A stretch of DNA of 32,000 nucleotides from Candidatus Jordarchaeales archaeon (GTDB taxonomy: Archaea > Asgardarchaeota > Jordiarchaeia > Jordiarchaeales > Freyrarchaeaceae), in assembly GCA_038889235.1 (NCBI GenBank), contig JAWAHN010000003.1, forward strand, positions 21,606-53,605. The letters run 5' to 3'. The notes under the pieces were generated by a model. The model saw only the letters and a list, made by a program, of their open reading frames with translations, was not told the DNA's origin and ran no database searches. The translations under genes and the position numbers were made by a program. Positions 1 to 32,000 of the stretch are shown here, one piece after another. How positions within the stretch are numbered: the first letter of the stretch is position 1; each line of letters opens with the position of its first letter.

Positions 1-2
1 TA

Positions 3-734
3 GAAGAATCGGGTGTGAAGGAACCGTTATCCTACGAGGAAGTGGAATGTTTAGCCAGAGGTGGGCGCTACTGCGAGTTCCACATTAAAAAGAACGAGGA
101 AGCCGCCCCGATACGTAGGCTTGAGGGGGAGATTCCGAGGCCCATGTTTAGCTACGACGAAGTGAGAGCGGCCTCGTGCGGCGTTAACCTCTCTAAGAAA
201 AATCCGAGAAGCGTGATCGGCCACTTTGTTAACTCATTAAAGGTGGAAGAAGGCTCACTCAGAGTGGGAAGGGAGACAGTCTTCTTCGTGCCGTCATTCC
301 TCCACTCCATCGCATACTGGATGCTGCCCCTCGAAAAGTTCGGTAACTTCATATACACGGTATACCGGAAAGCAGTGAACGAGTACGGTAGGACGCTTGC
401 GAAGGAGAGTGAAAAGTACGGGTGTATCGGTGTAACCGAGTTTTTCCTAAACTCGACTTCAGCCATGGGGTGGGGGGGAATAGAAGTAGAGGAGTTCAGC
501 GACTCTAGGGTATCCTTCAAGATATACCACTCACTCCTCGGCGAAGACGTTAAGGCGTATGCGTCGTGGAAGGGCTTAAATCTTCAGCCATCATGCAACC
601 TAATAGGATACGTTGTTGAAGGCATACTAAACTACTTTGCTAGGCAGAAGGGGGAAGTTTTCACAGCCAGAGAGGATAGATGCATAGCAGCAGGCGACCC
701 ACTCTGCAAATTCACGATAGAAAAAGAAAGGTAG
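3..734 (+). CDS. Tandem V4R (4-vinyl reductase) domain protein, 5'-truncated by window edge
   Basis: Frame is open from nt 3 (EESGVKEPL...), so the GTG at 15 is probably internal. N-terminal EEVECLARGGRYCEFHI is the tail of one V4R domain. A full V4R follows (MGWGGIEV...PSCNLIGYVVEG...EDRCIAAGDPLCKF). Confidence 0.8.
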   Translation, partial: EESGVKEPLSYEEVECLARGGRYCEFHIKKNEEAAPIRRLEGEIPRPMFSYDEVRAASCGVNLSKKNPRSVIGHFVNSLKVEEGSLRVGRETVFFVPSFLHSIAYWMLPLEKFGNFIYTVYRKAVNEYGRTLAKESEKYGCIGVTEFFLNSTSAMGWGGIEVEEFSDSRVSFKIYHSLLGEDVKAYASWKGLNLQPSCNLIGYVVEGILNYFARQKGEVFTAREDRCIAAGDPLCKFTIEKER

Positions 735-987
735 CCTCCACAAGCTCGAACTACAAACTTAGCCGCCTAAAAGCCTTCCACGGACACACTGCCCGGAAGG
801 AGTCTAAACGTGCAGTTTCACAACACCGAAACGCTTTATGGAGGCTCAACGGTCCACTCACGCTCCCTCTAAGCTCCGCGACGCGAAGAAGCCACTTTTA
901 TCCACTCTGCCTTCAGAAATTTCGTCTTCATTGAGATGGGAAAACTATTTTTTATTTTTCTAGCTTTGGTCTCCACGTGGTGGTGAT

Positions 988-1704
988 TTGCTGGGTATTT
1001 TTGTTGGGACGAGCGGTTGGGCTTACTTTTGGAACCCTGAAGGAAGCTTCGACTGGTATCTTAAGAACAGCGGTTTCAACGCCGTCGAGCTCAACGCAAG
1101 CTACTACAGGTTTCCTTTTCCGAGCCAGGTTAGAGGCTGGGCTAAGAAGACTCCTGAGTGGTTTAGGTGGGCTGTCAAGGTCTCTCGCTTTATAACACAC
1201 GTGTTCAAATTCGGTGAGCGCGCATACCAAACCTGGCAAAAGTTTAGAAATCTTTTCGCCCCCCTCGACGAGAAAATCAGCTTTTACCTCTTCCAGCTTC
1301 CACCCAACATGAAGCCGACTGAGAAGAACGTTGAGAAAATAGAGCGGTTCGCCGAGGAGTCGGAACTTGGGCCGCGCTTCGCACTGGAGTGGAGGAACGA
1401 GGAGTGGTTTAGCGAGAAGTGGGTTAACTGGGCGCGCAGATTAAACATAACTATAGTCTCAGTTGACGCCCCCGAACTGCCACGCGACATCATGGTGTCT
1501 AATGGAAGAGTCTACCTTAGAATGCATGGCAGGACGGCGTGGTACTCCCACGTCTATAGCAGGGAGGAGCTTGAAGAGGTCGCTGAGAGAATAGTTGCCG
1601 AGGGACCCGAGCTCGTCTACGTCTTCTTCAACAACGACACGGGAATGCTTCCAAACGGAAGGGAGATGCTGCAAATACTGAAGCTTAAGCTTGCACCACA
1701 ATAA
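988..1704 (+). CDS. DUF72 (YecE-like) TIM-barrel protein
   Basis: Motifs VGTSGW, VELNASYY, KVSRFITH, FQLPP, EWRNEEW, YLRMHGR, YVFFNND; TTG start after GGTGGTGA. Confidence 0.92.
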   Translation: MLGIFVGTSGWAYFWNPEGSFDWYLKNSGFNAVELNASYYRFPFPSQVRGWAKKTPEWFRWAVKVSRFITHVFKFGERAYQTWQKFRNLFAPLDEKISFYLFQLPPNMKPTEKNVEKIERFAEESELGPRFALEWRNEEWFSEKWVNWARRLNITIVSVDAPELPRDIMVSNGRVYLRMHGRTAWYSHVYSREELEEVAERIVAEGPELVYVFFNNDTGMLPNGREMLQILKLKLAPQ

Positions 1705-1826
1705 ACCCTTGAGCACCCTCCAGCGACTGGTAGCATGCTGACCCCGGGGGGGAGACTTTTCTACCGTAATTTTTAAGATGACTCTTCGATAAGAATAGTT
1801 TCAAGGGGTTATCGGAGGGGAGGGCT

Positions 1827-2324
1827 TTGTCGGAGTATGTTGAGGTTATTGTAGACCACGATTTGAAGGACGTGACTCCAGAGATGATCGATTGGTGGTG
1901 GGACAACATAAATGAGGAAAGGTACAAGCTCTGGCACCCGAAAGACCACAAGGGGTTCAAGTGGGAGGTTCACCCAAAGGAGAAAGGCCACGTTGGCGCT
2001 ATACACGTGGCGGAAGAAGACATCGGCGATATGACCGTGACGCTGCGCATACGCTGGGAGGACCCGAAAAACGTACCTATACCTGTAACTATGAGCCACG
2101 CTGTCGCGGCAAGCATAATCGACGAGAACGGAGAACCGATGGCTTGGCTGGTACACCAGTACGAGGCAACGCCGAATGGGACCAGAATGCGTTCAACGTT
2201 CAAGATACCCGCGATACTTTCAGAGTACATCGCTAAAGGGCTCTACAGGCACTGCAAAGAAGAGATGGGAAACCTGCCAAAATTCCTCCCAAAGTTGTAC
2301 AAGGAGGAAAAGAAGGAACAGTGA
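1827..2324 (+). CDS. DAPG hydrolase (PhlG)-like Zn-dependent hydrolase, compact form
   Basis: VTPEMIDWWW..RYKLWHPKDH and C-terminal HCKEEMGNLPKFLPKLY match the PhlG/phloretin hydrolase family pattern; GGAGG before TTG. Confidence 0.75.
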   Translation: MSEYVEVIVDHDLKDVTPEMIDWWWDNINEERYKLWHPKDHKGFKWEVHPKEKGHVGAIHVAEEDIGDMTVTLRIRWEDPKNVPIPVTMSHAVAASIIDENGEPMAWLVHQYEATPNGTRMRSTFKIPAILSEYIAKGLYRHCKEEMGNLPKFLPKLYKEEKKEQ

Positions 2325-2397
2325 GTGAGACCTTACCCTTCACCGTCCAACTAATCTAAACCCAACATTCCCCCTTTAACCATTTTTTGCGTTTCAC

Positions 2398-3606
2398 TCA
2401 TTTAATTGTCACCAATTGTGTTTTCAACACTCTCGAAACTGCCGGGTCGACTCTCTTCTCCAGCTTTGTCCTACTAATTTTTTCGAGTAAAGGAATGCTG
2501 GCTAGGGTGAGCGCGGCTGCCAATATGAACAGTACCGGGTAGCCGAGGTTTTCCGCCACAATACCGCTCAGGAAAGACCCAATTATCGACGATAGAAAGA
2601 TTGCCGCGTTGTAGACGCCCATCACCCTCCCCCTTCTCCCTTGAGCTAGCTTCATGGCTGCTGTTGGCCCTGTTACGTTCAGTATGGCCCACGTGAACCC
2701 TGAGAGCGCCATGACGACTACAACAAACAAAATTCCGCTCCTATTTCTAACGAGTAGCGATAAGAGGGTGAACGCCACCATTATGAGCACTCTCCCAGCT
2801 GAAGCCCAGGATTGCGCGCGGACGTCATCACCCTTAGAAAGCCGCTCAATCTTGGGGTATGTTAGAATAGAGGCGATGGTGCTTGTGACGTAAGCTAAAA
2901 AGACCTCGCTGCTCGTACCCCTTATACTCACTATGAAGGATGGGAGGAGAGAGTAGCCGAGGGCTGTAGAGGTGAATATCAGGAACGTCGAAGCCATGTA
3001 GAGAGATATTAACTTCTTGTCTTGCGCGCTGCTTTCTGTAACCGCTTCAACATGCTTCACACCTCCCAACTCTACGGGTCGCTGCCTGAGCACGGCGAAA
3101 GCGTAGGCGAAGCTCACTATCGAGAGCATTGCTGACGTCACGAAAAGCTCCCTCCCCTTAGAAAGGAGGGACCAGAACGCGCCTACAATTAATCCCATAA
3201 GCCAACCTAGGTCGCTAATCCTGTTGAACGAGCTAATCTCTTTGCTCCACGACGAGTGTTTGTTTGTCTCAGCTATCAACAGGGGGGCTGCTATGGCGCA
3301 TATCGCCGTTGCGAAGCCTGCTATGGCGCTGGCAAGGAAAATGTGGACGACGCGGGAGGTTGTGTAGAACACCACGCTTGACAGAGCGACCCCAAAGAAC
3401 CCTACGAGGATGTAGCTCCCTAGAATTCTCGCATTCGAAAACCTACCGGAAACTATGGATGTGAGGGCGGCAGCAGAGTTGAAGATGGCTACAGCTAAGC
3501 CAGCATCTACCAGGCTTCCACCTAGCATGCCTACGTAGACGGGTATCAGTGGAATCGTGACCGCGCTCGCCACTCTAAACGGGAAATAAGCCTTGTACCA
3601 CTTCAC
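2398..3606 (-). CDS. MFS transporter
   Basis: 402 aa, about 12 hydrophobic helices in two halves; RGRVMGVYNAAIFLSSIIGSFLSG motif. Confidence 0.88.
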   Translation of the reverse strand: MKWYKAYFPFRVASAVTIPLIPVYVGMLGGSLVDAGLAVAIFNSAAALTSIVSGRFSNARILGSYILVGFFGVALSSVVFYTTSRVVHIFLASAIAGFATAICAIAAPLLIAETNKHSSWSKEISSFNRISDLGWLMGLIVGAFWSLLSKGRELFVTSAMLSIVSFAYAFAVLRQRPVELGGVKHVEAVTESSAQDKKLISLYMASTFLIFTSTALGYSLLPSFIVSIRGTSSEVFLAYVTSTIASILTYPKIERLSKGDDVRAQSWASAGRVLIMVAFTLLSLLVRNRSGILFVVVVMALSGFTWAILNVTGPTAAMKLAQGRRGRVMGVYNAAIFLSSIIGSFLSGIVAENLGYPVLFILAAALTLASIPLLEKISRTKLEKRVDPAVSRVLKTQLVTIK

Positions 3607-3845
3607 GCTTCATGCCAGCTTACACACCTTCTGTAGCTTTCCGTTAAACTCAGGGAAACTATTTAAAGTTAACTCAGCGAGCAATAATGCTTCCAGTAAC
3701 CCTCCTTCTCAAGCTGGAGACTGCGACTTGGCGAGTGCACTCTTTCCTCTATCACCCCTTCTGAGGAGCGCGCCGAGAAATACCAGCATGTGCCTCGCTA
3801 CCCCCTTGGTAACACTTAAATCTCTTCACCTTCGATGTTGGCTGG

Positions 3846-4634
3846 GTGAGCGGCTTGCACGACTGCGACCTGTCATTCCTAGACATACCTGAGGTTTTGA
3901 GGTTCGTCTTTTACCCCCGAAAGGACTTCTCCACATGGCTTGGATCCGTGTGCTTCGTTGATGTCGGTGGAGGGGTACGCTTAGCGTGCAAGTTCTACTC
4001 GTGCGACGAGGGGAGGCCTGCGCTCTTGTACTTTCACGGTAACGGTGAGACTGCGGGAGACTACGACGAGTTCTCGTGGTTTTTCACAAAGAGGGGCCTG
4101 AACCTCTTCGTCGCAGAGTATAGGGGGTACGGGCTGAGCGGGGGGAGCCCCACTATAACAAGCCTGCTTCGCGACGCGCACATCGTTTTTGGGAGGTTTA
4201 AGAGTGTGGCTTTCGAGGAAAAGTGGGGTGGCATGTTCATCATGGGTCGCTCACTCGGAAGTATTCCGGCAATCGAGCTGGCATACCACTACCAAGATGA
4301 GATAAAAGGGTTGATTGTCGAAAGCGGGATAGCTAACACTTTTACCCTTTTCCTAGACTTTTTTGGGATTAAAATTAGTGATGAGCTGAGAGAGCAGCTT
4401 GAATCCGTGTCGAACAAGGCGAAAATAAGGAAGATAAAGGCTCCGACACTAATAATACACGCCGAAAACGACACATTGATACCAGTAAGCGAAGCCATAG
4501 AGCTGTACGAAAACTCCGGCGCGGAAGACAAAGAACTCTTCATAATTCCAGGAGCAGACCACAACGACCTGTGGTTCGTTGCAGGTGAAAAGTATTATGA
4601 TAAAATAAAGGCCTTCGTCGAAGAACACTCCTAA
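3846..4634 (+). CDS. Alpha/beta hydrolase, ABHD13/ABHD17(BEM46)-like
   Basis: YFHGNGE, EYRGYGLSGG, nucleophile GRSLG, HAENDTLIP, GADHND (Ser-Asp-His triad). Start may be TTG at 3855. Confidence 0.9.
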   Translation: MSGLHDCDLSFLDIPEVLRFVFYPRKDFSTWLGSVCFVDVGGGVRLACKFYSCDEGRPALLYFHGNGETAGDYDEFSWFFTKRGLNLFVAEYRGYGLSGGSPTITSLLRDAHIVFGRFKSVAFEEKWGGMFIMGRSLGSIPAIELAYHYQDEIKGLIVESGIANTFTLFLDFFGIKISDELREQLESVSNKAKIRKIKAPTLIIHAENDTLIPVSEAIELYENSGAEDKELFIIPGADHNDLWFVAGEKYYDKIKAFVEEHS

Positions 4635-5157
4635 AACTTTTCCGCCGTCGTTTGGCCTCCAGTTCCTCTTTCACGCTTTTTGCACCGCTTTTCCGAGCTA
4701 AAGCCCGGTTTTTCTGAGCATAGTCTTGGACTATCACAAGCGCCACGCTTTACGTTGAAGCTGTTAGAGTTACGCTTAGCATAGCTGTTTTAATGAAAAA
4801 GTCAAAGTGGTCGACGCACCGACTGATATTGGTCTTCTCCCCGCACAATGCCCCGATAAACTAGCTATTAATTAACTCTATGTGGCAGTGCGCTCTGACG
4901 TGGCGCCTGAGGATATAGAGCTCTAACGTTTAATGTAATGGTAGAGCTTGGCGGGTACCATTCTAGCTTTTGTCCCCCTCAACGCGATCGGCAAAATGTT
5001 CGTTGACGTGGCGGCTTCCAGAGGTCTCGGGGTTACCGGGTCACAAGCTAACCGGAAAACTAAAGAAACACGCTTCCCCTATTCCATTATTTTAAAGACA
5101 AAGCCCCCTTTGAACTTCTTAAACTTTCTCGTGGAGATTGTAGCGGCGGGTGGTGTT

Positions 5158-5697
5158 ATGAAAAAATTTAAGCTCACGATAGAGCTTGTCCCCACCCCAC
5201 TCTGGTTTTCATCTCTGTACAACCTTTACAGGAATGCTGGGATTCCTGAAGAGTGGCGTAGGATTAAAGCCGAACTTTTCAGAAAGGAGGGGAGAAAGTG
5301 TTGGATCTGTGGCAGGGAGGATAGGCGCTTGGAGGCTCACGAGTTCTGGGAGTACGATGACGAGAGACATGTTCAGAGACTTGTCGCTATACACCATCTG
5401 TGTGACCTCTGCCACAAGGTTAAGCACATAGGGTTCTGGTGTTACACTGAGGAGGGCAGGAGGAGGCTGAGGAGTGAGGGATTAAGCGAGGAGCATCTGA
5501 TCGAGCACTTCTGTAGGGTTAACAACTGTTCCAGGGAAGAATTTGAGAAACACAAAAATGAGGCTTTCAGAGTTTGGATGGAGAGGAACATGCACTCGTG
5601 GACACAGGACCTCGGAGAATACGACCCTGAAAAGAGGAGGGCGAGGCTGCGGGGGCGTGAACCCAGCTCAAAAACGCCTACTAAGATGCCTTTATAA
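5158..5697 (+). CDS. HNH endonuclease-family protein with Zn knuckles
   Basis: ATG at 5158 (KKFKLTIELVP), CWICG, LEAHEFWEY, LCDLCHKVKH. The ORF-track extension from 4948 looks non-coding. Confidence 0.75.
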   Translation: MKKFKLTIELVPTPLWFSSLYNLYRNAGIPEEWRRIKAELFRKEGRKCWICGREDRRLEAHEFWEYDDERHVQRLVAIHHLCDLCHKVKHIGFWCYTEEGRRRLRSEGLSEEHLIEHFCRVNNCSREEFEKHKNEAFRVWMERNMHSWTQDLGEYDPEKRRARLRGREPSSKTPTKMPL

Positions 5698-7150
5698 GTG
5701 GGATTTCCTCCTCACCCTCACGATGAGCCGCCTTCCTCCTCGCCAGGAAGTCGTAGTATGTCTTGGCGTTTCTCAGTGCGTCGCACAGCCTCCTCATGTC
5801 CGGGTAAACAGGTATCCTCTCCTTGGCTAGTATGTCCCTCAATTTAACCCATAGTGCCTCGTCACCTATGGGTGAGAGAACCACTGCGAACGGCTTCCCT
5901 TCTTTTATGGCTTTCTTGCCTGAACTCACCAGCGCATCGGTGAACTCTCCTTTGAACGCGTCACTCTGCCTCCAGTTGTAAGCCAGGTACATTACAGGAA
6001 GATCGAAGACTATCAAGTCTATGTTTGGGTCGCTTGCAATAGCATCTATGACGGTTGAAACAACTACCGGGTTGTAGTATGCACCCGACACGTCGACCGG
6101 GTTCGTGGCACTTATCCCCTCCGGGTAAACTCGTCTAACTTCCTCCTCTATCACTCTGACAGTTTCCTCGCTTAATGGGGGAACCTTGAACCCAGCCTCG
6201 GATAGGAGGTCGCTTATCGTAACGCTTGCTCCGCCACTAATGGACACGCTGCCAACCCTGTTCCCCCTCAACGGTGGAAGGAACGAGAATGTGAGCGCTG
6301 TGTCAACAAGCTCTTCAAGCGTCTTAACTTCGACAACACCCGTCTGCCTGAAAACCGCGCTCCATATCCTGTAGCTCCCAGCTAGAGACCCTGTGTGAGA
6401 GGCGCATGCCCGTGCCCCGTCCTCACTCCTCCCTCCTTTCCACACTACCAGAGGCTTCTTTAAGGAGACTTCTAGGAAAGCTTCTGCAAGCCTCTCAGCG
6501 CTCTTAACTCCCTCAATGTAGGCAGTCACAACACGCGTCTCCTCGTCATCCTTAAAGTACGACAGCAGTTCTTCAAGCCCTATATCGCAAGCGTTGCCGT
6601 AGCTCACAACCTTGCTAAACCTCAACCCCCTAGTATAGCCGTAAAGTATCACAAGGTTAGCCAAGCCTCCACTTTGGCTCACGAAGGCGACGTCTCCGGG
6701 TTCAAGGGGGAGGTTTATCCTCCAGGCGAGACCCACCCTGGGGTTGTAAAGGCCGAGGCAGTTCGGTCCAAGCACACGCGTGCGGGTCCCTTTAATGGTC
6801 TCCTTAATCTTTTCCTCCAGTTCTATGCCCTCCCTGCGCCCCGTTTCGCTGAAACCCGCCGTGAATATGGCGACGAGTTTTGCTCCTTTCTCGACGCAGT
6901 CCTTAACTATCTCTGGAACCGTGTGCGCCGGGGTTTCTATGAAGACGTAGTCGACTTTGTCCGGGATATCCGTCACTCGGGGGTAGACCTTTAACCCCAA
7001 CTCCGGTATCTCGCTCCTACTGGGATTAACCACGTACACTCTTCCCTTGAACCTTAGGAAAGACCTAAGGAAGAAATAGCCTCTTTTGCTTGAAGCCCCA
7101 ACGTCAACTACTGTTTCAGGGTTAAAGGCTTCGTCTAACTCGCTCTTCAA
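5681..7150 (-). CDS. NDP-forming acyl-CoA synthetase alpha subunit / CoA-binding protein
   Basis: FNPETVVDVGAS CoA-binding fold, LGPNCLG, SQSGG, VSYGN, YIEG, phospho-His motif ASHTGSLAG, NPVDV. TTG at 7150 lies 9 nt after GGAGG. Confidence 0.9.
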   Translation of the reverse strand: MKSELDEAFNPETVVDVGASSKRGYFFLRSFLRFKGRVYVVNPSRSEIPELGLKVYPRVTDIPDKVDYVFIETPAHTVPEIVKDCVEKGAKLVAIFTAGFSETGRREGIELEEKIKETIKGTRTRVLGPNCLGLYNPRVGLAWRINLPLEPGDVAFVSQSGGLANLVILYGYTRGLRFSKVVSYGNACDIGLEELLSYFKDDEETRVVTAYIEGVKSAERLAEAFLEVSLKKPLVVWKGGRSEDGARACASHTGSLAGSYRIWSAVFRQTGVVEVKTLEELVDTALTFSFLPPLRGNRVGSVSISGGASVTISDLLSEAGFKVPPLSEETVRVIEEEVRRVYPEGISATNPVDVSGAYYNPVVVSTVIDAIASDPNIDLIVFDLPVMYLAYNWRQSDAFKGEFTDALVSSGKKAIKEGKPFAVVLSPIGDEALWVKLRDILAKERIPVYPDMRRLCDALRNAKTYYDFLARRKAAHREGEEEIPLIKAS

Positions 7151-7347
7151 GTTGCATAGCCTCCGACCGGAAGTCCATTGCAAAAATTCACTTGCCCGCC
7201 TGTAAGTCCGGGCGGGTTATGAACACTATCCTCTCACCTTTGTTTTTTAAGTTTTCCCTTTTTCGTTTCAAAGAGCATTACGGTAGGAGAAAAATAAATA
7301 ACGCTTCCTTCCCTATTTTCTTTTTGCTAAAATGGGGGTCGAGTGCC

Positions 7348-7683
7348 TTGGAGGAGCCTAGTTCTGAGGACAGCAGTTTTAGCAGCGGGCTCCTTCCCGT
7401 TTTAGCTGAAATAAAGAGGCGTCTCGAAAACGTCTGTAGGGATAAGATCGTCGACATAATACCATTCGGGATCGAACGGTCTAAGAACCTAGAAGGCGTT
7501 GACGCGGCAATAGTGTTGAAAGAGGAAGAAGAACTTAACAATAGTGCGAAGAGGATAAGCAAGGTTCTAGAAGAGGTTCTTAAAGAGAAGAAGATAAGGG
7601 TGCGCTTCATATCACAGGAGAAGCTCGAAAAAACCATGTGGCCCCTGTACATTCAGAGGAAGTCTGTTAGGAGGGCGCAGTGA
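7348..7683 (+). CDS. Small degenerate nucleotidyltransferase (MNT)-like protein
   Basis: Helix followed by IIPFG...VDAAIV...VRFISQEKL resembles the minimal NTase layout, but the GS and DxD motifs are altered. TTG start inferred. Confidence 0.45.
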   Translation: MEEPSSEDSSFSSGLLPVLAEIKRRLENVCRDKIVDIIPFGIERSKNLEGVDAAIVLKEEEELNNSAKRISKVLEEVLKEKKIRVRFISQEKLEKTMWPLYIQRKSVRRAQ

Positions 7684-7757
7684 CCCCGCCAGCTCGGGGT
7701 GTTAATCATCCAGTGTCCTCCTGGGGGAGGGGTTCGTTTCTGGGCGTTAGTCGTGAA

Positions 7758-8498
7758 ATGCTGGCTAAGCTCGTAGACATACCTGTGAGTAAGCGTTTAC
7801 GCGTCGTAGCGTTAACTGGAGCCGGTGTTTCAGCCGAGAGTGGTGTCCCCATTTTCCGGGGCCCGGGATCCATGTGGGAGATTCCAGAGGTTAGAGAGCT
7901 TGCCCGTAGGGCTGGTCCACCGTGGAATAACAGGGAGACATGGGAGTTCTACGAGTGGAGGAGGGGGCTTGTGGCGCGCTGCAAGCCTAACGCCGCCCAC
8001 CTAACGCTTGCGGAGATGGAGCGTTACTTTGAAGACTTCTGCCTCATAACGCAGAACGTCGACGGGCTCCACTGGAGGGCTGGAAGCAAGCACGTCCTCG
8101 AGCTTCACGGCAGTATGTGGAAGGGACGGTGCCCCAAGGATGGAGCCGTAGTAGATCTTCCCGAAACGCCTCTCAAGAGCATTCCGCCAGTGCACGAGTG
8201 TGGAACCCCAATGCGCCCCCACGTCGTGCAGTTCGGAGAGCCAATAGACCCCGACGTTTTGAGGAAGGCTGTGGCCGCGAGCAGAAAGGCTGACCTATTC
8301 CTCGTCATCGGCACTTCCGGCGTTGTGGCACCTGCATCCCACCTTCCTCTCATAGCCCTCGAAAGAGGGGCGAAGCTCATAGAAGTTAACCCCAGAACCA
8401 CAGTCCTGACTCCATACATGCACCTCTCCGTCAGGGGTAAAGCTGCAGAAGTTTTACCAAGAATTTGGAAGATACTTGTCGGCGAAGAAAAATATTAA
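7758..8498 (+). CDS. cobB: NAD-dependent protein deacylase (sirtuin, class III-like)
   Basis: GAGVSAESG, PNAAH, TQNVDGLH, ELHGS, RPHVVQFGE, GTSGVVAPA, YxxR (FYEWRR). Alternative GTG start at 7680 overlaps the upstream stop. Confidence 0.93.
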   Translation: MLAKLVDIPVSKRLRVVALTGAGVSAESGVPIFRGPGSMWEIPEVRELARRAGPPWNNRETWEFYEWRRGLVARCKPNAAHLTLAEMERYFEDFCLITQNVDGLHWRAGSKHVLELHGSMWKGRCPKDGAVVDLPETPLKSIPPVHECGTPMRPHVVQFGEPIDPDVLRKAVAASRKADLFLVIGTSGVVAPASHLPLIALERGAKLIEVNPRTTVLTPYMHLSVRGKAAEVLPRIWKILVGEEKY

Positions 8499-8566
8499 TC
8501 CGCGTACCGCACCTGTTTCTTTAGTGTTGTTTTGAGCAATAAGTCAGAGGTGGGGGTGGTGGAGGG

Positions 8567-9367
8567 TTGCCTTACGCTAAAGTTAGAGACATAAACATGT
8601 ACTACGAGGTTTACGGCAGCGGTTTCCCGTTGGTCATGATCATGGGACTTGGAGCAAACACTTACTGGTGGGACCCGTACCTGATAGACGAGTTTTCAAA
8701 GCACTTCAAGGTTGTGGTTTTCGACAACAGGGGCGCCGGAAGAACAGATAAGCCCGCCGTGGACTACACCATGAAAATGTTCGCCGACGACACTGTTGGG
8801 CTAATGGACTACCTGGGAATAAAGAAGGCGCACATTCTAGGCGTTTCGATGGGTGGAATGATAGCCCAAGAGATCGCACTAAACTACCCTGAGCGCGTCG
8901 AAAAACTTGTCCTGTGCGTCACAGCTCCAGGTGGACGTGTAACAGTTCCACCCAAACCTGAAGCGATGGCCCTGCTGACAATGGATAGGAGTAAGCTCAC
9001 CGACGAGCAAATAGCGATGGAAACCATCAAGGTCCTCTACCCCAAAGAATTCATCGAGAAACACCCAGAAATAGTCAAAGTCTCCTTGGAGAGACTCTCG
9101 AAGTACGTGATCCCGACGGACGCTTTCATGAGACAGATTAACGCCATATTAAAGTTCGACGCCTACGATAGGCTGAGCCACATCAATAAGCCAACGCTGG
9201 TCGTCTCGGGAGGAAAAGACATACTGGTCCCACCGGAAAACGGAAAGCTTATCGCAGAGAAGATACCGAATGCCAAGCTGGTAATATTCGAAGAGTCAGG
9301 CCACGGACTTATAACGCAGGAAAGGGAGAGGTTCGCCAGCCTAGTAATAGACTTCCTCAAGAAATAG
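8567..9367 (+). CDS. Alpha/beta hydrolase (enol-lactonase/MhpC-like)
   Basis: FDNRGAGRTD, GVSMGG nucleophile elbow, GGKDILVPP, SGHG; strong GGTGGTGGAGG RBS. Confidence 0.92.
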   Translation: MPYAKVRDINMYYEVYGSGFPLVMIMGLGANTYWWDPYLIDEFSKHFKVVVFDNRGAGRTDKPAVDYTMKMFADDTVGLMDYLGIKKAHILGVSMGGMIAQEIALNYPERVEKLVLCVTAPGGRVTVPPKPEAMALLTMDRSKLTDEQIAMETIKVLYPKEFIEKHPEIVKVSLERLSKYVIPTDAFMRQINAILKFDAYDRLSHINKPTLVVSGGKDILVPPENGKLIAEKIPNAKLVIFEESGHGLITQERERFASLVIDFLKK

Positions 9368-9659
9368 CAGTATCCCCTTGTTTCCCACGAGCAGACAGGA
9401 AATTCCGGAAGGACCGGGGCTCCCGATTTATTAATTTTTGTGGAGTTGAAAATAGCTGGTGCTATATGCCTCTCAACACGCACTAAATAACTTTTTTGTA
9501 GCGTGTAAAACCCTACTTGTCCGGCGTGCGGCGTGAAGGTTGAAGTTCCTGGAATATTCCTGTGAATGGTATATTCGAAGCTCAACTTATTGAGAGGTTC
9601 ACGCTTTGTGATGGTTGAAAGTCTCTCGTTCGTCTCGCCTATGCAGCATAAGGCTGTTT

Positions 9660-10091
9660 TCACCACCAGAACAGAAGTTTAACTCTCGGCTTTGAAAGGT
9701 ACCAAACTGCTGCCAGTCCGAGGAAGATGACTGCTACTCCGCTTACGACGTTAAAGTAAGGGAATTTCTGTGAAAGCAAGGCGATGAAAGTGCTTCTCGA
9801 GGAAAGCTGGTCGGGGGAGACGAAAATTCCAACCAAGCCGGCAAGTACCATGAACGAGGAAAACACTATGATGATTAACCTCCCCCAGTTTTTGAGCTGG
9901 AAAAGAGCTACGGCGGAAACGCCAAACGTCAGTCCTACCGCGAGAAACATTGCGAGTAAAGCTGCGTCCAAAGGCTGGAGGAGACCCCAGCTAATCAGGT
10001 TTTCTAAGCCCCAAATAGAAACGGCGACCAAGAGAGCGCCAAAAGCGCAATATGCCAGGCTGAAAAAAGTGATCCCCTTAGTGCGCTCCAT
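9660..10091 (-). CDS. Hypothetical membrane protein (about 4 TM)
   Basis: Four hydrophobic segments; ATG at 10091 preceded by GGTGA; LKNWGR loop. Confidence 0.7.
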   Translation of the reverse strand: MERTKGITFFSLAYCAFGALLVAVSIWGLENLISWGLLQPLDAALLAMFLAVGLTFGVSAVALFQLKNWGRLIIIVFSSFMVLAGLVGIFVSPDQLSSRSTFIALLSQKFPYFNVVSGVAVIFLGLAAVWYLSKPRVKLLFWW

Positions 10092-10350
10092 GCCAATCAC
10101 CCTTTTAAATCAGAGTATACCACCCCGCTCAGGAACCTATTCTACTTAACTCCTCCGAAGCAAATGTAGCACCGGGCAACGTCCATTAAACATGAAATAG
10201 ATGGGCGGCTCTTCCTCTTTTTTATTTCTGTCGAACCTCCTCTCAGTCGGCAGTTTTCCACGTGAACATCTTTCTCGCTACGGGCAGCCCCCTAAAGGAG
10301 GAAATCTTAAAAAGGGTTTTTAATTCTTATACGGGTTGGGGGGGTTTGTA

Positions 10351-11397
10351 ATGTCATTTCTTAAGCCTCCATCTCCCGATGAGGTCTTCTCGATATGGGT
10401 TAGCGGGATGAGAGATGACGAGGTCGAGGAGCTTTTCGCCCGAAAGGATATGCCGTTCGATAGGTCAAGCGTGTCTGCCGCGGAATTTGTTAAGGAAGTT
10501 GACAGGAAGATCGCAGTATTTTTCATGTCAAAGGTTGAAACCGAAAGTTTAGAGTCTGAAAAGAAGGAGAGCAACTACGAAGGACTGCTAAAAGTTAAAT
10601 TCTACGAGTTCCCTAAGGGGAAGGTTTCACCCGAACTCAAGCTAGACTCTAGGCTCCCCATGTTCAACTCGCTAGAGAAAGTTGAGTGCTCTGAATGTGC
10701 CGGTAAAGGCTATCTCGAGTGCGATAAGTGCGGTGGAAAAGGAACTTTACCTTGCAGTGAATGTGGCGAGAGCGGAGAGGTTTCTTGCGATGAGTGTGAT
10801 GGATCCAAAGAGATTACGCTAACCCTGAGCGTTATTTCGAATGGAGAGGAAGTGGAGAAGGAGCTGAAAATCCAGTGCCCCACGTGCTTCGGCTCCGGAA
10901 AAGTGGTGTGTGGCAAGTGTGGCGGGCTCACCAAGCTCGTCTGCAACGAGTGCGAAGGAGACGGCAAGTTCCCCTGCAAGAAGTGTAAAGGCGCCGGCAT
11001 TGTTTTCTCATACAGCATCTCGCCCCCGCCTGTTTCAGGGAAAAAAGCTTACCTCATATACTCTAAGCCCGAGATAGATGAAGCTTTATCAGAAATGCTG
11101 GTGGATAAGATAAGCCAGCTTGAAGCCGTAAAGGTGAACGACTACAAACAACTTAACAAAGACGACCTAGAAGCCCTGCTCGGCTTCTACAACAAGGACG
11201 TAGACAGTAAAGCCAGCAGGGCGAGGAAACTTTTCGCTGAACTCGAAAAGAAAGCCGACAAGACTGGTGAAACACCACTCTACCCAATATACATATTCCC
11301 GATAGTAAGGCTGGACGTAGAAACAGTCAAAGGGAAAAGAATACAAGTGTTTGCGGTGGGGGGCGAGAAAAACTACACCACAATCACACTGCGATGA
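10351..11397 (+). CDS. DnaJ-type cysteine-rich Zn-finger protein without J domain (SSUH2-like architecture)
   Basis: Eight CxxCxGxG-type repeats at nt 10687-10998; no HPD motif or J domain. Confidence 0.8.
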   Translation: MSFLKPPSPDEVFSIWVSGMRDDEVEELFARKDMPFDRSSVSAAEFVKEVDRKIAVFFMSKVETESLESEKKESNYEGLLKVKFYEFPKGKVSPELKLDSRLPMFNSLEKVECSECAGKGYLECDKCGGKGTLPCSECGESGEVSCDECDGSKEITLTLSVISNGEEVEKELKIQCPTCFGSGKVVCGKCGGLTKLVCNECEGDGKFPCKKCKGAGIVFSYSISPPPVSGKKAYLIYSKPEIDEALSEMLVDKISQLEAVKVNDYKQLNKDDLEALLGFYNKDVDSKASRARKLFAELEKKADKTGETPLYPIYIFPIVRLDVETVKGKRIQVFAVGGEKNYTTITLR

Positions 11398-11617
11398 AAT
11401 CAACCTCCCCTTTTTCGACTACGAACAGCCCCCCACAAAAAGGGGACAACATCTTTCCCTCCCTTAGGAAAAGCAAGTTGGACCATCAAAGGAAATGGCG
11501 AAAGGAATAACGCTTTTAAGATAGACGCTAGGCAGCTTTCAGCAGAGTTTTTATATATCTTAAAGGTGAGGTTTCTTGAAAAAGGTAATCAGTTAAACCT
11601 CCGTTGGAGGATTAGGC

Positions 11618-12013
11618 GTGGATTTAGACAAAGCAATCGTGGTAGTCGCTAGGCGCATGAATAAACGCGCAGAGGAGCTGAGAGGGAGAACTCCAATTGT
11701 CGAGGTAATCGATCATGTTATGAGCGAAACTAAGTGTAAGAATTATGAAGAATTCTTTAGAATTCTTCTTGAGAATCCAAGGGTGCTTTATGATCTGGCT
11801 TCACTAAGAGTGAAAAACGCGATAGTTGACTCGTTTTTAAGCATGTTGTTCACGGAAATTTTCTCGAGGTTTGGCTTAGGAGAGTTGGGCCCCCTCCTCC
11901 TCGAAGCTATAAAAGCCGGGGACAAGGCAGAAGTCAAAAAGATTTTTCTGAAAGTTGCTGAAGCCGTGAAGGAAGCAGAAGAGAAAGAAAGTAAAACCTC
12001 TATCGAAACATAA
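11618..12013 (+). CDS. Hypothetical alpha-helical protein
   Basis: 131 aa, E/K-rich, GGAGG RBS, upstream TTTTTATATA at 11548-11557; no family recognised. Confidence 0.75.
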   Translation: MDLDKAIVVVARRMNKRAEELRGRTPIVEVIDHVMSETKCKNYEEFFRILLENPRVLYDLASLRVKNAIVDSFLSMLFTEIFSRFGLGELGPLLLEAIKAGDKAEVKKIFLKVAEAVKEAEEKESKTSIET

Positions 12014-12561
12014 TTTTTCTCTTACCTTTTGCTCATTACGAAAAAGGGAAGGGGGCTTGAATGCTCCTCAGCTCGCCGGGCTAGAAAGTGGCCACCAAGC
12101 TTTGGTGTAAGTGAAGCTTAAATTAGTCGACTTCGTTGTCATGTTGCTTACATGGGAAGCTTTGTCCGCGAATGTAATTTTAGAAAAACAGGAAACATTC
12201 TCTTGCCTGCTTAAGGCTTAACTTGGCATTGCTGAGATTTTCTTGAGGCAAGCGTTCTTCTGTCGGAGCTGTGTCACTCAACCCGGCGCTTGTTCTTTCA
12301 ACCATACGAGCTTTAACGAGCGAAAACTTGCTTCCAAGTACATTTCCGTCTCTCTCACAATTCCTCGTATTGCAGCGACTTATAGGCGTCCCGGCGTTTG
12401 CTGTTTTTCCAGAAGTGCTACTGAAGTTTCACCTGTTTTAATTTCTTTTGCAGCCCTCATACGCTGCTTCCTGAGCTTGGGTCTTCTGAGGACATTTTCC
12501 AGCGCGCATGTGATACCGTTCGTTTGGAAATGTCGTTTCACACTGTTCGAATTAAGACGTA

Positions 12562-12607
12562 AAATTTAAAACTTTGGTAATACTTTTTTGTAAAACAGTA
12601 ATATCAA
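12562..12607 (+). promoter_or_regulatory. TATA box plus NikR-type operator upstream of the orphan ECF operon
   Basis: AAATTTAAAA (12562-12571), then TTGGTAATAC (12574-12583)-N14-GTAATATCAA (12598-12607). One mismatch per half-site relative to the nikM operator, with identical spacing. Confidence 0.7.
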
Positions 12608-12608
12608 T

Positions 12609-13403
12609 ATGAGGGTGTGCACCGTGCGCGGCTACTTTACGACGCGAGACCTAGCATACGTGTCCGTCACAACCGTGATGGTCTACGTGGTTGCTTTTGT
12701 GGCCATAATGAGTGTTTCGGCGTTCACAGCATTTCCGGGAGCTAAGTCCATCGCGTCAGCCTTCTTCACGGCGATAGTGCTCGCCTTGGGCGCCATGAGG
12801 GTCAGAAAAATCGGAGTGATGAGCTTCGTAACACTCCTGTGGGGCCTAATAAGCGCCTTCCTCTTCCCAGCAGTCCCCATACTCCTCCCCGCTACGCTAA
12901 GTGGTGGAGTAGCCGCAGACATCCTAGTCTTCCTTCTCAGAAAGGACTACTCAAGTGAGAGCGCGACCACCATTGCTTGCGGCGTCAGAAGCGGCGTCTC
13001 AACGCTCGTTGTGCTGTTGCTGGTGCTGGTTTTCGGCTCAAGCTCGCTTAGAGGCGCACCGCTCATCTTCCAATTATATGGTGCCACGCTGAGAGTGCAG
13101 GCTTTCCTCATGTTCATCAGTTTGGCGGGTGTTCCACCAGATGTCGCGTCGCTCTTCGGAGTGATTCTTACCGTGGGTGTTCTAGGCGCCTTCATGCCGA
13201 ACTTGGGTGTTCCGGGGGAAATTGTGGCGTTTGCCGCGCCACTCCTGAAATTGCTAGGTGTTCAGGCTGGTGGCGTTGAAGCAGTGTTAACCCCATCGCT
13301 GATCGTCGTTATTTCGGCTCTTTGCTTCGCTCTTGGAGCCGCTGGCGGGTATGTTGGGGCACGCATAGGCAGGGAGCTTAAACTCGCGGGGGTTTACAGG
13401 TGA
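12609..13403 (+). CDS. ECF transporter S component, MptD/Trep_Strep-like, enlarged
   Basis: N-terminal FTTRDL, RVRKIG, GGVAAD and final helix GAAGGYVGARIGREL typical of this S-component type; first gene of an S-T-AA operon. Confidence 0.7.
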   Translation: MRVCTVRGYFTTRDLAYVSVTTVMVYVVAFVAIMSVSAFTAFPGAKSIASAFFTAIVLALGAMRVRKIGVMSFVTLLWGLISAFLFPAVPILLPATLSGGVAADILVFLLRKDYSSESATTIACGVRSGVSTLVVLLLVLVFGSSSLRGAPLIFQLYGATLRVQAFLMFISLAGVPPDVASLFGVILTVGVLGAFMPNLGVPGEIVAFAAPLLKLLGVQAGGVEAVLTPSLIVVISALCFALGAAGGYVGARIGRELKLAGVYR

Positions 13404-14170
13404 TGCTGAGAGGGCTTCAGCTGACTAGCACTAACACGTTTCTTAACGGCGTCGATCCGAGAGTCAAACTAGTGTTCGTTGCGGCTGTGAGTGTACTAAG
13501 TCTCGCTTTGAGCTCCTTTACCTCCCTTCTTTTTCTAGCACTGCTTCCAACTCTCACTCTGTCACTCGCTAGGGCGCTTGGCAGGGCTAGATTCTTCATT
13601 GTTTCGTTTCTCGTATTTTCTGCTCTGAGCGTTTTCGTTGTCTACCTTTTGAGGTTTGGCAGCGCTCTGGAATTTGCCAAGTTCTTTGTTAGGGTCTTCG
13701 CAGTGATGAACGCCGGCTTGTTCTTCGCTTTTACCACCTCACCCAACAAGTTTTCTAGGGGGCTTGAAAAGCTAAAGGTTCCGCGTTCAGTCTCCTTCAC
13801 ACTCACATTAACTATCAGGTTTATCCCTGTCTTTTTAAAGGAGGCGGAAGAAGTGTTGTCATCGTTGAAGGTGAGGGGGGTGAAGCTTGGGATAAGGGGG
13901 TTCATCAAAAACCCGAAGGTAGTATTACGGTCCTTGACCATACCTCTTATTGTACGCATGGTAAAAACCTCGGACGACCTGGCATCCGCCCTGGAGTCTA
14001 GAGGGTTTGGAAGCCCAGCTAAGAAGACCAGCCTTCACGAGGTGAAGGTAGGGAAGGTTGACTTAGCCTTCCTGTCCATCACTATGGCTTTCCTCGTCTC
14101 CCTCCTCTTGTTGGACCCATCCTTCTTCAGCTTTCTCGACTTTACAGCTTTCTGGAGGTTTATGGTTTGA
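13400..14170 (+). CDS. ecfT: ECF transporter T component
   Basis: DPRVKL, TIRFIPVF, LKVRG and LESRGF (two X-R-X coupling motifs); GTGA overlap with the upstream stop. Confidence 0.92.
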   Translation: MMLRGLQLTSTNTFLNGVDPRVKLVFVAAVSVLSLALSSFTSLLFLALLPTLTLSLARALGRARFFIVSFLVFSALSVFVVYLLRFGSALEFAKFFVRVFAVMNAGLFFAFTTSPNKFSRGLEKLKVPRSVSFTLTLTIRFIPVFLKEAEEVLSSLKVRGVKLGIRGFIKNPKVVLRSLTIPLIVRMVKTSDDLASALESRGFGSPAKKTSLHEVKVGKVDLAFLSITMAFLVSLLLLDPSFFSFLDFTAFWRFMV

Positions 14171-15822
14171 GCGTTGAGGTCGAGCGTTTAAGTTATCGCT
14201 ATCCCAACGCGGAAAGTGACTCGCTCGTCAACGTCGACTTGAAGGTTAGTAGAGGAGAGTTCGTTCTCCTCGTTGGTAGAAGCGGTTGCGGTAAGACGAC
14301 GCTGGCTAGGTGCATCAACGGACTTATACCACACGTGTTCAAGGGCGAACTCAGGGGGGTAGTTAGAGTTGACGGGGTCAACGTGGCTGAGACTCCCGTG
14401 TATGAGATGGCTAAACTCGTCGGCATGGTTTTTCAGAACCCTGACACTCAGCTCTGCACGTTAACTGTGGAAGACGAGGTTGCCTTCGGCCCTGAGAACA
14501 TTGGAGTTGAGAGAAGCGAAATTGAGGAGAGGGTTAAGTGGTCTCTTTCAAGTTTAGGGTTGGAAGGTCTTAGGTGGCGGAGCACTTTCAGTTTGTCCGA
14601 TGGAGAAAAACAAAGGGTGGCTGTGGCGGCCGCCCTATCCATGCTTCCAAAGGTTCTAGTGCTTGATGAGCCAACGGCGAACCTCGACCCGAAAGCCTCC
14701 GAGATGCTCGTCGACACACTGAGAAAGTTGAGAGACAAGTATGATACCACGATTATACTAGTTGAGCACAGAGTTGACAGGTTCATTGAAGCGGCTGACA
14801 GAGTTGTCGTGATGGATTCAGGGAGAATAGTCGAAGACGGGCCTCCAGAAGTTGTAGTCAGGAAGGCCGACGTATTGGAGAAGTTGGGAATTCGAGTGCC
14901 TGAAGTCGTCGAGCTGTGTAAAGCGGTTGGGATACCCCTAAACGGGGGGTTAGACGAACTTAGGTTCCTGGCCTTAGAGAGGATGAGGGAGCTGAGAGAG
15001 GCGAGCTTCGTCAACGACTGTTCGAGTCGCGGCGAGGAAATCCTGAGAATGGAGGATGTTGTGCTCAGTTACGGCGGTGTGTTCAGCCTTAGAGTTGACT
15101 TCTTCTCATTGTGCAGGGGGGAAGTTGTTGCTGTTATAGGTGGTAACGGCTCAGGAAAGACGACTCTCGCCAAGCTCATAGCTGGGCTCGTGAAGCCGAA
15201 AAAGGGTAGCATAAAAAGAGCGAAGGGTCTTAGGGTTGGGATGGTTTTCCAGAACTTCGAGGTTCAACTTTTCAGAAGTTCTGTCTTCGACGAGGTTGCC
15301 TTTCAACTCACCGAGAAGCTAGACCCAAACCACGTTAAACGTAGGGTGGAATCCGTCCTGGCGGAGATGGGGCTCCTAAGTCTAATCGGCAGACACCCTC
15401 ACTCCTTGAGCCAGGGTGAGAAGCAGAGAGTAGTCATAGCGTCTTTGATCGTCGACCCGCCGGACATACTCATACTCGACGAGCCGACAACAGGACAGGA
15501 CGGGCATCACCTCAAAATACTGGAGGAAGCGGTGAAGAAAATGAAGATGAGCGGCGTGGCCACCGTTGTCATAACACACGACTTGTCCTTCGCCGCAAGG
15601 GTGGCAGAGCGGGCGGCGGTGGTGAGCGGCGGGAGAATCGCGATGACAGGAGACATCAGAGACATTTTGTACAAAATAGACGAGCTTGCAGGCTTCACCC
15701 CTCCAGAAACCGTTAAACTAGCGAGGGAAGCGGGATTAAGAGGGATTATTAAGCCAGGGGACTTTCAGGGTGTGTTCTGCAGCAAAGATGTGAGGAGTAG
15801 TATCGTCCAATGGGGTTATTAA
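14167..15822 (+). CDS. ecfA: ECF ATPase with two fused ABC domains
   Basis: Walker A GRSGCGKTT and GGNGSGKTT, Q-loops FQNP/FQNF, signatures LSDGE/LSQGE, Walker B LDEPT twice; TTGA overlap with ecfT. Confidence 0.93.
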   Translation: MSVEVERLSYRYPNAESDSLVNVDLKVSRGEFVLLVGRSGCGKTTLARCINGLIPHVFKGELRGVVRVDGVNVAETPVYEMAKLVGMVFQNPDTQLCTLTVEDEVAFGPENIGVERSEIEERVKWSLSSLGLEGLRWRSTFSLSDGEKQRVAVAAALSMLPKVLVLDEPTANLDPKASEMLVDTLRKLRDKYDTTIILVEHRVDRFIEAADRVVVMDSGRIVEDGPPEVVVRKADVLEKLGIRVPEVVELCKAVGIPLNGGLDELRFLALERMRELREASFVNDCSSRGEEILRMEDVVLSYGGVFSLRVDFFSLCRGEVVAVIGGNGSGKTTLAKLIAGLVKPKKGSIKRAKGLRVGMVFQNFEVQLFRSSVFDEVAFQLTEKLDPNHVKRRVESVLAEMGLLSLIGRHPHSLSQGEKQRVVIASLIVDPPDILILDEPTTGQDGHHLKILEEAVKKMKMSGVATVVITHDLSFAARVAERAAVVSGGRIAMTGDIRDILYKIDELAGFTPPETVKLAREAGLRGIIKPGDFQGVFCSKDVRSSIVQWGY

Positions 15823-16146
15823 GAAAAGTTACCCGCCTCCAAGCATGAAAGGGAAGAGCGCAAGGCGCTCCCCGTCATAGATTGACGAAAGCACCTATCC
15901 ACCACAACCCCACCTTCGAATGCTGGGCGAAACCCTTCCCAATTTTCTGGCTTCGACGCCATGAACAACTTTTAGTTGAGAAACAGCTGGGTTAAACAGC
16001 ATTCACGTGCTCCTCTCTAGTTATGGCAGCATTTCACCTTTTACATCGTTCATCCCGTTAGTTACGCCGTTTGTCGATTTCCTCTGAAGGAGCCCGGGGT
16101 GTTGGAAGGCGAAAGTAGCCGCTACCCGGGCGCTTACCCCTTTTTC

Positions 16147-16971
16147 CTAGCTGGAAAATATCATTCGTCCATTCACGAACACGAGGAGTTTTCCCGGCTC
16201 GACCGACCTCCACTTTTCGTTAGTGAGGTATACTGGTTTAGGTGAGTAGTTGAGGGAGAGAGTTGTCACCAGGACGCCTTGCAGGCCTTTTTCCTTCCCT
16301 TCTTGCAGGATGACTTCTTCCTCACTGTCTATTAGTCGCGTAGTTGGGAACGGCGCCATCCTAAAGGTTAACGCCATGCCATTGTAGCCTTCACTGTCAT
16401 GGTAGACGAAAAGGTGTTCCCCGTCGCTCATGGCGCAGTTGAGGAAAAAGTATTCGTTGATCTCGGCGAGCTTGTCTGCGAGCCACGAGAAGCCGTCTTC
16501 ATCCCACGTCTCCACTCCACTCTCCATGCAGGCGAGAAGGTGGCAGAAAATGTACTCAGAACCCGTCTCGCCGTACGGTTTAAAATTTCCCAGCGGAAAC
16601 CTCCTCTTAAACTCCAACCTTCTAAAGTTCCGCTTGAGGGAGCCGTTGTGCGCGAAAACATAGGTTTTGCCCTTCAGCTCCCTGCGAAAAGGGTGGGTGT
16701 TCTCGCAAGATGGGGGAGATAAACGCATGTTTGACGCGCGGCGAACGTGTGCAACAAAAATTTTGGATCGCACTTGCACGTCGGTTATCAGTGAGGTAAA
16801 AAGCCTGCTTTCCAGCGCCGTAGCAGGCTCCTTAACCACCCGCGCGGCTCCATCCTGGTACCATGCAACACCCCACCCATGCCAGTTAAACTTGCCCTTC
16901 ACTCTAAAACCCCTAAGAGAGAAAGAAGCTGTAACAGGCTTATTGAAGCACATCGCTAGGAGGTCACACAA
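16147..16971 (-). CDS. Class II glutamine amidotransferase (YafJ/EgtC-like, Ntn hydrolase)
   Basis: Cys2 nucleophile (MCDLL), HGWGVAWY, AHVRRAS, ENTHPF, FAHNG. Confidence 0.9.
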   Translation of the reverse strand: MCDLLAMCFNKPVTASFSLRGFRVKGKFNWHGWGVAWYQDGAARVVKEPATALESRLFTSLITDVQVRSKIFVAHVRRASNMRLSPPSCENTHPFRRELKGKTYVFAHNGSLKRNFRRLEFKRRFPLGNFKPYGETGSEYIFCHLLACMESGVETWDEDGFSWLADKLAEINEYFFLNCAMSDGEHLFVYHDSEGYNGMALTFRMAPFPTTRLIDSEEEVILQEGKEKGLQGVLVTTLSLNYSPKPVYLTNEKWRSVEPGKLLVFVNGRMIFSS

Positions 16972-17511
16972 GCCACGACCCCCTGAAAACTAACACTTTC
17001 AAGCTTCTCATTAAAGGCCTCTCTTAAATAGTTGTGCCCAACTATTTTCAAGGCTCCTCCTCTACCGTGTTTTGCCACATTTCGAGGTGTCATGTCCTAG
17101 TAAGAAAGTTTCTCGTTGACAGGAAGGCTGAGCTCAGCCGCGCCCCAAACCATAAAGGCTCAAACTTCTCAGCCTACCGCAGATAAAAGGCTTCTTCCCA
17201 GAGCTAGATAGGCATAGAAAAGTAGTAGACCTAGAAGCAATAAGCAGAGCGCACAACTAAAGTGAGGGTAGGCTGCATGTGAACCTCCTAATAACTGAGC
17301 CCCATTTTTTAAAGTGACCCTTTCAATCCTACCGCTAGGTGCTTCGAAGACTCGACTTACACGCTGAAAGTCAAACTGGCGTTACGGAACAGTGGGCCCC
17401 TTGCCCAAAAGGTCAAAGGCGAGGGTGCCACGTACCTCTGCTGAGCCCTCTCCAGGGGGCGTAAAGCTTGTATTCCTCGCCGCCGCCTTTCTTGGTGGCT
17501 GGTGGTGGCGT

Positions 17512-18216
17512 TTGCAGGGAGAAAACCTATCGTCGCTGAAGAGGATAATCGACGAACACATGAAAATGGTTTCAGGGTTAAAGGAGCACTGCGAAAGGTG
17601 CCTTAGGACTGAAAGGTGGGGTGGGAGCGTCGTGCTCATGGTTGTCGATGCAGCCTTCACCTCGATAGGGCTAAACTATTTCACAGCGGTTGTGCCAAAA
17701 GTCGAAGAGTTCAGTAGAAGGTTTGTTGAAACGGGGCGTATAACCCGCTTAAGGGACCTCGCAGAATCCAGCTTAGAGGAGCTCACAGCCGTCTGGCGCA
17801 ACAAGAGATCGCTAATGGTTGCCAAAGAAGTAGCAGCCTACCTTTCAACCTTGAGCGAGGACGACAGGGAGGCTTTAAGAAGCTGGGCTAGGAGTGCAAG
17901 AATAGAGGAGTGGAAGCGCGACCCCATAGGAAGAATAAAGGGGGTCGGCTTAGTCACATTCCAATACCTGAGGATGATGGGTGGAATAGACACGGTGATG
18001 CCCGACAAGATAGTCAAAAGAGTGATAAACGGGATACTTGCAGAAGCAGGGCTTAAACCTGTCGAAGACGACCTAGAATTCGTGAGAACAGTGGAGCGGC
18101 TGGCTGTTGTGTGCGGTTACAGGCCAATAGAGCTCTGCTGGATGACGTGGCTCATACAACCAGAAGGAAAAAAGATGAGGATGGAAAAATACGCCCCACT
18201 ACTCCAAAAAATATGA
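17512..18216 (+). CDS. HhH-GPD superfamily (DNA glycosylase-like) protein
   Basis: HhH motif IKGVGLVTFQYLRM followed by MPDKIVKRV. TTG at 17512 after GGTGGTGG; the ORF-track start at 17392 looks over-extended. Confidence 0.65.
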   Translation: MQGENLSSLKRIIDEHMKMVSGLKEHCERCLRTERWGGSVVLMVVDAAFTSIGLNYFTAVVPKVEEFSRRFVETGRITRLRDLAESSLEELTAVWRNKRSLMVAKEVAAYLSTLSEDDREALRSWARSARIEEWKRDPIGRIKGVGLVTFQYLRMMGGIDTVMPDKIVKRVINGILAEAGLKPVEDDLEFVRTVERLAVVCGYRPIELCWMTWLIQPEGKKMRMEKYAPLLQKI

Positions 18217-18429
18217 CCGAGAACGGTGGACCCCCTTAAAAGAAGCACCTCCAGCTCAATGGATGAAACACACCTTGAAACTCCACCTCAACCCCCCGTG
18301 CTTCCATAGGTTCATCGAAAGCTGCAAATACGCTTGAAGCGCAACTCTTTCTGAGGGGTTATAGTGGCAGGCTGCCCGGCCCTCCGCCTGCTTGTTTAAA
18401 GAGGGCTCCGCGGGCCATGTGAGGAAAAG

Positions 18430-18475
18430 TTTATAAAACATTTGGTATTACTTTAAGACAAAAAAGTAATACCAA
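18430..18475 (+). promoter_or_regulatory. TATA box plus NikR operator of nikMNQO
   Basis: TTTATAAA at 18430-18437; perfect 13-bp inverted repeat TTGGTATTACTTT (18442-18454) / AAAGTAATACCAA (18463-18475). This is GTATTA-N16-TAATAC, the spacing of the NikR consensus GTATGA-N16-TCATAC. Confidence 0.88.
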
Positions 18476-18489
18476 GGTAGGGTGGTAGA

Positions 18490-19233
18490 GTGCACATACC
18501 CGATGGGTTCCTCGACCTGGGAGTAACTATGGTGTGCGCGGCGATCTCGGCGGCTTTCATCGTGATAGGGGTTATTCAGGCAAAGCGATACATGGACGAA
18601 AGACACGTCCCCTTAATGGCTGTATTGACGGCCGGAGTCTTCGCAGCCCAGCTGCTCAACTTCCCGATAATAGGCGGGACAAGCGGGCACCTGGTTGGAG
18701 GAACACTGCTAGCGGTCTTTCTAGGACCCCTCGGCGCTCTCCTTTCCATGACCGTCATCCTAGCAGTCCAAGCTCTCTTCTTCGGTGACGGTGGCATCAC
18801 AGCCCTAGGGGCTAACATACTGAACATGGGCGTCATAGGAGGCATCATAGGCTACTACGTTTACATCTTAGTTAGAAGGCTGGTGGGCAAAGGTGGATGG
18901 GGTGTAAGGATCGGAGCAGCTGTAGGCTCATACATCTCGGTAGTCCTAGGAGCCATAGCCTGCGGGGTTGAACTAGGTGTCTCGTCGCTCTTCCCCTTCC
19001 CCACCTGGATCACGGTTCCAGTGATGACGGGGTGGCACATGGTGATAGGGATTGGAGAAGCGCTGATAACCTTAGTTGTCATCGAGTACGTCCTTAGGGC
19101 TAGGCCGGACATGCTAGCCCTCCCTAAGGTAGGCTTCCGCGGCCTGCTAAAAGGCGTTAAAAGTGAGGAGCTGGAGGCGATGGAGAAAAAGGAGCTTGAA
19201 ACCGTGACCGGAAAAGTGGCTGGAGGGGGTTAA
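18490..19233 (+). CDS. nikM: Ni/Co ECF S component NikM/CbiM
   Basis: Metal-binding N-terminus MHIPDGFL, GTSGHLVGG, HMVIGIGEALIT. Confidence 0.92.
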   Translation: MHIPDGFLDLGVTMVCAAISAAFIVIGVIQAKRYMDERHVPLMAVLTAGVFAAQLLNFPIIGGTSGHLVGGTLLAVFLGPLGALLSMTVILAVQALFFGDGGITALGANILNMGVIGGIIGYYVYILVRRLVGKGGWGVRIGAAVGSYISVVLGAIACGVELGVSSLFPFPTWITVPVMTGWHMVIGIGEALITLVVIEYVLRARPDMLALPKVGFRGLLKGVKSEELEAMEKKELETVTGKVAGGG

Positions 19234-19234
19234 T

Positions 19235-19750
19235 GTGGCGTCGATAGTTGAAGCGATAAAGGCTACCTGGCGCCAGAGGTGGTTTAGGCTCAGCGTCCTA
19301 GCAGGGGTAATAGTGATAGGATTCTTCCTACCGCTTGCATCAACAGCTCCCGACGGCCTGGAGCGAACCGTAGAGAGTTTGGTCCAACCGCTAGACATCA
19401 CGTTGATGCTTATTTACTACGGCGAGGTGACAGGGGAGACGGGGCCCCTGAGTGCTTGGCTAACCTTCCTGGGAATCAACTACCTGTTGCGGGCGCCGAT
19501 GCCAGACTACGTGTTGCTTCAGCTAGCTCCGGGGGTTTATGTGAGCTACGTGCTTGAGATGATGAGTGCGCTCCAAGTGCTGGGACTAGCATCCTTCGAA
19601 ATTCCAGAAGACGTCGTAGCGCTGCTGCTTAGCTCGGCTGGCGGACACGAGTATCTGGCATCTCTCACAGCGTCGCTAATAGGTTTCTTCGTGGTTCTCG
19701 GAGTAACCTGGCTGGTTGGCTTCGCCCTCAAGAAGAGGAAGGCGGCTTAA
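19235..19750 (+). CDS. nikN: PDGLE-domain accessory protein (NikN-like)
   Basis: ASTAPDGLE and APMPDY motifs between two TM helices; directly after nikM. Confidence 0.85.
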   Translation: MASIVEAIKATWRQRWFRLSVLAGVIVIGFFLPLASTAPDGLERTVESLVQPLDITLMLIYYGEVTGETGPLSAWLTFLGINYLLRAPMPDYVLLQLAPGVYVSYVLEMMSALQVLGLASFEIPEDVVALLLSSAGGHEYLASLTASLIGFFVVLGVTWLVGFALKKRKAA

Positions 19751-19778
19751 GCTCCGCCGGGACGCCATGGGCGTTTGA

Positions 19779-19852
19779 GGGGGCTGCCGGGGGGTTTACA
19801 CAGTCCACCGCCCCCCACGTAACCCTCCCCCTCCCGGCACCCCCCTTTTTTT
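19779..19852 (+). terminator. GC-rich stem followed by T7 within the nik operon
   Basis: 19779-19794 pairs with 19830-19845 (5 bp, one C-C mismatch, 10 bp including one G-U), immediately followed by TTTTTTT at 19846-19852. Confidence 0.45.
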
Positions 19853-19923
19853 GGTATTATTTCGAACAAAAAGAATATTAACTCTGGACTTCATGTTTCC
19901 TTCAAAACTCGGAGGAAGCAGCG

Positions 19924-20847
19924 GTGCGTGGAGCCGGTTTCAAGGAGTTTTTCGAGCTGTTCGAGCGTCTTCTCGACGCTGAAAGGTTTAACAGTATAAA
20001 TTCACCTGTCCACAGGCTTGACCCCCGTGTCAAGATACTTGCTTCCACAGCCATCATACTGTCCGCCATAGCCGTGGACGGCTTCTTCTACCTGATACCG
20101 TTAGCGTTCGCAGTCCTGTTTTTGCTGTCCATCTCTAGGCTGCCTAGGGCTGTGTTTCTCTCCCGCTCACTTCCCTTCACTCTTCTCAGCGCACTGGTCG
20201 TTCTACCGGCCCCATTTGTGACCCCCGGGGTTCCCGCTGCAACAATTCACCTCCCCCTGGTCACCGTCACCCCGACATTTGAGGGGGTTTACAGGGCTGT
20301 AACCTTCGTTTTTAGAGTTTGGATCTGCATATCTTCGGCGCTGCTCCTAACTTTCACGACGAGATTCCCAGATATCGCCGCAGGGTTAAGGGGGATGGGG
20401 TTTCCATCCCTCCTTTCATTAATCCTGCTCCTAACATACAGGTACTCCTTCCTCTTCGCCGACGAGGCTTTGAAGATGCTTCAAGCAAAGGAGTCTAGGA
20501 CGCTTAAAAAGGAGGGCTTCTTCGAGAGGGTTAGGTTAGTTGGAAAAATGACCGGCTGCCTTCTCTTGAGAGCCTACGAGAAGGGTGAAGAAGTTTACTA
20601 CGCCATGAGCTTGAGAGGCTTCCATGGAGAGCTGGCTCCAACGGTCTCCAAGCTCAAGCTGAGGGCGTGTGACGTGGCGTTCGCCGTGGCGTTCACCGCG
20701 TTTTGCCTCACCGTTGCCCTGCTTGGGTGGGGTGGTCCATCTTTTGTGGCGTTCTGGCTTCCACTCGCCAAGATAATCGTGGTCAAAGCTTTGCTAAGGT
20801 GGGTCGTGTTAATAATACCTTTGTCGGGGGGCTTCGCTGTTGCGTAG
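19924..20847 (+). CDS. nikQ: Ni/Co ECF T component NikQ/CbiQ
   Basis: VHRLDPRVKI, LTYRYSFLF, KESR, MSLRGF; GGAGGA RBS. Confidence 0.92.
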   Translation: MRGAGFKEFFELFERLLDAERFNSINSPVHRLDPRVKILASTAIILSAIAVDGFFYLIPLAFAVLFLLSISRLPRAVFLSRSLPFTLLSALVVLPAPFVTPGVPAATIHLPLVTVTPTFEGVYRAVTFVFRVWICISSALLLTFTTRFPDIAAGLRGMGFPSLLSLILLLTYRYSFLFADEALKMLQAKESRTLKKEGFFERVRLVGKMTGCLLLRAYEKGEEVYYAMSLRGFHGELAPTVSKLKLRACDVAFAVAFTAFCLTVALLGWGGPSFVAFWLPLAKIIVVKALLRWVVLIIPLSGGFAVA

Positions 20848-21709
20848 TGTGGTTCTCGAAGCTGACGACGTCTGGTTCACCTACCCTGACGGCACACAGG
20901 CGTTGAAAGGAGTAAGCTTCAGGGTGTTTAGTGGGGAAACCGTGGTCCTGCTCGGGCCTAGTGGGGCTGGTAAGTCAACTCTGCTCCTCCACTTCGCGGG
21001 CATACTGTTTCCCACGTCTGGCAGCGTCTACGTTTGCGGCGAAAGGGTTTCGAGAAGGAACGTCAGAGAGGTGAGGAGACGCGTGGGCTTCGTCTTCCAG
21101 AACCCTGAAAGCCAGCTCTTCTGCCCGACCCTCTGGGAGGATGTGGCCTTTGGCCCAATTAACATGGGACTTCCGCCGGACGAGGTTGAGAGAAGGGTTA
21201 GGATGGCGCTGGAAGCCGTCGGCCTCCTAGACTACGCCCGTAAGCACCCTCACCACCTGAGTTTCGGGGAGAAGAGGAGAGCTGCCCTCGCCACAGTTCT
21301 ATCCATGGACCCCGAGATATATCTCTTCGACGAGCCGACAGCAAACCTTGACCCAAAAAACGCCTCGTATGTCGTCGGCAAGATAGTGCAGCTTTCAGAG
21401 GAGGGGAAAACCGTTCTAGTAGCAACACACGACATCAACATGCTTCCACAAGTGGCTTCGAGAGTCGTCGTTATGAGCGGCGGCAGAGTTGTCTCAGACG
21501 GGAAGCCGGAGGAGGTCCTTTCAGACTTCAAGCTCATCGAGGAAGCCGGGTTACAGCCGCCAGTGGTCACAAGCCTCCTCCATGGCATTCACGAAGAAGG
21601 AATACTGAACGTAGATACGCCGTACCCGATCTCCCTGGAGGCTGCGAAGTGGAAGATAAGGGAGAGCGTGAAGAAACTGCTGGAGGGTGCACGAAGCCCT
21701 GCAAAGTAA
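20840..21709 (+). CDS. nikO: Ni/Co ECF ATPase NikO/CbiO
   Basis: GPSGAGKST, FQNPESQLF, LSFGEKRR, FDEPT, ATHD. Confidence 0.93.
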   Translation: MRSVVLEADDVWFTYPDGTQALKGVSFRVFSGETVVLLGPSGAGKSTLLLHFAGILFPTSGSVYVCGERVSRRNVREVRRRVGFVFQNPESQLFCPTLWEDVAFGPINMGLPPDEVERRVRMALEAVGLLDYARKHPHHLSFGEKRRAALATVLSMDPEIYLFDEPTANLDPKNASYVVGKIVQLSEEGKTVLVATHDINMLPQVASRVVVMSGGRVVSDGKPEEVLSDFKLIEEAGLQPPVVTSLLHGIHEEGILNVDTPYPISLEAAKWKIRESVKKLLEGARSPAK

Positions 21710-21908
21710 ACTCGAGCTCCCTACGAGGAAGACGTGTCGGCGAAGAGGTCTCCTGCCTTACCGGTCTCTACGAGCGCCGGTTGGTGGAGAACGCCACCCC
21801 CTGTGATGGCTTTTTTGAGCCCTCCACGGCGCCATTTAACCCCTTGCCGTCCTGCAGGATGCATGATGAGCTACTACACCTCCGTGGCGCTGTCCTCCAT
21901 GTTTTAGT

Positions 21909-22847
21909 CTACAATAATCTTTTGGGGGTCAGTTTTTGACTTTCCAAGAAGCTTTTCACCTGGCTTAGCGTGGGGAGCCCATCTACTGCCCCGTGCGCCG
22001 TGCACTTCAAAGCCGCTGTTGCACTCGCTATCATAATCGTCTCGCTTAGGGGGAGATGTTTGACGAGCCCGTATATCACGCCAGCGTTCCAAGCGTCCCC
22101 GGCTCCGACGGTATCTACTACTCTCACGGGATATGCCTCCATAAACCAGAGAGATGACCGGTCGCCTAGCACCGAGCCCCGTTCGCCCATCTTCACACCG
22201 ACAACCCTCGCCCCCATCCTCCTACACTCCTCAACTATTTCCTCGGGCTCTGTTTCGCCGAGGAGGAAGCGGTACTCCCCAACCGTAGCTAGAATCACGT
22301 CCGACCTTTTTGCCGCTTCAAGTGTAACCTCCCTTGCCTCCTCCTCGCTCTCCCAGGAGTCTGGCCTGTAGGTTGGGTCGAAGGAGACTATGACCCCCCT
22401 TTTTCTGAGCTCTTCAACCATCTTCAAAGCATTCACCCTCAAGGGTTCATGTGACAGGGGGAGCCCTGTGAAGTGGAAGACCGCCGCCTTGAACGCTACG
22501 GCTAGGTCTTCCTCGCCCAGCTCGAGCTCGGTGTCTGCTGAAACCACCCACGGCCTTCTGTAAAAGAAGAAAACGTTTTCCCCTTTTAGGCGCGATACGA
22601 AGGCTAGCGTCGTCCTATGGCTTGTAACCCTCACCCTCTCGACGTTCACACGGTTAGCTTTTAGGGTGTCTAGCAAGAACTCGCCGAAAGGGTCACACCC
22701 GACTGCCGCTATGGCCGCCACGTTAAGGCCTAGACGGGAGCATGCTATAGCGGTATTCATTGGAGCGCCGCCAAAGCAGACCTTAAACAACCTATCCCCG
22801 ACTGGGACAAAGTCGGCGATAATTTCCCCGAAACAGACGACGTCCAA
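21909..22847 (-). CDS. PfkB-family carbohydrate kinase
   Basis: GGAPMNTAIACSRLG and DTVGAGDAWNAG signatures; start TTG at 22847 inferred. Confidence 0.93.
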   Translation of the reverse strand: MDVVCFGEIIADFVPVGDRLFKVCFGGAPMNTAIACSRLGLNVAAIAAVGCDPFGEFLLDTLKANRVNVERVRVTSHRTTLAFVSRLKGENVFFFYRRPWVVSADTELELGEEDLAVAFKAAVFHFTGLPLSHEPLRVNALKMVEELRKRGVIVSFDPTYRPDSWESEEEAREVTLEAAKRSDVILATVGEYRFLLGETEPEEIVEECRRMGARVVGVKMGERGSVLGDRSSLWFMEAYPVRVVDTVGAGDAWNAGVIYGLVKHLPLSETIMIASATAALKCTAHGAVDGLPTLSQVKSFLESQKLTPKRLL

Positions 22848-22947
22848 GCGCCATACCCCCAACAAGACGAAAGATTAGGGAAGACTCCTTAAATTTCTGC
22901 ACGCAAGCTCCCATTCTCCTCGGAGAACTAGGATCCCTGGAAAACAG

Positions 22948-22956
22948 ATATATAAA
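22948..22956 (+). promoter_or_regulatory. Candidate TATA box for the mgtE-like gene
   Basis: ATATATAAA preceded by purine-rich GGAAAACAG, about 60 nt upstream of the ATG at 23012. Confidence 0.4.
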
Positions 22957-23011
22957 GGATGATTCTAGTGGTGAGTTAAGCTCTCCCCGGGGTGACAAAG
23001 ATTGGTGGGGG

Positions 23012-24232
23012 ATGACTCTTTTGGGGTCAGAGCTTCTCTCGAGAGCCACGTTCAAGCGCCTACTCTTACAGGCGCTCTCCTCCCAGACATTCAACTTGTC
23101 CGGGGTTACTGCTGGAGTAATAGTGGCGACCCTGTCCGCTTACACCCAGATGAACCCCTGGATCCTCGTTCTACTCCCCCCCTTACTAACGATAAGAGGG
23201 AATATTGGTGGCATCCTATGTGGGAGGCTTAGCACCTCTCTATATACTGGTCTCATAAAACCGGTGTTTTGGAAAAACACACGCTACTACTACGCGACCA
23301 TCGCAAGCACTTTTGTCATGAGCTTCTTATTCTCCATCGTGATAGGCGTTTTTTCATTCTTTATAGTGAATGCGATGTATGGGGGTAACCTCAGTTTAAC
23401 GGACACTCTCTCCCTAGCAGTGCTCGTCATGATGACCTGCTCCACAATGGCGCAGCTCTTCACGCCGATAATAGCGATCTCCTCCTACAGGAGGGGGCTT
23501 AACCCCGACATGATACTCTACCCCATCACGTCCACGGCTAACGACATAGCGATAAGCGCTACATACACGCTTCTCGTGCTCGTCAAACTTTTCTGGAGCG
23601 GGGTCTTCGCCGCCCTCTCCTTAATACTGCTGCCATCCTTCATCGCGGCTGCAGCCATATTAACGTTGAAGTACTGGAGGGAGGAAGGGTTCAGGGAGAC
23701 GTTCAAAGAGGGCTTCCCGACAGCCCTTCTCCTCACCTTCATCAGCCAGATAACGGGCAGCTTCTTATCCCAGCTGGAAGACCAGATAGCGGTGTACCCT
23801 CAAATCCTAGCAGTCTACCCCATACTGATAGACGGCGTCGGAGACGTGGGTGTGATCATTTCGTCGGCGACAACAGCTAGACTAGCCCTCGGTTACATAG
23901 AGCCGCGAATGCGCAGCATTAAAGGTGAGGAGGGAAGAAAAGTCGTGTTCAGCTCCCTAATAGCAGGTCTCACACTGATATTGAGCGTCACTTTCTTAGC
24001 GTCGTCAGTTTACACGCCGTCGCTTACTCAGATCGTGCACTCCTTCTTGATAGTCGCGTGTGCCGTGCTCCTAGTAACGGTGCCCATAACCGTCGTCTCG
24101 TTCGGTATTACAATTCTGACGTTCAAGAGAGGTATAAACCCTGACAACGTGACAATCCCAATTATAACATCATTTGCAGACTTCTTCATCACGGCTTCAC
24201 TCTTCACCGCATCCCAGCTCGTCGTATTCTAG
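23012..24232 (+). CDS. MgtE-family divalent cation transporter with two membrane repeats (SLC41-like topology)
   Basis: Repeat 1 PPLLTIRGNIGG...NPDMILYPITSTAND; repeat 2 PILIDGVGDVG...NPDNVTIPIITSFAD; no CBS domain. Confidence 0.88.
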   Translation: MTLLGSELLSRATFKRLLLQALSSQTFNLSGVTAGVIVATLSAYTQMNPWILVLLPPLLTIRGNIGGILCGRLSTSLYTGLIKPVFWKNTRYYYATIASTFVMSFLFSIVIGVFSFFIVNAMYGGNLSLTDTLSLAVLVMMTCSTMAQLFTPIIAISSYRRGLNPDMILYPITSTANDIAISATYTLLVLVKLFWSGVFAALSLILLPSFIAAAAILTLKYWREEGFRETFKEGFPTALLLTFISQITGSFLSQLEDQIAVYPQILAVYPILIDGVGDVGVIISSATTARLALGYIEPRMRSIKGEEGRKVVFSSLIAGLTLILSVTFLASSVYTPSLTQIVHSFLIVACAVLLVTVPITVVSFGITILTFKRGINPDNVTIPIITSFADFFITASLFTASQLVVF

Positions 24233-24411
24233 AAGTGAAAAGAGCTCTCAAACCCTTTCGAGACCTTAAACGTCTGAACTTCAACACTCACATCTCAGCT
24301 CTAGGAGACTCTGCCAGCAGGCAGCCGCCCCAGCAAGGGCCCCTCTTAAAGCGGAAGCCTTTTCTGAGACGCCACACATTCTTAATTTAAACTGTCTCGG
24401 GGTGCACAGGC

Positions 24412-24921
24412 TTGCCGAGAAGAGGAGCCAGATGGGAGCTCGTTGGGATGCTTTTCGCAATACTGATGATGCTGGGCCTCTTGGTGCCTACGGTTACAAT
24501 ACAGACGACGCTTTTCGGCACCGTGGTTGACATGGATGCGTGGTTTGGCTCGTTAAACAGCATAGTGTGTTTAATCGGGGGAATAATATGCATAATAGGA
24601 GTCTTCCTTACGTTCGCAACGAAAGGCTACGCGATAAATGAGGGACTAGCGATTTTCGGGGGCAGCGTAGCATTAACGTCATCGTTCCTCTACTTAGCAG
24701 GTAGAGTAGGCGCATCGATAAACTACATGCTTCTCAAAGTCCCCTTCGCATACTATCTCTACATCTACCAAGGAGAGTGGCACTACGTCCTCCTGTACCG
24801 TGACATCCCAATATACTTGGCAACGCTCCAAATCCCCCTAGGACCAATAGTTACGTGCGTTTCCGCATTCATAGTCATTGTACTATTTCTAGCACTACTA
24901 GGTGGATACTGGAGGAGATGA
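24412..24921 (+). CDS. Hypothetical membrane protein (about 4 TM)
   Basis: Hydrophobic helices, upstream AATTTAAA box; no family recognised; start uncertain. Confidence 0.65.
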   Translation: MPRRGARWELVGMLFAILMMLGLLVPTVTIQTTLFGTVVDMDAWFGSLNSIVCLIGGIICIIGVFLTFATKGYAINEGLAIFGGSVALTSSFLYLAGRVGASINYMLLKVPFAYYLYIYQGEWHYVLLYRDIPIYLATLQIPLGPIVTCVSAFIVIVLFLALLGGYWRR

Positions 24922-25668
24922 AACAAAGGATGTCTTTCTCCCTCTCAGCCCGGTAAACTCGGCAAACCCGTCTTTGAAATGATGGAGCACCAAGACCATA
25001 CGCAAAACACCCGTTTTTTCTTTCCATTCACTTTTAAAGGGCGAAGGAACGTAGAAAGATGAAGTAGCTGCACGGGTGTCGCGAAGAAATCGCAGCACAT
25101 CACCTGGGATATCACCGATTTCTACTGGAATTAGTAGCTTCCTCTGCTCTAGAAGCTAGTCGGTCATGAAACTTTTAAAGAAAAGGCTAAGAAAAATTGG
25201 CAGCTAAAATCAAAAGGCTGAATAAGCCAAGTCTTTTAAAAATCCCGCCTGCAGAACAGACACTCTTAGGAGATCGCTGGCCGAATTCATGCCGAGAAGA
25301 TGCCCGGTCAACCCTCGTTTCGAAGGAGTCGAAAACGTGCTCCAGTTAGATTGACACCTACGGAACGGTGTATGAAACCGTAAGCGCCGCTCCCTTACTT
25401 TTTGAGGGACATGGTAGTTCTAGATGGCCGACTTAAAGAGCCCTGAAGGTCAAAAAAAGTTGGCTGAATAGGTGAATCTTATCCTGACAACGGGGGGAAC
25501 AAAAAATAGTTAGTTTCAAGGATTAATGGTGTGAAAAGCGTCTCATACAACGCTGAAGGAATACGTTGACAAGGAGGGTAAAGAAACCCTTCGGAGAAGA
25601 AATGTAAAAGTGTGAGGAAAGTTAAGAAAGTGTTTTGCTGGTTGTAAATCCTACCCGAGGTGTGATAA

Positions 25669-26133
25669 GTGAAGGCGAGAAACGTGCTCGCACTTGCGCT
25701 CATCTTCTCGCTATTCCTGTCAACTCTAGCGGTCTTATTCGCTCCGAAAACAATCTGGCTTACCATACCATACCGCGATGTTGAAACACGCGACCTCACC
25801 TTTACAGTAGAAGCAGGAAAGTATTATGACGTCAACTTCTACCTGCCCTCAGGATACTCTGTAAACTTTTCATTCAACCTTTCGGGACCAACTTTCATGA
25901 GAGTATACCTGATGGACTCGGAGAATTTTAAAAGATATGAGGAAGGAAAAGAAGACTATACCTCGATTCTCACCATAGACGCTATTCCAGGTGAAGTATA
26001 TCAAGGGAATTACACTGCTGCGAGAAGCGACAGGTACCACCTTGTTTTCGAGAATTCTATTTCTAATGCTAGTGTGAGCTTGGTGATTGACTTGGAGGTG
26101 CAGAGATTTCTGTTTGTGCCTTACAGAACTTAG
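25669..26133 (+). CDS. Membrane-anchored beta-sandwich protein, GOLD/emp24-like
   Basis: N-terminal TM, alternating beta-strand pattern, YHLVFENSIS resembling the GOLD YxLxFDNxxS motif. Confidence 0.6.
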   Translation: MKARNVLALALIFSLFLSTLAVLFAPKTIWLTIPYRDVETRDLTFTVEAGKYYDVNFYLPSGYSVNFSFNLSGPTFMRVYLMDSENFKRYEEGKEDYTSILTIDAIPGEVYQGNYTAARSDRYHLVFENSISNASVSLVIDLEVQRFLFVPYRT

Positions 26134-26165
26134 CTTACATATTTTCCTAGTTGGGAGGGTTTGGT

Positions 26166-26584
26166 GTGCTGGATGAGGAGGAGTATTCGAGGTGGATTAG
26201 GTCTGCTTTGAGTTCTGCTAGGGGTGACTTAGAGAAGGGTGATTACAACTGGGCTTGTTTTAAGGCTCAGCAGGCGGCTGAGTTTGTTGTCAGGGGGCTA
26301 TTTCACGGGCTCGGTTTTCCTGCCTATGGACGTAGTGTGTCGAAGTTGTTTGAATGTCTCCCAGAGAGTTTAAGTGCTGAGTGCCCTATTTGGGAAGCTA
26401 GAGTTTTGGACAGGTATTATATTCCAATTAAGATATCCTAACGCTTGGGCGGAGGGGTTCCAGCCGACTACTATATGAGGGAAGACGCTGAAAAAATGCT
26501 ATTAATTAATGCCGAAAAATCATTGAGTGGGTGGATGAAAAGTGGAGGTTGTTAAGGAGAGAAGGCGTGTTAGAGAAGAAGTGA
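26166..26584 (+). pseudogene. HEPN-domain protein, frameshifted
   Basis: YNWACFKAQQAAE and LDRYYIP, then continues in another frame as RYPNAWAEG after an extra A near 26429-26431. Further indels near 26495-26520 precede IEWVDEKWRLLRRE. Confidence 0.85.
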
Positions 26585-26932
26585 TCGGAAAGGTCTCGGA
26601 GTGGGCGCGCGGCTTGCCCTTCAAGTGTACCGTGGTGCTTATCGGGTCTTACGCGAGAGGTGACTTCAACCTTTGGAGTGACGTAGACCTCCTCCTTATT
26701 TCTGACGAGCTTAAGGGTAAACCCTTAGAGAGAATGAAAAAACATAGACGCGACCTCAGGGTTCCAAGTTATACCGTTAACTGTTGAGGAATACCGTTGG
26801 CAGGAAAGGAAAGGTAATCCTTTAGCCAGTGAGGCGAAAAGGAGTGGTGTCGTGGTAAGAGATGATGAAAAATATTCGAGTGACGGTGTTTCTCTCACTT
26901 TTCGTTTTAAAACCTGCCTGCACATTCTTTGA
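26542..26932 (+). pseudogene. Minimal nucleotidyltransferase (MNT), frameshifted
   Basis: LIGSYARGDFNLWSDVDLLLI intact. Removing one A from the A6 run at 26737-26742 restores IDATSGFQVIPLTVEEY...GNPLASEAKRSGVVVRDD. Confidence 0.85.
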
Positions 26933-27004
26933 ATGTTATAAATGTGAAGACAAGCGATAATGTTGCCGTGCTTTGTTCATGTGGCGAGTGGGAGTGAGGA
27001 GCAA

Positions 27005-28906
27005 ATGAAGTCCGATTTTTACGGCTATGCGGGAAAAGTGCTTTACGTTGACCTTTCGAGAGGGAAGGTTGTAGTTGAAGCGCTGGATTCAGGTTATGCT
27101 GAAGCGTTGATTGGGGGTTTCGGAGTTAACAACATGATAGCCTATGAACATGCTCCCCCCATGGTTGACCCATTCGCGCCTGAAAGCGTAGTCGTCTTTG
27201 GGGCAGGCCCCCTCAATGGCACCATAGCGCCGGGTGCCGGGAAAGTTCACGTGACGGCGAAGATGCCGCTGACGGGCTTTTATGGGACGTCTGGTGGAGG
27301 CGGGGGCTTTGCCGCTCAACTTAAGTTTGCCGGCTACGACCACTTAGTGGTGGCTGGGAGGGCTAAGAGACCCGTAGTCCTCGTAGTGGAAGATGAAGAG
27401 GTAAGTTTTGAGGACGCTAAGGATCTTTGGGGTGGCTTGATTTATAATGTGACGGCGGAGCTCTGGGAGAGGTATTCTGGTTCAAGCGTCATCGCCATAG
27501 GTCCCGCGGGGGAAAACCTTGTGAAGTTTTCCATCGCGTTAGTGGACAACGTGGCTTCACTTGGCAGGGGAGGGCTGGGAGCTGTTCTTGGATCCAAGAA
27601 CCTTAAAGCGATTGTCGTGAAAGGTAGCGGGGGAGTTAAGATCGCGGACGCTGAAAGGTTCTTCAACGCGGTTGAAGCGCTCCATAGGCGGATAAAGGAA
27701 TACCCGTTTAGGTCTCTCGTGGCAGAGTACGGTATGATGGCGGGTTGGCTGGCTTGGGCCGAAATGTTCCAGGTTTCAAGGGAGGAAGCTGAAGCATACT
27801 TCAACCAGGAAGTGTTCTCCGGGAAAGTTAAGGTTGCGAGCATAGCGTGCCCCTCATGTCCTCTCTCCGACAAGTTCCTTTTCAGAATGCCGGAGGAAAA
27901 TGTCTACGTTTGGGCTACAGACTACCTTACACCCCTCATGGTTTTCGGCTACCTTTTTCAGATAAAAGACTACAGGAAAGTGCTCAAGTTGACGGCTGCA
28001 GTCAACCAGTACGGCATAGATATGCTTTCACTTTCAAGCATAGTGAGGTTCTTACTGGCCGCGTACGGTGAGGGGTTAGTGACGCGGGAAGACCTTGGAG
28101 GGCTAGTTCCCAAGGCGGATGCCGAAACAGTCCTCGCGGTGGTAAACCTAATGGTTCAGAGGAAGGGCATAGGCAGCTTGCTCGCTGAAGGGTGGCGTGC
28201 AGTACTCAAAAAGTTTGGCGACTTCGCCGAGAGACACGTTGCACTAGTCAAGGGTTTAGATGTGCTTTACGACCCTCGTAGGACGTACTTTGGCTCACTG
28301 GAGTTCGAGCAGCTCGTCTGTCCGCGCGGGCCGACGTCTAACTCCGGTGGATCACCAACATATGTGCCCGGCAAAAGCATTGAAGACTTCAGGAAGCACT
28401 GTGATAGGATATGTGTTTCCAGTGAAGCCATCGAAAGGATACTGGAAGGGGGAGAGTTGAACATCGGTAGGCTCGTGAGGCACTTTGAGGACTGGTATTC
28501 TGTCCTCAGCTCTCTCGGAATCTGTAATAGGGCTTACGTCAACAGGTTTTACAGCATGAAGATTTGCGCTGAGCTTTACTCTTCAGCCACCGGGATAGAA
28601 AAGACGCCTCAGGAGCTTAAGCTTGCGGGGGAGAGGGCGTGGAATGTTCAAAAGATGCTTAACGTAAGGGAAGGGCACACCAAGCATCACGACCTGCCTC
28701 CACGCCAATGGTTCCAGCCCCTTGTAGAAAGGGGGAGGAGGTATGTCGTGACAGACTACTTCAGGAGGCGTGAGCTAACCGAGAATGACTTAGAGAAGGC
28801 GCTGAGAGACTATTATGAGGAAAGAGGGTGGAATCCCGAAACAGGCACACCTACTGAAGAAAAACTTCGACAGCTTGGATTAATGGAGAACCGTCGGTCT
28901 AGATAA
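27005..28906 (+). CDS. aor: Aldehyde:ferredoxin oxidoreductase-family (W/Mo-pterin) protein
   Basis: YGYAGKVLYVDLS, IGPAGENLV, GRGGLGAVLGSKNLKAI, YGID, SLGIC, YYEERGW...TGTPT; ATG at 27005. Confidence 0.92.
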   Translation: MKSDFYGYAGKVLYVDLSRGKVVVEALDSGYAEALIGGFGVNNMIAYEHAPPMVDPFAPESVVVFGAGPLNGTIAPGAGKVHVTAKMPLTGFYGTSGGGGGFAAQLKFAGYDHLVVAGRAKRPVVLVVEDEEVSFEDAKDLWGGLIYNVTAELWERYSGSSVIAIGPAGENLVKFSIALVDNVASLGRGGLGAVLGSKNLKAIVVKGSGGVKIADAERFFNAVEALHRRIKEYPFRSLVAEYGMMAGWLAWAEMFQVSREEAEAYFNQEVFSGKVKVASIACPSCPLSDKFLFRMPEENVYVWATDYLTPLMVFGYLFQIKDYRKVLKLTAAVNQYGIDMLSLSSIVRFLLAAYGEGLVTREDLGGLVPKADAETVLAVVNLMVQRKGIGSLLAEGWRAVLKKFGDFAERHVALVKGLDVLYDPRRTYFGSLEFEQLVCPRGPTSNSGGSPTYVPGKSIEDFRKHCDRICVSSEAIERILEGGELNIGRLVRHFEDWYSVLSSLGICNRAYVNRFYSMKICAELYSSATGIEKTPQELKLAGERAWNVQKMLNVREGHTKHHDLPPRQWFQPLVERGRRYVVTDYFRRRELTENDLEKALRDYYEERGWNPETGTPTEEKLRQLGLMENRRSR

Positions 28907-29141
28907 AAGGTACGCGTGCTTCAAGCTAGTAAACCAGGCTAGCCGGCTTCGACCCCCCTTTTAACCACACTTAGGTCTTTCCAGGTTTTTCGAAGCTCTC
29001 GGCCGCGAAAAAACCGCGTTTCACCTTCCACTCAACACTTCTTCGCTCTAAGCCAACTTCCAGTGCTCTCTCGTTAAAGAAGCTAGAGGTTAAAAGGGTC
29101 CCACAAATACTTGAGGCTATTGGATGGCTGGGTGATGGCCC

Positions 29142-29570
29142 ATGATGGTTAAAGTCTTTGTGGATGGCGCTTCTAGGGGGAATCCGGGGCCAGCTGGGAT
29201 AGGCTTCGTTATCATTGACTCTGGCGGGAGAATCCTAGAGAGGAGGGGGCGCTACGTGGGGGTTGCCACGAACAACCAGGCGGAGTACCTTGCACTCATA
29301 GAGGCGTTGGAAGCCTGCATAAAAGCTGGTGCCAGCCGTGTTGAGGTTTTCTCCGACTCAGAGTTACTCGTGAAGCAAATGAAAGGTGAATATCGCGTCA
29401 GAAATCCACATCTCATAGCGCTTCATCGTAAGGCGAGGGAGCTCGAGAAGCTCTTCAACGACGTAACATACCATCACATTCCACGGGAAGCCAACCTTCA
29501 AGCGGACAAGCTGGCTAACGAAGCGATAGACCGGGGGGCATTGGAATTCCGAAAAAGTAATATGGGATAA
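29142..29570 (+). CDS. rnhA: Ribonuclease HI (archaeal type)
   Basis: VDGASRGNPG, TNNQAEY, SDSELL, PREANLQADKLAN (D-E-D-D catalytic set). Confidence 0.95.
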   Translation: MMVKVFVDGASRGNPGPAGIGFVIIDSGGRILERRGRYVGVATNNQAEYLALIEALEACIKAGASRVEVFSDSELLVKQMKGEYRVRNPHLIALHRKARELEKLFNDVTYHHIPREANLQADKLANEAIDRGALEFRKSNMG

Positions 29571-29610
29571 CGCGTCTTTACTTATTTTTCAGCATATGGG
29601 AGGGTGGTTT

Positions 29611-29898
29611 ATGGGGAGGTACGTCATCCTTTCGAGGCTAACGGACGAAGGGGCAAAAACTGTCAAGGACAATCCTGAAAGAATCAAGGAGGTTAACAAG
29701 GAGCTTGAAAAGATGGGCGTTAAGGTTCTAGAGCAGTACGTCGTCCTAGGACCATACGACTTCGTGAACATAGTTGAGGCACCCGACGCGCTCACGGTGG
29801 CTAAGGCTATGACGGAGCTGTCCTCGAGGGGAACTGTGAGAACGATGAGCATGCCCGCGATCCCCGTAGACGAGTACATTAAAAGTCTCAAGAAGTAG
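29611..29898 (+). CDS. GYD-domain protein
   Basis: YVILSRLTDEG, LGPYDFVNIVEAPD, RTMSMPA. Confidence 0.88.
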   Translation: MGRYVILSRLTDEGAKTVKDNPERIKEVNKELEKMGVKVLEQYVVLGPYDFVNIVEAPDALTVAKAMTELSSRGTVRTMSMPAIPVDEYIKSLKK

Positions 29899-30016
29899 TT
29901 GTCAGCTGCCGTACACTTCTTTCAACAATCCTCCTTTTTCATTTCAGAGCATTAAAATATTTGCGATAGAATTTTAGCATGGCAGTCTCCTTGTTTTCAG
30001 CTGGGAGGATGGCGGC

Positions 30017-31540
30017 TTGCTGAACCTTGAGAAAATAATCAGTTTAATAGTGGAACAGAGGGGCATTCCAAGAGAGGAGGTTTTCAAGCTAATTGACAGG
30101 AAGAAAGAGGAGATGAAGGGGCTCGTCACGGACGAAGGCGCGGCGTTGCTTGTAGCCATAGATTTAGGTGTCGACGTCCGGGAAGGGTTGTTTGAAGGAA
30201 GGACTTTCATAGGCGAGCTTAGCGACAGAATGGAAGTGGTCCCAGTTGTGGAGGGCAGAGTTAAATCCATTCTAGGGGTTAAAAGGTTTGAAAGAACGGA
30301 GGGTAAAGAGGGGACTATGGCGAGCCTCGTCATAGCTGACAGGACTGGCGAGGTTAGACTGGTGCTCTGGGGGGATAACAGCAGGCTTGTTGAGAAGGGG
30401 CTGTTGCACAAGGGAGACATAGTTAGGGTGGTCAAGGGGTATGTTCGGAGAGGAATTTTCGGCGACATAGAACTCCACGTGGGGAAGCTAGGCCGTATCG
30501 TAGTTAACCCGCCGGACGTCAACGTTGAAGACTTTCCCGAAGTGGTCGAGGAAGCCATTCCATTAAGCCGGCTTGAGCCCGGAATGCCCGACGTGACTGT
30601 AGAGGGAGAGGTCATCGAAGTCGGACCCGCAACGGTGTTTGAAAGGCCTGACGGATCGAAGGGGAAAATGATGGCTGCAATGATAGCTGACGAAGAGCGG
30701 TCTGTGAGGGTGGTTTTCTGGGACGAGCAAGCCATTAAAGCCGCGCAGCTTAGGGTCGGAGACAGGATACGCGTGGTCAGCGGTTATACTCGCGAAGGGA
30801 TAAGAGGCGGAGTCGAGGTACACGTCAGCAGAGCTGGCAGAGTAGAGATAGTCTCGAAGGGCGATAAGTATACTGGAGAGTACACACCCCTCTCCCAGTT
30901 GCGCCCCGGAATGTCCTCCGTCAACGTTGTCGCCAGAGTTGTGGCTAAAACGCCAGTGAGGACTTTCACGCGTCCACAGGATGGGAAGGCGGGAGTCGTT
31001 GCAGATCTGTATCTCACTGATGGAACAGGATGGGTGCGCATAAGCCTGTGGGATAACCACGTGAACCTTTTGCCAAAAATAAATGTCGGCGACCTGATAA
31101 AAGTGAAGAACGCCTACACGCGGGAGGACGTGTTCGGCCTTAACTTAAACGCCGGACGAAGGGCTGTAATCGAAGTTAATCCCGTCGACACTCCTAAAGA
31201 CCTCCTCCCACCTTTGAAAGAGTACAGGGTCAAACTGGGAGAGCTTAAGCCCTACATGGCGAACATATCACTTGAAGCCACCGTGAAAAGCATAGGGGAA
31301 GTTAAATCTTTCCAGCGGCAGGATGGGACATTCTCTAAGATGGTTACGCTGATCTTAGAAGACGAGACCGGTAGGGCTCCAGCAGTAGCATGGGGGGAAG
31401 CTGTAGCAAAACTAGAAAACATTCCCTTGAACTCGAAAATCAAAATTAAGGGGTGCTACACAAAAATTAACGCTAAAGGAGAAACAGAAATACACATAGG
31501 GGAAGGAACGGCGATAGAAACAAAAACGGCAGACAGCTGA
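30017..31540 (+). CDS. rpa: Replication protein A / ssDNA-binding protein with four OB folds
   Basis: Helical N-terminus (EEMKGLVTDEGAALLVA) and four repeats of LxxLxPGM...FxRxDG...DxTG...hW. Confidence 0.9.
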   Translation: MLNLEKIISLIVEQRGIPREEVFKLIDRKKEEMKGLVTDEGAALLVAIDLGVDVREGLFEGRTFIGELSDRMEVVPVVEGRVKSILGVKRFERTEGKEGTMASLVIADRTGEVRLVLWGDNSRLVEKGLLHKGDIVRVVKGYVRRGIFGDIELHVGKLGRIVVNPPDVNVEDFPEVVEEAIPLSRLEPGMPDVTVEGEVIEVGPATVFERPDGSKGKMMAAMIADEERSVRVVFWDEQAIKAAQLRVGDRIRVVSGYTREGIRGGVEVHVSRAGRVEIVSKGDKYTGEYTPLSQLRPGMSSVNVVARVVAKTPVRTFTRPQDGKAGVVADLYLTDGTGWVRISLWDNHVNLLPKINVGDLIKVKNAYTREDVFGLNLNAGRRAVIEVNPVDTPKDLLPPLKEYRVKLGELKPYMANISLEATVKSIGEVKSFQRQDGTFSKMVTLILEDETGRAPAVAWGEAVAKLENIPLNSKIKIKGCYTKINAKGETEIHIGEGTAIETKTADS

Positions 31541-31597
31541 TACAGGAAAAACCAAGTAAGCCCCATTTGGAAGCAATGCTCCAACGATAGACAAGGG

Positions 31598-31999
31598 TCA
31601 CGTTTTCAAGGCAAGCTCCCTAACACTGGTGTACACTTTCACGTTGTTCGCCTTAGCGTACTCCTCAGCCTTGGGATGCACGAAAGGAGAAACTATTACC
31701 AAGGAGGGCTTAACCTTCTCCACAGCCTCGTAAAGCTTCGCTTTGTCAAGGAACTTGTCTACGTCCTCCTTGCTCACGCTAGACTTAATCTCGACCAAAA
31801 CATGCTCTCTGTCCCTAATTAACACATCAACTTCTATCACGCTCGGCTTCTTGAATACCATGCACTCCGAGTCATAATACTCCCACTTGCTCACTTTAAC
31901 ACCATACCTTTCCAACAAACCACGGAGCCCTTCCCTAAAAGCCTCCTCACTAGCCAAACCCCACCTAGCACCCAAACCACCTAATATCTCCCCAACCTT
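31598..31999 (-). CDS. PD-(D/E)XK nuclease-family protein (DUF3782/DUF1626-like), 5'-truncated by window edge
   Basis: Frame open to the window end (KVGEILGGLGARWG...); LGARWG..SEEAFREG, IEVDVLI, LVEIKSS, KAKLYE, VSPFV. Confidence 0.85.
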   Translation of the reverse strand, partial: KVGEILGGLGARWGLASEEAFREGLRGLLERYGVKVSKWEYYDSECMVFKKPSVIEVDVLIRDREHVLVEIKSSVSKEDVDKFLDKAKLYEAVEKVKPSLVIVSPFVHPKAEEYAKANNVKVYTSVRELALKT

Positions 32000-32000
32000 C

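Follow-up and report, generated by a model that had tools for sequence, protein, structure and literature searches.

A J-less CR-type zinc-finger protein of Asgard archaea with a predicted rod of four nested zinc sites

The gene, its surroundings and its cysteine array

We analysed a stretch of 32,000 nucleotides of archaeal DNA (the window), in which the forward-strand frame at 10351–11397 encodes a protein of 348 amino acids (translation of 10351–11394, + strand). A TTG at 10336 offers an alternative start that would add five residues; homologues begin at the ATG. Upstream of this ATG, at 10309–10344, an A/T-rich box, TTTTTAATTCTTATA, lies ~20–34 nt before the start and is followed by a G-run, GGTTGGGGGG; judged by their letters and position, they are candidates for an archaeal TATA box and a ribosome-binding site, respectively. 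The gene and the parts of its product are the following:

10351–11397, + strand: whole gene, J-less zinc-ladder protein; 348 codons plus stop, an open frame with orthologues from 84% down to 22% identity
10351–10686, + strand: N-terminal half of the globular domain, residues 1–112; model helices 9–19 and 22–29 and a long strand 47–63; the profile of this part (A4) is family-specific
10591–10614, + strand: conserved strand KVKFYEFP, residues 81–88, predicted docking site for the tip hairpin of a partner; F84 is kept in 85%, Y85 in 68% and F87 in 76% of 41 relatives
10687–10809, + strand: ascending rod arm, CxxC units 1–4, residues 113–153; matches the CR domains of DnaJ and BSD2
10810–10875, + strand: tip beta-hairpin, residues 154–175; model strands 154–163 and 166–175, kept in every shortened variant, with residues 157–164 in the predicted dimer interface
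10876–10998, + strand: descending rod arm, CxxC units 5–8, residues 176–216; best sequence match is the E. coli DnaJ CR domain (1exk, residues 30–76)
10999–11394, + strand: C-terminal half of the globular domain, residues 217–348, with the end YPIYIFP...GKR.QVFAVGGE; model strands 217–236 and 307–347, helices 240–305

All 16 cysteines of the protein lie within eight CxxC pairs, positioned at residues 113, 124, 135 and 146 in the first half of the array and at 176, 187, 198 and 209 in the second. The spacing is strictly 11 residues within each half, and 22 residues (154–175) separate the halves. An earlier note, made from the sequence of this DNA, had described eight CxxCxGxG repeats; the eight motif strings that it listed are letter-perfect in the translation, and the C-terminal string that it quoted is found there as well. 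The count of eight stands for CxxC units, but just five of them (units 1, 2, 5, 7 and 8) are strict CxxCxGxG motifs: the final Gly is absent from unit 4 (CDECDGSK) and unit 6 (CGKCGGLT), and unit 3 follows the pattern CxxCGxxG (CSECGESG). All eight pairs are retained in 34 of the 41 aligned relatives, at identities down to 22%, and the repeats are therefore not a product of chance.

The same note had read the protein as J-less and devoid of HPD, and both points hold. The tripeptide is absent from the sequence, the Pfam J domain (PF00226) gives no match in the protein, and TIGR02349 reaches 17 bits against a cut-off of 377. The DnaJ C-terminal domains (PF01556) give no match at E up to 1, either in the window protein or in the 41 relatives. 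Pfam sees the zinc array alone in the window protein, and this below threshold, with 24.1 bits for BSD2_CRD (cut-off 27) and 21.2 bits for DnaJ_CXXCXGXG (PF00684, cut-off 32.7); a search of the window's genome with PF00684 at E up to 0.01 gives no match at this gene. At E up to 1, all 41 relatives match DnaJ_CXXCXGXG, the best at 7.4e-13. The window protein is a J-less CR-type zinc-finger protein of the BSD2-like kind, not a J-domain protein.

The genome to which the window belongs (G000) consists of 8 contigs with 2.14 Mb and is 95% complete. Neither Hsp70 (PF00012) nor the J domain (PF00226) finds a match anywhere in this 95%-complete genome; as controls, both models match in 12 of 14 genomes. 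Since no Hsp70 or J domain is detectable, any chaperone-like role of the protein would be independent of Hsp70. The gene's neighbours in the window encode a Sir2 deacetylase, an ECF transporter and an alpha/beta hydrolase, together with a small membrane protein and an unknown protein of 131 aa. The 131-aa protein lies downstream (11618–12013, + strand), and a 146-aa membrane protein with a weak DUF1304 match lies upstream (9660–10100, − strand); these two recur near the gene in the single genome of the same family that was sampled (L015), and not in other lineages. Across 21 sampled loci the neighbours vary by lineage and none is universal.

An Asgard family and the reality of the gene

Searched exhaustively with HMMER, 1.84 billion representatives yielded 36 matches below 1e-30, all of 240–365 aa; named relatives came from a word-indexed search. 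Every relative with a taxon name is Asgard, the named lineages being Jordarchaeia/Freyarchaeota, Helarchaeota, Njordarchaeia, Hermodarchaeota and Promethearchaeota. Because the zinc array draws in any CR protein, we built flank-only profiles of the N-domain (A4) and of the C-domain (A3), with the window protein as the first row of alignments A2, A3 and A4. Run against 192 retrieved proteins, A3 and A4 recovered the zinc-ladder family alone. With the array masked, 72 proteins fell into one cluster, in which every taxon-labelled member is Asgard. In the window's phylum, the C-domain profile finds a match in 168 of 400 genomes, nearly always just one per genome (among high-quality genomes in 40 of 90, and in 38 of 85 genera); among 401 evenly drawn Pseudomonadota genomes it finds none. 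As far as these profiles can detect it, and wherever a label exists, the zinc-ladder family appears restricted to Asgard archaea.

The family is recognized by W16 and the F-Y-x-F strand in the N-domain and by the C-domain end P-I-x-x-F-P ... G-K-K-F ... G, residue numbers being those of the window protein. The earlier note had considered an undescribed archaeal chaperone, and our searches agree that the family is undescribed: the flanks belong to no Pfam or NCBIfam family and no paper on the family was found. A possible flank family, Pfam DUF7895, gave just a 12-bit match, elsewhere in the genome. A wide distribution in bacteria, which the same note had named as evidence against its reading, is not seen at the level of the flanks, which were not found outside Asgard archaea. 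The search for related loci with profile A1 gave 7 loci. Two full-length members, L036 (JAPDJY010000047) and L037 (DATKTP010000226), carry the NCBI titles 'Thermoproteota archaeon' and 'Candidatus Deferrimicrobium sp.', respectively; these labels look wrong or outdated, and the GTDB-based set places both in the Asgard phylum. In one Asgard genome the gene occurs twice in tandem (L020, G127:C5:1338591-1340117), the copies being of 355 and 354 aa with eight units each. The partial record P0018 (NCBI MBS7250724) has 13 CxxC units through an internal direct duplication of ~97 residues; we considered it as a six-zinc variant and rejected this, as the duplication and the partial record probably mark an assembly artefact.

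Environmental data bear on whether the frame is a gene at all. We found the gene stretch in hot-spring DNA runs of three studies, with 0.23 to 1.00 of sampled words. In RNA, the sediment metatranscriptome X5 holds two short contigs that are 97–98% identical and cover the gene body only, which falls short of proving transcription; X9 gave no matching reads, and neither did the raw-read metatranscriptome X7, of which ~3% of the run was read. The lack of raw RNA reads in this single sampled raw-read run is what could be held in favour of an open frame that is not a real gene, or of repeats that arose by chance or by faulty assembly. This reading has to face full-length orthologues in 168 Asgard genomes, the recurrence of the stretch in the hot-spring DNA of three studies, and differences from relatives that lie mostly at third codon positions. 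For a related contig of X5, 7 of the 8 listed in-gene differences are of this kind, a pattern that, as read from the codons, shows purifying selection on the gene. The conservation data refute the artefact reading, to which we give practically no credence: 10351–11397 is a genuine conserved gene of Asgard archaea.

Predicted fold, zinc ladder and antiparallel dimer

AlphaFold2 with 11 sequences gave a model with pLDDT 71.5; with the 41 relatives, pLDDT rose to 89, with pTM 0.67. In this model, the first 112 and the last 132 residues together make up a single alpha/beta domain, from which the array protrudes. Together with the Pfam comparison, the model bears out the earlier description of non-zinc domains on both sides of the array. 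When the model was searched against the PDB with Foldseek, nothing matched at E up to 0.001; the entries near the top correspond to the zinc array alone. A PDB sequence search with the N-domain profile aligned residues 13–76 (window 10387–10578) with residues 86–149 of yeast Vps28 at E 6.8e-4. We rejected this kinship: the match is probably due to chance, since Pfam VPS28 is reported for none of the 41 relatives and the secondary structure in the model is a different one. As Asgard archaea have ESCRT genes, the resemblance is worth a look.

DnaJ contains four CxxCxGxG units, with nested zinc pairing of units 1–4 and 2–3 and a beta-hairpin at the tip. In the model of the window protein, the short strands 121–123, 132–135 and 143–145 lie opposite 184–186, 195–197 and 206–208. 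The elongated four-Zn rod with nested pairing 1–8, 2–7, 3–6 and 4–5, which the earlier note had proposed, fits this predicted ladder, and it is also consistent with the repeated symmetric loss of units 2 and 3 together with 6 and 7 that is described below. The modelling thus supports a DnaJ-type hairpin doubled to four putative nested Zn(Cys)4 sites. In some relatives, units are degenerate; L021_6, for instance, has one Cys missing from unit 4, so that not every site need bind zinc.

Nested pairing implies that a shorter rod must have lost units from both arms together. The four-unit relatives retain units 1, 4, 5 and 8, are devoid of units 2, 3, 6 and 7, and keep the hairpin intact. In P0054 and P0056, unit 2 (CxC) and unit 7 (His for Cys) have changed together. 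Proteins with the 2+2 form are 315–326 aa long (L025–L027, L029–L031 and L033 of the Asgard family f20; P0055, P0057, P0060 and P0066). The best sampling is that of the Asgard family f20, in which 114 of 135 genomes are positive; each of the seven f20 genes read has the 2+2 form, and other families have the 4+4 form. A quick tree of the flanks needs four changes to account for the four-unit state, and an AU test rejects a single clade of four-unit proteins (p 0.0006, lnL difference 76), the group having been set by motif count and tested only after inspection of the tree. The four-unit form seems to have arisen more than once, and the ladder wiring gains good support from a rod that was shortened repeatedly, independently and on both arms alike. 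The step from four to two sites represents natural evidence on how the ladder is wired, and shows a length that can evolve in discrete steps.

We further folded two copies of the window protein together. The ipSAE was 0.63 in each of three runs, and none of three controls exceeded 0.00; the runs agree in at least 95% of their contacts, with a partner pLDDT of at least 84. By calibration counts that are only rough, as the score used an alignment of our own making, this ipSAE mark is reached by 20 of 30 proteins solved as same-chain pairs, against 1 of 23 among those solved as single chains. In the dimer model the rods run antiparallel, and the tip hairpin (157–164) of one copy touches residues 82–89 of the other; the latter residues lie in the predicted interface with the smallest expected errors. 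They overlap the K-V-K-F-Y-E-F segment, which holds the best-conserved non-cysteine positions of the family and which lies in the least confident part of the N-domain in the monomer model. Taken as a whole, the predicted interface shows no more conservation than the remainder of the protein (mean column entropy 2.62 vs 2.44). An antiparallel homodimer tolerates any rod length and fits both the 4+4 and the 2+2 form. From the two-copy model, the window protein probably pairs head-to-tail with a second copy; if this dimer is real, it would provide a simple rigid two-headed scaffold.

Proposed function and comparison with known systems

We tentatively propose, as a reading that falls a little short of probable, that the protein is a soluble, Asgard-specific binding or scaffold module that is free of Hsp70 and combines an alpha/beta domain with a doubled CR hairpin, four nested zinc sites and an antiparallel dimer; fold, dimer and zinc sites are predicted, and binding of a client is inferred. 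According to this proposal, (i) the N- and C-terminal segments of the cytoplasmic protein would co-fold into the small alpha/beta domain, (ii) a doubled cysteine-rich hairpin of the DnaJ/BSD2 type would project from this domain, (iii) the eight CxxC units would form four stacked Zn(Cys)4 sites (1–8, 2–7, 3–6, 4–5), capped by the beta-hairpin, and (iv) two copies would lie antiparallel, rod against rod, each placing its tip hairpin on the basal F-Y-x-F strand of the other. The resulting elongated dimer would carry a globular head at either end and would act without an Hsp70 cycle, binding or scaffolding other proteins in the manner of a holdase or an assembly factor.

The DnaJ CR domain has autonomous holdase activity, BSD2 is an assembly factor for Rubisco, and J-less CR-type zinc fingers are small client-binding modules. 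By analogy with the first two, our best guess for the zinc-ladder protein is that it serves as a holdase or as a scaffold that binds proteins. Gene order points to no particular client, as the neighbours differ between lineages and form no conserved operon. The net charge is not conserved either: it is −7 for the window protein and −3 to −7 for this protein and its Jordarchaeia kin (rod −5 to −7), and most relatives are strongly basic, with +11 to +35 overall and a rod median of +10. This flip of charge within the family argues against one common charged ligand.

The basic relatives suggest a different role, in which the zinc rod would bind nucleic acid, probably RNA, and the protein may work with a neighbouring DEAD-box helicase. 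Such a helicase (~890–1100 aa; DEAD, Helicase_C and DUF5814) adjoins the gene in 9 of the 21 sampled loci, from three Asgard families (L021–L023, L025–L027, L030, L031 and L033), and is arranged head-to-head with it in 8 of the 9. The helicase gene order may, however, be shared by descent, so that the nine loci are not independent. Moreover, the window protein and its closest kin are acidic, the CR-type fingers known from DnaJ and BSD2 are modules that bind proteins, and the window has neither a helicase nor a DRG-type GTPase near the zinc-ladder gene. We regard a nucleic-acid-binding factor as unlikely. In the f20 loci, a DRG-type GTPase (MMR_HSR1 + TGS) is found further out.

CxxC is also the classic oxidoreductase motif, and the pairs could serve as thiol-disulfide centres or release zinc upon oxidation in a redox-active or redox-sensing protein. 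Oxidative zinc release or a thiol role has been proposed for the DnaJ CR domain, for plant Orange and for fls485. The authors of the fls485 study propose thiol-disulfide oxidoreductase activity (PMC2838759), and disulfide reductase activity is reported for the CR protein Orange (PMC9225386). Against this, the 11-residue register is strict and, like the Gly pattern and the ladder model, fits structural zinc sites; the loss of units in pairs is as expected of such sites, and the source is an organism from a hot-spring metagenome that we assume to be anaerobic. Taken together, we consider a redox function very improbable and retain the Hsp70-free binding or scaffold module as the proposed role.

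Among known proteins, the likeness to eukaryotic SSUH2 was raised by the earlier note. SSUH2 is the homologue of C. elegans ssu-2, and the human protein is implicated in dentin dysplasia. Its tail and entry motifs may resemble those of the window protein. Human SSUH2 (fls485, C3orf32) is described as a putative chaperone of ~39 kDa with at least four CXXCXGXG repeats and additional truncated ones (PMC2838759). Compared by this published description, the two proteins are alike in being J-less, of similar size and proposed chaperones, with a central CXXCXGXG array between non-zinc regions; they differ in the array, where the window protein has eight units, and in range, as SSUH2 is eukaryotic and the zinc-ladder family is Asgard-only. 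The window protein could thus be an archaeal orthologue or ancestor of SSUH2, an overlooked eukaryotic signature protein whose whole module of N-domain, array and C-domain was inherited from an Asgard ancestor. The agreement in layout and the restriction of the family to Asgard archaea at flank level speak for this; no search, however, gave a flank match to SSUH2. Profile searches of 5.8 billion proteins (with the single protein, with 41 rows at E 1e-5 and with 36 rows at E up to 10) returned no SSUH2-named record, none of 30 proteins looked up from the best 150 of 1490 HMMER hits is eukaryotic, the PDB search matched no solved structure under the SSUH2 name, and the literature search found no paper naming both Asgard and SSUH2. 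We judge the orthology doubtful, and hold it similarly unlikely that the zinc-ladder family is the archaeal branch of an SSUH2 superfamily whose module passed from an Asgard ancestor to eukaryotes. If true, the disease-linked human SSUH2 would gain its first structural and mechanistic model in the antiparallel dimer and a rod stepping by two zinc sites, and a confirmed link would make the family an experimentally tractable prokaryotic model for this human protein.

Eight CxxC units are also found in bacterial 'CR-type domain-containing' proteins (for example Acidithiobacillus ferrivorans WP_014029357, 350 aa, and Marinimicrobia P0076), which share the overall layout of an N-region of ~110–130 aa, an array with a central insert and a C-region. 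In an Atlas feature search, bacterial eight-unit clusters are nearest, with a score of 0.95; the C-domain alone scores at most 0.80, an uninformative level. The bacterial proteins differ from the zinc-ladder family in their flanks, which have no detectable similarity to it, and many have membrane segments. The flank HMMs gave no matches to any other retrieved eight-unit protein, and hhalign against ten other groups gave probabilities below 6%, with the exception of the P0082 group. P0016, P0063, P0089 and their relatives form a separate family of ~288–300 aa with eight acidic CxxC units, which is common in metagenomes; the cluster represented by P0016 has 122 members, and the flanks are unrelated to the zinc-ladder family. 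An Atlas cluster (285 aa) that looks like this P0016-type family is labelled 100% Uroviricota, and the ~290-aa family may therefore be phage-encoded.

The P0082 group is a membrane-anchored Asgard sister family of 370 to ~730 aa, in which both flanks are colinear with the zinc-ladder family (hhalign E 1.1e-4 (56%) for the C flank and 4.9e-4 (32%) for the N flank). The two families have the F-Y-[DE] strand and the G-K...F..G tail motif in common. The P0082 proteins differ in being longer and in having C-terminal membrane segments; they occur in 5 of 400 Asgard genomes and are absent from the window's genome.

The closest characterized relatives of the array are the CR domain of type I DnaJ (1EXK; PF00684), the best PDB sequence match, and BSD2 (6EKB; PF25436). 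With the DnaJ domain the window protein shares CxxCxGxG units, the nested-zinc hairpin and the beta-hairpin at its tip; in contrast to DnaJ, it has eight units and four predicted sites instead of four units and two sites, and it is devoid of the J domain, HPD, the G/F region and the DnaJ C-terminal domains, in a genome that has no detectable Hsp70 for client hand-over. BSD2 consists of little beyond a two-zinc hairpin, whereas the hairpin of the window protein is twice as long and is inserted in a globular domain of 240 residues without a Pfam family, and its client must be assumed to be different. Compared to both systems, the zinc-ladder protein combines a CR hairpin doubled to four predicted zinc sites with an uncharacterised globular domain, is present in many Asgard lineages, and occurs here in a genome without a detectable Hsp70 system.

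What the first reader, a model, noticed from the sequence alone, without database searches (positions are those of the whole stretch)
12562..15822. Second, substrate-orphan ECF transporter carries the same NikR-type operator as nikMNQO
Seen: TTGGTAATAC-N14-GTAATATCAA here versus TTGGTATTAC-N14-GTAATACCAA before nikM. That is 18/20 half-site identities, the same AT-rich 14-nt spacer, and the same position just downstream of a TATA box over the expected start site. The operon is S-T-AA and its S component lacks the MH metal-binding N-terminus of NikM/CbiM. Known: NikR represses Ni uptake via GTATGA-N16-TCATAC-like sites; ECF modules can import metal-tetrapyrroles (cobalamin via BtuM/CbrT, heme via LhaSTA). 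Inference: an undescribed Ni-repressed uptake route for chelated nickel or a metal cofactor (Ni-metallophore, Ni-tetrapyrrole), co-regulated with the free-ion importer 3 kb away. nikR itself is not in the window.
Basis: partly seen in the sequence, partly recalled or inferred. Interest (0 to 1): 0.88.

Follow-up and report, generated by a model that had tools for sequence, protein, structure and literature searches.

The report
Nickel-repressed ECF importer tied to chelatase
An Asgard archaeon puts an orphan vitamin-type (ECF) importer, its nickel-ion importer and a CobN/ChlID chelatase-like machine under one nickel-repressor (NikR) DNA box, which suggests an undescribed route for salvaging nickel, probably from an imported metal-tetrapyrrole, and gives two orphan protein families a testable job.

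Summary
TTGGTAATAC-N14-GTAATATCAA (12574-12607) follows a TATA-like box and ends 16 nt before the S gene of an S-T-AA ECF operon. It matches the nikM box (18442-18475) at 18 of 20 arm positions.

The NikR reading is well supported:
- All nine orthologous S promoters with enough upstream sequence keep the box (52-82% protein identity).
- nikM promoters across the Asgard phylum carry it, five of them next to a divergent nikR.
- The genome has two NikR genes; NikR1 aligns with all four nickel ligands of E. coli NikR.
- The core fits the published type-2 NikR consensus GTGTTAC-N13/14-GTAACAC.

New here: the same box also precedes the genome's only cobN-like gene and its chlI-D partner, about 40 kb beyond the window. 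This is conserved across the order. The five nearest non-orthologous relatives of the S component that I could place all sit beside tetrapyrrole chelatase genes. In one Helarchaeota contig two boxes lie between cobN-chlID and S-T-AA.

I found no tetrapyrrole synthesis genes and no MCR in the genome. In Methanothermobacter, CobN1 is made only under nickel limitation (PMC12350162).

Best reading: a nickel-limitation regulon in which the ECF system imports a metal-tetrapyrrole-like chelate that CobN/ChlID processes. The substrate is inferred, not shown.

The scan has separately noted NikR-type boxes at cobN loci in Pyrodictium (e1-3168574, not checked here).

The parts
12560..12572 (+). TATA-like promoter element (TAAAATTTAAAAC) of the ECF operon
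   Evidence: Read directly from the sequence. An equivalent TTTAAA(T/A) element precedes the box in all orthologous promoters.
12574..12607 (.). NikR-type operator TTGGTAATAC-N14-GTAATATCAA (core GTAATAC-N14-GTAATAT)
   Evidence: It is the top-scoring site in the genome (40.9 bits) with a matrix built only from sites of other genomes. It is conserved in all nine orthologous promoters with enough upstream sequence.
12611..12617 (+). Shine-Dalgarno-like GAGGGTG, 6 nt before the GTG start
   Evidence: Read directly from the sequence. Orthologues begin M(R/K)(G/S)YFTT, which fixes the start at 12624.
12624..13403 (+). ECF S component, 259 aa, divergent MptD/Trep_Strep family, with a 78-residue insertion of two to three helices between TM5 and the last helix. 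Alternative starts at 12609 and 12615.
   Evidence: PF09605 at 34.2 bits against a cut-off of 28.7. TIGR02185 at 24.3 bits, below its cut-off. The insertion is seen against 181-aa relatives. AF2 model pLDDT 84; best solved match is the ECF S component YkoE, 5EDL, probability 1.00.
13400..14170 (+). ECF T component (CbiQ family), 256 aa
   Evidence: PF02361, E 1.4e-26. Overlaps the S gene by 4 nt.
14167..15822 (+). Fused double ECF ATPase (A-A'), 551 aa
   Evidence: Two ABC_tran domains; TIGR04520 at 396.8 bits and TIGR04521 at 375.5 bits, both above cut-off.
18442..18475 (.). NikR-type operator of nikMNQO, a perfect palindrome
   Evidence: The box is conserved before nikM across the Asgard phylum.
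18490..21709 (+). nikM (18490-19233, starts MHIPDG), nikN (19235-19750, PDGLE domain), nikQ (19924-20847), nikO (20840-21709)
   Evidence: PF01891 E 1.2e-60, PF13190, PF02361 and PF00005.
19851..19884 (.). Weak extra box (TTGGTATTAT-N14-ATATTAACTC), 40 nt before nikQ
   Evidence: Ranks sixth in the genome-wide matrix scan at 13.6 bits. Uncertain.

Best explanation
The palindrome is the operator of a NikR-family nickel repressor, most likely the NikR1 paralogue. It sits between the TATA box and the start codon, so nickel-loaded NikR should block transcription initiation of the S-T-AA operon and release it when nickel is scarce. The operon belongs to a small, conserved nickel-limitation regulon. 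Its other members are nikMNQO (free Ni2+), a class-I chelatase-like pair (cobN-like plus fused chlI-D) and, in this genome, a methyltransferase. The S component is a divergent MptD-family protein. It most likely binds a metal-tetrapyrrole-type chelate, which the ECF module imports and the CobN/ChlID machine then processes. I found no tetrapyrrole synthesis genes and no F430 enzyme in this genome, so the likeliest purpose is to strip nickel from scavenged nickel-tetrapyrroles or similar chelates, much as HmuS harvests iron from heme. Status of each step: the site, its conservation, the regulon membership and the gene neighbourhoods are shown. NikR as the binder, and repression, are strongly inferred. 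The substrate and the direction of the chelatase reaction are inferred only.
For: SITE AND REGULATOR
- Two sites in the window and none in shuffles. Only three sites genome-wide have 2 or fewer arm mismatches.
- A matrix built from 34 sites of other genomes ranks the G000 sites as ECF-S 40.9, nikM 36.7, cobN 33.3, methyltransferase 27.7 and chlID 17.6 bits; the next site scores 13.6.
- All nine orthologous S promoters with enough upstream sequence keep TATA plus GTAWTAC-N14-GTAWTAC. In seven of them (the more distant orthologues, 52-64% identity) the box is doubled.
- In genome G007 (3.8 Mb) the exact motif occurs only three times: once at nikM and twice at the S gene.
- nikM promoters across the phylum carry the box, including GTAACAC/GTGTTAC variants.
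- In five of those loci a NikR1-like gene (34-52% identity) lies next to nikM. In L035 and L040 it is divergent, with the box in the shared intergenic region.
- Two NikR genes are present. NikR1 aligns with E. coli and P. horikoshii NikR with His76, His87, His89 and Cys95 kept.
- The published type-2 NikR consensus is GTGTTAC-N13/14-GTAACAC (PMC545781).

LINK TO THE CHELATASE
- The box lies 30 nt before the only cobN-like gene (G000 C3:94442-94475) and about 20 nt before the chlI-D gene (C3:89457-89490).
- The box is conserved at cobN in G002-G005, G007-G009, G016 and G053, and at chlID in G001-G004.
- The five nearest non-orthologous S relatives with usable contigs all neighbour chelatase genes: CobN, ChlID, CobN+ChlID twice, and CbiX.
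- Helarchaeota contig L093 has two boxes between cobN-chlID and S-T-AA, with none in 200 shuffles.

PHYSIOLOGY
- CbiC, CbiX, ALAD, HemC and MCR were not found in G000 (95% complete). ACS and a [NiFe]-hydrogenase are present.

LITERATURE
- The CobN-like protein HmuS is a heme de-chelatase, and the role of its archaeal homologues is called unclear (PMC12583661).
Against: - There are no binding or expression data for this organism.
- The S orthologue is patchy: it was found in only 3 of 10 other genomes of the order (G002 only as a weak fragment), while box-bearing cobN is in 9 of 10. The chelatase module therefore does not depend on this importer.
- The CobN-like protein is closer in sequence to the inserting enzymes ChlH and CobN (E 1e-175 and 1e-169) than to the de-chelatase HmuS (E 5e-107). 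It also keeps an ATP-driven ChlID partner, which heme de-chelation by HmuS does not need.
- No His, Cys or Met residue is conserved across the S family, so nothing points to a particular metal or axial ligand.
- The fold search confirms an S-component fold but says nothing about the substrate.
- Gene neighbourhood with a chelatase would fit equally well an importer of the metal ion itself.
- Neither nikR gene has a box upstream, and it is not settled which paralogue binds.
Confidence: 0.5

Rival explanations
1. A second free-ion importer. The MptD-type ECF system takes up Ni2+ (or Co2+) itself, perhaps with different affinity from NikMNQO, and supplies metal to the CobN/ChlID chelatase and other enzymes. 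This would mirror cbiMNQO sitting beside cobalt chelatase genes in B12 clusters.
For: It shares the NikR-type box with nikMNQO. Its neighbourhood with chelatases is the same kind of evidence that links cbiMNQO to B12 genes. Redundant metal importers are common (general knowledge).
Against: There is no MH N-terminus and no CbiM/NikM match. No His, Cys or Met is conserved in the family. The closest solved fold is an organic-substrate S component, YkoE. G000 was not found to make tetrapyrroles, so the chelatase-like module still needs an imported macrocycle.
Confidence: 0.15
2. Corrinoid or cobalt salvage. The regulator responds to nickel and/or cobalt. The ECF system imports a corrinoid, possibly metal-free or damaged. 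CobN/ChlID acts as a late cobaltochelatase, and the M/N/Q/O system supplies cobalt.
For: G000 was not found to have CbiC or CbiX but has CbiB and a corrinoid-dependent ACS, so it must import corrinoids. For haloarchaea, CobN/ChlID has been speculated to serve cobalamin salvage (PMC8305020). ECF S components for cobalamin exist (BtuM, CbrT; general knowledge).
Against: The linked regulator family is NikR with all four nickel ligands kept. The N subunit is PDGLE-type, with no curated CbiN match. In M. marburgensis CobN1 responds to nickel limitation. Metal-free corrinoids are rare in anoxic habitats, where cobalt goes in early (general knowledge).
Confidence: 0.15
3. A nickel-sparing response. 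Under nickel shortage the cell imports a cofactor or precursor needed by a nickel-independent substitute pathway, and CobN/ChlID builds or remodels that cofactor. Nickel is the signal, not the cargo.
For: NikR-type control of nickel-independent isoenzymes has been predicted ([Fe]-hydrogenase in Desulfovibrio, PMC545781). It is also seen in methanogens, where Hmd and Mtd rise under nickel limitation (PMC3087415).
Against: No candidate nickel-independent substitute carries the box in G000; the regulon has only five clear members.
Confidence: 0.08
4. The box is real and shared but is bound by a regulator other than NikR, for example the RHH-plus-winged-helix protein at G000 C1:487646-488140, whose own upstream region carries ATATTAC/GTAATAC repeats.
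For: That gene has three similar half-sites upstream, though with 4-nt spacing. No binding data exist. The nikR genes of G000 have no box of their own.
Against: nikR-nikM pairs in other Asgard genomes flank the box, divergent with the box in the shared intergenic region in L035 and L040. The half-site and spacing fit the published NikR type-2 signal. The other site has different geometry.
Confidence: 0.07

Closest known systems
NikR operators of nikMNQO-type nickel importers (type-2 signal GTGTTAC-N13/14-GTAACAC; Rodionov et al. 2004, PMC545781)
   Same: Two 7-nt arms 13-14 nt apart, in the promoter of a nickel importer, in a genome encoding NikR. The arm differs from the consensus at one position (GTAWTAC against GTGTTAC), and some Asgard nikM sites carry the consensus itself.
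   Different: Here the box also controls a non-NikM ECF importer and a class-I chelatase-like module. It sits against an archaeal TATA box. It differs from the E. coli site GTATGA-N16-TCATAC in both arm and spacing.
LhaSTA of Staphylococcus lugdunensis (heme ECF importer under iron control, PMC7299338)
   Same: A dedicated S-T-A ECF operon, controlled by the repressor of the metal it helps to acquire, importing a metal-tetrapyrrole as a metal source.
   Different: Its substrate is shown (heme); ours is not. Its regulator is Fur, not NikR. I could not test whether LhaS belongs to the same S family. Ours has a 78-residue insertion and a fused double ATPase.
HmuS / BtuS CobN-like heme de-chelatases of Bacteroidota (PMC12583661, PMC6460266)
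   Same: A CobN-family protein encoded with an import system and used to free a metal from an imported tetrapyrrole. One S relative (P0017) even sits in a TonB-receptor, CobN, S, T cluster.
   Different: The archaeal protein is closer to ChlH/CobN than to HmuS. It keeps a ChlI-D ATPase partner. The metal implied by regulation is nickel. No activity has been shown.
MptD of Mycobacterium avium subsp. paratuberculosis (name-giver of the S family)
   Same: Same Pfam family (PF09605). It is encoded on an island of predicted metal-acquisition genes, and its substrate is unknown (PMC4132290).
   Different: Very distant in sequence: the window protein is below the NCBIfam cut-off. Our protein carries an extra 78 residues.
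CobN1 of Methanothermobacter marburgensis
   Same: An archaeal CobN homologue of unknown role, produced at high level only under nickel limitation together with a NikR homologue (PMC12350162).
   Different: That is proteomics in a methanogen that makes F430. Operator and transporter links are not described there. I could not check orthology to the Asgard gene.

Membership tests
NikR operator | Two symmetric half-sites about 13-16 nt apart in the promoter of a nickel-uptake gene | tested here: met
   GTAWTAC-N14-GTAWTAC sits directly before nikM and before the S gene, and before nikM across the phylum.
NikR operator | Sequence match to a described NikR consensus | tested here: inconclusive
   6 of 7 positions per arm match the type-2 consensus GTGTTAC-N13/14-GTAACAC. 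There is no match to the E. coli GTATGA-N16-TCATAC site.
NikR operator | A NikR with intact nickel ligands is encoded in the genome and is genomically linked to the box | tested here: met
   Two NikR_C+RHH genes are present. The ligands His76, His87, His89 and Cys95 align in NikR1. A NikR1-like gene lies next to nikM in five relatives; in L035 and L040 it is divergent with the box in between.
NikR operator | Nickel-dependent binding by NikR and nickel-dependent repression | not testable with these tools
   Needs EMSA or footprinting and expression data.
Group I (dedicated) ECF transporter | S, T and two A domains encoded in one operon | tested here: met
   PF09605, PF02361 and 2x PF00005, with TIGR04520/TIGR04521 above cut-off and 4-nt gene overlaps. 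The same order is kept in all orthologous loci.
Group I (dedicated) ECF transporter | S-component fold | tested here: met
   AF2 model pLDDT 84. The best PDB match is the S component 5EDL (probability 1.00, TM 0.63 by target), then PanT 6ZG3. YkoE and RibU appear in the AFDB search.
MptD / Trep_Strep S components (PF09605, TIGR02185) | Score above the curated family cut-off | tested here: inconclusive
   Pfam 34.2 bits against a cut-off of 28.7: met. NCBIfam 24.3 bits against 76.45: not met. This is a divergent subfamily with a 78-residue insertion.
NikM/CbiM metal S components | N-terminal Met-His metal site and a PF01891 match | tested here: not met
   The N-terminus is MRGYFTT and there is no PF01891 hit at E 0.01 or better.
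Class I (ATP-driven) tetrapyrrole chelatase (partner module, outside the window) | Large CobN/ChlH subunit plus an AAA+ and VWA (ChlI/ChlD) subunit | tested here: met
   PF02514 at 1153 bits plus DUF3479. The 642-aa partner has Mg_chelatase, AAA_lid_2 and VWA domains. The pair is linked or in one operon in relatives.
HmuS de-chelatase subfamily | HmuS-specific insertion and the Met-79/His-254 heme site named in PMC12583661 | not tested
   Only overall similarity was compared: HmuS 9D26 E 4.8e-107 against ChlH 6.8e-175 and CobN 6.4e-169. Membership is therefore unlikely; a working analogy remains possible.

The most novel reading that the evidence does not exclude
Asgard archaea, and perhaps many other archaea, run an ATP-driven nickel de-chelatase. 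When nickel is scarce, NikR releases an MptD-type ECF importer that takes up environmental nickel-tetrapyrroles (F430 and its breakdown products, or nickel porphyrins). NikR also releases a CobN/ChlID machine that pulls the nickel out for hydrogenase and CODH/ACS. This would be nickel piracy from the cofactor of neighbouring methanogens, and it would explain the long-unassigned archaeal CobN homologues.
Probability: 0.25. Interest if true: 0.9.

Novelty: new variant of a known kind. Interest (0 to 1): 0.74.

Why it matters
Two open questions become directly testable.

First, what do the many archaeal CobN/ChlH/HmuS homologues do in organisms without chlorophyll, aerobic B12 or hmu pathways? 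The HmuS paper calls this unclear (PMC12583661), and it is listed as an open issue for haloarchaea (PMC8305020).

Second, what do MptD/Trep_Strep ECF S components carry? A shared NikR box, conserved gene neighbourhoods and the published nickel-limitation proteome of a methanogen all point to nickel.

If the cargo is a nickel-tetrapyrrole, this would be a new way of acquiring a trace metal and a new ecological link between Asgard archaea and F430-producing methanogens. If not, the work still defines a compact, conserved archaeal NikR regulon with a clear operator. That regulon can be used for annotation and as a nickel-responsive promoter set.

Tried and rejected
- Rodionov et al. 2006, the main NikR and Nik/Cbi comparative paper, is not held. 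I cannot exclude that archaeal NikR sites at such genes were listed there.
- A literature search for ECF together with CobN/ChlI found no paper holding both. One search on LhaS/HtsT terms was swamped by unrelated words.
- The LhaSTA paper does not name the Pfam family of LhaS.
I therefore made no large neighbourhood survey of named genomes.
- The Foldseek PDB and Swiss-Prot searches confirm only the S fold. The ESM Atlas returns only Trep_Strep clusters.
- No nicotianamine-synthase-like gene was found, so there is no support for an opine or nicotianamine metallophore route.
- Neither nikR gene has a box upstream.
- I saw no clear box upstream of the chlID-S pair in L046 or in the L094 intergenic region. 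Both are very A/T-rich, so weak matches there mean little.
- The Trep_Strep-like 350-aa proteins of Asgard family f12 belong to a different subfamily and were set aside.
- Chance was rejected as an explanation for the shared box: zero matches in shuffles, plus conservation.


Full report
**1. Observation**

A pattern search finds the described palindrome at exactly two places in the window, with none in 100 dinucleotide-preserving shuffles:
- 12574-12607: TTGGTAATAC-TTTTTTGTAAAACA-GTAATATCAA
- 18442-18475: TTGGTATTAC-TTTAAGACAAAAAA-GTAATACCAA

The arms agree at 18 of 20 positions and both spacers are A/T-rich 14-mers. Each site directly follows a TATA-like element. Each ends 15-16 nt before the start codon, with a GGTG-type ribosome-binding site in between. 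The promoters are archaeal in type. The closest named homologues of the S protein come from Candidatus Jordarchaeum.

Downstream of the first site lie three genes joined by 4-nt overlaps:
- an S component (12624-13403)
- a CbiQ-type T component (13400-14170)
- a fused double ATPase (14167-15822)

The second site precedes nikM, whose product starts MHIPDG, followed by nikN, nikQ and nikO.

**2. Is it more than chance?**

In the whole 2.14-Mb assembly only three sites have 2 or fewer mismatches in the 20 arm positions; the next best has 4. The bare 14-position core is not rare on its own: 4 hits at 1 or fewer mismatches, against about 2.4 in shuffles. The argument therefore rests on extended arms, position and conservation.

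Conservation is strong. Nine orthologous S loci have enough upstream sequence, at 52-82% protein identity, from two GTDB genomes and seven metagenome contigs. All nine keep the TATA element followed by GTAWTAC-N14-GTAWTAC, while the surrounding sequence has diverged. In seven of them, the more distant orthologues, the box is doubled. A tenth locus is cut off inside the box. In genome G007 (3.8 Mb) the exact motif occurs three times in all: once before nikM and twice before the S gene.

I built a weight matrix from 34 sites taken only from other genomes and scanned G000 with it:

| Site in G000 | Score (bits) |
|---|---|
| ECF S | 40.9 |
| nikM | 36.7 |
| cobN-like | 33.3 |
| methyltransferase | 27.7 |
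| chlI-D | 17.6 |
| next best | 13.6 |

**3. Who binds it?**

The genome encodes two NikR paralogues (RHH plus NikR_C), both outside the window. NikR1 aligns with P. horikoshii NikR (E 1.7e-28) and E. coli NikR (E 8e-19). The four ligands of the high-affinity nickel site are conserved.

The same box precedes nikM-type genes in many Asgard families. Some of these carry GTAACAC/GTGTTAC arms, which is the type-2 NikR signal derived by comparative genomics, GTGTTAC-N13/14-GTAACAC (PMC545781). In five of these loci a NikR1-like gene lies next to nikM. In L035 and L040 it is transcribed divergently, with the box in the shared intergenic region. That is the usual arrangement of a local regulator and its target.

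I conclude with high confidence (about 0.85) that the box is a NikR operator. Its position against the TATA box and over the expected transcription start implies repression by promoter occlusion. That step is inferred.

**4. What the S component is**

It matches Pfam Trep_Strep (PF09605) just above the cut-off. It matches NCBIfam MptD (TIGR02185) well below the cut-off.

An exhaustive search of 1.8 billion representatives finds a single full-length cluster. The next relatives are about 181-aa proteins at 35-40% identity. Against them the window protein has a 78-residue hydrophobic insertion before the last helix. The AlphaFold model (pLDDT 84) folds this insertion as two long helices and one short one. 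The best solved match is the ECF S component YkoE, 5EDL.

There is no MH N-terminus and no conserved His, Cys or Met. The conserved polar residues are Arg8, Lys62, Asp99, Tyr109 and Glu251. The family has no known substrate. Its name-giver MptD lies on an island of predicted metal-acquisition genes (PMC4132290).

The subfamily is patchy:
- Among 60 relatives it was found only in G007 and G008, plus a weak fragment in G002.
- Among 300 Asgard genomes, Trep_Strep matches occur only in G007, G008 and one other family.

**5. The new link: a chelatase-like module in the same regulon**

The fourth-best arm match genome-wide lies 30 nt before the ATG of the genome's only cobN-like gene. The site is G000 C3:94442-94475, reading TTGGTAATAC-N14-TTAATATCGA. 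The gene encodes 1229 aa (PF02514 at 1153 bits) and lies about 40 kb beyond the window.

A further site, GGTAATAC-N14-TTAATAA at C3:89457-89490, lies about 20 nt before a 642-aa fused ChlI-ChlD protein with AAA+, lid and VWA domains.

Both boxes are conserved:
- at cobN in G002, G003 and G004
- in four Jordarchaeum genomes, where chlID follows cobN in one operon
- in G053 and G016, which belong to other Asgard families
- at chlID in G001-G004

Independently, I looked up the five nearest non-orthologous relatives of the S protein whose contigs were long enough to read. All five sit beside tetrapyrrole chelatase genes:

| S relative | Neighbourhood |
|---|---|
| P0017 | TonB receptor, CobN, S, T |
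| P0013 | ChlI-D overlapping S |
| P0019 (Helarchaeota MAG) | cobN-chlID divergent from S-T-AA |
| P0018 | chlID-cobN divergent from S-T-AA |
| P0041 | S-T-A-A followed by two CbiX genes |

In the Helarchaeota contig the 240-nt region between cobN and S holds two tandem boxes, ATATTAC-N14-GTAATAC and ATATTAC-N14-GTAATAT. None of 200 shuffles gave any match. Co-regulation in one lineage and adjacency in others are two independent lines tying this S family to class-I chelatase-like proteins.

**6. Physiological frame**

In G000 (95% complete) I found no ALAD, HemC, CbiC or CbiX, so no de novo tetrapyrrole or corrin synthesis was detected. I also found no MCR, so no F430 enzyme. It does have CbiB, the ACS subunit CdhC and a [NiFe]-hydrogenase, which means a high nickel demand and dependence on imported corrinoids. 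Absence in a draft genome is not proof. If it holds, any macrocycle handled by CobN/ChlID must be imported.

The literature agrees on three points:
- CobN-like proteins were once guessed to be nickel chelatases (PMC3087415).
- The CobN-like protein HmuS is a heme de-chelatase, and the role of its many archaeal homologues is called unclear (PMC12583661).

**7. Mechanism proposed**

With nickel replete, Ni-NikR sits on the boxes and blocks initiation. With nickel scarce, the cell de-represses four units:
- NikMNQO, for the free ion
- the MptD-type ECF importer
- the CobN/ChlID machine
- a methyltransferase

The simplest coherent reading is that the ECF system imports a nickel-bearing tetrapyrrole-like chelate and CobN/ChlID, using ATP, removes the nickel.

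| Step | Probability |
|---|---|
| Box is a NikR operator | about 0.85 |
| Functional coupling of the importer to CobN/ChlID | about 0.7 |
| Cargo is a tetrapyrrole-type chelate | about 0.5 |
| Nickel salvage by de-chelation | about 0.25-0.3 |

Points against this reading:
- The CobN-like protein is nearer to ChlH and CobN than to HmuS.
- It keeps an ATPase partner typical of inserting enzymes.
- cobN with its box is much more widespread than the S gene.
- A metal-ion importer would show the same neighbourhoods.

**8. Rivals**

- A second free Ni2+/Co2+ importer (0.15).
- Corrinoid or cobalt salvage, with CobN/ChlID as a late cobaltochelatase as speculated for haloarchaea (PMC8305020) (0.15).
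- A nickel-sparing response in which nickel is only the signal (0.08).
- A regulator other than NikR (0.07).
- Pure chance is excluded for practical purposes.

**9. Comparison with known systems and novelty**

A NikR operator before a nickel importer is known. So are the ECF architecture and metal-tetrapyrrole import by ECF systems (LhaSTA for heme, BtuM/CbrT for cobalamin).

To my knowledge, and within the searchable library, three things have not been described:
- NikR control of a non-NikM ECF importer
- NikR control of an archaeal CobN/ChlID module
- a conserved association of MptD-family S components with chelatase genes

I could not read Rodionov et al. 2006, which is the most likely place for partial precedence. 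I did not test that note; it is consistent with a wider archaeal pattern.

I class the finding as a new variant of a known kind, with interest 0.74.

Noticed in passing
window 19851-19884: A weak NikR-type box (TTGGTATTAT-N14-ATATTAACTC) lies in the 173-nt nikN-nikQ spacer, 40 nt before nikQ. It ranks sixth genome-wide in the matrix scan (13.6 bits). It may mark an internal nickel-controlled promoter for nikQO.
   Followed up: partly
G000 C2:208410-208443 (locus L058 4011-4044): A box with perfect core arms abuts the 5' end of a class I SAM methyltransferase (Methyltransf_11, 294 aa, probably leaderless), divergent from a Sybindin/longin-like gene. It scores 27.7 bits, making it the fourth regulon member. 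Its role is unknown and I did not check conservation in relatives.
   Followed up: partly
G000 C1:488199-488234 (locus L095): Three similar half-sites with 4-nt spacing (GATATTAC-TGAT-GATATTAC-TTTT-GTAATAC) lie between a 164-aa RHH plus winged-helix regulator and an M24 metallopeptidase gene. This looks like a different RHH regulator using related half-sites.
   Followed up: partly
L093 6037-6110 (Helarchaeota MAG contig): Two tandem NikR-type boxes lie in the intergenic region between cobN-chlID and an MptD-type S-T-AA operon. This S protein (206 aa) has a shorter insertion at the same place as the window protein.
   Followed up: yes
L059 311-1433 (G000 C3:89586-90708): Two 4Fe-4S ferredoxin-domain genes (285 and 87 aa) lie between chlI-D and the 3' end of cobN. 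They could be electron donors for the chelatase-like module; HmuS activity needs a reductant.
   Followed up: no
L052, L054, L055, L056 (Asgard family f12): Proteins of about 350 aa have a Trep_Strep-like N-terminal half (YYFRTRDL...). Each is encoded next to a membrane protein of about 390-455 aa. This is a separate, unexplained S-like subfamily.
   Followed up: no
L006 (G002:C48:8988-9218): A same-genus genome has only a weak, short match to the S protein (39% over 80 residues) with an in-frame TAG. It could be a remnant, a paralogue or a recoded codon.
   Followed up: no
window 10336-11397: The 353-aa protein with many CxxCxGxG repeats upstream of the ECF operon is syntenic with the operon in a metagenome contig (346-aa gene before S in L007). 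It has no box of its own.
   Followed up: no
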